Below, piece by piece: positions 1-64,000 of a stretch of DNA of 64,000 bases. A program made the translations under genes and the position numbers. This stretch comes from Phycisphaerae bacterium (GTDB taxonomy: Bacteria > Planctomycetota > Phycisphaerae > UBA1845 > Fen-1342): contig CAXXWX010000006.1 of assembly GCA_963675745.2 (NCBI GenBank), positions 64,001-128,000 of the forward strand. The letters run 5' to 3'. The stretch's first letter is position 1; the number at the start of each line of letters is the position of its first letter. Under the pieces are notes generated by a model, which ran no database searches, was not told where the DNA came from, and saw only the letters and a list, made by a program, of their open reading frames with translations.

Positions 1-2
1 AC

Positions 3-971
3 CGCCTGGCTCACGCCGCCTCGCGCGCGGTGTGCAGCCAGCCCGGCACGCTTTACAACCCGTTGTTCATTCACGGGGCATCCGGGCTGGGAAAGACGCA
101 CCTTTTGCAGGCCATCTGTGCCGAGATGGCCAAGGCGGGTTCGGACGTCAAGTGCGTGTATATGAGTTGCGAGACGTTTGTGAACGAGTTCATCCGGGCC
201 ATCGAGCACGGCCGGCTGCCGGAGTTCCGCGGGGCCGCGCGCACCGGCGATGTGCTGGCGATCGATGACGTCCAGTTCCTGGCCAATCGCGAATCCAGCC
301 AGGAAGAGCTCTTCCACACCTTCAACGTGCTATACCAGAACCGCCACCAGTTGATACTCAGCGCCGATTCACGCCCCAGTGACATCCCCACACTCGAGGA
401 CCGGCTTGTCAGCCGCTTCAATTGGGGCCTTGTCACCCAGATTGACCCGCCAAACCGCGAGACGCGGCACGCGATCCTGCAAAAGAAGGCCCGGCTGCGG
501 GGCTGTGAAGTGTCCGACGAGATCCTCGACTACATCGCCCAGCGCGTCGACGACAATATCCGCGTGTTGGAAGGTGCCCTGACCAGGCTGATCAGTGAAC
601 GCCAGATCGCCGACACGCCGCTGACAATCGCGACAGCCCAGCAGGTGCTGGATGACTTCCAGGGCGTCGAGCCCAAACCACTCCAGGTCAGCCACATCCT
701 GCAGACCATTGCCCAGCACTATGGCATCAAGCTCTCAGAGCTGGTGGGCCGAAAACGGTCCCGCTCGGTGGCGCTTCCCAGGCAGATCGCGATGTACCTC
801 TCGCGCAAGTTGACCCCCTTGAGCCTCGAGGAAATTGGAGGGCACCTCGGCGGGCGTGACCACTCGACCGTCCTCCACGCCGAACGCGTCATCGAGGCAG
901 CCCGGACGAGTGACCCGCGGATGGCTGACACGCTGGCCCGTCTGACGCGTCAATTGCTGGCTCACCACTAA
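3..971 (+). CDS. dnaA: Chromosomal replication initiator DnaA (5' truncated by window edge)
   Basis: YNPLFIHGASGLGKTHL Walker A, IDDVQFL Walker B, QEELFHTFN, RLVSRF, domain IV GGRDHSTVLHA; frame open to window start. Confidence 0.98.
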   Translation, partial: RLAHAASRAVCSQPGTLYNPLFIHGASGLGKTHLLQAICAEMAKAGSDVKCVYMSCETFVNEFIRAIEHGRLPEFRGAARTGDVLAIDDVQFLANRESSQEELFHTFNVLYQNRHQLILSADSRPSDIPTLEDRLVSRFNWGLVTQIDPPNRETRHAILQKKARLRGCEVSDEILDYIAQRVDDNIRVLEGALTRLISERQIADTPLTIATAQQVLDDFQGVEPKPLQVSHILQTIAQHYGIKLSELVGRKRSRSVALPRQIAMYLSRKLTPLSLEEIGGHLGGRDHSTVLHAERVIEAARTSDPRMADTLARLTRQLLAHH

Positions 972-1334
972 CACTCCGGCCGCCCAGCGGTTATCATGTG
1001 CCCGTGGAGCCGGCCGCCACCGGCCTGGTGTCGGCGAATTGGTCACCTCGCTGTCGGGCGCGTCGATTCTGTCAAGTGACCGGCGACGCATGTGACACCC
1101 CGGCGCCTGGGTGGAAACCATGCGACCAGCGTGGTTTACGCGGCACGGCGCAAGCCTGTCACAGGATTGACAGGCCTTATTATGAAGACGATGAAATAAG
1201 TTATTTAGTCTTCATCTTCATAAGCAGATGGCAGCGGTTGTTGTGTAGTGGGATAAAGACGTGTGATTTCCAGGTACGCGTGCGGCGCGCCCGGCGGGAC
1301 CGGGGGCGTGACGCCAGGGTGAGAACAGAATCCA
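972..1334. promoter_or_regulatory. Putative oriC (dnaA-dnaN intergenic) with AT-rich unwinding element at ~1177-1223
   Basis: Position between dnaA and dnaN; AT-rich tract in a GC-rich genome; ACAGGCC followed by NAN trinucleotides; only degenerate DnaA boxes. Confidence 0.7.
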
Positions 1335-2459
1335 ATGAAGACAAGATTGCCGCGCCAGGAGTTCCAGGAGGCACTCGCCGCGATTACGACGGTCACGCCT
1401 ACTCGCACGACCAAGCCTATTCTGAGTTGCGTGATGCTGGCGACGAGCGGGGAACGTGTCGAACTCAGTGGCACGGACGGTGAGGCCGCCCTGCATGTCA
1501 GCATGGTCAGCATCGCCATCGAGGAGACCGGGCAGGTAGTGGTGCCGGCGGATCGCCTGTTGGGCATCATCAAGGAGCTGGACGACGTCGAGATCGCCCT
1601 GGAGGCCGATGATCGAACGTGTGTGATTCGCGGCGAGGGCAGCGAGTTCAAAATCTTCGTGATGAATCCCGCGGATTTCCCGCCGATACCGGCGTTTGAG
1701 GGCGAGCCGGACCTGGCTGTCAGCGGTCATGAACTGCGGCGTATGATCAGCCTCACGATGTACGCCGCCGCGCGCGAGACCAGTCGCTACGCGATAAACG
1801 GGGTGCTGTGGGACAAGCACGGGAAGAAGATGTTCCTGGTGGCCACCGATGGGCGCCGATTGGCGCGTGCCGGCGGTAGCCTGGCGGACGCGCGCGGGGG
1901 AGATTTTCAGCTCATCATGCCGACCAAGGCGCTGAGCGCGTTCGAGCGGGTCTTCCCCCCGCCGCGCGACGGCGACAACTGGACAGTCGAGGTGCGCGTG
2001 CTGCCGACGCAGGTCATTCTGCGCAGCGAGGACCGCGTACTGGCGACGGCGCTGGTCGAAGGCAATTTCCCAAACTATGAGGACGTGATCCCGAAGGACA
2101 ACGACAAGCGCGCCGAACTTGACGCGGGCGATTTTCACGCGGCGATCAAGCGGGCGGCCCTGCTGACCACGGAAGATTCGCGAGCCGTGCGGTTGGCCTT
2201 CAGCAAAGATCGCCTGGTGATTAACGCGAATTCGCCGGAAGAAGGGGAAGCACGTCTGGAGCTTGGCATCAAGTATGACTGCGATCCAGTCGAGATCGGC
2301 TTCAACCCGACGTTCATAGGCGACGCTCTGCGCGTCGTGCCATATGAGCGGGTTTTCATCGAGCTGCAAGAGAGCTTTCGACCGGGCATCATTTGCGGCG
2401 AAGATAAGAACCAGTTCCTGTGCGTCATCATGCCCGTCTCGCTTTCGCCCGGGCGCTAG
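1335..2459 (+). CDS. dnaN: DNA polymerase III beta sliding clamp
   Basis: TKPILSCV, GTDGE, ATDGRRLA, EGNFPNYEDVIP, IGFNP, VIMPV motifs; synteny. Confidence 0.97.
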   Translation: MKTRLPRQEFQEALAAITTVTPTRTTKPILSCVMLATSGERVELSGTDGEAALHVSMVSIAIEETGQVVVPADRLLGIIKELDDVEIALEADDRTCVIRGEGSEFKIFVMNPADFPPIPAFEGEPDLAVSGHELRRMISLTMYAAARETSRYAINGVLWDKHGKKMFLVATDGRRLARAGGSLADARGGDFQLIMPTKALSAFERVFPPPRDGDNWTVEVRVLPTQVILRSEDRVLATALVEGNFPNYEDVIPKDNDKRAELDAGDFHAAIKRAALLTTEDSRAVRLAFSKDRLVINANSPEEGEARLELGIKYDCDPVEIGFNPTFIGDALRVVPYERVFIELQESFRPGIICGEDKNQFLCVIMPVSLSPGR

Positions 2460-2467
2460 GGTGACGT

Positions 2468-2830
2468 GTGATGACGGAACGTCAGTTACGCCAGACCTTG
2501 TCAAACCGGACGCGAACTGGTCCGGGGGCGCTATTCAGCGAGCAATGTGTAGCCGAGGTGCTCACAGGCGCGTCACGCGTGCTCCATACGCTTGAGGACG
2601 CCGGCGCGGCGTGGGCGCGGATCGCGGAACCGGCCTGGCTGGCGCGTACCGAAGTAACAGCCTTCCGTGACCACACGCTGTCGATATCTGTTAACGGCAG
2701 CACGCTGCGCTACGACCTGGCACGGCGCGGCGCGGCGCTACAGCGACGGCTGGCCCGCTATGTTCACGGTATCGCGCGCGTGCAGTTTATACCGGCGGCC
2801 ATGCCCGAGGAGGGGACGACGGCGCAGTAG
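2468..2830 (+). CDS. dciA: DciA/DUF721 family protein
   Basis: 120 aa between dnaN and gyrB; AWARI...T..TL.ISV..STLRYDL pattern. Confidence 0.7.
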   Translation: MMTERQLRQTLSNRTRTGPGALFSEQCVAEVLTGASRVLHTLEDAGAAWARIAEPAWLARTEVTAFRDHTLSISVNGSTLRYDLARRGAALQRRLARYVHGIARVQFIPAAMPEEGTTAQ

Positions 2831-2851
2831 CCCCCGCCGAGGAGTTGGAAG

Positions 2852-5293
2852 TTGCCCATCGATACACCTGCCTCTGAATACGACGAGAACAGCATCGTAG
2901 TGCTCGAAGGTGTCGAGCATGTGCGCAAGCGGCCGGCGATGTATATCGGTGACACGGGGCTGCGCGGCCTGCACCACCTGGTGTACGAGGTGGTGGACAA
3001 CTCCGTGGACGAGGCGATGGCCGGCGTCTGCGACCGCATCGCCGTCATCATCGGTTCTGACGGCAGTATCAGCATTGAGGACAACGGGCGCGGCATCCCG
3101 GTCAAGACCAAGGAGGAGCAGGGTCTCTCGGCGCTGGAGATCTGCCTGACCCAGCTCAACGCCGGCGGCAAATTCGAGCACGGGTCGTACAAGGTCTCGG
3201 GTGGTTTGCACGGCGTGGGTGTGAGCGTTGTCAACGCCCTCTCGCGCTGGCTCAAGGCGCGCGTGTGGCGGCACGGCAAGATATGGGAAATGGAGTTCGA
3301 GCGCGGCCGCACCGTCGGTGAGTTGCGCGAGGTCGGCGACACCAATCGCACCGGCACGTATATCCACTTCATGCCGGATGACCAGATATTCGCCCAGACT
3401 GATTTTCACTACGACATTCTCGCCAAGCGTCTGCGCGAGCTGGCCTACCTGAACGCGGGGGTGAAGATCCCCTTCACGGATGAGCGCAGCGATCAGGAGG
3501 AGGTCTTTTACGCCGAGCACGGGCTGCGCGAATTCGTCGAGCACCTGAACGCGGGCAAGACGGTATTGCACGAACCGGTGGTCTTCCAGAACACGGACGA
3601 GGCCGGCGGGCTCGTGTGTGATGTGGCCTTTCAATACACCGACGGCTACAGCGAAACGACGATGTCGTTCGCCAACAACATCAACACCGTCGAAGGCGGC
3701 ACGCACCTGTCCGGTTTTCGCAGTGCCCTGACCCGCGCACTGAACAACCACGCGCGCAAGCGCAACCTGTTCAAAGCCAACGACCCGGTTCCCAGTGGCG
3801 ACGATATCCGCGAGGGGTTGATCGCCGTTGTCTCCGTCAAGGTATCGGAGCCGCAGTTCGAGGGGCAGACCAAGACCAAGCTCGGCAACAGCGATGTGGG
3901 CACGTTTGTCGAATCCAGTGTCAACGATCGTCTGAGCAGCTATCTGGAGGAACACCCGGCCGAGGCCAAGCGCGTGATCGGGAAGGCCGTGCAGGCCGCG
4001 GTCGCTCGCGAAGCCGCGCGCAAGGCCCGCGAGACTGCGCGCAAGACGGCGCTGAGTGGGGGAGGGATGTCGCGCAAGCTCGTCGACTGCTCGAGCCGCG
4101 ATGTCGAGTCGACCGAGATTTTCATTGTCGAGGGTGACTCGGCGGCCGGATCGGCCAAGGGTCACCGCGATGCGCGTACACAGGCGATCCTGCCGATCCG
4201 CGGCAAGATCCTCAATGTCGAAAAGGCCCGCCTGCACAAGATCCTCGGACACAACGAAATCGTCGAGATCATCAAAGCCATCGGCACCGGGCTGGGCAAG
4301 GAAGAGTTCGACATCAGCAAGCTGCGTTACGGCAAGATCATTCTCATGACCGACGCCGACGTTGACGGCTCGCACATCCGCACTTTGCTGCTGACGTTTC
4401 TGTTCCGGCATATGCGGCCGTTGATCGAGGCCGGGCGGATATTCATCGCCCAGCCCCCCCTGTTTCAACTGATCAAAGGCAAGCGCTCAGAGTATCTCGT
4501 CGATGACGCCGCACTGAACGCCCGGCTGACTGAACTGGGTATCGAGGATACGGAGCTGTTAATTCAGCGGTCCGGCGAGGCGCCGCACGTGGTGGATGCC
4601 GCTCAGTTGCGTGGTCTCCTGCCGCTGCTGGAGCATATTGAAGCTCAGGCCCGCACGCTGGGACGCCGTGGGATCCTCTTCGAGCCGTTCATGAAGACGT
4701 ACTATCGCGCGGGGCGGCTGCCGATCCTGCGTGCCCTGCTCCCCGAGAGCGAGCACTATTTCTACGCGTTGGAGGAGTACGACGAGTTCAAGGAGCGCCA
4801 CACGTCGGAGGGCACATCGTTCGTGAAGAACGAGTTGCCCGAGACACGCGCGCTGGAGGAGAGTTTTCAGCGGCTGGGTGACTACTCCTGCACGGTCGAT
4901 GACCTGTTCCTGCGGCGCGAGGAACAGATCACCGGCGAGCTGACGCCGGCCATTTTCGTTGTGCGCAATCAGCAGCGGGAGCCGCGCGAGCTGGACAATC
5001 TGCGCGGGCTCCCCGCCGGTATCCGCGCGATCGGCATGCACGGCTGGGAGCTGCGCCGCTTCAAGGGTCTCGGTGAGATGAACAAGGAGCAGTTGTGGGC
5101 AACCACGATGGACCCCGAGAACCGCGTATTGCTGAAGGTGATCGTCGGCGAAACCGATGACGACCCGGAACAGGCCGATATCGACGCCGTCGAGGCCGAT
5201 CGTATCTTCAGCATTCTGATGGGCGAGAACGTGGAAGCCCGGCGGGAATTCATCGAGACCAACGCGATACACGTGAAGAATCTTGACATTTGA
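2852..5293 (+). CDS. gyrB: DNA gyrase subunit B
   Basis: VRKRPAMYIG, EVVDNSVDE, SGGLHGVG, IVEGDSAAGS, MTDADVDG, RFKGLGEMN; long TOPRIM insertion; TTG start. Confidence 0.98.
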   Translation: MPIDTPASEYDENSIVVLEGVEHVRKRPAMYIGDTGLRGLHHLVYEVVDNSVDEAMAGVCDRIAVIIGSDGSISIEDNGRGIPVKTKEEQGLSALEICLTQLNAGGKFEHGSYKVSGGLHGVGVSVVNALSRWLKARVWRHGKIWEMEFERGRTVGELREVGDTNRTGTYIHFMPDDQIFAQTDFHYDILAKRLRELAYLNAGVKIPFTDERSDQEEVFYAEHGLREFVEHLNAGKTVLHEPVVFQNTDEAGGLVCDVAFQYTDGYSETTMSFANNINTVEGGTHLSGFRSALTRALNNHARKRNLFKANDPVPSGDDIREGLIAVVSVKVSEPQFEGQTKTKLGNSDVGTFVESSVNDRLSSYLEEHPAEAKRVIGKAVQAAVAREAARKARETARKTALSGGGMSRKLVDCSSRDVESTEIFIVEGDSAAGSAKGHRDARTQAILPIRGKILNVEKARLHKILGHNEIVEIIKAIGTGLGKEEFDISKLRYGKIILMTDADVDGSHIRTLLLTFLFRHMRPLIEAGRIFIAQPPLFQLIKGKRSEYLVDDAALNARLTELGIEDTELLIQRSGEAPHVVDAAQLRGLLPLLEHIEAQARTLGRRGILFEPFMKTYYRAGRLPILRALLPESEHYFYALEEYDEFKERHTSEGTSFVKNELPETRALEESFQRLGDYSCTVDDLFLRREEQITGELTPAIFVVRNQQREPRELDNLRGLPAGIRAIGMHGWELRRFKGLGEMNKEQLWATTMDPENRVLLKVIVGETDDDPEQADIDAVEADRIFSILMGENVEARREFIETNAIHVKNLDI

Positions 5294-5319
5294 GGCGCCA
5301 GCGCTGGCGGAGCACAGGA

Positions 5320-5493
5320 ATGAACAAGACCATTCAGCTAATGATACTGGCTATCATCATCCTTCTCATCGCGGTTGGAGTCATCGTCGCCTTGACTTAC
5401 GAGCCCGACCGGTCGATCCCGCAGACAACCGAGTTGCAGTCGGCTGAGCCCTCCAGGCCGTCGCGCGCGATACCCGACGACGATGGCGAGTAG
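5320..5493 (+). CDS. Small single-TM hypothetical protein
   Basis: ATG after GGAG; hydrophobic LMILAIIILLIAVGVIVAL. Confidence 0.5.
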   Translation: MNKTIQLMILAIIILLIAVGVIVALTYEPDRSIPQTTELQSAEPSRPSRAIPDDDGE

Positions 5494-5558
5494 GCATGTT
5501 CGGCGCCGGCGCGCGGATTGAACGTCGGCGGCGCGTAAGTTAACATAGCTGGTCTGGC

Positions 5559-5642
5559 GCCGAAGTGGCGGAACTGGCAGACGCGCGGGATTCAAAATCC
5601 CGTCCTGGCAACAGGGTGAGGGTTCGAGTCCCTCCTTCGGCA
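5559..5642 (+). tRNA. tRNA-Leu(CAA)
   Basis: GCCGAAG/CTTCGGC acceptor stem, GGGAT-TCAAA-ATCCC anticodon arm, long variable arm, GTTCGAGTC T-loop; CCA not encoded. Confidence 0.96.
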
Positions 5643-5782
5643 ATCATCAGGTCGTATCGCGCCGGGCCAAATGGGGCTCCTGGCACGGCCCCGCACTGAA
5701 GCGGAGTTGGTGGGTTTGCCACGTAACACCCAGCCTGCCCAGCGTGTTGGCGACTGATCTGCTGTGCGACGGAGAGTCTCCC

Positions 5783-7903
5783 TTGGCCCGCCCGGAAAAG
5801 AAACGCTCACGGGGCACGCGGCCGACCGCCGCGCCCGAGCGCGAGGCACTCGAAAAGCCGCCGTCAGCCGTCCCCCTTCCGGGGTATCTCAAGTATCTGC
5901 AAGTCGGCGTCATCCTGCTGTTTGTGGTGGCGTGTGCGCACGGGGTGCTGGAGGTGCACTCCTCGACCGACACCTGGATCGGTCTGGCCGCCGGCCGCGC
6001 CATCTTCTCCGAGCCGGAGTTTCCCGTTGCCGACACTTTCAGCTACACGTTCAACGGCGACACCTGGTTCAATCAGAACTGGCTGAGCCACGTCTACTTC
6101 TGGATTCTCTACGACTACATCGGCCCCGATTGGGTCGTTTACGGCACGTGGTTTCTTGGCGCGATCACGTTCGTCAGCGTTTTGCTGGCAACCAGGCTGC
6201 GCTGCGGTTCGTGGTTTGCCGCCACGCTGGCAGCGGCGGTGGTTGCTTTTGCCACGCGCGACTGGCTCAGCGCCCGACCCGCGACCACGCAGTTCGCTTG
6301 TATTTCCGTACTGTGGCTGGCGCTGATGGCGCTGTGGTCACAAGGAGAGCGCCGACGCTGGTGGCCGCTGCTCATCATCCTGCTGGATTTCCTGGCATGG
6401 ACGCACGCGCACGGCAGCTTCATCTTCGGCTATATGCTGATCGTTATGTTCCTGGGTTGTGCGCTGCTGCCCTGGATCGCCAGGGGCATCTGGGGCCGGC
6501 AACTCGACATCCAACCCGGCACCGCACTCTGGCAATTGGGCGTTGTGGTGGCGCTGGCGCTGGTTACCGCCGTGCTGGGGATCGTGCTCAGCCCCTACGG
6601 CGTCGATAATTTCACGCACCCGTTGCTGGTGACCGAGAGCAAGGTATTCAGGCAGGTCTCCGAGTGGCGGCCGCCCTATCTCAGCGCGAATTTCCCACAT
6701 GTCGGGCGCTTCTGGACCGCGTTTGGTATTGCGGTGGCGGCGCCGGTCATCGCCTTGATCCTGCTCGCGGTGGACCGAGCGACGCTCGCCGGCGCTGGAG
6801 CGCAGAACAAGCGGCGCAGCGTGCGGCCATGGTACCTGGGGGCTGAACTAACCCTATTCGATATCGCCGCGGTCGCCGGCGGGTTGTACATGGTGATGTT
6901 TGCGCGCCGCTTCGCACCGATTTTCTACATCCTCTCCACGCCGGCGCTGGTCGCCTGGATCATGTTGATCGTGCGACGGATGTCCGCGCAGATGCGCTTA
7001 ATGGCACGCGCGGGGCTGGTTTTTGCGGCATGTATCGCGGCGGTGGCACTCGGAAAATGGACATTCCAGTTGGCCCGCCACGAGCTTTACACGATCAACC
7101 CACCCGATCGCCACTACAACCTGCTCGAGCGTGTCACGCGTTTCGATCACACGCCCCAGGAAGCGCTGGAGTTCATCAGCCATAACAAGCTGTCTGTAAA
7201 CGTGATGGCGGAGTGGACGCAGGCCGGGTTGATCATGTTCTTCGCGCCGACGGCGAAGGTGTTTATCGACGGGCGCTCACAGCAGGTTTATGACGAGAAG
7301 CACTATCTGCTCTACACGGCGCTGTTGAACTTCCCGCCTGAACACGAGTCCAAAGTCGTTGAATTGCTGGCTTCGAAGGGCACGGAGATGGTCTTGCTGC
7401 GCCGCACGCCGGCAACGATGCGCCTGATGAACGCGGTGGCGCACGCCAAGGACTGGCACATCATATACCGCTCGCAATACGCCTTCATGTTCGTGCAGCG
7501 GGACGGGCGGTTTGAGCAGACGCTGGCGATGCGCGAGCGCGCCGGTGACTTGTGGTGGCCCGACACGCCGGAAGGCCTGGCGGCGCGGGGGCGTCTGCTG
7601 GTTACCACGGAGCCGGCTGAAACGGTCCGCGGGGCCGCGCTCGGGATGGCGGCCATCGAGCGCAAACCGGAAGTCGGGCTGGCCGGCTATGCCTGGATTT
7701 GCGGGGCGATGCTGCGTGACGCCCGCGCCGACGAGGCACTGGAGTACCTGCGCACCGAACGTGCCAGGCTGGCAACGCGACCGCCGGATATGCGCCAGGA
7801 TGTACACGCGGCGTTGCTCAAGGAAATCGCGCGCTGCGAGCAATACGTCGGCAATTGGAAAGCGGCTCAGCGCAGAGGTACCGCTCCGGCCAGACAGCCC
7901 TGA
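5783..7903 (+). CDS. Multi-pass membrane protein, possible GT-C-like glycosyltransferase
   Basis: Many TM helices; DTWIGLAAGR...DTFSYT...WFNQNWLS loop, WTHAHGSF, VFIDGRSQQVY; start TTG 5783 after GGAG (ORF open from 5744). Confidence 0.55.
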   Translation: MARPEKKRSRGTRPTAAPEREALEKPPSAVPLPGYLKYLQVGVILLFVVACAHGVLEVHSSTDTWIGLAAGRAIFSEPEFPVADTFSYTFNGDTWFNQNWLSHVYFWILYDYIGPDWVVYGTWFLGAITFVSVLLATRLRCGSWFAATLAAAVVAFATRDWLSARPATTQFACISVLWLALMALWSQGERRRWWPLLIILLDFLAWTHAHGSFIFGYMLIVMFLGCALLPWIARGIWGRQLDIQPGTALWQLGVVVALALVTAVLGIVLSPYGVDNFTHPLLVTESKVFRQVSEWRPPYLSANFPHVGRFWTAFGIAVAAPVIALILLAVDRATLAGAGAQNKRRSVRPWYLGAELTLFDIAAVAGGLYMVMFARRFAPIFYILSTPALVAWIMLIVRRMSAQMRLMARAGLVFAACIAAVALGKWTFQLARHELYTINPPDRHYNLLERVTRFDHTPQEALEFISHNKLSVNVMAEWTQAGLIMFFAPTAKVFIDGRSQQVYDEKHYLLYTALLNFPPEHESKVVELLASKGTEMVLLRRTPATMRLMNAVAHAKDWHIIYRSQYAFMFVQRDGRFEQTLAMRERAGDLWWPDTPEGLAARGRLLVTTEPAETVRGAALGMAAIERKPEVGLAGYAWICGAMLRDARADEALEYLRTERARLATRPPDMRQDVHAALLKEIARCEQYVGNWKAAQRRGTAPARQP

Positions 7904-7957
7904 TCGCGGACCAGCGCCCGGCATTCCGAACCCACTGCACTCCATATACGGTGAATC

Positions 7958-8995
7958 ATGGATAGAACCGTCGACCTTAGAAGCGACACCGTCACCAAGC
8001 CGTCCGCGGAAATGCGCGCGGCGATCGCGGCGGCCGAAGTCGGTGATGACGTGCTCGGTGATGACCCGACCGTCAACCGTTTGCAGCAGCGCTGTGCGGA
8101 ATTGCTGGGCAAGGAAGCGGCCGTATTCGTTCCATCCGGCACGATGGCCAATGCGCTGGCGATTCGCAGTGCCACCGAGCCCGGCGACGAGTTGATCATC
8201 GATGAAACCACCCACAGCTACAACTATGAGACCGGTGCGCCGGCGGCGCTGGCCGGTTGCAGCTTCCGCCTGTTCCACGCGCCGCGCGGCATCTTCGATG
8301 CGGGCGACGTTGAGGCTGCATACCGGCCGCCATCCGACCATTTCGCGCGTTCGCGCATGGTGATCGCGGAGAACACCAACAATCGCGGCGGCGGCAGCAT
8401 CTGGCCGGTCGAACGTATGGCGCGGATTCGCGAGGTTGCGACGCGCCTCGGGCTGCATGTCCACATGGACGGCGCGCGTCTGATGAACGCTTGTGTCGCC
8501 AAGGGCTGTGCGCCGACTGATTACACGCGTCATGTTGACAGCGTGTCGATGTGTTTCTCGAAGGGCCTCGGCGCGCCGGTCGGGTCGATTCTCGCAGGCC
8601 CCGAGCACTTCATCGAACGGGCTCACCGTTTTCGCAAAATGTTTGGCGGTGCGATGCGCCAGGCGGGGCTGCTGGCGGCGGCGGCCCTCTATGCGCTCGA
8701 CCACAATGTGCAGCGCCTGGCGGAGGATCACGCCAACGCCAGGCGCCTCGCCGACGCCATCGCCGCCCTGCCGGGCATCAGCCTCGACCCGCAAACCGTC
8801 GAGACCAACATCGTGATTTTCGGCGTCGCGCCGGAGTTGGGCGGCGGCCCCGCATTCGCCCGGAAACTGCACGACAGCGGCATCCGCGTCCTGACCGAGC
8901 TGACAGGAAATATCCGCGCCGTCACACATCTTGACGTGGACCGCGCGCAGATCGATCGGACAATCGGAGTCTTCGAGAAACTCTGCCGGCCGTAA
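7958..8995 (+). CDS. ltaE: Low-specificity L-threonine aldolase
   Basis: DLRSDTVT, GDDVLGDDPTV, SGTMAN, HMDGARL, CFSKGLGAPVGS (PLP Lys). Confidence 0.95.
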   Translation: MDRTVDLRSDTVTKPSAEMRAAIAAAEVGDDVLGDDPTVNRLQQRCAELLGKEAAVFVPSGTMANALAIRSATEPGDELIIDETTHSYNYETGAPAALAGCSFRLFHAPRGIFDAGDVEAAYRPPSDHFARSRMVIAENTNNRGGGSIWPVERMARIREVATRLGLHVHMDGARLMNACVAKGCAPTDYTRHVDSVSMCFSKGLGAPVGSILAGPEHFIERAHRFRKMFGGAMRQAGLLAAAALYALDHNVQRLAEDHANARRLADAIAALPGISLDPQTVETNIVIFGVAPELGGGPAFARKLHDSGIRVLTELTGNIRAVTHLDVDRAQIDRTIGVFEKLCRP

Positions 8996-9016
8996 TCACC
9001 GACGGCTGTATGCACG

Positions 9017-9658
9017 GTGACCGCGATGGATGTCGATCTCCAGCAACTGCCCATCCCGGACTGGGGACTGCAATGTCCCCAATGTGAATACCCGCTCTAT
9101 GGACTACCGACGCACCGCTGTCCGGAGTGCGGCACGATCATCGACGTGGCGTCCCTGATCCGCACCTGGACGCGCCTGCGGGACCCGCTGTTCACGGGAC
9201 ACGAGCTGCCGATTCCCGAATACGGCATGTTGTGCTCGGCCTGCGGCTGCACACTGGATAATTCGCCGACGCTGGCGTGCCGGGGCTGTGGGCGCGATGT
9301 GTCGGACCAGCTCACGCCGCCCAAAACGCCGTGGTTTCGCGTCCACAGTAGTATTTGTCGGCGCTTCACAATCCCGCAGGTGGGAATGCTGCTGGAAGCT
9401 GAGCTGATTCCCTTTCTGCTCAGCGACGAGCGCTCGGTAATCGAGATTCACGCGGGCGGTGCGGCGATTGGCGGGCGGCTGAGTGTGCCGAGCGAGTTCT
9501 ATTTCGACCTGCTCTGGCTGCTGGAGCGCGAACGGCGCAAGAACGAAGCGGCCCCGGCGCGCGGCGCGCACGCCGCCTGGGACTGCCAGGCCTGTGGCGA
9601 GCACAACCCGGCGAATTTCGACATCTGCTGGAACTGCGGCACGGCGTGCGAAACCTAA
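9017..9658 (+). CDS. Multi-zinc-ribbon protein with C-terminal RanBP2-type finger
   Basis: Two LPIP-x-CxxC-x-CxxC repeats and WDCQACGEHNPANFDICWNC. Confidence 0.7.
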   Translation: MTAMDVDLQQLPIPDWGLQCPQCEYPLYGLPTHRCPECGTIIDVASLIRTWTRLRDPLFTGHELPIPEYGMLCSACGCTLDNSPTLACRGCGRDVSDQLTPPKTPWFRVHSSICRRFTIPQVGMLLEAELIPFLLSDERSVIEIHAGGAAIGGRLSVPSEFYFDLLWLLERERRKNEAAPARGAHAAWDCQACGEHNPANFDICWNCGTACET

Positions 9659-10074
9659 TCCCCCATGACCTGCACCACGACTTTGCGCTGGCGCCCGCGC
9701 GTGTCAAAGTCGATGAGGATGATCTGCTGCCAGGTTCCGAGCGTCAGGCGCCCATCAACGATCGGCACGGTGAGTGACGGACCCAACGCCGATGCGCGCA
9801 CGTGGGCGTGGCCGTTGTCGTCGTGCCAGGTTTCTTCGTGCTTGTAGTAAATATCCGCGGGGGCGATCCGCTCGTAGAACGCCTCCAGGTCGTGGGTGAG
9901 CAATCCCGGTTCGGATTCGGTTGTTGTAATGGCGGCGGTCGACCCGATCACGAACACGGTCGCCGCACCCGCCCTGATCCCCGACTGTCCGACGATCCGG
10001 GTAACTTGCTCGTTGATATCGATCACGTGCGCATTGCCGCGCGTTTTGACATCGATTTGCCCGGTGTGAACCAT
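9655..10074 (-). CDS. yjbQ: YjbQ family protein (secondary thiamine-phosphate synthase)
   Basis: GSTAAITTTE.EP, YKHE..WHDDNGHAH, LGTWQQI..IDFD. Confidence 0.9.
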   Translation of the reverse strand: MVHTGQIDVKTRGNAHVIDINEQVTRIVGQSGIRAGAATVFVIGSTAAITTTESEPGLLTHDLEAFYERIAPADIYYKHEETWHDDNGHAHVRASALGPSLTVPIVDGRLTLGTWQQIILIDFDTRGRQRKVVVQVMGD

Positions 10075-10199
10075 CTGTTTTCCTCGATTTGGTTGGCGCC
10101 TCGTGGTTCGAGCGCTGGTTGGGTACAATAATACGGGCAATCTGTGATTCCAGACAAAGCGGATGCGGGGCCAGGGCGTCTTTTGAGATCGGGGTCATC

Positions 10200-11357
10200 A
10201 TGGGAACAGAGCTAACAGACGATCACCAGTTGCTGGTCGACGCGGTGCGCGATTATGCGCGGGCCGAGCTGATCACGCGCGACGGCGAGTGGGATCGCAC
10301 CGAGACGTCGTGCTGCACCGAACTGTCCCAATTGTACGAATTGGGGCTGATGGGGCTGCGCGTGCCGGAGTCCAACGGCGGCATCGAGTGTCCGATGGTG
10401 CCGTATGCCCACATCATCAGGGAATTGGCCTATGCCTCACCCGCCGTCGCCGTAACCGTCAGCGTTCACTCGATGGTCTGCGAAGCAATCAAGATGTTCG
10501 CCACTGAGGCCAATCGCGGCGAGCTGCTCTCGAGCCTGGCGACCGGGGGGCACCTGTCCGCGTTTGCGATCAGCGAAGCCAACAGTGGCAGCGATCCGGC
10601 CTCAGCGCGAACGCGTGCGGAGAAGGTCGACGGCGGTTGGCGGCTCAACGGCGCGAAAATGTGGGTCACGAACGGCATGACCGGTCGCTGGTTCATCGTG
10701 CTGGCGCGCACCAGCTATCGCGAGGATGCTCGCGACTTGTCAATGTTCCTCATGGACGCCGAGCAGGATGGCGTAACGCGCCGACCGATTCACGGGAAGA
10801 TGGGCATTCGCGGGTCGGAGACGGCCGAACTCAGTCTCGAGAATGTCATCGTGCCCGACGACCATCTGTTGGGCCGGCCGGGTCAAGGTCTGAGTATCGC
10901 ATTATCGGCTCTCGATGGCGGGCGCATCGGCATAGCCGCCCAAGCCACGGGGATCGCTGAAGCCTGTCTCGATCTGATGGTCGCCTATGTGCGCGAGCGG
11001 GAACAATTCAAGCGGCCGATCTCGGAGTTTCAGGCTATCCAGTGGATGATTGCTGACAGCGAGACCGAGATATCCGCCGCCCGACTGCTCTTCGAACAGG
11101 CGGCCGACTTGAAGGAGTCCGGCAAGCCTTTCACGCGCGAATCAGCCATGGCCAAGCTCTATGCCAGCGAAATGGCGAACCGCGTGGCATATCGCGCGGT
11201 GCAGGCCCATGGCGGTTATGGTTTCGTAAACGAGTTTCGTGTTGAGCAGCTCTACCGTGATGCCCGTGTCACCACCATTTACGAAGGGACCAGCGAGATC
11301 CAGCGTTTCGTGATCGCCCGCGACGTGATAAAGGCCGGTGAGCTGGCGCCGCGCTGA
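10200..11357 (+). CDS. Acyl-CoA dehydrogenase
   Basis: FAISEANSGSD, LNGAKMWVTNG, KMGIRGS, REQF, IYEGTSEIQR. Confidence 0.95.
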   Translation: MGTELTDDHQLLVDAVRDYARAELITRDGEWDRTETSCCTELSQLYELGLMGLRVPESNGGIECPMVPYAHIIRELAYASPAVAVTVSVHSMVCEAIKMFATEANRGELLSSLATGGHLSAFAISEANSGSDPASARTRAEKVDGGWRLNGAKMWVTNGMTGRWFIVLARTSYREDARDLSMFLMDAEQDGVTRRPIHGKMGIRGSETAELSLENVIVPDDHLLGRPGQGLSIALSALDGGRIGIAAQATGIAEACLDLMVAYVREREQFKRPISEFQAIQWMIADSETEISAARLLFEQAADLKESGKPFTRESAMAKLYASEMANRVAYRAVQAHGGYGFVNEFRVEQLYRDARVTTIYEGTSEIQRFVIARDVIKAGELAPR

Positions 11358-11381
11358 GCGCCTGGATTCAAAGCGGGGCGA

Positions 11382-11609
11382 TTAGAGCACAAGTGGTCCG
11401 TCCCGGCTGATGGCGCCGCGGTAGGCGTCGACGATTCCGAAGATCCAGACGATCGGCAGCAGCACGAATCCGATCAGCAGGAAGCACAGGAATCCGTTGA
11501 TTATCTGGATCAGCATCAGGAGCAGGCCCTTGAAGATCTGCCCGTTGTAGATCTGCCCTAGTCCGGTGATGAAGAAGCTCAGGACGGCGGCGATGCCCGG
11601 GTCTTTCAT
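11382..11609 (-). CDS. Small TM2-like membrane protein
   Basis: KDPGIAAVLSFFITGLGQIYNGQ..KG ... GIVDAY; GGAGG RBS. Confidence 0.8.
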   Translation of the reverse strand: MKDPGIAAVLSFFITGLGQIYNGQIFKGLLLMLIQIINGFLCFLLIGFVLLPIVWIFGIVDAYRGAISRDGPLVL

Positions 11610-11843
11610 GTTAGACCTCCCTCTTCCGTGTCTGCCGACAAGCCGGTCGGCACGCATGGGAGTATTCGGACCAGAAACGCGTATATTTCCGCCTCATAAC
11701 CGGTTGCCGGCCGTGAAAACCGCCGCGGCGCTTGTATGGGTGCGTGATCGCGGAATAATCGAACATGCATAGCGTGTGGCGGCGTCCGGGCAGCCCTGTT
11801 GGACGGTCGCGACACGACACGTTCATTGGAGTACCGCGGATCG

Positions 11844-12980
11844 ATGGGTACGAAACGTAAAAGAGCCGGAGTCGGCTGGGGTGCTACCAGCGCTACGGGT
11901 GGTGGCGGCTGGGGCGCCGGTGGCTTTGTGGCCCCGCAACCGACGCAGGATCTGAACGTTGCCCGGACCGAGCCGCTGGTTTCCCCGCGTGACGCCAAAC
12001 GCGATTTGCCCATGACCGTCCCAGCCAACCGCACGGTCGTCGAGAGCCGCGAGACCATCAAGTCGATTCTCAGCGGCACCGATCCCAGAATGCTGGTGAT
12101 TGTGGGGCCCTGCTCGATCCACGACGAGGGCCTTGCCATCGAGTACGCACGCCGCCTGGCCGAGCTGCATCGTGAAGTCTGCGATCGGCTTTTTCTCGTC
12201 ATGCGGGTCTATTTCGAAAAGCCACGCACAACCGTCGGGTGGAAAGGCTTGATCAACGACCCGCACCTGAACGGGACGTTCGATATGGACCTGGGGATTC
12301 GCCAGGCGCGGCGAATACTGCTGGCGCTGGCGGAAACGGGCGTCGCCGCCGGTACGGAAATGCTCGAGCCGATTTCACCCCAGTACATCGCCGACCTGAT
12401 CAGTTGGTCGGCCATCGGCGCGCGCACCACCGAATCGCAGACCCACCGCCAGATGGCCAGCGGCCTGTCGATGCCGGTGGGGTTCAAGAACGGTACCGAC
12501 GGCAACCTGCAAATCGTCCTGGACGCCATGAATTCGGCGCGCCACGCGCACGGTTTTCTCGGCATCGATGAGGACGGACGCACCGCGACAATCCGCACGC
12601 GTGGCAACGCGTGGGGGCATCTGATTCTCCGGGGCGGCACGCGCGGGCCGAACTATGACGCCGCCAATGTCGCAGTCGCGCTCGAGGCTCTACGTAAGGC
12701 CAGGTTGCCCGATGTCGTGATGGTCGATGTCAGTCACGCGAACTCCGAGAAAAAGTGTGCAAACCAGGGCCGTGTCTGGCGTAACGTGATCGAACAGCGC
12801 CAAGCCGGCAATCCACGCATCATCGGTGCCATGCTGGAAAGCAACCTCTGCGCGGGCAATCAGAAACTGGGAGACGACCCGGCCGCGCTGAAATACGGCG
12901 TTTCAATCACCGACGAGTGCATAGGTTGGGAAGAAACCGAAGAACTGCTCCGCGAGGCGGCCCGCTCACTGACGCGCTGA
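11844..12980 (+). CDS. aroF: 3-deoxy-7-phosphoheptulonate (DAHP) synthase, class I
   Basis: IVGPCSIHD, RVYFEKPRTTVGWKGLINDP, IGARTTESQ, DVSHANS, YGVSITDECIGW; start uncertain (11844 or GTG 11928). Confidence 0.95.
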   Translation: MGTKRKRAGVGWGATSATGGGGWGAGGFVAPQPTQDLNVARTEPLVSPRDAKRDLPMTVPANRTVVESRETIKSILSGTDPRMLVIVGPCSIHDEGLAIEYARRLAELHREVCDRLFLVMRVYFEKPRTTVGWKGLINDPHLNGTFDMDLGIRQARRILLALAETGVAAGTEMLEPISPQYIADLISWSAIGARTTESQTHRQMASGLSMPVGFKNGTDGNLQIVLDAMNSARHAHGFLGIDEDGRTATIRTRGNAWGHLILRGGTRGPNYDAANVAVALEALRKARLPDVVMVDVSHANSEKKCANQGRVWRNVIEQRQAGNPRIIGAMLESNLCAGNQKLGDDPAALKYGVSITDECIGWEETEELLREAARSLTR

Positions 12981-13040
12981 CATCCGCCTCATGCCCGATA
13001 CCGGCGTCCCGGGATAACCCACGTCCAATCTGCCGCGTGT

Positions 13041-13469
13041 TCAGGGGGCCGCGTCCAGAGGCGGCGCATCGCCTCTGATCGGGATCGGCCGGCGATCATC
13101 ATCCACCGCCACGAACACGAGTGTGGCGGTGGTTACACGTATGGACTTGCCGGGCCGATCGAACCGCTCAGCTTCGACATCGACACGGATGGTGATTGAC
13201 GTGCGCCCGGTCCGCACCGCCGTGGCGTAGAAGCTCAGCACGTCACCGACGAAGACCGGCTCGTGGAAGACGACTTCATCCATCGCCACGGTCACGACGC
13301 GCGCGCACGTGTGCCGCCGCGCACCAATGGCTCCGGCCTGGTCGATATAGCTCAGCAATACGCCGCCGAAAATCGTGCCGTGGGCGTTGGTGTCGCGGGG
13401 CATCATGGTGACGCGAATGGCGGGGCATTCATGCCGTGGCGTTTGGTCGTGAGTTTGGTCAGTCGGCAT
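13041..13469 (-). CDS. Acyl-CoA thioesterase (hotdog, YciA-like)
   Basis: MPRDTNAHGTIFGG, VFHEPVFVGD, GRTSI. Confidence 0.92.
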   Translation of the reverse strand: MPTDQTHDQTPRHECPAIRVTMMPRDTNAHGTIFGGVLLSYIDQAGAIGARRHTCARVVTVAMDEVVFHEPVFVGDVLSFYATAVRTGRTSITIRVDVEAERFDRPGKSIRVTTATLVFVAVDDDRRPIPIRGDAPPLDAAP

Positions 13470-14490
13470 TAGTGTCTGCCTGTGCCGCGGGGTGGTTCTC
13501 CAGGGCCTGAGTTGTCGCCGCAATCACGCGCGGCACCACATCATCCCAGTTTCCAGGTGGAGTGGCGCCGGCGGCGCGGTGATGGCCGCCGCCGCCGAAT
13601 TGCCGCGCGATCGCCGCCACATCGAGCCACCGCTTGCTGCGCAGATTAACGCGTACGGACCCGTCGGCGTGTTCCGTGAACATGATAGTGGCCTCGAGCC
13701 CGGCCAGTGTCGATGCGACGTTGACCAGATCCTCGGTCATGCTGTGGTCGGCGCCGGCCGCGCTGAAATCCGCCAGGCGCAGCCGCAGCACAGCCAGCCG
13801 CCCGTCGGCCATGAGTTCCATCGACGACAGCAATCGGCCCATCAGGGCCAACTTGGCACGCGGTTCGCGCTCGTGTACGCCCTGGTAAATGTGCTGGCTA
13901 TCCGCGCCGGCATCAATCAAGGTCGCCGCGGCTCTCAACGTCCGCGCGTCGGTGTTTGAATAACGAAACCAGCCGGTATCGGTGGCAACGCCGACGTAGA
14001 GGGCCGTCGCGATCTGATCATCCAACGGCGCCGCGACGGTCTCCACCCATTCGGCCAGCAGTACGCAGGTAGCGGCGGCGGAAACGTCGCACAACCGCAG
14101 ATCCTCCGACCGTGTTCCGATTGAATCGGCGGTCGCGTGATGATCGACTACCAGCGTTGGTGGTGGGGCGGTGAGCAGTCCGCCGGCCGGTTCAAGCTGC
14201 GCCAGCGCACACGTGTCCAGTATGATCAGTGCGTCGCATGTGCTGGCCACCTCCGCGCTCACATCTTCCCAGAGCCACCAGGGAACCGCGTCGCGCAACA
14301 ACTCGTAGCGGGCCGGGAAGTCATCGAAGAGCGTCGCGCGCGGATCCTGACCGCGCTTTGCCAGCACGCGTGTTATTGCGGCCAACGCGCCCAGCGCGTC
14401 ACCGTCAGCCCGCCGGTGAGAAACCAGCAACGGCCGCGAATATCTACGCAACCATTCGTCCATCCGCCGATAGTCGTCTTGGGTGATCAT
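13459..14490 (-). CDS. nrnA: DHH/DHHA1 phosphoesterase (NrnA-like)
   Basis: SH..ADGDALG, VDHH, TDTGWF, NLRS, GGGH..AAG. Confidence 0.9.
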   Translation of the reverse strand: MITQDDYRRMDEWLRRYSRPLLVSHRRADGDALGALAAITRVLAKRGQDPRATLFDDFPARYELLRDAVPWWLWEDVSAEVASTCDALIILDTCALAQLEPAGGLLTAPPPTLVVDHHATADSIGTRSEDLRLCDVSAAATCVLLAEWVETVAAPLDDQIATALYVGVATDTGWFRYSNTDARTLRAAATLIDAGADSQHIYQGVHEREPRAKLALMGRLLSSMELMADGRLAVLRLRLADFSAAGADHSMTEDLVNVASTLAGLEATIMFTEHADGSVRVNLRSKRWLDVAAIARQFGGGGHHRAAGATPPGNWDDVVPRVIAATTQALENHPAAQADTNAD

Positions 14491-14519
14491 GGCTGGTATT
14501 GTAGTGCCGAGTTGAATAC

Positions 14520-15620
14520 ATGATACGACTTGGGCGGTTCATAGCGGCCGACAATCGGACGGACCAGGCCTTGGCGACGCTCGCGCAACTGTTGGACAGA
14601 GAGAACTACCGGCCGTGTGACTGGGATCTGGTCACCGATGCGGCCGGCCGCGACTACTGGATAGAGAATTTCATAGCGCACCTGGACGTGCAGATGGAGA
14701 TGATCAGCGCGAGCTATCCCGATGCCGACGATGAGCGACTGGCGGCGTTGCGTCGGGATTATGTGGCCCTGATGAACTCGTTGCGTGATGCGCCGGCCCG
14801 TTTCGGTCGGCTGGATGTTCTGATGCTTGACGAACTGCGCCAGGAACTGCTGGTGCGGCATGGGTTCCCGGATCCATTCAAACGCGTTAAAGAGCGTGAG
14901 AATGCGGCGGCGCTGGCGCTACTGCCGCGCCTGCTGGCCGAAATCGACGCCATGCCGCCCGCCGAGCGTCCGGCGCGTCTGGTGGAAGGCCTGCTGGCCG
15001 GGAACATCTTTGACCTGGGTTCAATGCCGACCGTGGAGCGGTACAACAGCGGCGAGGCGGATTTCTGGCACAGCCTGGTGTCGCTCCCGGCGCGTCCGTG
15101 GTTTCGCGATGATCTGGACAACTGGCAGCGGCGCATTGCGTCGCGCGCCGCTTACCGCCACGTGCTGTTCTTCGTCGATAACGCCGGGGGGGATATTGTC
15201 CTGGGTTGCCTGCCGCTCGCGCGCATGCTGATGCAAAGCGGGGCGCGCGTGACATTGGCGGCCAATTCGCTGGCGGCCCTGAACGATATCACGGCGGATG
15301 AACTGCTTGCACTGATCGGGCAGGCGGCTGAGAGTGATGCGGCGTTTGCCGATCCGCGTTTGCGCGTGGTCGCAACCGGCAACCGGGCCCCGCTGATAGA
15401 CCTTACCAATCTTACGGCTGAATGTGTGGCGACGTCGGCCGACGCGGACTTGATTATCCTGCACGGAATGGGGCGATCCATCGAAAGCAATTACCGGGCA
15501 GGCTTTCAGTGTGACGCCCTGTGGACCGCGGTCGTCAAGGACGAGGCGGTCGCCCGGCACATTGGCGCAGAGCTATTCGACTGCGTATTTCGCTTCGAGG
15601 CCGGCCGCTCTACCCGCTAG
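14520..15620 (+). CDS. DUF89/ARMT1-like damage-control phosphatase
   Basis: DPFKRVKEREN, LAGNIFDLGS, FVDNAGGDIVLG, NDIT, GMGRSIESN. Confidence 0.85.
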   Translation: MIRLGRFIAADNRTDQALATLAQLLDRENYRPCDWDLVTDAAGRDYWIENFIAHLDVQMEMISASYPDADDERLAALRRDYVALMNSLRDAPARFGRLDVLMLDELRQELLVRHGFPDPFKRVKERENAAALALLPRLLAEIDAMPPAERPARLVEGLLAGNIFDLGSMPTVERYNSGEADFWHSLVSLPARPWFRDDLDNWQRRIASRAAYRHVLFFVDNAGGDIVLGCLPLARMLMQSGARVTLAANSLAALNDITADELLALIGQAAESDAAFADPRLRVVATGNRAPLIDLTNLTAECVATSADADLIILHGMGRSIESNYRAGFQCDALWTAVVKDEAVARHIGAELFDCVFRFEAGRSTR

Positions 15621-17016
15621 CCAGCCCATCGCCGGCGTAGCCGATCAGGAACAGGAACTGGCTCTGCGTGATCACCGGCACGTATGTGGCGCGGGCACGG
15701 TCGATCAACTCGTTGAAGCTCGAACGATCGAGGGCCCGGGCTTCGACCTGCTCCATGATCACTGGTGTGGCCTCTTCACCCGGCGGCAGGTCCGGTACGA
15801 ATGGCGCCGTGCCGACGATGACGAAGTCAGTCGTCTCATCCAGTTCGTCGACGACCTGCCCGCCCCACTGCCGGATCATGTTGATCACTGTCTCACGCCC
15901 GCCGCCGGCGTCGGCCGTTCCGTCGTAATCCAGATCAAAATCACCACGGACCACGAACTTGGGCAGCCGATTCCGCTCAAACGCGATGTTCACAACGTAA
16001 TCGCCCTCGATAATCGGGTGGGAAGGCGTGGTGCGTGTGACACGGCACTCGGCGGTGTCGGGCATCATCGATTCGATCTCTAACGAAGCCTTGCCGCGCA
16101 CGCCGCGCGGCACGTCAACGGGCGAAAAAACCTCAAAGCCCATGCCGACCTTGAGTCCGTCGTTCTCGCCAAGGTTGATGTACACGAGTTCGCTGCCGGG
16201 GATGGCCCGCAGGATCTTGCCGTCGGCCTTGGTCAGGATCGCCTGGGGATCGAGTCCGGGCGGCTGGATTTCGAGAATCTTCTGCCGCAGGTCTTCGACC
16301 AGAGCGTCGAGGCGGGCGATTTCGCGGTCTTTGACCTGACCGCCGCGCTCGATCTCAACGCGCATCTGCTGCAAGGCCTGGGTGGCCCGGTCGAGGTTAT
16401 CTTGCAGGGCGTCGCGCGAGCCCTCGGTTTCGGACAAGGCCGTCGCGTGCTGCTGCTCGAGCTGAGCGCCGCGCTCTTTGAGCCCTTCGACTTCCTCCTG
16501 AAACTCGTCGCCGATGGCCTTGGCCTGCTCGGTGAGATCGACAACCTTCTGTTGGGCGTCGGCAAGCTGCCGGGCCAGATCGCCACTGCGGCGTCGCTCT
16601 TCGGCCAGCAGGCTGGACAGCCGGCTGAATCCACCGATAAGCGTGTCACCGGGGTTGATCAAGCCCTCGTGCATACGGGCGGCGTTGGCGATCGCCCGGT
16701 CGGCCTGGTGCTTGACCGAGGGGAACACGGCCTGCTCGGTCCCGTTGATGAGCATGCCGTAGCCCTGCAGATAGCCGTCCATCACCGTGAAGACCTTTGT
16801 GCGCCGGTTCCGGGCTTCGTCGCGATAGAATTGCGGCGCCCGGCCATACTCGTCCAGTTGAGTCTGGACTTGATCGGCCTGGTCTTTGAGCTTGTTGTTT
16901 TGGGTCAATTGCAGGATAAACGCGCCGAGAGAGAGCACGCTCACGATCACGAACGCGATCAGTCCGTAATGCAAACCGGTAAGTCCGCCGCCGCGGCTCG
17001 CTGGTCGACCAGCCAT
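15610..17016 (-). CDS. Membrane-anchored coiled-coil protein with C-terminal beta and BRCT-like domains
   Basis: N-terminal TM, long coiled coil, VYINLG..DG, IRQWGGQVVDELDETTDFVIVG. Confidence 0.65.
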   Translation of the reverse strand: MAGRPASRGGGLTGLHYGLIAFVIVSVLSLGAFILQLTQNNKLKDQADQVQTQLDEYGRAPQFYRDEARNRRTKVFTVMDGYLQGYGMLINGTEQAVFPSVKHQADRAIANAARMHEGLINPGDTLIGGFSRLSSLLAEERRRSGDLARQLADAQQKVVDLTEQAKAIGDEFQEEVEGLKERGAQLEQQHATALSETEGSRDALQDNLDRATQALQQMRVEIERGGQVKDREIARLDALVEDLRQKILEIQPPGLDPQAILTKADGKILRAIPGSELVYINLGENDGLKVGMGFEVFSPVDVPRGVRGKASLEIESMMPDTAECRVTRTTPSHPIIEGDYVVNIAFERNRLPKFVVRGDFDLDYDGTADAGGGRETVINMIRQWGGQVVDELDETTDFVIVGTAPFVPDLPPGEEATPVIMEQVEARALDRSSFNELIDRARATYVPVITQSQFLFLIGYAGDGLASG

Positions 17017-17250
17017 GCGCCATACTCCTTCACGCGAATATCCACCGCCCGACTTCCGGTGACTCCGCTGCGGCGCGCACCGCCACACGCAATCCGGAGT
17101 CGCCGGAGCGCTTGCGACCGGCAAGTATCTTGTGAACCGGGGCCGATGTCAAAAGCCAAAAACCGCCCGTGCGCTCCCGACGGAGCCCTTGACCGCGATC
17201 GCCAAACGGTGATCATGCGGGCGGCAGAGCCAGTGGCGGAAGCGAGTACC

Positions 17251-17529
17251 ATGGCAAAGTCCTCAAAACGTCCCAGCTTCGAAGAAGCCATGCAACGCCT
17301 CGACGAGATTGTCGAGGGCATGGAGTCGGGTGAGATCGGCATCGAGGAGTCGATCTCGCGCTATGAAGAAGCCATGAAACTGGCCGCGCACTGCCGCAAA
17401 ATCCTCGATACGGTCGAGCAACGCATCCAGAAAATCCAGACGGTCGCCGGCTCTACGCCCCGCGCGGTGCCGTTCACTCCCGCATCGTCGCCGGAAAACG
17501 ATCCCACGGATGAGGAAGCCGAACCCTGA
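17251..17529 (+). CDS. xseB: Exodeoxyribonuclease VII small subunit
   Basis: SFEEAMQRLDEIV..ME.G.IGIEESI..YEE. Confidence 0.93.
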   Translation: MAKSSKRPSFEEAMQRLDEIVEGMESGEIGIEESISRYEEAMKLAAHCRKILDTVEQRIQKIQTVAGSTPRAVPFTPASSPENDPTDEEAEP

Positions 17530-17561
17530 TCAGGCCCGCAATCCTCTCACTTTCCCGCTTT

Positions 17562-18311
17562 GTGCGGCTTGCGGGTCACAGCCTGCTCGATGCCGCCCTG
17601 CCGCAAACATGTGTAATCAGCAATGAGTGGCTGCCGTCCGGCACCGGCCAGGTAAGCCCGGAGGCGCGCGATGCGCTCGAAGCCCGGGCGGTGCAGTCGT
17701 ATTGCCCGCGCTGCGCCCGAAGCGCTCGCCCGGAGACCATGTATGACGGCGGGTGTGGCGGCTGCCGGAAGGAGCGGTTTTGGAACGTCGCCGAAATTGT
17801 ACGCATCGGCGCCTATGACGCCGTCTTGCGCGGCCCACTTTTGAAGCTGAAGTATGCCGGGCGTGAGGGTTGCGCCCGCTATCTGGCGGACATGCTGGCC
17901 CGGCCGTTGCGCCGACGGCCCTGGACCGGGGAGTTGGACGCGCTGGTTCCAGTGCCCAGCCACTGGATTCGTCGATGGCAACGCCCGTGTGACCACGCCA
18001 CCGTGCTGGCCGCCGAGGTTTCGAAGCGGATCGGCATTCCGGTGATGAATGCGGTTCGGCGGGTCAAGTATGGTCCGAGCCAGGTGCGTGCGACAACCGT
18101 GGCGCAGCGGTTCGAGAACGTCGCCGGCTGTTTCGGCATGCGCCGGCGGCACGATGTGGGCGACATGTCGGTCTGCATTGTGGATAACCTCGTTACCAGC
18201 GGGGCGACCTTGCACGAGGTCTCGAAGGTGTTGCGTGCGGCGGGCGCCAAACGCATCTACGCCGCCGTGGCCGCCCGGACCACTAATGTCCGCGCGCCGC
18301 AACCGACATAG
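17562..18311 (+). CDS. comF: ComF family phosphoribosyltransferase-like protein
   Basis: CPRC..CGGC, KLKY, LVPVP.HW.R, IVDNLVTSGAT. Confidence 0.88.
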   Translation: MRLAGHSLLDAALPQTCVISNEWLPSGTGQVSPEARDALEARAVQSYCPRCARSARPETMYDGGCGGCRKERFWNVAEIVRIGAYDAVLRGPLLKLKYAGREGCARYLADMLARPLRRRPWTGELDALVPVPSHWIRRWQRPCDHATVLAAEVSKRIGIPVMNAVRRVKYGPSQVRATTVAQRFENVAGCFGMRRRHDVGDMSVCIVDNLVTSGATLHEVSKVLRAAGAKRIYAAVAARTTNVRAPQPT

Positions 18312-18355
18312 TACGGATGGTGGTTTGAATGACGCTACTCCCGCCGCTTTCGCGT

Positions 18356-19771
18356 TCAGTGCGGCTGGCTGGGTAAGGGCGCGAACTTGGTCCGCCTGCT
18401 CACGACCAGCGGCTTCTTGCCCGACTCGTAACGCACGCCCGACCAACGCAAACGATCAAAATCGTACGTGCGTACGGCTTGCAGCAGGCAGACGTACAGA
18501 TCGGGCTCCAGGCGATCGTTGAAGATTCGTTTGCCCGAGACGTAGATTTCCACCGGCTCGTCCCAGTCGATCATGCCGTCGCCGACCCAGATTGTGACCT
18601 GACGGACTTTCTTGCGGGCCACGGCTATTTTCTGCCCGTCAACCTTGCCGGTAAGTCGGGCGACGCGCCCGGTGATGGTGCGGATGAACGCGGCCTGGTA
18701 GTCGTTCGGGTCCTGGGGATTTTCCTCGGCGGTGAATACGACCTGGATCACGCCTTCCCCGCCGAGCACGTTACCAACCCAATCATCGGCCTCGAGCCAG
18801 TGGCAATGCGATTCGGCCGGCGCACGAAAGCGCTTGTCGACCGTACGCGGATACTGGGTTCGGCGGCGCGTGAGCAGTTTGCGCATTGCGTCGCGCGGCG
18901 GGTCTATGTTGCTGTGCGCGCCGTCAGGGAACTCATGCCACGCGACCGGCAGGCCCAGCCCGTCAGCCGCCGCGGTGATACGCTGGTTTGCCCCCGCGAT
19001 ACCTCCGGTCGGGCTCTGCTGATGATTCGCCCCAAGCGTATCGTGGGCCCCCCAGGTCGCAAAGACGTACGTATTTGAGAGATTCTGTAAGAAGATGTCG
19101 GCAAGAAAGTCGCGTGGGAGATTTAAACACCCGGCGATCGGCATCACACCGGCGAACTCCTCCGGCATTACGACGGCTTGCGCCCAACTGGCATGCCCGC
19201 CCATCGAATAGCCGGTGGCATACACGCGGTCGCTGTTGATGTTGATGAGCTGCTTGATGCCGCGCAGCAGCGCGCGATGTTGGAACAGTGGAGGACGCCC
19301 CAGGTCAACGCGCGTCTCGGTGTAGCCGTCCGGCGCTGCAATGACGTACCGGTCCGCCGCCGTGCCGAGGGCCTGCCGATAGTAGCCAATGATCCACTCC
19401 CCGGTGCCACCTTGGCCATGCAAGGCATAGATCAGTGGCCAGGCCTGTTGCGGGTCGTAACCCGGCGGGATGCGCAAAGCTACCGTCATGCTCTTGTTGG
19501 TATCAGGTACCGGCAACTGGATGCGATGCTGCCCGGGCTCGTAGTCCTCAAACAGGCCGGCCCGGTGCAGCCAGTCGCTGAGCGTGCTACGGCTGTAAGC
19601 CGGATCGGATTCGATGAGCTCGACGATTCGCGCGCGGCGGGTGGCGTTTTCGGTGTCGAAAAACGACTTCAGATGCCGCAGAACGTCGCCCTCGTCAGCA
19701 GGTGCCGTCGGGGCTATCAACAGCGCTGCCAACCAGCACGTATTCGTCAGCACGGCGTGTCGAAAACGCAT
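18356..19771 (-). CDS. Secreted alpha/beta hydrolase (esterase/peptidase-like)
   Basis: Signal peptide, PLIYALHG, GYSMGG nucleophile elbow, G.HD, HS. Confidence 0.8.
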   Translation of the reverse strand: MRFRHAVLTNTCWLAALLIAPTAPADEGDVLRHLKSFFDTENATRRARIVELIESDPAYSRSTLSDWLHRAGLFEDYEPGQHRIQLPVPDTNKSMTVALRIPPGYDPQQAWPLIYALHGQGGTGEWIIGYYRQALGTAADRYVIAAPDGYTETRVDLGRPPLFQHRALLRGIKQLININSDRVYATGYSMGGHASWAQAVVMPEEFAGVMPIAGCLNLPRDFLADIFLQNLSNTYVFATWGAHDTLGANHQQSPTGGIAGANQRITAAADGLGLPVAWHEFPDGAHSNIDPPRDAMRKLLTRRRTQYPRTVDKRFRAPAESHCHWLEADDWVGNVLGGEGVIQVVFTAEENPQDPNDYQAAFIRTITGRVARLTGKVDGQKIAVARKKVRQVTIWVGDGMIDWDEPVEIYVSGKRIFNDRLEPDLYVCLLQAVRTYDFDRLRWSGVRYESGKKPLVVSRRTKFAPLPSQPH

Positions 19772-20076
19772 GACAACTCCCGGGTGCGTGTTCGGCACAT
19801 TGTAGCACGTTCGCACGGCGCGCCCCGGCGGACCCCGGGCGGTTGTGGGCCGCCGGCGGGGCGCAGCCTGTCAATTGTCGGCAATTGTCGCCTGAGCGAG
19901 CGGCAACGTACCACAGGTTGAAACACGTGACTGCGAATACTGGCTTGCGGCGGCCGAATACCAGTACGCGTGTTGCCGAATCGAGCGCGCTGCGGGCCGT
20001 GCGCAAGTCACGCGCCGGCACAACGCACACGTTTTGAATACAGATCACAGTCACCAGATCAACCGGAGAATCAGTC

Positions 20077-23000
20077 ATGTCGCCGCGAACCACCGTACCG
20101 CGATTAGTCGCCGTGGGAGTCGTTGTCCTTGCCGCCGGTCTACCGGTCGCCGGAGCGAAAACTCCCGCCGACAAGTTCTACGAAGGGTATTACCTGGAAA
20201 CGGTCGCGCAAGACTACGCGGCCGCGGCGGATTTGTATCGAGAAGTCACCAGCGCCGACCAGGCCGCACCGGGAATCCAGGCCAAGGCACGCGCACGGCT
20301 GGCGATCTGCCGCGAGGATCTGGCGTGTCAGGATTTCACGCGCCTGATGCCGCCCGCACCGCTGGCATATGTCGAGATGAACCGACCGGGCGAGCGGGTC
20401 CGCAAGCTGCTTGGTCAACTCGGTCTGCTGGCCGATGAGAATGGCGGGGCCCCGGCCGCCGACCAGATCGCGATCCGGCCGGCGGTGATCGACACCCTGC
20501 TGGGTGTGCGCGGGGCGGCCGTTGCGATTACCGGTTTCGACCCGATGACGCAGATGCCATCGGGTGTGCTGGTCTTTCACCCCGGCAACATTGATCTGGT
20601 GCGCAGCGCTATCGAGTCGGCGCTCCCCGTTGCCGCCGAGCCGGTCAGCCCGATCGGGGGTTTCGCCACCTATCGCGTCGACGAAAAGGTATTCGTCACA
20701 CTGACGGCGCGGCTCGTCATTGTCAGCACGACCGAAATGCAGATCGAAGAGGTGCTCGCACGGCTTGCCGGCGATGACACGGAGTCATTGGCGACCAACC
20801 GCGATCTGGACGACATCCGGCCGGGCCACGATGACGCCCTGCTGCTCTTCTTTGTGAATCCCAAGCCGCTTATGCCGATGATCAACGCGATGCTCACAGC
20901 GGCCGCCGCCCAGGAGCCGGAGCTCGCGACCGTGCAGGCCCTGCTGGACATCGGCAGTCTGCGCTCGTTCAGCGGGCGCTTCGACCTCAGTGACCGGGGG
21001 TTGCTGTTCGAGCTCAGCCTGCGTTTGGACAAGGACCATCACAACCTGGTGTACAACTTCCTGCGCGGACCGGCCATCGACCCCGAGACGCTGCGCTGCA
21101 TCCCGCCGGATGCGGCCTTTGTCGTCGCGGGAGCGTTGAACCACGCGCCCGAGGATTATGACGCCCTGCCGCCGATCAAGCGCGAAGGCCGGCCGATCGT
21201 GACGTATCTCGATCTTGGACGGGAGATCTTCGCGAACATCAACGGCGTGGCATTGGCCGCCCTGCCACCTACTGAAGCCAAGCCGCGCGGAGACGAGCCG
21301 ATTCCCGACATCGCGTTGGTGATAACGGTCAACGATCCGAAGATGTCGCGAGTGCTCTGGAACCAGATCCTCGGCTTGGGCAGCCTGGCGTCGGGTGCGG
21401 CAAGCATGCGCGGCCAAACCCACAAAATCGACGGCGTCAGTGTGCAGAGCTACAGCTTCGAGGACAAGGTGACCGTCTTCTTCGCCACCGCCGGGCACCA
21501 CCTGCTCGTCGGCACATCCGAGTCGGCGATGGCCCGCTCGATTGCGGCGATGAAGGGGGAGTCGGTGCTCGATGAGCCGGCTTTCGAGGAACCGGTGGCG
21601 CGCCTGAATGGCCACACGAGCTTCGCGGCGTTTATGCATCCCGCGCGCTGTGCCGAGATCGGCAAGTTGTACATGTCGGCGCGCGAAGTTGCCGAGATGG
21701 AGCAGTTCATCGCGCCGATGACCGATACGGTTGCGTCGGTGATGGTGACGCATTCCGATCAACTGCTGCGCCTGACCGCTGCGGTGACCGGGATTCCTGA
21801 CGTGGGCGAGGTGGTTGCAAAAGCGATTGCCAGAGAGCGCGTCAAGAACAAGCTCTCTCGCGCCAAGGCTGCAGGAGATTGGAAGACGGCGGGACGGATC
21901 TACGACCGCATGCTGGCCGAGCGGCCCGGTGATCCGGACCTACTGCGCGGCAAGTTCGACGTTCTCGCCATACACAAACGAGACCACGACCAGGCCCTGG
22001 CGCTGGCGGATGAGCTTCTGAAACAGTGGTCCGACAACGCCCATCAACTTAACAGCTTCTCATGGGCGCTGCTGACCAGTGATGTCTACGGCAAGCAATA
22101 CACCGACGTTGCGCTGCGGCTCAGTCGGCGTTGCAACGAGCTGACCGAACACAAAGTCGCCGCGTATGTGGATACGCTCGCCGAGGCCTGCCAGCAGAAC
22201 GGCGATATCGAGCAGGCCCTGGAACTCCGCAAGCAGGCACTCGACCTGGTCGGCTCGAGCTATGCCGGCGACCGGCCGGACTATGCGACGCGCTACATTG
22301 CGACGCTGCACGCAGCGGGGCGGGATGGGCAAGCGGCGGCGTTTGCCGAGCAGGCGCTCGGCGATATCAGGGATCAGTTCGGCAATCGAGGTGCAGAGAT
22401 GTTGTCAGTCGTTACAAGCTGGGGAGCCGGGCTGTCCAACGCCGGCTATCCCGCTTATGCCGTGCCTCTGTATCGCGAGGCGCTCGAAATCACTCGCGAG
22501 CAGCAGGGGCCCGCATCGCCCGCGACCGCCGCAGCGCACAACGCGCTTGGCGTCATGTGTTCGTGGAGTGGAGACCCGGCAACCGCCGCCGACGAGTACC
22601 GCGTGGCGCTGGGGGCCTACCGCGAATTGGAAGGAGACGAGAGTCTCAACACCAGTCAGGCGCGGACGAACCTGGCGGGCACGTTGGCGGAATTACAAGA
22701 GCTCGACGAAGCCGAGGAATTGGCGCGCGACGCGGTTGCCGCCTTGCGTAAGTTGCGCGGCGACGATCACTTCAACACGGCCGAGGCTCTGCGCACGCTC
22801 GGGTGCATCCTGGTCGAGCAAGGCAAGCTGGCTGAGGCTGAGGACGCTTTGCGCAATGCGCGCGCGAGCTTGAGTCGCTTGAATCTGGCGAGCAGCGATC
22901 GCTGGCGGATCGGGCGCGCCGAGGGCTGGCTCGGGCGCTGTCTGGTCGAACAGGGTCGCTTTGCCGAGGCAGAGCCGCTGCTGCTTGGCGCCTACCAAGC

Positions 23001-23163
23001 ACTGCACCAGTCGCGCGGCGATGCGTTCTCCGATACCCGCACCGTGCTTAGACACGTGGTTGCTCTGTATGATGCATGGGACAAACCTGATCAGGCTGCC
23101 CAGTGGCAAACGAAGTTGCCGCTCGCGGAGAAGTCATTAACCACGCGCGGGCCGGACAGCTAG
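20077..23163 (+). CDS. Large exported protein with C-terminal TPR array
   Basis: Signal peptide; central alpha/beta region; repeats such as NLAGTL..L.E.DEAEEL, GRFAEAEPLL. Confidence 0.75.
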   Translation: MSPRTTVPRLVAVGVVVLAAGLPVAGAKTPADKFYEGYYLETVAQDYAAAADLYREVTSADQAAPGIQAKARARLAICREDLACQDFTRLMPPAPLAYVEMNRPGERVRKLLGQLGLLADENGGAPAADQIAIRPAVIDTLLGVRGAAVAITGFDPMTQMPSGVLVFHPGNIDLVRSAIESALPVAAEPVSPIGGFATYRVDEKVFVTLTARLVIVSTTEMQIEEVLARLAGDDTESLATNRDLDDIRPGHDDALLLFFVNPKPLMPMINAMLTAAAAQEPELATVQALLDIGSLRSFSGRFDLSDRGLLFELSLRLDKDHHNLVYNFLRGPAIDPETLRCIPPDAAFVVAGALNHAPEDYDALPPIKREGRPIVTYLDLGREIFANINGVALAALPPTEAKPRGDEPIPDIALVITVNDPKMSRVLWNQILGLGSLASGAASMRGQTHKIDGVSVQSYSFEDKVTVFFATAGHHLLVGTSESAMARSIAAMKGESVLDEPAFEEPVARLNGHTSFAAFMHPARCAEIGKLYMSAREVAEMEQFIAPMTDTVASVMVTHSDQLLRLTAAVTGIPDVGEVVAKAIARERVKNKLSRAKAAGDWKTAGRIYDRMLAERPGDPDLLRGKFDVLAIHKRDHDQALALADELLKQWSDNAHQLNSFSWALLTSDVYGKQYTDVALRLSRRCNELTEHKVAAYVDTLAEACQQNGDIEQALELRKQALDLVGSSYAGDRPDYATRYIATLHAAGRDGQAAAFAEQALGDIRDQFGNRGAEMLSVVTSWGAGLSNAGYPAYAVPLYREALEITREQQGPASPATAAAHNALGVMCSWSGDPATAADEYRVALGAYRELEGDESLNTSQARTNLAGTLAELQELDEAEELARDAVAALRKLRGDDHFNTAEALRTLGCILVEQGKLAEAEDALRNARASLSRLNLASSDRWRIGRAEGWLGRCLVEQGRFAEAEPLLLGAYQALHQSRGDAFSDTRTVLRHVVALYDAWDKPDQAAQWQTKLPLAEKSLTTRGPDS

Positions 23164-23182
23164 CGCCGCCTCCCCATCGAGC

Positions 23183-23210
23183 GTAGTAGCCGACCCCCGA
23201 GTCGGCCGTG
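23183..23210 (+). repeat. REP family 2 singlet
   Basis: GTAG-TAG-CCGAC-CCCCGA-GTCGG-CCGTG, same unit as at 41008 and 62120. Confidence 0.65.
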
Positions 23211-23385
23211 CTCCAGCGCCGGTGTGCCCGAGGAGGCTTCGCGCGAGAGATCCTGCGGTTGGCCCTGCTGTCGGCCGTTGTGGATACACAGAGTTTGGGT
23301 CGGGTGGGTGTGTGGCCCACCAATACCGCCGCGGCTGGCAATGGACGCTGGCCGCGGCGGTTACTTCTGTTTGCGTCGGGCCGGA

Positions 23386-24069
23386 TTACTGGCGATTCAG
23401 CCGCTCGACCATCCTCATGAGGCGCAGGGCCAATTGGCGCTTGCTCATCAACGGCAGTGGCTGCCACTCGCCGCCGCGTGCGAGCACTTCAACGCGGCTG
23501 CGCGCCGTGCCAATCGCGGCCGGTGCGTTGAGCACGATCGCATCGAGGCCCTTTTCGCGCAGTTTCTTCTCGGCGTTACGGCGCGGCTGGCGATCCTCGA
23601 GCGCGAAGCCGATCACGGTTTGACCTTTGCGGCGCGTGCGGCTCAGGCGCGCGAGGATATCGGGCGTCTGCTTGAGTATGAGTGAAAGCTCGCGGCCGGT
23701 CTTCTTTCGCTTGTGCGGCATGACACGTGCGGGCACATAATCCGCGACCGCGGCGGCCATGATGAGACAGTCGTGGTCGTGCCAGACATTGCGGCATGCC
23801 TGCCACATCTCGCGTGCGGAAACGACGGCGATCGGCTGTACGCCGGGCGGCAATGTCAGCGCCACGGGACCGTGTACCAGCGTCACCGCGTGACCGCGAC
23901 GCACGGCCGCCTCAGCCAGCGCGAACCCCATCTGCCCGGAGGAGTCATTGGACAGGTAGCGAACCGGGTCGAGGTACTCGCGCGTCGGGCCGGCGGTGAT
24001 CAAAATACGCGTCGGGTGCTTGTCGGCGTCGGACGGCCGACGAGAACGTCGGCCGCTACGAGTGCTCAT
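23386..24069 (-). CDS. coaB: Phosphopantothenate--cysteine ligase (CoaB, stand-alone)
   Basis: LITAGPTREYLDPVRYLSNDSSGQMG, AAAVADY, IGFALE. Confidence 0.92.
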   Translation of the reverse strand: MSTRSGRRSRRPSDADKHPTRILITAGPTREYLDPVRYLSNDSSGQMGFALAEAAVRRGHAVTLVHGPVALTLPPGVQPIAVVSAREMWQACRNVWHDHDCLIMAAAVADYVPARVMPHKRKKTGRELSLILKQTPDILARLSRTRRKGQTVIGFALEDRQPRRNAEKKLREKGLDAIVLNAPAAIGTARSRVEVLARGGEWQPLPLMSKRQLALRLMRMVERLNRQ

Positions 24070-24709
24070 TCGCGTGTCTCGGTGGCTGCGAGCGGAGTTG
24101 CTGCTGAACGACATCGAGAATGTGCTCGGGCTCACTCATGCGCCCCGGCCCCACGCCGCCGCACGCCAGCCAGCCGTCCTCCGGTCCGACCAGCAGCGTG
24201 CCTCTCTCGCGCAGCAGTGTAACGTTGCGCTGCACGGCCGGGTGCCGCCACATGCGGGTGTTCATGGCCGGCGCCACCAGCACCGGGCAATCCGCGCCGA
24301 GCAGCAGTGTGCTGACGAGATCGTCGGCGATCCCCCCGGCGAGCTTGCCGATAACGTTGGCGGTCGCCGGCGCAACCACGATCAGGTCGGCGCGCTCGCT
24401 GAGCGCGAGATGCTGCATGTTGGAGTCGCCCACGGGCTTCCACATGCTGGTATGCACTTGCCGCCCGCTGAGCGCGCGAAAAGTGAGCGGTCCGACGAAG
24501 CGGCGGGCGTTGCGCGTCATGGTGACCGTCACGCCCGCGCCGCGCTGCACCAGGTGCGAGACGAGGGCGGCGGTCTTGTAGGCCGCCACGCCTCCGGTTA
24601 CACAGATCACGACTTCGTAGCCGCTGAGTGCGGGCTGCCGGCTGGGTTCGGCTGGTGGGGTCTGATCAGGTGGGTTTGACGTCGGCAAGGCCTGAAGCCT
24701 CGTAGTCAA
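24056..24709 (-). CDS. coaC: Phosphopantothenoylcysteine decarboxylase (CoaC, stand-alone)
   Basis: VTGGVAAYK, APATAN, PAMNTRMW, LACG..G.GRM; start uncertain. Confidence 0.92.
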   Translation of the reverse strand: MTTRLQALPTSNPPDQTPPAEPSRQPALSGYEVVICVTGGVAAYKTAALVSHLVQRGAGVTVTMTRNARRFVGPLTFRALSGRQVHTSMWKPVGDSNMQHLALSERADLIVVAPATANVIGKLAGGIADDLVSTLLLGADCPVLVAPAMNTRMWRHPAVQRNVTLLRERGTLLVGPEDGWLACGGVGPGRMSEPEHILDVVQQQLRSQPPRHANEHS

Positions 24710-24890
24710 TCTTGATCTTACCTTCGGCGATTTCCTGGATCACAACTTCCATGTCGGTCTTGCCCGTCGGATCGACCAGCGGTCGCGCGCCCTGCATGAT
24801 TTCGAGCCAGCGCTTCTGAATCAAAGCGGTGAACTTGAATCGGCCGCCGACCTGGGCAATTACATCGTCGCTTAGCAGTGGATGGAGCAT
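24666..24890 (-). CDS. rpoZ: RNA polymerase omega subunit
   Basis: 74 aa, VGGRFKFTALIQKR...EIAEGKI; gmk-rpoZ-coaBC synteny. Confidence 0.85.
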   Translation of the reverse strand: MLHPLLSDDVIAQVGGRFKFTALIQKRWLEIMQGARPLVDPTGKTDMEVVIQEIAEGKIKIDYEASGLADVKPT

Positions 24891-24904
24891 ACCGTACCTG
24901 TTCC

Positions 24905-25471
24905 CTAGCTGATAATGTCTATAACGCGGCTGATAGTCTCTTCTAGTATATCGTTGGTCACGAAGTATTGGTAGTGACCGCTGCCGCGGGCAAACGCGAT
25001 CTCTCCGTCGGCTTCCTCCAGCCGCTTGTGTTGCAGGGCCTCCGATTCCGTGTGCCGGCCCGCCAGGCGCGCCTGAAGCGTCTCCATGGTCGGCGGCAGC
25101 ACGAAAACACGCAGCGATTCGGGCATCTGCTCGGCGACCTGGGCCCCGCCCTGCACATCTATCTCCATCACCATGATCTCGCCACGCTCCAGAGCTTCCT
25201 CGACCGGCTGGCGCGGTGTGCCGTAGATGTGACCAACGTACTCGGCGTGTTCCAGCAGCTCGCCCGCCGCGATCATCCGGTTGATCTCGTCGCGCGAGAC
25301 GAAGCGATATTCGCCGCCGTCCTTTTCCTGGCCGCGTGGCGGCCGGGTGGTCACCGAGACCGACCAACGCGCGTTGGGCACGCGCTCAAGCAGCGCGTTG
25401 CAGATCGAGGTCTTTCCGGCCCCGGATGGGCCGCTGATCACCACCAGTTTTCCACGCTTCGGTTGGGCCAT
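24905..25471 (-). CDS. gmk: Guanylate kinase
   Basis: SGPSGAGKT, SVSVTTRPPR, YGTP, EIDVQG. Confidence 0.96.
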   Translation of the reverse strand: MAQPKRGKLVVISGPSGAGKTSICNALLERVPNARWSVSVTTRPPRGQEKDGGEYRFVSRDEINRMIAAGELLEHAEYVGHIYGTPRQPVEEALERGEIMVMEIDVQGGAQVAEQMPESLRVFVLPPTMETLQARLAGRHTESEALQHKRLEEADGEIAFARGSGHYQYFVTNDILEETISRVIDIIS

Positions 25472-25506
25472 GGTCTGGGTTGCCTAAAGGTCCTATAGAC
25501 AATTCT

Positions 25507-25531
25507 GTAGCGGACTGCGCCTCGCAGGCCG
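25507..25531 (+). repeat. REP family 1 copy
   Basis: GTAG-CGGACTGCG-CCT-CGCAGGCCG; matches copies at 38846 and 39755. Confidence 0.8.
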
Positions 25532-25562
25532 TTTGCGCTAAAGGGTGTTTCCGGGATACGCC

Positions 25563-25955
25563 CTAGCTCGTCGATTGCAGTGCGCTGAGTGTGCTCAGTC
25601 GGCGCTGCTGGAGAACGCGTTCGGCGCTGCCGACGTCGGCCTCGTCCAGTGCGCGCCGGGCGTTTTCGACCACCTCCGCCGTAACCTGCTCGGCGAGCAG
25701 CGCATTGGGCGTGAGGACGGCCACATCATTGTCGTGTACCTGGGCAAAGCCACCGTCGATGAACACCCGCCGTGCGTGGCCATCTGTTTCGTAGCGAAGC
25801 TGGCCGATGCCGAGTTCGCACATCAGGGGGGCGCGCAGGTTCAACACGCCGATCTCGCCGTCGTGAGCCGGAATCACCACCGCGGTTGCCGTCTCGCGCA
25901 CAACCTCGCGCTCGGGCGTGATTACCACCAGGTTGATGTTCTTGGACTCGGCCAT
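25563..25955 (-). CDS. atpC: F1 ATP synthase epsilon subunit (orphan)
   Basis: VITPER, PAHDGEIGVL...AP, L.IG, IDGGFAQV..N.V.VL. Confidence 0.88.
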   Translation of the reverse strand: MAESKNINLVVITPEREVVRETATAVVIPAHDGEIGVLNLRAPLMCELGIGQLRYETDGHARRVFIDGGFAQVHDNDVAVLTPNALLAEQVTAEVVENARRALDEADVGSAERVLQQRRLSTLSALQSTS

Positions 25956-26029
25956 GGCGTTTGGGCTTGTATCTGGAATCCCGGGGCTAGTCAAGTTCGG
26001 CGGCGAAGCGCTGGGCTTGCCAGCGGTCG

Positions 26030-26341
26030 TCAGTCATCCGCTTTCGACGTATTGGTGCCGGTTGTCGCGCCGGCCTTGTTGTCCGCGGTGCTTTTCTTGT
26101 CGTCTGTTTTGGGCTCGCCTGTCTTTTTTTCGGCCTCGGCCGCTTTTTTGTAGGACTCGCTACGATAATCGGTCTGGTAGAACCCGGAACCCTTGAATAT
26201 GAGCCCGGCACCGGTCCCGATCAAGCGTTCGAGCTTGCGCGCGCCACACACCGGGCACTTCTTCAGCACGGGTGCCGTGATCGACTGGAACTCCTCAAAC
26301 TGGTGGCCACACGCGCTGCACGCATAGTCATACGTTGGCAT
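26030..26341 (-). CDS. FmdB family zinc-ribbon protein
   Basis: MPTYDYACSACGH.FE..Q, CPVCG, FKGSGFYQTDY. Confidence 0.92.
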   Translation of the reverse strand: MPTYDYACSACGHQFEEFQSITAPVLKKCPVCGARKLERLIGTGAGLIFKGSGFYQTDYRSESYKKAAEAEKKTGEPKTDDKKSTADNKAGATTGTNTSKADD

Positions 26342-26949
26342 CAGTCTTCCTCCGGCGCGTTGTCGTCGGTATCCGCATCGGCCGGGGCCTTGCCACTGGA
26401 GACAATCACGCGTGTCGAGCGAATGACGCGGCCGAGCATAACATAGCCGCGCTGCAATTCCTGGAGCACGATTCCAGCCTCATGGTCATCGCTGGGCTGC
26501 TGCATCATCGCCTCGTGGAAGTGCGGGTCGAACTTCTTGCCGACGGCCTCAATCGGCTTTATGTGCCGTCCATCGAGCACTTTGAGGAAGTGCTCGTATA
26601 CGATGCGTACGCCGTCGGCGAGTGCCTCCTGATTAGCGCCGTCCCTGGCCGATTGCAGCGTGCGTTCCAGATCGTCCAGCACGATGAGCAATTCGCGGGC
26701 GAAGTCGGCCTCGGCGTATTTGAGCGCGTCCGCCTTTTCACGTTGGGCGCGCTGATGTGTGTTGCGCACCTCCGCGGCCAGACGCATATTCTCGTCCTGG
26801 AGCTTCGCACAGCGCTGCCGAGCGGCCTCGAGCGGATCAGGCTCGTCGCCCGCCTCCGCCTCGACTGACGGCTCCGCGGGCGACACGTCATCCGCCGCCG
26901 CGCGCTTCGTGTCCTGTTCAAGGTCAGACGATTTCGCGTCGTCCATCAC
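26341..26949 (-). CDS. grpE: Nucleotide exchange factor GrpE
   Basis: LL.VLDDLER, FDPHFHEA, LQRGY....RVIR. Confidence 0.95.
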   Translation of the reverse strand: MMDDAKSSDLEQDTKRAAADDVSPAEPSVEAEAGDEPDPLEAARQRCAKLQDENMRLAAEVRNTHQRAQREKADALKYAEADFARELLIVLDDLERTLQSARDGANQEALADGVRIVYEHFLKVLDGRHIKPIEAVGKKFDPHFHEAMMQQPSDDHEAGIVLQELQRGYVMLGRVIRSTRVIVSSGKAPADADTDDNAPEED

Positions 26950-27062
26950 TTCGTGTTCCTCAGGCGCGGTGGCCGCCCCTTGTGGCGGCCGTTGGTGTCC
27001 GAGTGATCATTGGCGCTCGCCGGCCACTTCTCATTATGTATGCCGCATGCGCCGTCATCCCG

Positions 27063-28217
27063 CTAACCCTGATCATCACCGGCACCGGTGAGATAGTCTT
27101 TCAAACGCTCGAAAAACCCCTTCGATTCAGGCAAAACGTGCCTGTCCTCGGTCTCCGCGAACTTCCGCAAAAGCTCCTTCTGATGGGCGGCGAGCTTCTT
27201 GGGCGTCTCGATAATCACCTGCACGATTTCACGCCCGCGACGACCGCTGCGCATGTTTGGCAGCCCTTTGCCCGACAGCTCGAACAACTCGCCGTATTGC
27301 GTGCCCGCTCTGATGCGCAGCGGCGTGGTACCGGTGAGCGTCGGCACATCCACTTGGGCGCCCAGGGCCGCCTGCGTGAAACTGATCGGCAGTCGACAGA
27401 TCAGGTCGTCACCCTGCCGTTCAAAAAACTCATGCTCCTTCACGCGCACCACACACAGCAGGTCGCCGCGCGCGCTGCCGAGCGGACCCGGCTCTCCCTC
27501 GCCAGGCAAGCGAATGCTCTGGCCTTCGTGGATGCCGGCCGGGACTTTGACGTTGAGCACGCGCTCTTTCTTGGCGCGCCCGGAACCGTGACAGGCGCGA
27601 CAGGCCTTCTCGATGACCTGTCCGCGGCCGTGGCAATTCGGACACTCAACCACGGTGCGCGTGACAAGAAACCCCATCGAGCGCTGCTGCTCAACCTGGC
27701 CATACCCGCCGCAGGTCTGGCAGGTCTTGCGGTCCGTGCCGGGCTCGGCGCCGCTGCCCGCGCAGACATCGCAGAAGTCGTTGCGCAACACGCGCAGCGT
27801 CTTGGTCACACCGGTGGCGACGTCTTTGAGGTCCAACTCGACCACCGTCTGGACGCTGACGCCGCGCGTAGCGCGTGACCGGCCACCGAAGGCTCCGCCA
27901 AACGCATCGCCGAACAGATCGCTGAAGACGCTGAAGATGTCGTCGGCGCGCATGTGCGAGAAATCGTGCAGCCCGACACCTTCAAGCCCGGCATGGCCGT
28001 AGCGGTCATAGCGCTGCCGTTTCTCGGGATCCGAGAGAACCTCGTAGGCTTCGGATGCCTCCTTGAATTTCTCCTCGGCCCCCGGCTCCTTGTTGCGGTC
28101 GGGGTGGTACTTCAGCGCAGCCTGGCGGTACGCTCGCTTGATCTCGTCGGGCGAGACGGATCGCTCGACGCCGAGCACATCGTAGTAGTCGCGCTTTTCA
28201 GCCACACCGGTACTCAT
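27063..28217 (-). CDS. dnaJ: Chaperone DnaJ
   Basis: J-domain HPD, four CxxCxGxG repeats. Confidence 0.97.
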
Positions 28218-28290
28218 CGTTGTTGTCGCGGTCGCGCGTCTCGTCGGCCCTCACATGGTCGCTCGTAACTGGCCGAACGTCACAAGACAA

Positions 28291-28313
28291 CAGGGGCGTG
28301 AGCCACGCCCCTG
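28291..28313 (-). terminator. Hairpin/terminator after second groEL
   Basis: CAGGGGCGTG-AGC-CACGCCCCTG 10-bp stem; TTGTCTT follows on minus strand. Confidence 0.6.
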
Positions 28314-28341
28314 CCGTGCGGTTGCCGTACTTGCAGCGCGG

Positions 28342-29958
28342 CTAGTGGGTCGCGCCCTCAACGTTCTTCTCCGCGTCCTCCTTGTACTCCGTACAGAGGA
28401 CATCGGTTGTGAGCATGAGGCCGGCCACACTGGCGGCGTTTTGTAGCGCCACACGCGCCACCTTTGCCGGATCGATGATGCCGGCTGTGAACATATCGAC
28501 GTATTCGTCGGTGGCCGCGTCATAGCCGATGTTCTTGCCCTGCGACAGGATCTCATCCACGACCACGCCGCCATCCTGGCCGGCATTGTCGGCGATCTGC
28601 CGCGCCGGGTACTCGAGGGCCTTGGCGATGATCTGGTAGCCGAGCCGCTCGTCGCCTTCGATGGTGCGCAGCGCGTCGTTGATCGGCTTGATCGCGTGCA
28701 GGAATACCACGCCCCCGCCGACCACAACACCCTCTTCGGCGGCGGCCTTGGTGGCATGGAAAGCGTCATCGACAAGGTCTTTGCGTTCCTTGACCTCGAT
28801 CTCGGTGGACCCGCCGACCTTCACGAGCGCCACGCCCCCGGTGAGTTTTGCCAGGCGCTCCTGGAGTTTCTCGCCGTCATAGTCGCTGGTGGTCTTCTCG
28901 ATCTGCTTGCGAATCTGCTCGATGCGCGAGTTGATCTCTTTCTTCTTGCCGGCCCCTTCGATGAGCATGGTGTTGTCTTTGTCGATCACCACGCGCTTGG
29001 CGGTGCCCATCATGTCGAGCGTGACACTCTCGAGTTTCAGGCCCTGGTCCTCGCTGATAAACGTACCGCCGGTCAGGGCGGCGATGTCACCGAGCATGGC
29101 CTTGCGCCGATCGCCAAAGCCGGGCGCCTTGACGGCGGCCACCTTCAGCACTCCGCGCAGTTTGTTCACGACCAACGCCGCCAGCGCCTCGCCCTCGACA
29201 TCTTCAGCGATGATCAGCAACGGTCTGCCGATGTTGGCGGTCTTCTCGAGCACGGGCAGAAGATCGCGCAGCGCGCCGATCTTCTTCTCGTAAATGAGAA
29301 TGGCCGGGTCTTCAAGAACGGCCTCGAGCGCGTTGGGGTCGGTGATGAAATACGGGGAGATGAAGCCCTTGTCGAAGGCCATGCCTTCCACATGCTCCCA
29401 GGTGGTCTCGGTGCTCTTGCCTTCCTCGACCTCGACCACGCCGTCCTTGCCGACCTTGGCAAACGCCTCGGCCAGCATCTTGCCGACTTCCTTGTCGCCG
29501 TTGGCGCTGATTGTGCCGACCTTGGCTATGTCGTCCTTACCTTTGACAGCCACGGCCTGTTTCTTGATGCACTCGACGGCGATTTCAACGGCCTTATCTA
29601 TGCCGCGTTTCACTGCCATCGGTGCGGCGCCGGCCGTGATGTGCTTGATACCCTCGGCGAGGATGGCCTCGGCGAGAACGGTGGCGGTTGTCGTCCCGTC
29701 GCCGGCGACGTCAGACGTCTTGCTGGCGACTTCGTTGACGAGCTTCGCGCCCATGTTGCGGAACGGATCGGGCAGGTCGATTTCCTTGGAGACGGTTACG
29801 CCGTCCTTGGTGACGCGCGGCGCGCCCCACGACTTTTGCAGCAGGACATTGTGTCCGACAGGGCCGAGCGTGGACTTGACCGCGCGGCTGAGTTGGCGGA
29901 CACCGTCCAGCAATTCGGCGCGGGCCCGTTCCTGATTCAACAGTTGCTTAGCTGGCAT
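28342..29958 (-). CDS. groL: Chaperonin GroEL (paralogue lacking GGM tail)
   Basis: [37 protein letters not shown]. Confidence 0.97.
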
Positions 29959-29982
29959 CTAGCGCTCCCTTTGGTCGCTTGT

Positions 29983-30107
29983 AATGCAGAATGCGGAATG
30001 CTGAATGCAGAAACTCGCAACGCAAGCAGCACGACTATTCATGCACCGTCAGTGAGGTAAACACCTCACGGACGGTAGTTTCTGCATTCATCATTCATCA
30101 TTCATCA
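29983..30107. repeat. Inverted heptamer arrays (AATGCNG)n / (CATTCAT)n with inner hairpin
   Basis: TGAATGCAGAAACT pairs with AGTTTCTGCATTCA; inner ACCGTC-a-GTGAGGT/ACCTCAC-g-GACGGT. Confidence 0.8.
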
Positions 30108-30110
30108 ATC

Positions 30111-30425
30111 TCACACTTGTACCGCCAACACGTCGCTCTCGCGGATGACGACGAGCGTATCGCCGTCGATTTCGACCTCGGTGCCGCTGTACTTGCCGTA
30201 GAACACGCGGTCGCCGAGCTTGAGCGACATCTTCCCGCGCTCGCCGGTCTTTTCGATCAGTTTGCCGGGGCCCAGCGCTACGACTTTGCCCTGATTGGGC
30301 TTTTCGCGGGCGGCCTCGGGCAGCACAATCCCGCCGGCAGTGACTTCCTCAGCCTCGAACGGCTGCACAACAACGCGATCATCCAACGGACGAATTGTGA
30401 CTTTCTTAGCAGTGGCTGTTGCCAT
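30111..30425 (-). CDS. groS: Co-chaperonin GroES
   Basis: IRPLDDRVVV, TAGGIVLP..A.EKP, KYSGTEV, ESDVLA. Confidence 0.97.
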   Translation of the reverse strand: MATATAKKVTIRPLDDRVVVQPFEAEEVTAGGIVLPEAAREKPNQGKVVALGPGKLIEKTGERGKMSLKLGDRVFYGKYSGTEVEIDGDTLVVIRESDVLAVQV

Positions 30426-30462
30426 GTCTAGAGCTCTCCAGTGTTACGATGAATACCAGGAC

Positions 30463-30563
30463 AAGAAGTCAGAAGTAAGAAGTTGGAAGTAAGAAACGCG
30501 CTGGCGTGGCGATGTTGCTCAATGCTGCAGTTTCTGACTTCATACTTCATACTTCTTACTTTC
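30463..30563. repeat. Inverted heptamer arrays (AGAAGTN)n / (ACTTCNT)n
   Basis: AGAAGTC AGAAGTA AGAAGTT GGAAGTA AGAAAC versus GTTTCTG ACTTCAT ACTTCAT ACTTCTT ACTTTC. Confidence 0.8.
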
Positions 30564-32258
<1,695 letters not shown>

Positions 32259-32351
32259 GCAGACGTCTCCTTGTGTGTGCGACTTCCTGTTGTGCACAGC
32301 CTCACGCAGTGGTGAGACGGAATCATGCTGTACGTCCCCCTGCGCGTGTGA

Positions 32352-32367
32352 AGCAAAACAGGCGCCA
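32352..32367 (-). promoter_or_regulatory. sigma54 (-24/-12) promoter of chaperone operon
   Basis: Minus strand TGGCGC-CTGTT-TTGCT versus consensus TGGCAC-N5-TTGCW, ~95 bp upstream of groEL. Confidence 0.75.
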
Positions 32368-32466
32368 AACGATGCCACAACTGCCTGATTCGCACGCAAG
32401 TTGTGTTGTATAGCTGATTTACGACCAACGGGGCTCGATTGCCCCGCCCGCTTGGCCGCGACCCGC

Positions 32467-32493
32467 TGTCCAACTGGCAGTGTCAATCTGACA
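32467..32493. promoter_or_regulatory. Tandem 13-bp palindromes, candidate enhancer (UAS)
   Basis: TGTCCAACTGGCA-g-TGTCAATCTGACA, 100-125 bp upstream of the sigma54 site. Confidence 0.55.
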
Positions 32494-32607
32494 GCCCTGG
32501 CTTGCTTGCGACCGTTTGCGCTGACGGCTATTGTTACTCCGCCGCAGGTGACGCCATGACAGGCGTCAGCCACACGTGATCAGCGGTCAGCCCCCCCGAG
32601 AGGCCCA

Positions 32608-34551
32608 ATGAGCATCGATCCCGCCCCAGCAAACGGCCAGGCAGGCGCCATACTGGCTCGATTGCGCGGCAAGAAGGTTTCCAAGCTCTCGGCCAACAAG
32701 GCCTTCTGGCGCATGCTGCGCCTCGTCCGGCCTCATCGCCGCGTCCTGGTTTTCGGGCTGGTGTTGAGCTTTGGCGTGGCCTTTACCTACGCCGCCAGTC
32801 TGGTCGGTCTTCTCCCCGTCCTGAAGGTGCTCGTCGACGGCGAAAACCTGCGCACCTACCTGTACAGCATTGCCGACCGCTGGACCGAACATGGCGGCAT
32901 GGCAGCCCTGGCGGCCCCGGTGATCTCATGGGCCGCCCAGATCTTCCCCGCCGCGACGTTCGGCGCCACCGGCAACGCGCCCATGCACACGCTGCTGATC
33001 CTCATGGGCCTCTTGCTGTTCATGAACCTGCTGGGCAACACGCTGCGGTTTGTCTCCCAATACTGCGTACTGTACGCCTGCACGCGCGCCATCATGGACC
33101 TGCGCCGCTACATGTACCGCAAGGCGCTGCGCATGCCCGTGACCGCCCTCGGCGGCGAAGTCTCCAGCACCATCAGCCAGTTCCTATCCGATGCCCGCGA
33201 GGTCTTCCTCGGACTTGTCACCCTGTTCGGCAAGGTGGCGCGCGAGCCGCTGAAGGCCGTCTGTGTATTGGCGGCGGCGCTGTGGCTGGATTGGCGACTG
33301 ACAGTCGTGGCCATCGCGATCGCTCCCGTCGCGGTCGGCCTGTTGTGGTACTTCGGACGCAAGATCCGCAAAGCCACCGTCCAGCTTCTGCAGGGATATG
33401 GCCAGATGCTTACCGGGCTGGAGGAGTCGCTCCAAGGGCTCGATGTCGTAAAGGGTTATGCACGCGAGGGTTACGAGCGCAAGCGTATGTGGCGGCTCGA
33501 ACGCCGCATGTTCAGGCACCAGATGCGTTTGGCGCTGATCGAGGCGCTCAGCTCCCCGCTCATAGAAGTGGTCGGCGTGTTCTTCGCCGCTTGCGGGATC
33601 GTCTGGTTGGCGTCGCGCACGTTTGCCGGCGAGATCGAGCCTTCGCACTTCATCACGATGGTCGCCCTGCTGGCGGCGATGCTCGACCCGGTGCGCAAAG
33701 TCGCGAACGTGTACAACATGGTGCAGCGCGCGGGGGCGGCTTCGCTGCGTATCTTCGAGACGCTCGATCATCCGGAAGAGGTATCGCCGCGGCCTGCGAC
33801 GCCGATCCCGTCCGATGGGGCGCCGGCGATCGCCTTGGAGCACGTGACGTTTCGCTATACACCTGAGGCGCCTCCCGCCGTCCACGATGTCAGCTTGCAG
33901 GTCCAGCCTGGGGAGTGCATCGGTCTCGTGGGCCCGAACGGAAGCGGCAAGACGACGCTGATCCGCCTGCTGCCGCGGCTGCTCACGCCGGAAAGCGGTC
34001 GTATCACATTGGCAGGCATAGACTTAGCTGATGTGAGTCTCAAGGAACTTCGTCGGCGTATCGCTGTCGTGACGCAACACTCCGTGATTTTTGCACGCAG
34101 CGTGCGCGAGAACCTCGTCTACGGAAACCCTGGGGCCACTCTCGACCAGGTGCGTGACGCTGCCGGACGAGCGCACGCTTCGGAGTTCATCGAGGCATGG
34201 CCCAAGGGTTATGAGACAGTCCTCGGCGAGGGTGGCATGACGCTCTCGGGTGGCCAACGGCAGCGGTTGGCGATCGCGCGGGCATTCCTCAAGCCGGCGA
34301 CGGTGCTCGTCTTCGATGAAGCCACCAGCCAGGTGGACGCCGACAGCGAGCGGAAGATTCACGACGCCTTGGTCGAACTCAGCCGCGGCAAGACGACGTT
34401 TCTGATCGCACACCGTCACACGGTGATGGACATGGCCGACCGGATCGCGGTGATGGACGTGGGTCGCATCGTCGATCTCGGCACGCGCGACGAGCTGCTA
34501 GAGCGCTGCCCGCTATTCGAAGCCCTCTACCGCTCGCCGGTGGGGCACTGA
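32608..34551 (+). CDS. MsbA-like ABC exporter (TMD+NBD)
   Basis: TM domain; GPNGSGKT, LSGGQRQR, VFDEATS, IAH. Confidence 0.93.
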   Translation: MSIDPAPANGQAGAILARLRGKKVSKLSANKAFWRMLRLVRPHRRVLVFGLVLSFGVAFTYAASLVGLLPVLKVLVDGENLRTYLYSIADRWTEHGGMAALAAPVISWAAQIFPAATFGATGNAPMHTLLILMGLLLFMNLLGNTLRFVSQYCVLYACTRAIMDLRRYMYRKALRMPVTALGGEVSSTISQFLSDAREVFLGLVTLFGKVAREPLKAVCVLAAALWLDWRLTVVAIAIAPVAVGLLWYFGRKIRKATVQLLQGYGQMLTGLEESLQGLDVVKGYAREGYERKRMWRLERRMFRHQMRLALIEALSSPLIEVVGVFFAACGIVWLASRTFAGEIEPSHFITMVALLAAMLDPVRKVANVYNMVQRAGAASLRIFETLDHPEEVSPRPATPIPSDGAPAIALEHVTFRYTPEAPPAVHDVSLQVQPGECIGLVGPNGSGKTTLIRLLPRLLTPESGRITLAGIDLADVSLKELRRRIAVVTQHSVIFARSVRENLVYGNPGATLDQVRDAAGRAHASEFIEAWPKGYETVLGEGGMTLSGGQRQRLAIARAFLKPATVLVFDEATSQVDADSERKIHDALVELSRGKTTFLIAHRHTVMDMADRIAVMDVGRIVDLGTRDELLERCPLFEALYRSPVGH

Positions 34552-34715
34552 CTGGGCAACGCACTGCGCGCATCATAGCCAACACAGCTTCACGCACGGC
34601 AAAGAAGCGGGTGCAACCGCTCGACTCCTGGCACGTGCTCCTTACTCGCCAAGCTCGCAGGCGTTCCTGGCGCGAGTCTAAACGATGGGAACCACTGGAT
34701 GGGTTGCCTGTCTGT

Positions 34716-35138
34716 CTATAAGTCCTCCCACGGATTGACCAGCATCGCCCCCGTATCGCTGAAGTCGCCGACGTTGCGTGTCATGATGTGCAGGCCGTCG
34801 TGAATCGCCGTCGCGGCAATCAGGCCGTCGGTGGCGGCGATGGTGCGGCCGCGCGACTGGGCATTGGCGGTGAGCTCACCCCGGAGGCGGGCGACTTCCG
34901 CGTCAATGGGCAGGATGCGGTCGGCGTAGTCGCGTTCGAGCGTGCGTAGCCAGGCTTGCAGAGCCGACTTCCTCGCGCTTGCGGGAAGCAAGGCGATGCC
35001 CTTCGTGATCTCGCCGAGATTGATGACACTGAGAAACAGGTCGGCGTCATCGAGGCGCTCGATGCTCGCACGGACGCGCGCGTTACCCTGCTGCCGGCCG
35101 AGTTCGGAGATAACGCACGTATCGAGCAGAACCCTCAC
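34716..35138 (-). CDS. vapC: VapC PIN toxin
   Basis: LLDTCVISE, SVI.LGEI, DGLIAATA, TRN..DF. Confidence 0.93.
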   Translation of the reverse strand: MRVLLDTCVISELGRQQGNARVRASIERLDDADLFLSVINLGEITKGIALLPASARKSALQAWLRTLERDYADRILPIDAEVARLRGELTANAQSRGRTIAATDGLIAATAIHDGLHIMTRNVGDFSDTGAMLVNPWEDL

Positions 35139-35374
35139 AGGTTCACTTCCCGCATCGGTGCGGCGTCGCGTTGCAGGTCGAGCCCGTTCAGGTCGGGGGC
35201 ATCGAGCAGGAAGTCCCGTAAGCCGGCGCGCTCGCCGGCGAGACGCTCGTAGTCGGCCTCCGAGAGGACCACAACAGCGTCGTTGCGGCGCAGGACGCGC
35301 TGCGGCCCCTCATCGAGCGCGCGGCGAACCACTTCACTGAGTTTCATCTTGGCGTCCGCGAGCTTCCAATCCAT
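35135..35374 (-). CDS. Phd/YefM family antitoxin
   Basis: WKLADAK.KLSEVVRRA..EGPQ; GTGA overlap with vapC. Confidence 0.9.
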   Translation of the reverse strand: MDWKLADAKMKLSEVVRRALDEGPQRVLRRNDAVVVLSEADYERLAGERAGLRDFLLDAPDLNGLDLQRDAAPMREVNL

Positions 35375-35390
35375 CGCTGCAATCCTCGTA

Positions 35391-35440
35391 ATAGCCTAGA
35401 TCACCTAGTCTATTTTATGATGCGATTGCGGTGCGGTCAA
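35391..35440 (-). promoter_or_regulatory. sigma70 promoter and palindromic operator of the TA operon
   Basis: TTGACC-17-TAAAAT (35440-35412); ATAGCCTAG-N5-CTAGTCTAT at 35391-35413. Confidence 0.75.
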
Positions 35441-35598
35441 GTCCAAGTTGCCGCCACTGCCAACAGGACGGTGTACCGCCGGATTCTGACGAGCACACAC
35501 ATCTGAACGCCGCACGCTAATCCGGGGCGTGGCTCGGCCTCCCGGCGGGTCGGTTTCGGATTGGCTCGGAGCCCATTCGCGATAATCTTGAGGCGGAC

Positions 35599-35922
35599 TT
35601 GTTGGAGGTCGTGACGAGCGATCTGGCGAGCGAGGAGGCCCGGCGGAACATCGTGCTCAAACGTCCCATGTGGCTACCGGCGTTCGATCGCCTGGTCGAG
35701 CGCGTCTCGGTGGTTGGATCGGCGAGATTCGACTTGGGCGTGCCGCTGACCTGCGAAGATGTGCCCGTTCTGTGTGCCGCCGTTCGGGCAAAGTGCGACT
35801 GCCTTGTCACCGGGGACAAGCGCGACTTTGGCCACTTGTGCGGCCGGGTTGTCAAGGGCGTACGAGTCGTGATGCTCGCCGAACTGGCACGCCTGCTCGC
35901 CGGCCGGCGTGGCGACGAATAG
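35599..35922 (+). pseudogene. 5'-truncated PIN-domain gene remnant
   Basis: EEARRN, D.PVL.AA, LVTGD.RDF present; N-terminal DxN strand absent and in-frame TAA at 35518. Confidence 0.65.
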
Positions 35923-36066
35923 AGCCGGTCAGGCCAATCCGTGGCGTCGGGCATCCCGGCTTAACGAATCAGGCTGATGCCGTCGGCGGTTCAACGGCAT
36001 CGTGGATGCCGCCGTCGCATTGACCGGCGCTTGCCAAAGCGCTGTGGGCGGCGTTATGGTAAGTAA

Positions 36067-37107
36067 ATGGCCGAGAATCAGAAGAAGTCAACGACACGTG
36101 CCAAACGGGCGACGATTCGCGATGTAGCTCGCGAGGCGGGGGTGTCCGTCGGTGCCGCCTCGACGGCGCTGCGGAACGTCAAGAGCAGTGTGGTCTTGAG
36201 CCAGGCGACACGGGCGCGGATTATCCAGGCCGCCAAAGAGCTGCGCTATCGCCCCTACGCCGCCGCCCGGGTCATGGCCGGGCAGCGCCTGCAAACCATC
36301 GGCATCCTCGCCACCGAGTTCTGCATGATGGGCAGCTATTGGAGCACGGTGATGCGCGGGGTGGCGACGACCGTCAATCGGTCGGGGTATCACTTGATGC
36401 TCAAAACGGTTCCTGACAAGCTGGACATGCGCAAGGCCAGCTTTTTCGCGGAGCAGCAGATTGACGGGGTCGTAATACCGGCGGAAACCGAGTCACAGAC
36501 GCGCGATGCGCTGCACCATTTTGACATCCCGCACGTGTGGGTTAACACCAAGCTGCGCGAGCCGACGAACTGCGTTCACCCCGATGAATACCAGGGTATG
36601 CGGCTGGCCATCGACCACTTGTATGAGCTGGGTCACCGGCGTATCGCGTACATGCACCATACGTCCGGCGAGGTGCATCACACGACCGTCGAGCGTGAGC
36701 GCGGCTATGTGATGGCGATGCAGGCTCGAGGGCTGGAGCCGATCCCCACGTATGAGCGCTACATGAACGTGCCGGAGCACGCCGACGTGTATGCCGACAT
36801 GACCCCGCGTCCGACCGCGGTCGTGGTCTTCTCGGATGCGATGGCGATTCTGGCGATGAACCGCTTCCAGGATCGGGGCTTGCGCGTTCCGGACGACATC
36901 AGCGTTGTGGGCAACGAGGGGATAATCTGGCATGAATACGCCTATCGCCCGCTGACGACGGTCAAGGCCCCGGCGTACGAATTGGGTGAAACCGCCGTCA
37001 AAATGCTGATCCGGCAGATTGAGAACAACGAAAGCAGCGAGTCTGTGGTGTTGCCGCAGACACTGATCGTACAGGAATCGACCGCGCCGCCGCCACCGAA
37101 CGCCTGA
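36067..37107 (+). CDS. LacI family transcriptional regulator
   Basis: ATIRDVAREAGVSVGAAS HTH, LGHRRIA, VPDDISVVG, PLTTV. Confidence 0.95.
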   Translation: MAENQKKSTTRAKRATIRDVAREAGVSVGAASTALRNVKSSVVLSQATRARIIQAAKELRYRPYAAARVMAGQRLQTIGILATEFCMMGSYWSTVMRGVATTVNRSGYHLMLKTVPDKLDMRKASFFAEQQIDGVVIPAETESQTRDALHHFDIPHVWVNTKLREPTNCVHPDEYQGMRLAIDHLYELGHRRIAYMHHTSGEVHHTTVERERGYVMAMQARGLEPIPTYERYMNVPEHADVYADMTPRPTAVVVFSDAMAILAMNRFQDRGLRVPDDISVVGNEGIIWHEYAYRPLTTVKAPAYELGETAVKMLIRQIENNESSESVVLPQTLIVQESTAPPPPNA

Positions 37108-37141
37108 CACGCACTGAGTAATTCCACCGCCGAGCGCCATA

Positions 37142-37816
37142 ATGGGACCGAGACAACACGGGCCGCTGACGGTTGCCGTTGCAGTCGATGCGATGTTTCA
37201 GACGAACACACTGCTGCTCTGGCCGGCGGACGGCCGGGACTGCTGGATTGTTGATCCAGGGTTTGCGCCCAGCGCGGCAACCGTCCTCGACATGATCAAA
37301 CGCCATGAGCTGAAGCCCGCCGCCATCGTGCTTACACACGGTCATGTGGACCATATTGCCGGAGTCGGCGAGGTGCGTGAGGCGCTCCCCGACGTGCCGA
37401 TCCTGGCGCCGCGCGACGACGCGTTCATGCTCCCCGACGCGGCCGCGAATCTGTCGGCAAACATGGGACTGGCCGTGGTGGCACCGCCGGCCGATCGGGA
37501 GGTGGCCGGCGGCGACACGCTGGCGCTCGGCCAACTCACGTTTCAGGCACTGGATGTGGGCGGCCATTCGCCCGGCGGCCTCGCGTTTCACTGCCCCGCC
37601 GCCCAATTGGTCATCACCGGTGATTCACTGTTCGCGGGTGGCATCGGCCGAACCGACTTTCCCGGATCAGATCACCAGCGTCTGATCGGTAACATCAAGG
37701 ACAAACTGCTGACACTGCCGGCCGAGACCGTGGTCTATTCCGGGCATGGTCCGACAACGACGATCGGCCGGGAGCGCGACAGCAACCCGTTTCTCATGCC
37801 AGGTGTCGCGTTGTGA
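37142..37816 (+). CDS. MBL-fold hydrolase (glyoxalase II-like)
   Basis: THGHVDH, GHSPG, GDSLF.GGIGRTDF, GHGP.TTIG.E. Confidence 0.92.
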   Translation: MGPRQHGPLTVAVAVDAMFQTNTLLLWPADGRDCWIVDPGFAPSAATVLDMIKRHELKPAAIVLTHGHVDHIAGVGEVREALPDVPILAPRDDAFMLPDAAANLSANMGLAVVAPPADREVAGGDTLALGQLTFQALDVGGHSPGGLAFHCPAAQLVITGDSLFAGGIGRTDFPGSDHQRLIGNIKDKLLTLPAETVVYSGHGPTTTIGRERDSNPFLMPGVAL

Positions 37817-38754
37817 AAGCCCGATTCGGCCTTGTCGCGGTGTTGCTGCTGATCGCGTACGGGGCTTGCCGTGAAACTCCCAACGAGGCGCGTGCGAAAC
37901 GCCAATCCACCCTGCCGGATCGTGTGTTGAAGCCGCAGGTTGCGGCCGAGGAAATCAACGGTCCGACCCGGCGGATCGTCGCCGCGGCGCCGAACATCAC
38001 GGAAATCTGTTGCGCGCTGGGTCTCGCCGAACAACTCGTCGGGCGCACCCGCTACTGCACCTATCCGCCAACCATCGAGGGCGTCCGCGATATTGGCTCG
38101 CTGGTTGACGCCAATGTTGAGACGCTGCACGCGCTGCGGCCGGACCTGATTCTGGTGGCGGGGACGAGTCGCGCGATGTCGGAGCGCTTCGCGCACGCCG
38201 GTCTGACGGTCGAGACGCTGCCGGATGTGACACTGGGTGATCTTTACACATCGGTGTTGCGCGTGGGCGAGTTGGCGGGCCGCACGAAGACGGCGCGGCA
38301 ATTGGCGGATGGCATTCGCGCGGATCTGGCGTCTGTTACGGAGCGATACCGCGATGTGCCGCCGGCGCGCGTGCTGCTTTTGATCGGTACACTAGCCGAG
38401 CCGCCCACGCCGCCGTTCGTTGCGGGGCCGGGGTCTTTCTACGACGACCTGCTGCGCCTGGCGGGTCACACGAACGTGGCCCCCGAAGGTGGAGGCGCAT
38501 TCGCACCGTTGTCGCTGGAGGTCATTGCGAACGTTGACCCGGATGTGATCATCGAGCTTGATGCCGACGGCACGGCGCGGCCCGGCGGCGACGAACAAGC
38601 GCTGCGCGTGTGGCGACAGCTTGGTGACTTGCGGGCGGTAGCCCGGCGGCGCGTCCACGTGCTCACCGGTGCACAGCACTTCGTGCTCGGGCCGCGCGTG
38701 GCCATGACGTACGAGGCGTTGTGCGGCGCGATCGGGAGGGCGGACGGTGAATAG
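37813..38754 (+). CDS. BtuF-like helical-backbone substrate-binding lipoprotein
   Basis: RIVAAAPNITE, LVGRT.YC.YP, E....LRPDLI. Confidence 0.88.
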   Translation: MKARFGLVAVLLLIAYGACRETPNEARAKRQSTLPDRVLKPQVAAEEINGPTRRIVAAAPNITEICCALGLAEQLVGRTRYCTYPPTIEGVRDIGSLVDANVETLHALRPDLILVAGTSRAMSERFAHAGLTVETLPDVTLGDLYTSVLRVGELAGRTKTARQLADGIRADLASVTERYRDVPPARVLLLIGTLAEPPTPPFVAGPGSFYDDLLRLAGHTNVAPEGGGAFAPLSLEVIANVDPDVIIELDADGTARPGGDEQALRVWRQLGDLRAVARRRVHVLTGAQHFVLGPRVAMTYEALCGAIGRADGE

Positions 38755-39685
38755 TCCCAACAATCCGGCGCGAGAGTCGGCCGGCGCCGCACACAATGTA
38801 CCGGCTGGCGCCGCACGTAATGTACCGGCCGGTGTCGCACGTAATGTAGCGGCCTGCGCCTCGCAGGCCGTCGCCGGAACGCTGCACCCGACTGCTGGGC
38901 CCGGTGTCAACGACGTTCACCAACTGGAGTGCCGGCGGCTATCCGTGCGACGCGGCCGGCGTTTGGTTCTGCACGAGATTGAGCTGGTCATCCGCGACGA
39001 CGAGTGCGTGACGCTCATTGGTCCGAATGGATCCGGCAAGACCACACTGATGCTGGCGTTACTCGGCCTGCTGCCGCCGGCCGCGGGGCACGTGCGCATC
39101 GGTGGTATCGACGCCCACCGTTTGCCGCCACGCGCGCGTGGCTGTTTCGCCGCATACGTCCCGCAGGTTGTGGAGCGTTTGCCAGGGTTTCGCGTTCGTG
39201 ACATCGTTGCCACGGGGCGCTATCCGCATCTGGGGCCGCTGACGCCGTTCTCGCGCGCAGACCTCGACATCGTCGCGCAGGCGCTGGAGCAGTGTGGGCT
39301 GGCGGCGCTTTCAGAGCGGCCGATCAACGAAGTCAGCGGGGGCGAGCGTCAGAAGGCGCTTATCGCGGCGGCCGTGGCGCAAGATGCGCGCGTAATGTTC
39401 CTGGACGAACCCAATACGGCGCTCGACCCGGCCTACCAGGTCGATCTGGTGCGGCTGCTGCGCGAGTGGCACGCACGCGGTCGGGGCCTGGTGCTCATCA
39501 GCCATGATCTGCACCTGCCGGCGGCGCTCGGGGGCCGCGTGATCGCGCTGTGCGAGGGACGCGTCATCGCCGATGGCGCAGCGACCGACGTGCTCGATCC
39601 TGAGAAGCTCGAAAGCATCTACGGGACACAGTTCGACATGGTGACAACCCGTGCCGGCCAGCGCGTGGCGTTGCCGCGCTGGTAG
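38747..39685 (+). CDS. Fe-siderophore/cobalamin ABC ATP-binding protein
   Basis: GPNGSGKT, VSGGERQK, LDEP, ISHD; true start may be downstream of repeats (~38905). Confidence 0.9.
   Translation: MNSPNNPARESAGAAHNVPAGAARNVPAGVARNVAACASQAVAGTLHPTAGPGVNDVHQLECRRLSVRRGRRLVLHEIELVIRDDECVTLIGPNGSGKTTLMLALLGLLPPAAGHVRIGGIDAHRLPPRARGCFAAYVPQVVERLPGFRVRDIVATGRYPHLGPLTPFSRADLDIVAQALEQCGLAALSERPINEVSGGERQKALIAAAVAQDARVMFLDEPNTALDPAYQVDLVRLLREWHARGRGLVLISHDLHLPAALGGRVIALCEGRVIADGAATDVLDPEKLESIYGTQFDMVTTRAGQRVALPRW
38779..38870 (+). repeat. Three 24-bp tandem repeats ending in REP family 1 copy (38846-38870)
   Basis: GGCYGGYGYCGCACRYAATGTASC x3, then GTAG-CGGCCTGCG-CCT-CGCAGGCCG. Confidence 0.85.
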
Positions 39686-39754
39686 GAAGAGCGGCACGTC
39701 GCCGGTCGCGCGTTAGCGCGGCCACCAGTTCGACTGTTTCACGCGGATGGCACT

Positions 39755-39779
39755 GTAACGGCCTGCGCCTCGCAGGCCG
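39755..39779 (+). repeat. REP family 1 copy
   Basis: GTAA-CGGCCTGCG-CCT-CGCAGGCCG. Confidence 0.8.
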
Positions 39780-39880
39780 TCGCCATGAAACGCCGTTTCC
39801 GACATCACGCGGCCGGCGAGGCGCCGGCCGTTACGCTGAAGCGTGGCGCGAAACACGGAACGCCTCAGGCGGAAACGGCG

Positions 39881-40954
39881 TTAGCGCGGCCAGCGCTGCT
39901 CGACTGGCGGCAGGGCCGGGAATTGGCCGTGCGGTTCGGTCTGGTACCAGTAAGCCACCGAGGCGATATCGTCGCACAGCGGCTGGAACTTGCCCGTCGG
40001 CCACCACCCCAGCGCCTGGATCGTCACGCGCAGACCCTGCTGGAAGCGGATCGGGTCCATGATGTGCCAACGATACAGGCCGAACTTGGGCACCTTGTTC
40101 ACCACGTGATGCACCAGTGGCAGCCCGAGGAACGGCGTTGAGTAGGGTTTCTCGCGCTCGTTTTCGCCATAGAAACCCCAGGCCCCGCCGAAGTAATCCT
40201 CGGTGCCCGTGCCGCATATCGTCGGGTGTTCGGCGTCGCCGTCGATGTAGAACTTGATCTCTCCCTCCCCCCACCAGATGTCCGATGACGTGGCCCAGGC
40301 GAGGTAGGTGCCCACGTAATGCCCGTGTCCTTCGACACCTTCGATGATGGTGTGCTCGGGGCACTCGCGCGTGGTCAGAGCGCGGCGCCATTGCGCGTGC
40401 AGATAGGCGGCGTCGTCCGGCACGGGCTGAAGCGCGTAGGTAATCTGGTAGAAGAAGCCGGTGACGGTCTGGTTGTGGTCACTGGTTATGGTGACGCGCG
40501 CCGATTTGCGGAACGGCATGGGCCAGTAGCTGTTCAGGCCGCATTTGGGGTTTACGGCGATCGGCAGCGAGCTCACGCCGGCCTCAAGGTTGTGCCCGCA
40601 GCAGAAGAAATCTCCCAACGGCACCTCGATCGACGGATGGGGCTCGGCGTCCCAGTAGAAGCGCAGCGTGAGGTCGCGCAGGCGTTTGGGGTCGACCGTG
40701 ATCCAGATGTGCTGAATTACGCCGGGACCGTCTATCTCGGCCAGTGTCGCCGTGGCGCCGGGGTCTATGTCGATGCAGGGGCGGACTTTCCAGCCGGGGC
40801 CGAGATCGCGCGCCGGGCTCTTCTCGTCGGGGACCGCGCGTGCAGCGCCACCTTTCTCGCCGGTCGGGTTTTCCGCACAGATTGAACGCGTTTGCGCGGT
40901 GCTGAGCAGGGGCAGGTTTCCGAGGCCCTGGCCAAACGGTGTTGCTGGCGGCAT
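39881..40954 (-). CDS. DUF2961 / GH172-like glycoside hydrolase
   Basis: RSICAENPTGEKG, GPGVIQHIWIT, WWGEGE, GTGTEDYF, YWYQ. Confidence 0.88.
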   Translation of the reverse strand: MPPATPFGQGLGNLPLLSTAQTRSICAENPTGEKGGAARAVPDEKSPARDLGPGWKVRPCIDIDPGATATLAEIDGPGVIQHIWITVDPKRLRDLTLRFYWDAEPHPSIEVPLGDFFCCGHNLEAGVSSLPIAVNPKCGLNSYWPMPFRKSARVTITSDHNQTVTGFFYQITYALQPVPDDAAYLHAQWRRALTTRECPEHTIIEGVEGHGHYVGTYLAWATSSDIWWGEGEIKFYIDGDAEHPTICGTGTEDYFGGAWGFYGENEREKPYSTPFLGLPLVHHVVNKVPKFGLYRWHIMDPIRFQQGLRVTIQALGWWPTGKFQPLCDDIASVAYWYQTEPHGQFPALPPVEQRWPR

Positions 40955-41007
40955 TGTGAGTTCTCCGTTGATGCGCAGTTGTCAGTTAGAGCAAGCTGCG
41001 TTTGCCC

Positions 41008-41092
41008 GTAGCGTACGCCCCCCGAGTCGGACGTGTTTAACCGGCGTACGTTCTCTCGAGGGCACGGCCGACTCGGGGGGGCGGTCGCTTAC
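41008..41092. repeat. REPIN-like inverted doublet, family 2
   Basis: GTAGCG..CGCCCCCCGAGTCGG...CCGACTCGGGGGGGCG; reverse complement aligns with 62120-62203. Confidence 0.8.
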
Positions 41093-41135
41093 GCTCGCGA
41101 TGCTGATTGACGACGCCGGATCGCGCACGGTTGTT

Positions 41136-41819
41136 TCAGTCTCCAGTACCGGCTTCGTGTTTGGCGCTGGAGGTCGAGACGTTCAGTTCCTGACCGCGCA
41201 GTAACCTGCGGATATTCTCGTGATGGCGCGCGATGATCAGCAATCCCAAAGCGGCGGCGACAACCACCAGCGGCCAGCACGCCGCCAGCGGCACGCCGGA
41301 GATCGGCACGGCATAAGTGAACACCGCGACCGGAAACACAACAGCGATGGCGAGCGACCCGAGCGAGACCTTGCCGCTGGCCAAGCGCACAGCGAAGTAA
41401 GCCACCAGGGCGACGACCATTGCCACGGTGAAGTACGGGAATACACCCAGCGCCACGCCGATCGTCGTCGCCACACCCTTGCCGCCTCGAAATGCCAGGT
41501 ACGCGGGATACAGGTGTCCGAGGACGGCGGCCACGCCGACCGCCAGCCAGGCGAGCCAGGCGCCGGCAGCCGGATCCTGGGGGACGCAGAAGAGGCCGAA
41601 TAGCAGGGTCGGCGCCAGGCCCTTAAGTATGTCTAGCACCAGGCACAAGATGCCCCAGCGCCGCCCGAGGACGCGCCCCGCGTTGGTGGCACCGATGTTG
41701 CGGCTGCCGTGCTGGCGAATGTCAACGCCCCGCATTTGCCCGATGATGAATCCAAACGGCACCGCGCCCAGCAGATAAGCGCCGAGCACGAACACCAGGA
41801 CAAGGACGATTGAAGGCAT
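41136..41819 (-). CDS. plsY: Glycerol-3-phosphate acyltransferase PlsY
   Basis: YLLGAVPFG, GS.NIGATN, DILKG, GH.YP...F.GGKGVAT, RH.ENIRR. Confidence 0.96.
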   Translation of the reverse strand: MPSIVLVLVFVLGAYLLGAVPFGFIIGQMRGVDIRQHGSRNIGATNAGRVLGRRWGILCLVLDILKGLAPTLLFGLFCVPQDPAAGAWLAWLAVGVAAVLGHLYPAYLAFRGGKGVATTIGVALGVFPYFTVAMVVALVAYFAVRLASGKVSLGSLAIAVVFPVAVFTYAVPISGVPLAACWPLVVVAAALGLLIIARHHENIRRLLRGQELNVSTSSAKHEAGTGD

Positions 41820-41906
41820 CAACGGCTCCATCGCTGCCGCCGGTGGACCCGGCGCTGGTGAAGCAGGTTAGCGTGGGCGGTGAGACGTGGAAAGCCGGCC
41901 GCGCAG

Positions 41907-42119
41907 CTAATCGTCATCGCGACGGATACGAAGCCAGCGCGGGCGCAGTTGATCGCGCAGCCTGTCGGTCATGCGCAGTCCCATACCACGGGTTTGCTGG
42001 CGATAGATGTGGCGCTGGACATCAGCGACACTTGCGCGTGGTCGGCGACGGGAAGCCAGCCAGGCGCCGAGTGACCAGCACCAGGCCACGACTCTCGCGT
42101 GCCAACTGCGGCGTGTCAA
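41907..42119 (-). CDS. Small Arg-rich hypothetical protein
   Basis: TTG start overlaps upstream TGA; fills the gap to plsY. Confidence 0.35.
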   Translation of the reverse strand: MTRRSWHARVVAWCWSLGAWLASRRRPRASVADVQRHIYRQQTRGMGLRMTDRLRDQLRPRWLRIRRDDD

Positions 42120-42709
42120 CGCTGGACGGCCTGCCTCACGCTGCCGAAGACTTCGTCGGCGGAACGGGATGGTATCGCGGGTTCGCTCCATAGCTGCATT
42201 TTGTCGATGACCCGTTGGGTCTGCTCGCGATAGTTCGTCACGTGACTTGGCCCGCCCTCCGCCGTATCACCCCCCGCGTAGTCAAACGCCAGCAGCCAGC
42301 GGCTCATCTCGCTTTCATACTCCGCCGGGTAAACCAGGGCCGTCACGTAGCGACCACGCTGGGCCTGGCGTCCGCGGTCGGCGAGTTGCGCCGTCGCGCG
42401 GCAGGGTGGCGCCTCAATGTCCGCGATGGCGCGCAGCACCGAGAAGTCCTCGTGGGCCAGCTTCAAGTCGTCACGATAGAAGAACATCCCGCTCTCGAGC
42501 TCAAAGCGCGTCCGCGGAACGCCGCGCAGCTCGACCTGTCCCTCCGGCGAGGCATTCTGAATCTGGTACACCTTTCCATCGCGATACTGTTCGTTTTCGA
42601 GGAGCATCGCGATTTCCTCGGCGGTGTATCCGACGGCGCACCACTGTCCGAAGTCGAACACGTACAGTCCCTTGTAGCGAGGTGGCACCTCAAGCGCAGG
42701 TAGTTGCAT
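42116..42709 (-). CDS. Hypothetical protein
   Basis: 197 aa globular ORF, GGGAG RBS, TATAAT at 42756-42761. Confidence 0.75.
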   Translation of the reverse strand: MQLPALEVPPRYKGLYVFDFGQWCAVGYTAEEIAMLLENEQYRDGKVYQIQNASPEGQVELRGVPRTRFELESGMFFYRDDLKLAHEDFSVLRAIADIEAPPCRATAQLADRGRQAQRGRYVTALVYPAEYESEMSRWLLAFDYAGGDTAEGGPSHVTNYREQTQRVIDKMQLWSEPAIPSRSADEVFGSVRQAVQR

Positions 42710-42798
42710 GCGAATTTGCTCCCGCAGACAGGTTCAGCAGAAGTTCACAAGTGCGATTATAGCCTGTCCGCGGGCGGTGTTGTGCGCAAAATGGGTGG

Positions 42799-42855
42799 AA
42801 AAGAAAGGGGTGGGCGAGCCGAGCATGGGCGTTGGCGGGACTCGACTCGCCCTAC
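42799..42855 (-). terminator. Intrinsic terminator-like hairpin
   Basis: GGGCGAGTCGAG...CTCGGCTCGCCC stem followed by CCCCTTTCTTTT. Confidence 0.6.
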
Positions 42856-42887
42856 ATCAGGGGAACGGAGGCTCACTAAATCCAGGC

Positions 42888-43056
42888 CGACAGGCCGCTC
42901 CAAAGAACGACCCTGGCCCTTGAGTCGGCTCGGCGCCTACGGGCTCGTAACGGCCCCGCCCGGATCTTCCTTACCCTAAGCGGGGCAGCTCGTCCGTGAG
43001 CACGTCACGAGCCGACTCACAATTTCAGACGACCGCCGTCCAAAGCGGCTGTTCCA
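42888..43056 (-). ncRNA. Candidate structured ncRNA (unassigned; 6S-like size)
   Basis: 12-bp perfect stem 43019-43008/42932-42921, inner GCCCCGC/GCGGGGC stem, G-U-rich flanking helices on minus strand, no credible ORF. Confidence 0.45.
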
Positions 43057-43123
43057 GCGTGGCGCTACGCGTTGACCTGTTCGGCAGCGGCCGTCTTTGT
43101 TTCACTTCAACCCGCGCCTCACG

Positions 43124-43696
43124 TCAGGCTTGCGGCGCACGCCTGGCCGCGCGGGGCATCTCCACTTGCTCACCGAGCAGACCCCAGGTGAGCAGTTCAT
43201 TATGTACCAGTTCCTCGAGCAAGCCGGCGGTGATCACCCGGTAACCCAGGTTGAGCACGCGCATTTCCAACTCGCCGGCGATGATCCGCGCCGTGTCGTG
43301 CATGACGCCGTACCGCTTCTCGAGCAGGGTGACCAGCGCCGCCTTACGCCAGGGGCGCGGGCCGCGCTTTGAGTGTCGGCGTTGAACTTGGACGCTGTGG
43401 CGTTTGACTCGGCGCCAACGGCGATGCGCGGCCAATACGTCCGCGACGTCCGACAACCCAGTTTGCTTCAGAACGGCCTGCACGCAACGGAAGAGATATT
43501 CCGACGTCGGCGGCCGCGGCTCGTCCCAGTATTGAAGATGGACTTCGACGGCCTGCACCAGCGGTTCGGAAAGCTTGGGATCGTAGTGGCACGCGCGCAT
43601 CGCCACGGCGACCATGCGGCGCAGCTTGGCGGGCGCAAACAACTCCTGCGTCCCGTCGTGCTTGGCGATGAGAATGGACTTCTTGGCCGTCCTCAC
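43124..43696 (-). CDS. Stand-alone tandem ATP-cone-like protein
   Basis: IAKHDGTQELF...KL...V..VL...G..DVA (cone 1); PW.KA.LV..L...G.....AR.IA.E.E.RV...G...IT..LL.ELV.NEL..WG (cone 2); GTGA overlap with nrdR. Confidence 0.7.
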   Translation of the reverse strand: MRTAKKSILIAKHDGTQELFAPAKLRRMVAVAMRACHYDPKLSEPLVQAVEVHLQYWDEPRPPTSEYLFRCVQAVLKQTGLSDVADVLAAHRRWRRVKRHSVQVQRRHSKRGPRPWRKAALVTLLEKRYGVMHDTARIIAGELEMRVLNLGYRVITAGLLEELVHNELLTWGLLGEQVEMPRAARRAPQA

Positions 43697-44202
43697 GACT
43701 TCGCACCTTCCTCAAACAGACTCCGTTGCCCCGGGATGTCTTCGGCGCGTCGCTCGATGACATCCCGGGCTTCGTCAATGAAGTCGCCGACGTCTTCGAA
43801 CTTTCGGTAAACGCTCGCAAACCGAACGTAAGCCACTTGATCCACTCGCCGCAACACCGCCGCTATGCGCTCGCCGATGGTCTGGCTGGCGACTTCCTTC
43901 TCAAAGTTCGCAATCACGTACTCCTCGACCTCGTCCGCGATCTGGTCGAGTCGTTCGGACGAAATCGGCCGCTTGTAAGCCGCGTGCCGAATCCCGTCCA
44001 TGATTTTCCCGCGGTCATAGGGGACACGTGTCCCGTCGCGCTTGATGACCGAAAGCCGAATGGCCTCTTCGATCCGTTCATAGGTTGTGTAGCGTCGGCC
44101 GCACTTGAGACACTCGCGTCGCCGGCGGACACATTGGCCCACATCACGCGATCGCGAGTCCACGACTTTGTCGTCGTCTTCATGGCAAAACGGACACCGC
44201 AT
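43693..44202 (-). CDS. nrdR: Transcriptional repressor NrdR
   Basis: MRCPFC, VVDSR, RRRREC..C..RYTTYE, VIKRDG, AYVRFASVY. Confidence 0.97.
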   Translation of the reverse strand: MRCPFCHEDDDKVVDSRSRDVGQCVRRRRECLKCGRRYTTYERIEEAIRLSVIKRDGTRVPYDRGKIMDGIRHAAYKRPISSERLDQIADEVEEYVIANFEKEVASQTIGERIAAVLRRVDQVAYVRFASVYRKFEDVGDFIDEARDVIERRAEDIPGQRSLFEEGAKS

Positions 44203-44311
44203 GCATCCGTCACCCGTTGAACTGGGACACGCGACAAAACACGCCGCGCCAGATGACACCGCTTACACCAGCCACGACCCGCGCACCGCAGAACTGACAA
44301 GGCTGTGGCCA

Positions 44312-44362
44312 CACAACCCATTGTGCGAATATCAGCATAGAGCACAACATAATGTGTGTCAA
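44312..44362 (-). promoter_or_regulatory. Tandem NrdR-like boxes overlapping the sigma70 promoter of nrdR
   Basis: CACAACCCATTGTG (44312-44325) and CACAACATAATGTG (44343-44356), 31 bp apart; TTGACA-17-TATGCT (44362-44334). Confidence 0.8.
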
Positions 44363-44418
44363 TAGGAACTGTGATACCCGGGAAGACATTCCGCGCGAAT
44401 CCAGGTATAAACCGGCGC

Positions 44419-45336
44419 ATGGCCGCGTCGTTCGAAATCAACCACGAGGGCATTCGCATCGTCGGGTATTCCGCGGCCGGCGAGCAGACCTGGTTCGCGC
44501 TTCCCGAGCACGACATCGGCTTCGACTTTGGCCGGGCCCCGCGCGAACTGCTCTCCATCAACAACATTTTCCTGAGCCATGGACACATGGATCATGCGGC
44601 GGGGGTTGCGTATTACTTTTCACAACGCATGTTCATCGACAACGCCCCCGGGCGTCTCTACGCGCCCGACCCACTGCTCGATCCGATTCGCGAACTACTG
44701 CGAGTCTGGCGGGACATCGACGGGCAGGAGCCGCCGGCGTATTTACAGTCGGCCATCCCGGGCCAGGATATCGCCACGCGCCGCGACCTTCTCGTGCGGC
44801 CATTCGAGGTCAATCACCTGTGTCGCGGACGCACGGGACGCTTTCAAGCCCTCGGCTTCACGTTGATCGAGGTGCGCAAGAAGCTGAAGGACGAATATCA
44901 CGGGTTGATGGGCCCGCAAATCGTCGCGCTCAAGGAAAAAGGGATCGAGGTTACGCGCCGGATCGAGATGCCGCTGGTGACGTATTGCGGCGACACGGGC
45001 CCGGGGCCGTTCCTCGAGTTGGACTACGTGCGCAACAGCAAGGTGCTCTTGCTGGAATGCACGTTTGTGGAGGCCGAGCATCGCGAGCGCGCGCGCGCCG
45101 GAAACCACATCCACGTCCAGGATCTGGCGGAGATCTGTCCGAAGCTGAACAACGAACGAATAGTGCTGATCCACCTGACGCGGCGGACAAACCTGTCAAA
45201 CGCGAAGAAGGCATTGACCGCCGTATTGGGCAGCTCGATGGGCGACCGCGTGAGCTTTCTCGGTGAACACCGCCGCCGTCGCCGCCCCACCAATCACCAG
45301 CTACGTCAAGACACACCATCCACGCCGGGTGGCTAG
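44419..45336 (+). CDS. MBL-fold tRNase Z-like hydrolase
   Basis: FDFG..P, LSHGHMDH, KLK.EY.GL, Y.GDT, LLECTF, H.H. Confidence 0.8.
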   Translation: MAASFEINHEGIRIVGYSAAGEQTWFALPEHDIGFDFGRAPRELLSINNIFLSHGHMDHAAGVAYYFSQRMFIDNAPGRLYAPDPLLDPIRELLRVWRDIDGQEPPAYLQSAIPGQDIATRRDLLVRPFEVNHLCRGRTGRFQALGFTLIEVRKKLKDEYHGLMGPQIVALKEKGIEVTRRIEMPLVTYCGDTGPGPFLELDYVRNSKVLLLECTFVEAEHRERARAGNHIHVQDLAEICPKLNNERIVLIHLTRRTNLSNAKKALTAVLGSSMGDRVSFLGEHRRRRRPTNHQLRQDTPSTPGG

Positions 45337-45498
45337 TCAGGGTTTATTCGGCGTGGCAGGTTCGCCGTGACATCAACGTCGGCCCTCTGCTTGGTCCTCG
45401 AACTTTGCACAGCGTTTGGTGACGAACTGCCGGGAGCGGCCACAAGAGCCGCATCCTGACAGGCCCTTCCCGCCGCTCCTTGCTACAATCAGCGTGAT

Positions 45499-46449
45499 AT
45501 GAACGCATCGAAACACACATTGCCGATCGCGAAGGCCGAGCGGCCGCGACGCCGGTTGCCGGCCTGGTTGAAGCGCCCGCTGCCGGCGGGTGACGCGATG
45601 CTGAAGACGCGGCAGCTTGTCAACGGGTTGAAGCTTAACACCGTCTGCGTCGAGGCCCGTTGCCCGAACCTGACCGAATGCTGGACGCGGGGAACCGCCA
45701 CATTCATGATTCTCGGCGACTTGTGTACTCGGCGATGCCACTTCTGTGCCGTGACGACCAAGCGGCCGCTACCGCCGGAACCGGATGAGCCCGAACGTCT
45801 GGCCTCGGCCGCCGCACGCATGAACTTGCGACATGTTGTGATCACATCGGTCGCGCGCGATGACCTGCCCGATGAGGGCGCCGGACATTTCGCGGCGTGC
45901 ATTACCAAGACGCGCGAAAAACTGCCCGAGGCGACGATCGAAGTGCTGGTGCCGGATTTCCACGCCGACCGCGAGTTGATCAAGATCGTCACTGATGCGC
46001 AGCCGCGCGTGTATAACCACAACCTGGAGACGGTTGCCAGCCAGCAGAAGCGCGTGCGGCCCGGCGGACGTTATCAGCGCTCGCTGGACGTGTTGCGGAC
46101 TGCCAGGGAACTGGACGCGCGCATGTTGACCAAGAGCGGGTTGATGGTCGGACTGGGCGAGACCCGCGAGGAGCTGGCCGAGGCGATGAAGGACCTGCGC
46201 GGCGTGGACTGTGATCTGCTGACCATCGGGCAGTACTTGAAGCCCGGTGACCGGCACGCCGACGTGCAGCGATATTACACGCCCGCGGAGTTTGACGAGT
46301 TGGCGGAGGAAGCACGACGACTGGGATTCATGGGCGTGGCCAGCGGCCCGTTCGTGCGCAGCAGCTACTTCGCCGAGTCGCTGATCAGCGCGGTGGGGCA
46401 GGCTCCCACAGGCGGTGGGCCGGCTGATAATGTGTCCGGCGCGACCTAG
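45499..46449 (+). CDS. lipA: Lipoyl synthase
   Basis: CVEARCPNLTEC, CTRRCHFC, TIGQYL, VRSSY. Confidence 0.97.
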   Translation: MNASKHTLPIAKAERPRRRLPAWLKRPLPAGDAMLKTRQLVNGLKLNTVCVEARCPNLTECWTRGTATFMILGDLCTRRCHFCAVTTKRPLPPEPDEPERLASAAARMNLRHVVITSVARDDLPDEGAGHFAACITKTREKLPEATIEVLVPDFHADRELIKIVTDAQPRVYNHNLETVASQQKRVRPGGRYQRSLDVLRTARELDARMLTKSGLMVGLGETREELAEAMKDLRGVDCDLLTIGQYLKPGDRHADVQRYYTPAEFDELAEEARRLGFMGVASGPFVRSSYFAESLISAVGQAPTGGGPADNVSGAT

Positions 46450-46765
46450 CGTGTGCGATTACGGCATCGCGATCGGGAAGGTCCAAAAGCAGTTATTTGT
46501 TGCTCACGGTGTGGCTGACTTGTAGAATCAAGCATCAGAGCGTAATCGCCGTTCCGGTCGCAGATCATACGCCGGGTGGACTTGCGGCAGTATCGGTGTG
46601 GTGGAAGGGTTAGGCGTGCCGAGGCGCGTTGGCGTTGCGTACGCTGACGGGCCGGTGGTCGGCATGTCGAAACACGGTGCCGACAGGGCTGCAAGCACCC
46701 GTATCACCGGGGTTTAGCGCAGACCTGTGTCGTCTCCGTTGGGCAATCACGACAAGGAGTCCACA

Positions 46766-49063
46766 ATGCGTCTGCGCAGCACGGTAGCGGTAGCATCTCT
46801 CGTAATCCTGTTCGGCCTATCCGCGCCGCAGGTTCTGGTCGCTGAAGACACTTTTGACACGCCTTACTACTACACGTATTTCGATCAGCCGGTGTGGCTG
46901 GGCCTGCGCACCGACGCAGTGGCCGTCTTCAACGATGCAGGTATGGAGGTGCGTGGTGGCGAGCTGACCGCGGTTGGCAAGCTCGAGGCATTCGAAATCA
47001 TGGAGAGCGACTTGCAGCCGGTACCGGTCAACGGCTGGCAATTCGCCACGGTTCCGGCACCGGACGCGGCGAGCGTGGAGACGTGGGTTGCGACGCTGTC
47101 CGAGTCGGAGGCTGCCCAGTTTGTCTCCCCGGTTCTGTTGAACGAGTTCGGCCCGGTGATTATCACGCCGAAGATGTTCGTGCAGTTTGCCGAGGACATT
47201 ACCCCGGCGCAGGCCGACCTGTTGCTATCAAGCGTCAATGCCGGCGAAGTTATCGATCGCAGCTTTGGCGGCGTGGTAAATTCGTATCGCGTCCGCGCGA
47301 CGGCCGGCAATGGCTTTGACGTGTTGAACGCGGCCAACATCCTGGCCACGCTGCCCGAGGTGGTCTATGCCGAACCGGCCTTTGTCTGGCGCGGCAAGCT
47401 GGACTTGATCCCCAACGACACCTACTGGAACTACCTCTGGGGGCTGCACCAGACCAGCAACTACGACATGGACGCGCCCGCGGCCTGGGACATCAGCACC
47501 GGCAGCTCTGACATCAAGGTCATGATCATGGACCTGGGTATCCAGCAGGATCACCCGGACATCAACCAGATCCCCGGCATGGACTTCACCGGGCGCGATG
47601 TTCCCGGCGGCGGCCCCTACAACTACTGCGACAATCACGGCACGCAGGTTGCCGGTTGCGTCTCGGCGATCATCAACAATAGCATCGGGGTGGTCGGCAT
47701 CGCACCGGGCTGCAAGTCGGTATCGGCCAAGATCGGCGAGGCCGACACGCCGTGCAGCGTGTACTTCAGCGGCAGCTCCGAGTGGATCGCCAATGCGCTG
47801 TATTGGGCGCGCGACAACGGTTATCGCGTCAGCAGTGCCAGCATCTCGACCGGGACGTCCGGCGCGGTAACGGGCGCCTATAACACGACGCGCGGTGACG
47901 GGATGGTCCACTTCGCGGCCAGCGGCAACGACGGGGCCGGTACGGTCGATTACCCGGCCAGCCTTGCATCAGTCAACGCCATCGGCGCGATCAGCTCCAA
48001 CGGCAATCGGGCCAGTTTCAGCAACTACGGCACCGGACTGGCATTTGTCGCTCCTGGTAACAACATCTATACGACTGACCGCACCGGCTCGGCCGGCGAC
48101 TTCGGCGGCGATTATGCCTTCGGCGTGAGCGGCACGTCATTCTCCACGCCCTATGCCGCCGGTGTGGCGGCGATGGTGCTCTCGGTCAATCCGGCGATGA
48201 TTCCCGAGCATGTCGAGCAGGTGATGCAGGACAACGCCATGGACCGCGGCAGTGCCGGGTACGACACCGTTTACGGTTGGGGCATTGTCAAGGCGTACGG
48301 CTCGATGGTTGACGCTCAGAACTTCCAGACCGAGGTTACTGTGACCGTCAATTCGCTGCCGACCAGTGGCGCGTGGGTCAATACCATTCCAGCCGCCGAC
48401 CTCGACGGCCTTGGCAGCGGTTTCACCGATTTCACCCGCCGTTATGATGTCGATACGGGCATTCTCTACACCGCCGGTGCGACGCTGAACGGCGCGCCGT
48501 TCCTGGAGTGGCGCGTGGACGGTGTGCCGCAGGGCTCGAGCACTTCGGTGAGTCTCACGGTGAGCGACGACGTGGAGGTTACCTCGGTCTACGCCACGTC
48601 CATCTACGTTGATTCGGATCCGACCGGCGCGTACATCGCGATCGTGCCGACCACCGATGCACTCGGGGCCACGACCAGCGGGATTGCTCCGCGCGACCTG
48701 GCATTTGCCGATGGCACGTTGGTCACGCTGACCGCCTCGGCCACGCACGGCGAGCGTGAGTTTGTCGAGTGGCAACTGGGCGGCGTGCCAGTGTCGGCAA
48801 TCCCGACATACCAGTTCACCGTCAGCGGCAATGCCGCCCCGGTGGCGATCTACCAACTGACCGGGTACCCGGTCGGTGACCTCAACTGTGACGGCTTGAT
48901 CAACAACGGCGACATCGACCCGTTTGTTCTGGCGGTTACCGACGAGTCCGGCTACGCAGCGGCTTACCCCGAATGCGACCGAATGCTCGCTGACTGCAAC
49001 GGCGATACCCTGGTCAACAACGGTGACATCGACTCGTTCGTCGCGCTGCTTTCAGGGAAATAG
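46766..49063 (+). CDS. Secreted S8 subtilase with C-terminal dockerin-like domain
   Basis: Signal peptide; MDLG, HGTQVAG, GTSFSTP triad; duplicated DxNxDxxxNNGDID. Confidence 0.92.
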   Translation: MRLRSTVAVASLVILFGLSAPQVLVAEDTFDTPYYYTYFDQPVWLGLRTDAVAVFNDAGMEVRGGELTAVGKLEAFEIMESDLQPVPVNGWQFATVPAPDAASVETWVATLSESEAAQFVSPVLLNEFGPVIITPKMFVQFAEDITPAQADLLLSSVNAGEVIDRSFGGVVNSYRVRATAGNGFDVLNAANILATLPEVVYAEPAFVWRGKLDLIPNDTYWNYLWGLHQTSNYDMDAPAAWDISTGSSDIKVMIMDLGIQQDHPDINQIPGMDFTGRDVPGGGPYNYCDNHGTQVAGCVSAIINNSIGVVGIAPGCKSVSAKIGEADTPCSVYFSGSSEWIANALYWARDNGYRVSSASISTGTSGAVTGAYNTTRGDGMVHFAASGNDGAGTVDYPASLASVNAIGAISSNGNRASFSNYGTGLAFVAPGNNIYTTDRTGSAGDFGGDYAFGVSGTSFSTPYAAGVAAMVLSVNPAMIPEHVEQVMQDNAMDRGSAGYDTVYGWGIVKAYGSMVDAQNFQTEVTVTVNSLPTSGAWVNTIPAADLDGLGSGFTDFTRRYDVDTGILYTAGATLNGAPFLEWRVDGVPQGSSTSVSLTVSDDVEVTSVYATSIYVDSDPTGAYIAIVPTTDALGATTSGIAPRDLAFADGTLVTLTASATHGEREFVEWQLGGVPVSAIPTYQFTVSGNAAPVAIYQLTGYPVGDLNCDGLINNGDIDPFVLAVTDESGYAAAYPECDRMLADCNGDTLVNNGDIDSFVALLSGK

Positions 49064-49092
49064 CCACAGATTGAACTCACGATGCAACCACA

Positions 49093-49129
49093 AGCGGGCG
49101 ACACCGGCGACAAGACGGTGTCGCCCGCT
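49093..49129. terminator. Hairpin between convergent genes
   Basis: AGCGGGCGACACCG-N9-CGGTGTCGCCCGCT, 14-bp stem. Confidence 0.7.
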
Positions 49130-49189
49130 GTCTTGCGCCATGGGATATGCCAGGCCGCGGCTCGCGTGGCAGCGTTCTGCGGTGGCTGG

Positions 49190-51391
49190 TCACACCAGTC
49201 GGCGCAGTCGCAGGGAATTGGCGACAACTGTGAGTGAGCTGGCCATCATGGCGGCTGTGGCGGCGGCCGCCGGCAGTGCGGTGAAAACCGCGACCGGCAG
49301 CATTACCACGTTATACGCAACCGCCCATAGCAGATTCTGCTTCATGACTCGCGCGCTGATCCGCGAGAGTCGAATCGTCTCGGGAATCAGCCGCGGCGAG
49401 TGGCCGACCAGACAGATGTCCGCGGCCTCGCGCGCCACGTCGGCCCCGGTGCCAATGGCGATTCCCACAGTGGCGGCGGCCAACGCCGGCCCGTCGTTAA
49501 TCCCGTCGCCGACCATGACCGTGCGGCAGCCGTTGCTGACAAGGTCGCGCACGCGGGAGACCTTCTGCTCCGCTGTAAGTTCTGATTCGTAGGCTTTGAT
49601 ATTGAGCTGGCTCGCGAGGTGGCTCACGGTCAGGTGACGATCGCCGGAGAGGATCCGTACGATTACGCCCAGGCTCTTCAATGCGGTGATTGCTTCGGCT
49701 GATTCGGGATGAAGCTCGTCAGCGAATCGCAACGTGCCCGCCAGGCGCTCGCCGATCGCCAGCCACACCACGCTCTGCCCGTCGCCGGTCATCTGTTTGA
49801 CGTGTTCAGAGAGGGCGCCGCCGCGAACGCCACGCTCGATCAGCCATGCCCGGCTGCCCATGACGATCATGTGACCATCAACGACGCCGCAAAGGCCGGC
49901 TCCGGGCTTGGATGAGAAATCGTCAGGCTTCGGTGGCGTGACACCTTGGGCTAACGCCGCACTGACCATGGCCCGGGCCAGTGGATGCTCGCTGTGTTGC
50001 GCCAGGGCCGCCCCCCAGCGCAAGATATCCTCGCGCGAGCCCTCTCCGAGCACGTCGATCTCGGTCAGGGCGGGTTTGCCGAACGTCAGCGTTCCGGTTT
50101 TGTCGATCACGACCTCAACGGCCCCGCCGGCTGCCTCGAGGGCTGAGGGATCTCTCACGAGGATGCCCTTCTCGGCGGCGCGTGTCGTGCCGACCAGCAC
50201 GGCCGTCGGAATTGCCAGCCCCAGTGCGCATGGGCAGGCGACGACTAGAACCGCGATCGTGCGCTCCAGCGCCCAGATCATGTCAGCCTGGTCGCGCGTC
50301 AGCCAGAACAGCAGCGTAGCGCCGGCCAGCAATACCACGGCCGGTACAAACACCGAAGCGGCGCGATCGGCCAGGCGTTGCCAGGGTGGCTTGGCCGCCT
50401 GGGCATCGCTTATCAGGGCCGCTATCCGCGCCGCGGCCGAAGTCGCCCCGGTGCCGACCGCGCGGATGTCGGCGATGCCGTCCACGACGCGCGTGCCGCC
50501 AAAGACGCGCTCGCCGGCCGTGTGTTCCACCGGCAGCGGTTCGCCGGTCAACATCGATTCATCCACGCTGATTTGCCCCGACACTATCTCGCCGTCAACG
50601 GGGATGGCGGCGTGTGCCGCGGCGCGCACGATGTCGCCCACCGCGATAACGTCGATCGCGACTGTCTCGGCTTTGCCGTCAACCACGCGAATCGCATCAC
50701 GCGGTACGCGCTCCAGCAGGGCTTCGAAGGCCGCCGACGCCTGTCGCCGGGCGCGGGCTTCGAAGTACTTGCCCAGCGAGACGAACATGATGATCATCAC
50801 CGCCGCCTCAAACATCACCAGCTCGGGTTTGCCGAGGACCAGGCCGATCAGGCTGCTTGCGAAAGCCGTGGACGCGCCAAGCGTGACCAGCAGGTCCATG
50901 TTCGCGCGCGCGGCGCGCAAGCTGTGTACCGCCCCGGCCAGCATCGGAGCGGCCGCGCCGGCGAATACCGCCAGAGTCAGGATCGCCTGGATGATCCCGA
51001 CCGCGGTGGCGCCGATGCTCGTGACCAGCGACTGGGGAAGAAAGTGCGCAATGACAACCGGCAGCCCCAACACAAAGGCCAGCACGACCCGACGACGATG
51101 GCGAGACGTCTGTTCGGCACGCTCCCGTTCCCGCTCAATCGCGCTCGCCCCGAGTGCGGGGCGGGCCTCATAACCGGCGGCGCGCACCGCTGATGTGAGT
51201 GTGGTCTCGGCGCCGGTTTCGATTCCAGCGGCAAGCGTAACGGTGGCCAGCTCAGTGGCGAGATTGACGCTCGCATCAATCACGCCGGGTGCTTCCTTCA
51301 ATGCGCGCTCAACGGAGCTGACGCATCCGGCACAGCGCATGCCGCGCACCGAGAGTTCCACGCGCCTGGTGGTGTGAGTTTCCGACATCAT
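49190..51391 (-). CDS. copA: Cu(+)-type P1B ATPase
   Basis: GMRCAGC HMA, TGE, CPC, DKTGT, HP, GDGIND, YN, MxxSS. Confidence 0.93.
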
Positions 51392-51532
51392 GTCGCACGA
51401 TGATAGTGGGAAGGCCGGGTGGTGGGCAATTCGCTCGGGCAGCGCCGATTGGGCAGCCTAGCCCGAAATGCCGACGCCCGGCGCGACTCGATGTGAATCG
51501 CGCCGGGCGCTGGTGTTTGAGCGGTTTACTAC

Positions 51533-54500
51533 CTATTGTCGCCGCGGGCGGCGAACGAACGCCACGGCCAGGCCGGCGAGCAGCAGCGCGACGACCGGCA
51601 ATGCACAGGGGCCGCTGGTCGGAGTGCTTCCGTCTGTTCCGCTGATGTCACTGCCATCACTGGTCCCATCGCCGGCGGCGTTGGGGTCGTTGGGATCGGC
51701 GGGGGCGTTCGGATCGTTCGGATCGCTCGGACTATTCGGGTCGTTCGGGTCGCCCGGTTGCACAGGCTGGGCCGCGAGCGTGCTGAATGACCACATGGGC
51801 CCGGCGTTGACGCCACGAGAATTCCGTGAGACCACGCGCCAATAGTAAGCCCGCCCCGACTCCAGGCCGGCAACTTCAACTTCCGTATCGGTCGTCGTTG
51901 TGATCAGGTCATCCTCGTTCGGAACCAGCTTGGTTGTCACGTAGACGTCATACTCATCCGCGATCGGCGATCCGACCCACGCGAGCTTCACCGGCAATTC
52001 CACGCCGCTCGCCAAATGGGCTGGATTCGGCGACGTGGGGGTGGATGGCCGCGCGAACGAGACCCGCTCTTTCTCGGTGATAACCACTACGGCGGCGGGG
52101 ATGCCCGTCGCGGACGCCTGGATGCGACCGTTGTTGTTGCGGTTGTCCGAGTCAGCCACCGCCTGGACACTGACATATTGGAAGACGTTGTAGGGCGTCT
52201 CGCCGTCGGCACGTGTGAAGGTGAGCGTCGTCGGCCCGAGCAGCTTGATGTCGGGGTCGCCGAGCAATTCGGCCACGCTTACCAGAACATCGCCTTCCGG
52301 CTCGCCGTTAAGTCGCACACCAAAGTCGACCGTCTCCCATTCACCAATCTCCAGCGTTGACGTTGATAATTCGAGCAGTAGCTGGTCGTTTTCGATTTCC
52401 GTGACGCGCAGATCCTGAAAGAGCCCCTGCTGGGTCGCGAAATTCACGCGGAACGTAGCGCTGCCGTCCACCCGATCGGCGTCCTCGAGCGCTGAAAACG
52501 TCACGGGCAGACCGCCGATCCAGTTAGTCTCGTCGAATGTCAGGACGTCACCCGACCGCACGCTTACGTCGCTATCACCTTCCAGACGCTCGATGCGAAC
52601 TTCCATCTCCTCGCCGTCGGGTGGCGGTGCGTTCAGCGAGACGAGCACTGAAACCTCGTCGCCTTCGGGCACGCGAATCTGCCCCGTGCTGGTGACGACC
52701 TTCAGTTCATCCTCGTCCTCATCGTAAACATCAACGGTCTTGGAAGCCTTGATGGCGGTCTCGGCGATTACCACGAACTCGGCGTGCCCGTCCAGAAAGT
52801 CCTGCGGGTCTTCGGCGGCTTCGACAATCACCTCGCGCGGCGTGTCCCAGTCGGAGATCGTAAACGTCAAGCGTGGATCGGAGATGATGTTGATGTTGTG
52901 GGCACCGCCCGTCTTGGCGAGCGTGACCTTGGTTGGTACGCAGGGCGGATTCGCCAATTGGACCGTAAACGTGCCTTGCTCTCCCTCCGCAAGGTCGATG
53001 CGCGTCGGTGAGACTTCCAGATCCACATCCGTATCGGCGGCCACCGCGTTGACGTCGGCCGAGGGACGATCAACGCCCGCGGGATAAGAAACGCGTATAA
53101 CGGCCTGCTCATCACATGCATCGGCGTCGGAATTGGCCGTCAGCGTCACCGTCTGTGGCACGGCCCAGTTATCCTGCGTAAACGTCAGAGTCGCCGGCGA
53201 CGGTGAGGTTATCGCAATGCCCGTGTCGCCCGACACGTGCTCGACCGCGAGCGACCACGCGGGATCGGTCGGCGGGGTAACGAGCTGAACCGAGAAGCTC
53301 GCGCTCGAGCCTTCGGGGATCACCACGTATTGTGGGCTGATCAACGGCGCCAGCGTGTCTCCAATTGCCATCGCACCGGTGATAACGATGGCGAATTCCT
53401 GCTTCCCTGCCCCCAGTTCGGACAGCTCCTCACCCTTGTGCGTGACCGTGATTTCAAACGCGTCGTCACCCGGATCCTCGACCAGGATCTGCTCCACATT
53501 GTCGACCGTATTGTCGCCCAACTCGGCCGGCGCCGACGGTGTCGTGGGATCCAGCCTCCATGGCTGGTACACCGCGCCGCTGGTCGTGGAACGCACGCGG
53601 ACGTCCAGGTCATTTACCAGCATTGCATCACGCGGGTTCAGCGAGGCCGCAACCGGCGTGCCCGGCAAATCGGTCCAGACCATGGTCACCTTCAGCGGCT
53701 CACCGACTTCACCCAGTGGCGGGGCCTTTGTGGTGGATGTCGCGGCGTACAGCGTGACACTGGCTGGTACGGCTTCGCCGCCACTTTCCGGGTCTTCAGG
53801 TTCGAGCGTCTGAAGCGAGACCGTCGCCGGCAGTAGTAGATCGCGGCTGATGACATCGACCGCTTTCTTGACGTTCATCAGCCCCCAGCCGTAGACGTAA
53901 TCGGGCCCCACGGAGGGGCCACATTCATCGGTGGTGTGGATCACGAGCGCCTTCAGCATCGCCGAGTTGAGGTCATCGGGCGTGTGCGTGTTTCCGTAGT
54001 GCTCGATGAGCAACCCCAGTGCGCCGGTCACCGATGGAGAGGACATGGACGTGCCGGAGTATTCGGCATAGGCCTTGGTGGAACCGGTCAGGGTGGAATA
54101 CGTGTCGACACCCTTGGCGACAACGTCGGGCTTTACGCGGCCGTCGTCGACCGGTCCCCACGACGAAAACGTGGATATTTCGACGCTTGCCGGACCGCCG
54201 TAGCCACCTTCAATCTCCTTGACGGCCCCGACGGACAGGCCGTTTTTGCAGGTGGCCTGGCCGTTTATGCAGTCATACCCCTCTTCGTTGCCGTCAGGGT
54301 TGCGATCCGCCGTGCTCTGGTCAAAAGTGAATGACGACGGATTGAACACGTAGTGGACGCCGCCCGCCGGCGGGCCGGTGTCCGTGCGATCGTTGCCAGC
54401 GGAAAAGACCGGCAGGTAGGACTTTCGATTGTAGCAGATCGTGTCCCAGCGCTGCGCCTCGATGTCGTAGAAGCCGAATTTGTAGTCTTCCTTGTCGCTG

Positions 54501-55156
54501 ATCGATGTGTCGCCATACCAGAACCAGATCTCTTCGAACCCGAAGCCGTAATCGACCTGAAAGCCGGCCGCCCGGCCGTATGAGTGGTTGGATGCGCGCA
54601 GGCCGGCGGCGGCGGCGGCGGCGGCCTCATTCATGTCGTTGTTGAAGTCGTAGGCGTTTACGGTCGCCGCGTACGACATGCCCCTGGCGCGCGAATCGAC
54701 ACCGGCGGCGATCATGGTTCCGGTTACGTGAGTTGCGTGATCATCCTCCCAGAACGGGTTATCCATCTGCACGACGCGGCCGCGCAGCTCCTGGTGCGCG
54801 TCGTTGACGCGCCCGCCGTCCCAGACGCCGAGCGTGACCCCCTCACCGGTCAGCGTCAGTCCCGCACCTCCGCCGGGCCAAACCTCGTCGGCGCTGATTG
54901 TGTCCGCCGCTCCCAGGTTGTGCGTGACGTAATACACCGGCCAGCCGTCCTCCACGCGCTGCAATTCCAGCACGCGTCCGTTCGGACCCACCGAGCGGAT
55001 CGGCCAGTCGTACTTCTGCGCCATGGCGATGGCGTCTTCCTGCTCGATGATCGTGACTTCGGCGGCGATGCCGGGGACCGCGAGCACGATGACAATCAGT
55101 GCCCGACACATAAGTCCGGTGCGAACACCCTTCGGTGACGAATCCATGCGCGACAT
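51533..55156 (-). CDS. Secreted S8 peptidase with Ig/Calx-like repeats, FN3 and C-terminal membrane anchor
   Basis: VWDGG, HATHVTG, GTSMSSP; four LTF...W/Y..P..V repeats; DPN linker; GPC-TM-RRPRR. Confidence 0.9.
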   Translation of the reverse strand: MSRMDSSPKGVRTGLMCRALIVIVLAVPGIAAEVTIIEQEDAIAMAQKYDWPIRSVGPNGRVLELQRVEDGWPVYYVTHNLGAADTISADEVWPGGGAGLTLTGEGVTLGVWDGGRVNDAHQELRGRVVQMDNPFWEDDHATHVTGTMIAAGVDSRARGMSYAATVNAYDFNNDMNEAAAAAAAGLRASNHSYGRAAGFQVDYGFGFEEIWFWYGDTSISDKEDYKFGFYDIEAQRWDTICYNRKSYLPVFSAGNDRTDTGPPAGGVHYVFNPSSFTFDQSTADRNPDGNEEGYDCINGQATCKNGLSVGAVKEIEGGYGGPASVEISTFSSWGPVDDGRVKPDVVAKGVDTYSTLTGSTKAYAEYSGTSMSSPSVTGALGLLIEHYGNTHTPDDLNSAMLKALVIHTTDECGPSVGPDYVYGWGLMNVKKAVDVISRDLLLPATVSLQTLEPEDPESGGEAVPASVTLYAATSTTKAPPLGEVGEPLKVTMVWTDLPGTPVAASLNPRDAMLVNDLDVRVRSTTSGAVYQPWRLDPTTPSAPAELGDNTVDNVEQILVEDPGDDAFEITVTHKGEELSELGAGKQEFAIVITGAMAIGDTLAPLISPQYVVIPEGSSASFSVQLVTPPTDPAWSLAVEHVSGDTGIAITSPSPATLTFTQDNWAVPQTVTLTANSDADACDEQAVIRVSYPAGVDRPSADVNAVAADTDVDLEVSPTRIDLAEGEQGTFTVQLANPPCVPTKVTLAKTGGAHNINIISDPRLTFTISDWDTPREVIVEAAEDPQDFLDGHAEFVVIAETAIKASKTVDVYDEDEDELKVVTSTGQIRVPEGDEVSVLVSLNAPPPDGEEMEVRIERLEGDSDVSVRSGDVLTFDETNWIGGLPVTFSALEDADRVDGSATFRVNFATQQGLFQDLRVTEIENDQLLLELSTSTLEIGEWETVDFGVRLNGEPEGDVLVSVAELLGDPDIKLLGPTTLTFTRADGETPYNVFQYVSVQAVADSDNRNNNGRIQASATGIPAAVVVITEKERVSFARPSTPTSPNPAHLASGVELPVKLAWVGSPIADEYDVYVTTKLVPNEDDLITTTTDTEVEVAGLESGRAYYWRVVSRNSRGVNAGPMWSFSTLAAQPVQPGDPNDPNSPSDPNDPNAPADPNDPNAAGDGTSDGSDISGTDGSTPTSGPCALPVVALLLAGLAVAFVRRPRRQ

Positions 55157-55490
55157 CGCAAACCTCCGCTATTCCCCGCGACTACCGGGTTACGCCAAGC
55201 GGCGTGCGACGATGGAACTGACCACCGTCAGGCGTCACCCGGCAACATATGGGCGGGAACCTGTTCATTCAGATCCGGCTACACTTCTCCCGCGTCACGC
55301 CCAGCGCGCAAAACGAAGCGCACTGGCGCAACACCAGCACACCCTGCCACTTCTGACGATGCGGCAGGTAGTCCACTGTGTATATGCTACCACCCCTGGC
55401 AAGATCGTCCAGTCGGCGAGCGGGTCGAGCGAACGACCGTATTGGCCCTGGGACTTTCGCCGACCGCGACGCGACGTATGATGGACCGCC

Positions 55491-56594
55491 ATGAGTGACA
55501 CACGCCGTCACTTCGTTTTCGCCGGTGGTGGTACCGGTGGCCACCTGATCCCGGGTATCACCGTCGCGCGCGCCGTGCGCCGACGACAGCCCGACGCGCC
55601 CGTAACATTCTTCACCACCAACCGCCCGCTCGACCGCCAACTGCTGGCGGAAGATGATTTCGACCAGGTCGTGCAACCGGTGCAACCCCTGACCACACGG
55701 CCGTGGCATTGGCCGGGGTTCTTGCGGGCGTGGCGGCATAGCGTGCGACAAGCACAGGAGTTTATCCGGACGCACAAGCCGCTGGCCGTGCTTGGCCTGG
55801 GCGGATATGCCGCTGGACCACCCGTTGTCGCCGCACACCGTCTCAACATGCGGCGTGCCATACTCAACCCCGATGCGATCCCCGGGCGTGCCAACCGCTA
55901 TCTCGCTTCCCGATCAGAACTTGTCTTCCTCCAGTGGGCGGACTCCGCCGGGCGATTTCCGAGCGGCACACGGTGTGAGAGCGTTGGTTGCCCGATCCGC
56001 GATGGTTTTGGGCACATCAGCCCAGACGCCGGTAGGCAGGCGTTTGGCCTGGACCTTGACCGTCCAGTGCTGCTGGCCACCGGGGCCTCGCAGGGGGCGA
56101 GGACGCTAAACCTTGCCATGCAAAGAGCTTGGCCCAAGCTCGTGGCCGGGCACCCGGAGTGGCAGCTACTGCATTTGACCGGTCCGGCGGATGAGAATGC
56201 CACGCGTGCGGCGTACCAGGCCGCCGGCGTCGGCGCTCATGTAGTGGCCTTCACGCACGAGATGCCGGCGGCACTGGCCGCCGCCGATGTCGTCGTGTCG
56301 CGCGCGGGGGCGTCAACGCTGGCCGAAATCAGCGCCGTCGGACGGGCGGCCGTGCTGCTGCCTTACCCCTATCACCGCGATCGCCATCAGCATGCCAACG
56401 CGGACGTGCTGGTCAAAGCCGGCGCCGCGGTTGTCGTTGAGGATCAACGCCTGCCCGAGTTGAACAGCGGGCCGCTGCTAGCCGCAATCGAACCGTTGCT
56501 GAATGCGCACCATCGATCCGCGATGGAATTGGCGTCGAGACACCTGGGACGTGCCGACGCGGCGGAGCGTGTGGCCGCCTGGTTGCTGAGCTAA
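55491..56594 (+). CDS. murG: MurG glycosyltransferase
   Basis: AGGGTGGH, GLGGYAA, PGRANR, GASQGA, SRAGAST, HQ.ANA. Confidence 0.9.
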   Translation: MSDTRRHFVFAGGGTGGHLIPGITVARAVRRRQPDAPVTFFTTNRPLDRQLLAEDDFDQVVQPVQPLTTRPWHWPGFLRAWRHSVRQAQEFIRTHKPLAVLGLGGYAAGPPVVAAHRLNMRRAILNPDAIPGRANRYLASRSELVFLQWADSAGRFPSGTRCESVGCPIRDGFGHISPDAGRQAFGLDLDRPVLLATGASQGARTLNLAMQRAWPKLVAGHPEWQLLHLTGPADENATRAAYQAAGVGAHVVAFTHEMPAALAAADVVVSRAGASTLAEISAVGRAAVLLPYPYHRDRHQHANADVLVKAGAAVVVEDQRLPELNSGPLLAAIEPLLNAHHRSAMELASRHLGRADAAERVAAWLLS

Positions 56595-56603
56595 CCGGAG
56601 GCC

Positions 56604-56665
56604 GGCAAACAGGCTGCCGGGACGCGCAACCGACAACGTGGTGCGATCCCGGCAGTCTGTTTGCC
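56604..56665. terminator. Long hairpin between convergent genes
   Basis: GGCAAACAGGCTGCCGGGA / TCCCGGCAGTCTGTTTGCC. Confidence 0.7.
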
Positions 56666-56684
56666 CGTTAGCCTGATGGCAGTT

Positions 56685-59600
56685 CTATTCGCTGGCCATC
56701 TGCGCGATGAACGCGTCGATGTCGCCGTTGTTCACCGCGCCATCTTCATTGCAGTCCGCGAGTTCAAAGTCACAGTCCGGATACGTGGCCGCGTAGGCCG
56801 TCGCGTCAGATATCGCGAGCACAAACGCATCGATGTCGCCGTTGTTGGCGACTCCATCACAGTTCAAATCGCCGAGATCGAAACCTGCATCGCACGGCCC
56901 CAAACCAGAGAAGTTCATCTCGACAAAATCGAGCGCGACACCGGCACCGTCAGAGAGCCCGACCGCCGCGTCCGGTGTGTCGATTCCCAGATAGCTGAGC
57001 ACAATCACGCCGTTGAAGAACATCTCGAACTGGAACGTGTTGCTGCTGGAAGTCGAATACTCGGGGACATTGGTGAATGTCACGACGAAGCGATCGCCGA
57101 ACTCCTCATAACTCACGGTGCCTCCCGCGTTGGGCGAGAGATCGTCAAAGAGCGCCGAGACTCGCGGCAGATCGTAGTGATCCGAGATGGACTCGGTGTA
57201 GTCGGTGTCGCTTTCGGTGAAAGTGAGATACCCGTTGGAACCGATGTATACGCCGCTGTAATCAACGCCATACAGGCTCACCGTTCCGGCGGTCAGCGTT
57301 ATGTACTCGGATGAGTCGTCGGATAGGGTGAGCGTTGTCGCGCCGGGCGCCGAAGGCAGCGCCAGGATGTCCGTGCAACAAGCATGGTAGAAGTCCACCG
57401 GATCGCCCGGCGTGAAGCGCATACTCAGATAACCCAGGTCCACCGGCTTGGTGTCGGTGAACAGCTCGGCAAAGAAATCGGGCACCTCGGGTGTATGGAA
57501 GGAATAGCAGGCTCCACCGTTGTCATCGATGCTGATGTTTCCGGCCTCGTCCTCGACCTGCATGATGTAATAGTAGGTGACGTTATCCATGAGGTCCGTA
57601 AGTGTGATGGTCGGCGTGGTTGTCAGCGATCCGCCGGTCGCCTGCTCGGTCAGGTCACCACAACTGAGGCCGTAGTGGACGGTGCCGAACGCGGGCTCAT
57701 CCGTGTCGCAGGTGAGCGTTGCCTCACGGGCTTGCACGTCCAGCGCCTGGACATTTGAGATCGCCGGCGGTATGCAGTCGATTGACGCCGTGGCAACCAC
57801 CGGCACGCCATACCCGCCCTGTCCGTTGTCATCGTCGATGTAGGTGGCGCTGAGCGTGTCAGCGGGCGAGACCTGTACGATCCCGGCGCCATCCACGTCG
57901 CTCAGCGTCACGGTGCCTTCAAACTGGGCCGTCGCCGGGCCGGTTTCGTAGAGCACGATATCTTCGCCGGCCGGTTCGGTATTGGAGGCGATGTTCACCG
58001 ACACGGACTCGACGGCGTCCGGGTTGGTATTAAGTCCACAGTCCGCCACGCGCACGATTGCGTCGATGTTGCACGCATAGATGTCACGGTCCAACCGGAT
58101 AGTCCCGGCATCCATGCACGTGACGCGCATGCGCAGGGCGGGATCGCCAAAGATGTGCCACGTGTCGAACATATCGACACCGCCGGAACCGTACTCGTCC
58201 ATCATCAGGCACGAACCGGCGTAGCAGAGCGCGCCATAGCTGATGTAGCTCTCGGCGACGAGCAGGTCGACAAACTCATCCTGGGCGGCCATGGGTGGTG
58301 CCCACGACTGGTTGATCGAGGACATATAGGCGGCGGCGGCGCCGGTCGGTTCTCCATTATTCGTCGCGCGCAGCCAGGCCTCGCCGAAGCAAGTCGGGCC
58401 GTCGAAGTCGCCGTTGACGCAGGCGACGCTGAAGATCACCGGCAACATGTTGTCGTTGACGAGGCCGTTGACATTGGTGGTGCTGAAGCCGGTGGTTGAC
58501 CACGACGTGGTGCTGCCGTGACCGACGTAGTTAACCAGCCCGCGGCCGGCATTAAGGGCGTTGGTGACGTCCGCGGACGAGGCGCTCGGGTCGTAAATCT
58601 GGTCGACCGGATCGTAGCCGTAGGCCAACAGATCGGCGCGGATGTTGTCCATGTGCTCCCAGTCGGCTTCGCCATCATCGCCGATTCCCGCCCCTTGGTC
58701 CGACGCGATGCCGGTGGCCCGCCAGAACCAATCCTGCGTAGGGGCCGGCATGGTCTCGTACTCGACGGTGCGCTCGACCTGCGTGTCAACGTGGGCGGCG
58801 GACTCCGCGGAGAAACGACCAACGATGATATCGGGGTAGTCGTCGCCGCCGGCGAGCTTGGCATATGTCGGGTCGGCGGCATCGCCGCCCGTCATTGCGG
58901 GTGCGACCTGCGTGTAATCACCCACCAGCAGCACAAATGCCAGATCGCTGGTGTTATACAGGTTCTGGATGTAGTTCTTGATCGAGGTCGAGTCGTTGCC
59001 GATCGTCGAGACGCCGACCAGCGTGGTGGGTATGCCGACGGCGTTGCGGTGATCGACGAGCGGTTGCACGTTTGCCAGCCACGCGTCATACGCGATGATC
59101 AGCATCTCGCCTTCTTCGTCGAGCGGCGTGTAGCGCAGCCCGGCGCCATAGTTCACGAAGTGGTGGCCATAGATCTGATGGAACGCCAAACTGAGCTTCT
59201 TCTGCCGCGTATCGGCTCGCGGCGCAATGAGGGCCGCGGTGCCGTCGGGCACCACTTCCAGCGTCAGATTTGTGTAGACCCGCAGCGTGCCGCGGACCGG
59301 GTTATACTGGAACGGGTGTACCTTGACGACGACGCCACGATGATCGCGCAGAACGTAAGGCTCACCCAGCGACGCAATGTCGCCCGGGAAGAACGCATCA
59401 GTCTTGTAGGCGGGGCCGAATGAGTACGGCACCGTTTGCGGATCGATTGTGCGGAGCAGGTTACCTTTGGACGGAGCGATGTCGGCGGCAATCTCGTAGT
59501 AGTCCGCCGCGAGAACATTCACGGCCACGTCGAACTCATCCGAGATTATTACGCTGCGATGCACCTGGGGCAGCGCGGGCGCTCCGGCCTGTAGCATAAC

Positions 59601-59840
59601 CGGCTCGCCGCTCAGCACCGGAGCACTGTATTTCGCGCCGTTGATCTCGATCGTCCTGGCGTTGAACTCGCCGAACGAGTATTCGAGCACGACGCGATCG
59701 GGCGAGTTTTCCAGCACTTGCAGATCAACGGCGGCGGGGGCTCCGCCCATGCCGGCTGTAACCGAGGTGCTGCCAATCAAAACCGCCAGACAGCTCAGCG
59801 CCGTGCCGATGTGCCCAACGTGTGTGCGACCGAATGCCAT
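56685..59840 (-). CDS. Gingipain-like C25 cysteine peptidase with dockerin-like C-terminus
   Basis: Propeptide IAPSKGNL.R, FVLLVGD, IIVGRFS, NYVGHGS (His), SVACVNG (Cys), FGDP. Confidence 0.9.
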   Translation of the reverse strand: MAFGRTHVGHIGTALSCLAVLIGSTSVTAGMGGAPAAVDLQVLENSPDRVVLEYSFGEFNARTIEINGAKYSAPVLSGEPVMLQAGAPALPQVHRSVIISDEFDVAVNVLAADYYEIAADIAPSKGNLLRTIDPQTVPYSFGPAYKTDAFFPGDIASLGEPYVLRDHRGVVVKVHPFQYNPVRGTLRVYTNLTLEVVPDGTAALIAPRADTRQKKLSLAFHQIYGHHFVNYGAGLRYTPLDEEGEMLIIAYDAWLANVQPLVDHRNAVGIPTTLVGVSTIGNDSTSIKNYIQNLYNTSDLAFVLLVGDYTQVAPAMTGGDAADPTYAKLAGGDDYPDIIVGRFSAESAAHVDTQVERTVEYETMPAPTQDWFWRATGIASDQGAGIGDDGEADWEHMDNIRADLLAYGYDPVDQIYDPSASSADVTNALNAGRGLVNYVGHGSTTSWSTTGFSTTNVNGLVNDNMLPVIFSVACVNGDFDGPTCFGEAWLRATNNGEPTGAAAAYMSSINQSWAPPMAAQDEFVDLLVAESYISYGALCYAGSCLMMDEYGSGGVDMFDTWHIFGDPALRMRVTCMDAGTIRLDRDIYACNIDAIVRVADCGLNTNPDAVESVSVNIASNTEPAGEDIVLYETGPATAQFEGTVTLSDVDGAGIVQVSPADTLSATYIDDDNGQGGYGVPVVATASIDCIPPAISNVQALDVQAREATLTCDTDEPAFGTVHYGLSCGDLTEQATGGSLTTTPTITLTDLMDNVTYYYIMQVEDEAGNISIDDNGGACYSFHTPEVPDFFAELFTDTKPVDLGYLSMRFTPGDPVDFYHACCTDILALPSAPGATTLTLSDDSSEYITLTAGTVSLYGVDYSGVYIGSNGYLTFTESDTDYTESISDHYDLPRVSALFDDLSPNAGGTVSYEEFGDRFVVTFTNVPEYSTSSSNTFQFEMFFNGVIVLSYLGIDTPDAAVGLSDGAGVALDFVEMNFSGLGPCDAGFDLGDLNCDGVANNGDIDAFVLAISDATAYAATYPDCDFELADCNEDGAVNNGDIDAFIAQMASE

Positions 59841-60304
59841 AACGCTGCCTCCTGATTTGGCGCCGAGCGCTGCTCGGCTGTTACAGTCCACGCGGCGTGG
59901 TCCCGTGTGCCCTGCGCATGAACATCATCCGGGATGACGGTCGACTCCGGCGACTCGCCATCGATTCTCTCAATCACCGCCACTGGAGGATCGATAGAGC
60001 AGCTTCTTCGGCCGCGCAGACCGCAGCAGCGCGCGCTGCGATGTGTACATAACGTCGGCCACCGATACGGGGGCGTTTACGCGCCGAGGCCGAGGCACGA
60101 CCCGGCACGGTTGGTGGGCCGAGTCGTACAGCGAGCAGATCCGTTTGCCCTCGCGCGTATGTGCCCTTGCACGCCGGTCTTGCGCGGCGTGTAACCTCCA
60201 GGTGATTTCCATATTAGCGGGGAGTTGGTATGTGTGTACACAGATAAATGGAGTATGGCGCGGAAGTCCTATAATGCTGCCGGCGCGTTTATCCACGGAG
60301 ACCC

Positions 60305-62116
60305 ATGGATAACCCTCGATCTGAACAGTTCGATACCGGAGCGATCGGGCGCGTTCGCCGGCACTGGTCAGGCACGTGGCGCGGCGGCCTCCTACTGTGC
60401 GCGGTCTGCCTGATCCTGCACTTGCCCGGCACGCTCGTCCTGCCGCCGATTGATCGCGACGAGTCTCGTTTCGCTGAAGCCACACGCCAAATGCTCATGT
60501 CGGACAGTTGGCGCGGGTACATCGTGCCGGTTGTCGAGGACACGCCGCGCCTCAACAAGCCGCCGCTGACGTACTGGCTGCAAGCGGCGTCGGTGCGGCT
60601 CGTCGGGGGAGGGCCGGACTTCGAGTCGGGCGCGTTGCCCACGGGTGGCATCGTGGCCTATCGGCTGCCCTCGCTTCTGGGGGCCCTGATCGCCGTGCTG
60701 CTCACCTGGCGGCTTGGGGTAGCGCTGTTCGCCGGCCCGGTCGGCTGGCTGGCAGGCGCCCTGCTGGCGTCCTGCACGCTGATCATGGTCGATGTGCGCC
60801 AGGCGCGCGCCGACGAGATTCTGCTCGCGTGTACGGTCGCGGCCCAGTTGTCACTGTGGCACATATGGCATCACCGTCGCCACCCGGGGCCCGCCACAAC
60901 GCGCTGGAGCCTGCTACTGTGGGTGGCGGTCGGCTTCGGAGTGTTGGCGAAGGGGCCGGTCACGCCGGCGGTTGTGGGATTGACTTGTCTGTGTTTGTGT
61001 TTGACGGCCGGGGAGTGGCGCTGGGTGTGGCGACTGCGGCCATCGGTTGGCGGCATCATCGTGCTGCTGATGGTTGGGCCGTGGGTATTGCTTGTGACCG
61101 GCGAGGTCGGGTGGGGCGAGTACTGGCGGCGGTCGATCGTGGACGAGATTCTGGGCCGCAGCGTGGTGGCCCGGGAGAGCCATTGGGGGCCGCCGGGATA
61201 TTACGTTGCCCTGCTGCCGATCATGCTGTGGCCCGGCTCGCTCGCGCTGGTGCCCGCCGCGTGCCTCGCCTGCCGCCGGGGCCTGCGTTTTGGCCGGCCG
61301 CCTGGTACATCGGTGGCAACGGCGTGGCGCCGCTTGTGGCGCTTACGCTCCGGCCGCGACGCGGAGTGTTTCTGCGTCGCATGGGTCATTCCGACGTGGC
61401 TGTTGTTCGAGATTGTCAGCACGAAACTGCCACACTATGCACTGCCGGTCTATCCCGCCCTCGTGCTGTTGTGTGCCCGTGCGCTATGCGCTCGGCGAGC
61501 GATCTGGACCGGTTTTCTGGGCACGCGGGCTGGGCGCGTGGCGGTTGGGGGCTGGGTCGTCCTGAGTTTCGGGATGGCACTGCTTTTGCCGTTGGTGATG
61601 GCGAGTTGTCTGCGCACGGAGCCCGGGCTGCCCGCGATTGGCGCCATCATCATCATTCTGCCGGCGATCGTCGCTTTGCTCGTGGTGGTCGTGCGGAGCG
61701 CGCGCCGGCAGCAGTTCCTCCGCGCACAGTTGTACAGCATTGTGCTGGCCGCCGTGGCGCTTGGCGGCACGTTTCAATTCACGTTGCCAGCGGCCCGCGC
61801 ACTCTGGCTCAGTTCGCGGATGTGGCGTGAAATCACGGTTATTGACGAGGACGTACAACGCCCGTTGGCGGCGGCGGACTACCACGAAGACAGCCTGGTG
61901 TTTCTGTCACGAGGGCGTGTTGCGCGAATAAGCTGGTGGGAACTGCCGGACTGGCTTGCCGGCCACCCGAACGGGTTGGCGGTCACTGAGCGAAAGCCCT
62001 ATCTGGCGATCCCGGGAGTTCGCGAACTGGTGAGCATTCGCGGGCTCAACTACTCCAACGGTCGCTGGCAGGAACTGGTGCTGATCGAGGCCGACCGCCA
62101 GTCAGTTTCACCATAA
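60305..62116 (+). CDS. ArnT/PMT (GT39/83) glycosyltransferase
   Basis: DRDESRFAEA.RQM, R.NKPP.TYW, LAKGPV, TKLPHY.LP. Confidence 0.9.
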   Translation: MDNPRSEQFDTGAIGRVRRHWSGTWRGGLLLCAVCLILHLPGTLVLPPIDRDESRFAEATRQMLMSDSWRGYIVPVVEDTPRLNKPPLTYWLQAASVRLVGGGPDFESGALPTGGIVAYRLPSLLGALIAVLLTWRLGVALFAGPVGWLAGALLASCTLIMVDVRQARADEILLACTVAAQLSLWHIWHHRRHPGPATTRWSLLLWVAVGFGVLAKGPVTPAVVGLTCLCLCLTAGEWRWVWRLRPSVGGIIVLLMVGPWVLLVTGEVGWGEYWRRSIVDEILGRSVVARESHWGPPGYYVALLPIMLWPGSLALVPAACLACRRGLRFGRPPGTSVATAWRRLWRLRSGRDAECFCVAWVIPTWLLFEIVSTKLPHYALPVYPALVLLCARALCARRAIWTGFLGTRAGRVAVGGWVVLSFGMALLLPLVMASCLRTEPGLPAIGAIIIILPAIVALLVVVVRSARRQQFLRAQLYSIVLAAVALGGTFQFTLPAARALWLSSRMWREITVIDEDVQRPLAAADYHEDSLVFLSRGRVARISWWELPDWLAGHPNGLAVTERKPYLAIPGVRELVSIRGLNYSNGRWQELVLIEADRQSVSP

Positions 62117-62119
62117 CGC

Positions 62120-62203
62120 GTAGCGGCCGCCCCCTGAGTCTGGCCGTGACTGCGAGAGGATACACATTCTCCAGAAACGTCCGACTCGGGGGTCGGACGC
62201 CAC
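62120..62203. repeat. REPIN-like inverted doublet, family 2
   Basis: GTAGCGGCCGCCCCCTGAGTC...CGTCCGACTCGGGGGTCGGACGCCAC. Confidence 0.8.
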
Positions 62204-62247
62204 ACGCTGCGCGCGGGCGTCGTCGCCACTATGCGTTTGAATCGGCA

Positions 62248-63810
62248 TTAATCGCGGTGCCAGAAGCGGGGGCTGAACAGCACGATGATCGCGAAGACCT
62301 CGAGCCGGCCCAGCGCCATCAGAACGCACATCACACACTTGGTGGCCTGCGAGAACCAGCCGTAATGTTCGACAGCGCCGACTTTGCCCAACCCGGGGCC
62401 CACGTTGAAGAGCGTCGCGGCGCAGGCGGTTGCGGCCGTGGTAAAGTCGCATTCGCTGGTCGAGTTGACTTGCTCGATCAGCATGATCAGGCCCGACCCG
62501 ACTCCGAACAGGATGATCATGCCGAGTACATAGGCGACCGCACCCAGCCGCATCTCGCTGTCGACGACCGATTGCCCCACCCTCAGCGGGCGCACGACGT
62601 GCGGGCGAAAGACGTGCTCGATTTCGGCCAGCAGCACTCTGGCCGCAACCCAGACGCGGATGATCTTAATGCCGCCGGCGGTCGAACCTGATGATCCCCC
62701 GATGAACATCAGTAGCACAAGCACGGCCTTGGCGAGAAACGGCCAGCGGTTGAAATCACTCGTGCAGAAGCCGGTCGTGGTTTGAATCGAGACGGTGGTG
62801 AAAGTGCTCTGGCGCAGCGTCTGGCCGATGGTCGCGTTCACCACCGTACCGTCGGTCAGGTAGATCGGCTCGGCGCTGAATGCGACGGTGGCGGAGACGA
62901 TCAGGATCCCGACCACCAGCAGCGAGACGTACACGCGCAGTTCGGTGTCCTTAAACAGCGAATCCAGCCGGCCGCGACACAGTCGGTAGTACAGGGCGAA
63001 GTTGATGCCGGCCAGAACCATGAAGGTCGTGATGATGATGTCGACGGCGGGCGTGCGATGGAATGCACCCACGCTGGCATTCATCGTGCTGAAGCCGCCG
63101 GTTGCGAGCGTGGCGAACGTGTGGCACACCGAGTGGAATCCGTCCATTGGCGTGAAGATCCACAGGGCGGCGATCTCGAGCAGCGTCAGCCCCAGATAAA
63201 TGAACCAGAGCCAACGCGCCGTCTCGCGAATGCGCGGCTGCAAGCCCTGCGGCGCGGGGCCGGGTGATTCGATCTGAAACAGCCGCTTGCCACCCACGCC
63301 GAGCCCGGGCAGCACCGCCACAAACAGGACTACAATGCCAAGTCCGCCCAGCCAGTGCGTCAGCGCACGCCAGAGCAGCAAGCTGTGCGGCATCGTCTCC
63401 ATGCTGGTGAGTACGGTGGCGCCGGTGGTGGTCAAGCCGCTCATCGACTCGAAATAGCAGTTTATCAGCGACTGAAAGGGGTGCGATTGGCCGGCGTCGA
63501 AGTGCAGGTTGGCCCAGATCCAGAACGGCATCGCGCCCAGCAGGGCCCCGCCGACCCAACTCGCCGCCACTAACAGCAGCGCTTCTTTGCGTCCCAGAAA
63601 ACGCGATCCGCGCCGGCTGAAGTACCAGGTTGCCCCGCTGATGAGAATCCCACCCAGGCCGGTCACAAACAGGGCGGCGACGGCGTTGTTGTCAACCTGG
63701 CGACTTGACAGCAGCTCGGTCGACAGGAAGACCCCCGACATCACAAGCAGGGCGCTGCTGACCAGGATGCCCAGGAGGCCGAGTTGGTTGGCAACGGTGC
63801 GGTAGTTCAT
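62248..63810 (-). CDS. trkH: Trk potassium uptake membrane protein
   Basis: Four pore loops SGLTTTG, TLATGG, QTTTG, LFNVG; GSTAGGIK; GRLE. Confidence 0.95.
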   Translation of the reverse strand: MNYRTVANQLGLLGILVSSALLVMSGVFLSTELLSSRQVDNNAVAALFVTGLGGILISGATWYFSRRGSRFLGRKEALLLVAASWVGGALLGAMPFWIWANLHFDAGQSHPFQSLINCYFESMSGLTTTGATVLTSMETMPHSLLLWRALTHWLGGLGIVVLFVAVLPGLGVGGKRLFQIESPGPAPQGLQPRIRETARWLWFIYLGLTLLEIAALWIFTPMDGFHSVCHTFATLATGGFSTMNASVGAFHRTPAVDIIITTFMVLAGINFALYYRLCRGRLDSLFKDTELRVYVSLLVVGILIVSATVAFSAEPIYLTDGTVVNATIGQTLRQSTFTTVSIQTTTGFCTSDFNRWPFLAKAVLVLLMFIGGSSGSTAGGIKIIRVWVAARVLLAEIEHVFRPHVVRPLRVGQSVVDSEMRLGAVAYVLGMIILFGVGSGLIMLIEQVNSTSECDFTTAATACAATLFNVGPGLGKVGAVEHYGWFSQATKCVMCVLMALGRLEVFAIIVLFSPRFWHRD

Positions 63811-63815
63811 GTTGG

Positions 63816-64000
63816 TCAGTCGCCAACGAACAACGTGTGCAGTACCTGCTGCCGGCCGCTCCGGCCGATCAGCAGCAGCGAATCACCCGCCTTGACCACA
63901 TCATCGGCCCCGGGTACCCAGACCTCATCGCCGCGTTTCACCGCGCCGACCGCCCAATCAGGTGACAGACTGATGTTGCGCAACGCCTGCCCCTTCACCG
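63816..64000 (-). CDS. trkA: TrkA RCK-C domain (C-terminal fragment)
   Basis: VGAVKRGDEVWVPG.DDVV.AGD; upstream of trkH; cut by window edge. Confidence 0.8.
   Translation of the reverse strand, partial: VKGQALRNISLSPDWAVGAVKRGDEVWVPGADDVVKAGDSLLLIGRSGRQQVLHTLFVGD

Follow-up and report, generated by a model that had tools for sequence, protein, structure and literature searches.

A free double ATP cone encoded behind nrdR in Phycisphaerae, very probably the remainder of a class III ribonucleotide reductase

The nrdR operon of a Phycisphaerae bacterium encodes, behind the repressor itself, a 190-aa protein made of two ATP cones and no catalytic domain. We analysed this gene within a window of 64,000 nucleotides (the whole stretch of DNA under study; Table 1), in the genome to which the window belongs (G000, 91% complete) and in related genomes. 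The double cone is real and conserved and its origin is clear, sequence comparison identifying it as a free ATP cone derived from the reductase NrdD. Its most likely role, which we put forward tentatively, is that of a nucleotide-dependent partner of NrdR. The earlier note on this DNA had singled out a stand-alone double-cone gene in an NrdR-controlled operon, and both the gene and the boxes upstream proved to be conserved.

Table 1. Features of the nrdR-cone operon, in coordinates of the window
Feature	Position	Strand	Basis or remark
Sigma70-type promoter of the nrdR operon, TTGACA-17-TATGCT	44334..44362	-	10/12 matches; TTGAC hexamer aligned in 25/25 family loci
Promoter elements of the nrdR operon	TTGACA 44362-44357; 17 bp; TATGCT 44339-44334	-	
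NrdR-type box 1, 16-mer, fills the -35/-10 spacer	44342..44357	.	18.0 bits; predicted site
NrdR-type box 2, 16-mer, over the predicted start site	44311..44326	.	15.4 bits; predicted site
nrdR, 169 aa: Zn ribbon 1-42, ATP cone 51-137	43693..44202	-	Pfam PF22811 + PF03477; TIGR00244
NrdR C-terminal QxxLF motif, residues 159-163	43714..43728	-	clamp-binding-like by sequence
Stand-alone double ATP-cone protein, 190 aa, probable remnant of the N-terminus of nrdR-linked class III NrdD	43124..43696	-	homology, synteny, structure prediction
Cone 1 (about residues 6-99), a complete ATP cone: K12, E18, K24, H91, R95, R99	43400..43681	-	Pfam, predicted structure, residue counts
Cone 2 (about residues 103-172), three-helix cone fold	43181..43390	-	predicted structure and profile comparison

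Structure and nucleotide site of the double cone

The start of the 190-aa frame overlaps the stop of nrdR by four bases (GTGA), the coupling that the earlier note had read here. Pfam recognises a single cone in the protein (PF03477, residues 10-95, E 1.7e-7, 32.1 bits against a cut-off of 25.8), and the same profile matches 103 of the 104 aligned homologues at E<=0.01. AlphaFold2, run on the 104-sequence alignment, predicts two units with a mean pLDDT of 93.6. The first is modelled as a beta roof with a four-helix bundle and superimposes on 5olk with Z 13.3 and an rmsd of 1.6 over 92 residues. The second, on which half there is no Pfam match, is predicted with a pLDDT of 91.9 when folded alone, and a structure search with it returned ATP cones as the best six of 48,161 chains (Z 10.5-6.5, next chain 5.9). 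Its top match, with an rmsd of 2.2 over 76 residues, is the cone of NrdR (Z 10.5, only about 1 above 5olk); Foldseek gives at best E 4.5e-3 and TM 0.78. When the two units are aligned with each other, hhalign reports 87.7% (E 3.4e-6) with NrdD forms included and only 4.2% with the free forms alone. The two cone units first read from the translation are thus both recovered, cone 1 by Pfam and model, cone 2 by model and profile; the second has the fold and lacks the nucleotide motif, having no KRDGxxE roof, no equivalent of K24 and no fourth helix.

Ligand residues were mapped by alignment to P. copri NrdD (Lys7, Arg8, Tyr83, Arg87 and Arg91, in the available part of PMC11226230) and to S. coelicolor NrdR (K50, R51, E56 and K62, in that of PMC9110341). 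Among the free forms, K12, E18, R95 and R99 of cone 1 are present in 34/34 and K24 in 33/34. The Arg of the roof (KRDG) is found in 19/34 (H13 in the window's protein), the outer-site Tyr equivalent to Tyr83 is His in 27/34 (H91 here), and Leu mostly stands in for the first Tyr of helix 4, so that affinity or ATP/dATP discrimination may have changed. Because the ligand residues are kept in cone 1 and the motif is missing in cone 2, the former probably binds adenine nucleotide and the latter probably does not; of the ATP/dATP-sensing double cone originally envisaged, only one half looks nucleotide-competent.

By both profile and fold, cone 1 is closest to the cones of P. aeruginosa NrdA (a double cone; 5im3), L. 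blandensis NrdB (5olk) and P. copri NrdD (8p23). The likeness to P. aeruginosa NrdA extends to the division of labour, its outer cone keeping the ligand residues and its inner cone not (available part of PMC9669993). Unlike these cones, which are fused to a reductase subunit and act in cis, the protein described here is a separate polypeptide, with His in place of the outer-site Tyr. It also shares the ATP-cone fold with NrdR (7p37, 9fvr), keeping in cone 1 the equivalents of S. coelicolor K50, E56 and K62, and one database labels homologue P0010 'NrdR family'. Unlike NrdR, however, it has no Zn ribbon, neither of the two CxxC pairs and no RRRR, nor does it match any NCBIfam model; its descent appears to be from NrdD and not from a duplication of nrdR.

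Conservation and distribution of the cone gene

The cone gene is single-copy and free of internal stops in all 36 genomes of the window's own family (f1) and in all three of family f2, and no stop interrupts it in any of 40 matches. At a median identity of 41%, the frame stays open throughout the 36 family genomes (34 genera), its end is conserved and the nucleotide-site residues are invariant; all 41 aligned free forms end 9-41 residues past cone 2. Comparison of 30 family sequences gives pN<pS in 435/435 pairs, with a median dN/dS of 0.42-0.46 against 0.14 for nrdR, synonymous sites being near saturation. Single copy number, intact frames and purifying selection therefore rule out a pseudogene.

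In 25/25 family loci the gene directly follows nrdR, with a length of 185-212 aa; its start overlaps the nrdR stop in 23 of them, by four bases in 20. Both the synteny and the conservation of the stop codon, to which the earlier note had pointed as checks, hold across relatives. With the 190-aa query, the gene was not found in 21/21 other genomes of the order, belonging to 9 of its 11 families, and several further families in the class likewise gave no match. A profile search detected free-sized forms in class families f14 (1/1) and f16 (7/7), where nrdR and the cone gene are separated by gaps of about 11-88 bases with no overlap; free forms persist in four families and at least two orders. 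Scanning genome contigs with a pattern from the single 190-aa protein yielded no relative, and the close alignment yielded three. Records of homologues name Planctomycetota, under the database labels 'ATP cone domain-containing' or hypothetical.

Two neighbours deserve mention. Divergent from nrdR lies an RNase Z-like metallo-beta-lactamase gene (44419-45336, +), present in 24/25 family loci and preceded by a conserved AAGACA-17-TATAAA element (44383-44421, +) that ends seven bases before its ATG; this arrangement suggests a transcript without a leader, whose promoter adjoins that of nrdR in the opposite orientation. Downstream of the cone gene, a 197-aa protein (42116-42709, -) has no Pfam, NCBIfam or Atlas match and a TATAAT about 60 bases upstream. 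It occurs in 36/65 genomes searched, all inside the class, and was rejected as a part of the nrdR-cone module, since families without the cone gene have it too and it is often encoded at a different place in the genome.

Probable origin from an nrdR-linked NrdD

The 221 homologue matches include proteins of 585-713 aa that align over their first ~190 residues, and 12 of 19 long homologues scanned match NRDD at E<=0.01. We compared 80 loci, namely 77 picked for family spread among 150 listed of 499 matches and 3 from family f2, a choice whose proportions are not those of a random sample. The gene nrdR lies just upstream in 78/80. Eleven loci encode an intact NrdD with ENSN, HxHD, xxCCRL and R[IV]VGY[FY]S (L039 scoring 408.5 bits with TIGR02487), 56 have lost the catalytic motifs and kept the cones, nine consist of the cones alone and four partial loci were set aside. 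Among the catalytically dead forms, nine (718-821 aa) keep the zinc site, and the cysteines in five cases, and have no glycyl-radical motif; the other 47 are truncated (475-740 aa), all but one without ENSN and CCR. Above its cut-off, nrdG occurs in 11/11 genomes with an intact NrdD, 5/9 with the 718-821-aa forms and 3/47 with truncated forms. The truncated forms share 46% and 51% identity with intact NrdD over the two cones and 11% over the core, against 72, 67 and 75% among the intact enzymes.

Since distant homologues run on into the NrdD catalytic domain, and intact, dead and cone-only forms occupy one operon slot, the window's gene appears as the end point of a series: it is very probably what remains of a class III nrdD whose ancestral setting was an nrdR-nrdD-nrdG operon, the barrel and glycyl-radical domain having been lost. 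The earlier note had reckoned that homologues continuing into NrdD would betray a truncated pseudogene; the continuation exists in distant homologues, and the pseudogene does not follow from it, the gene being under selection. Longer forms were also sought with a word index at E<=1e-20, without a match, which is weak evidence. Like the double-cone class III NrdD of the CCR finger-loop type found in nrdR-nrdD-nrdG operons, the 190-aa protein occupies the slot after nrdR, matches the full length of the two-cone N-terminus (27-33% identity) and has the same K/R nucleotide contacts in cone 1. Unlike it, it is a free protein that stops, at a conserved position, short of any NxN flap, catalytic barrel, finger-loop cysteines or glycyl-radical domain, and has no accompanying nrdG.

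In a cone-region tree built by a quick method (85 rows, f1 thinned to nine, the four partial rows omitted), the 18 free forms fall on one branch with an SH-aLRT of 86, too low to prove a single origin, and several dead forms intermingle with intact NrdD. This topology suggests one truncation and several losses of catalysis.

The dead forms merit attention of their own. The nrdR-linked NrdD-like proteins of 475-820 aa (L040-L049, L074-L131) have no glycyl-radical motif and mostly lack the catalytic cysteines and nrdG, making them a candidate pseudo-enzyme family in their own right. Five loci (L076, L077, L083, L089, L094) encode NrdDs of about 800 aa with ENSN, CCRL and zinc site, and with nrdG in the genome, that lack the motif of the glycyl-radical glycine; recent loss or an unusual radical site may account for them.

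Ribonucleotide reductases of the genome and the class

The sole ribonucleotide reductase (RNR) of G000 is NrdJ, a 987-aa frame (TIGR02504, 664 bits) without a cone, encoded on another contig with boxes of its own; Pfam cones occur in this genome in NrdR and the 190-aa protein alone. Neither NrdD (by profile or tblastn) nor NrdB was found in the 91% complete assembly, and the best nrdG candidate scores 44.9 bits against a cut-off of 131. A weak tblastn match of the NrdD core on contig C13 (E 2.6e-4) was rejected as an unrelated repeat-rich frame. NrdD (PF13597) is found in 0/36 family genomes and in one of the 80 class genomes searched (of 88), there with its own cone.

The cone gene is present in 47 of these 80 genomes and absent from 33, in all of which NrdR occurs. 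All 80 possess a class I or II RNR, and among these RNRs only one bears cones: the enzymes of all 47 genomes with the gene lack a Pfam cone, as do those of 32 of the 33 genomes without it. Two class genomes contain additional cone matches, in which an ATP cone is fused to a P-loop kinase (L170, G164:C2; L171, G006:C65); on inspection, the kinase part resembles 2-phosphoglycerate kinase.

Promoter and NrdR-type boxes

The predicted promoter of the nrdR operon, proposed in the earlier note, is the sole promoter-like match in 42600-44600 (shuffled sequences giving 0.4 +/- 0.7). The two boxes described with it also hold in position and spacing: they lie 31 bp apart, leaving a 15-bp spacer, and overlap the promoter. 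Their stated pattern, CACAA-N4-TGTG, is only approximate, the cores being 14-bp imperfect palindromes, and they differ by 3 and 4 mismatches from a generic NrdR-box consensus. The -35 hexamer and both boxes can be aligned in 25/25 family loci, 21 of which score best at an offset of 31 or 32 between the boxes. A 15-16-bp spacer is the common NrdR-box geometry (available part of PMC12051234). Rfam gave no match in 40000-47000 at E<=1.

A matrix built from the nrdR promoters of 24 other genomes was scanned over the 5.2-Mb genome. The nrdR pair ranks 1 of 109 above-threshold pairs, a rank that is partly circular because orthologous promoters supplied the matrix. Ranks 3 and 5, which are independent of training, go to two pairs located upstream of nrdJ (G000:C3:44740-44885), and these support reading the motifs as putative NrdR boxes; the proximal pair is arranged like the nrdR promoter, as TTGAC-box-(-10)-box. 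Other high-scoring pairs (C26:545790, C26:751188, C6:19711, C23:122365, C27:128283 and C10:186210) may belong to an extended regulon, or to a different regulator with a similar motif; two of them precede genes that are presumably smc and mraZ.

At a threshold of at least 15 bits, pairs precede nrdR in 30/30 f1 loci (24 of which trained the matrix; 6/6 of the others), 3/3 f2 loci and 4/8 loci of f14/f16, in 5/30 class loci without the cone gene and in 25/64 long-form (NrdD-like) loci. The nrdJ promoters of genomes without the cone gene score in 5 of 6 cases (9/18 nrdJ loci being parseable overall). Within these related genomes, and with a family-trained matrix, the pattern suggests that the boxes at the nrdR promoter are retained to control the level of the cone gene. 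The layout recalls the Streptomyces nrdRJ operon, where nrdR likewise comes first and paired NrdR boxes cover the promoter (available part of PMC9110341); unlike there, the second gene is non-catalytic, and nrdJ, preceded by separate boxes, sits on a different contig.

The C-terminal tail of NrdR

NrdR itself is unambiguous (TIGR00244, 165.5 bits against a cut-off of 124.65) and ends in a QxxLF motif, QRSLF in the window's genome. The motif resembles the beta-clamp-binding motif QL(S/D)LF (available part of PMC9690074), position 2 not being Leu, and makes NrdR a candidate clamp binder. Among the tails read (in the class L003-L038 and L132-L169, 8 loci unparsed), QxxLF lies near the C-terminus of 69/71 class NrdRs versus 0/64 parsed NrdRs outside the class. 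It is found in 41/41 NrdRs adjoining a free cone gene and in 28/30 class NrdRs without one; a tie between tail and cone gene was accordingly rejected, and the tail is, on these counts, a class-wide trait independent of the gene. Of the 3,524 frames in G000 that are 300 aa or longer, only 13 carry QxxLF within their last 30 residues, among them proteins that we take to be RuvB and XseA. Seven of the 56 dead NrdD forms also end in QxxLF, the parsed NrdRs beside them being without it (L046, L092, L096, L113, L115, L116, L130). The beta-clamp gene dnaN lies in the same window (about 1350-2075, +), about 41 kb from nrdR. By titles and abstract openings, a literature search on NrdR and the clamp found no publication linking the two.

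Possible roles of the double cone

Partnership with NrdR could work as follows. The double cone and NrdR would be made from one transcript, and the level of the former would rise when NrdR leaves its boxes at low dATP. Cone 1 would bind ATP or dATP through the retained K12, E18, K24, R95 and R99, cone 2 serving as a nucleotide-free spacer or docking unit. The protein would act in trans, NrdR being the likeliest target, since NrdR oligomerises, and is switched, via its own cones (available part of PMC9110341). Contact between the cones of the two proteins would displace the balance of NrdR between an inactive ATP oligomer and the dATP/ATP tetramer that binds DNA, and would thereby determine at what dATP level, or how fast, nrdJ is repressed. 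Helping and opposing repression are both compatible with this scheme, in which an enzyme would have become a small regulator.

The pointers to NrdR are indirect: the 23/25 start-stop overlaps within the family, and the greater frequency of box pairs at nrdR promoters followed by a cone gene. Adjacency and overlap are inherited from nrdR-nrdD and need no functional link. Against the partnership count the gaps in place of overlap at the f14/f16 loci, the 33/80 class genomes in which NrdR occurs without the cone gene, and the weaker selection on the latter than on nrdR. A scan for NrdR residues that track the cone gene gave four weak candidates, none of them clean, and mutual information between NrdR and cone, in paired alignments of 94 rows (about 84 effective) that are too shallow to count, gave no signal, peaking at z 7.15 against 5.8-7.4 when the partners were shuffled 10 times.

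It is possible, if rather unlikely, that the protein is instead a nucleotide-gated adaptor or homo-oligomer working on some other target in replication or nucleotide metabolism, or a dATP/ATP buffer, NrdR controlling its level only. The retained nucleotide contacts speak for such a function, and the free forms share invariant residues of their own, such as R137, present in 34/34 and variable in NrdD. A protein sink would be small next to cellular dATP pools, which counts against a buffer, and there is no linked candidate target, the downstream 197-aa gene being no exception given its distribution. Self-association has some basis: D14 and R99 match the Asp9-Arg91 bridge of the P. copri NrdD cone dimer (available part of PMC11226230), and two-nucleotide cones of the type of cone 1 are described as specialised in self-interaction (available part of PMC9110341).

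The free cones might also constitute a detachable activity subunit of the cone-less class II NrdJ, inhibiting it in trans at high dATP, a reading that we regard as unlikely. The earlier note had suggested a detachable subunit for a cone-less RNR elsewhere in the genome. For NrdD this found no support, given 0/36 family genomes; for NrdJ, the enzyme is indeed cone-less and the sole RNR of G000, cone-less class I/II RNRs accompany the gene in all 47 genomes that have it, and box pairs at both promoters imply that the cone gene and nrdJ would be co-induced. This reading is weakened, however, because 32/33 genomes without the gene likewise have only cone-less RNRs, so that a cone-less RNR does not require it. 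The gene was not found adjoining nrdJ, and some genomes with dead NrdD carry other cone-bearing ORFs of ~900 aa. Moreover, class II enzymes generate their radical without depending on contact between subunits, and the single cone-bearing one studied showed no activity regulation (both from the available part of PMC9669993).

A near-vestigial relic in slow decay, kept mainly by its transcriptional fusion to nrdR, would fit the failure to find the gene in 9/11 families of the order and several others of the class, the graded decay of nrdD across the phylum and a dN/dS three times that of nrdR. We consider it improbable in view of the open frame and conserved end in all 36 family genomes, the nucleotide-site residues that stay invariant at 41% identity, and the persistence of free forms across orders. 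That the cones, derived as they are from NrdD, form the detached N-terminal part of an NrdD still working from another locus is largely refuted, because the only NrdD among the 80 class genomes bears its own cone and the 91% complete G000 yielded neither NrdD nor an nrdG above cut-off.

Significance

A full-text literature search returned no title or abstract opening on ATP cones that stand alone as proteins, on a clamp motif in NrdR or on catalytically dead NrdD next to nrdR; older papers could mention such proteins. Earlier work on the distribution of ATP cones and on NrdR regulons is reportedly to be found in Aravind 2000, Rodionov and Gelfand 2005 and Jonna 2015. In the parts available of the literature covered (including PMC9110341, PMC11226230, PMC9669993, PMC12051234, PMC4989314 and bioRxiv 2025.03.28.645925), ATP cones are fused to the protein that they control, and no protein co-regulator of NrdR is described.

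A cone that is conserved, free of any enzyme and controlled by NrdR would sense dNTPs in trans; should it prove to bind NrdR, it would come close to a new kind of regulator. Being small and confidently modelled, the 190-aa protein lends itself to direct tests of nucleotide and partner binding. Many of the long NrdD-like genes of the phylum lack catalytic motifs, and a capacity for anaerobic ribonucleotide reduction deduced from them would therefore be wrong. More broadly, one operon slot displays a graded path from enzyme through pseudo-enzyme to regulatory domain. We offer as a conjecture, falling short of even chances, that the nrdR-linked NrdD of Planctomycetota has repeatedly turned sensor, first as a dead enzyme and then, in this class, as cones alone; that the product would be the first dedicated co-regulator of NrdR, hetero-oligomerising with it and resetting its dATP threshold; and that NrdR may dock on the clamp via QxxLF.
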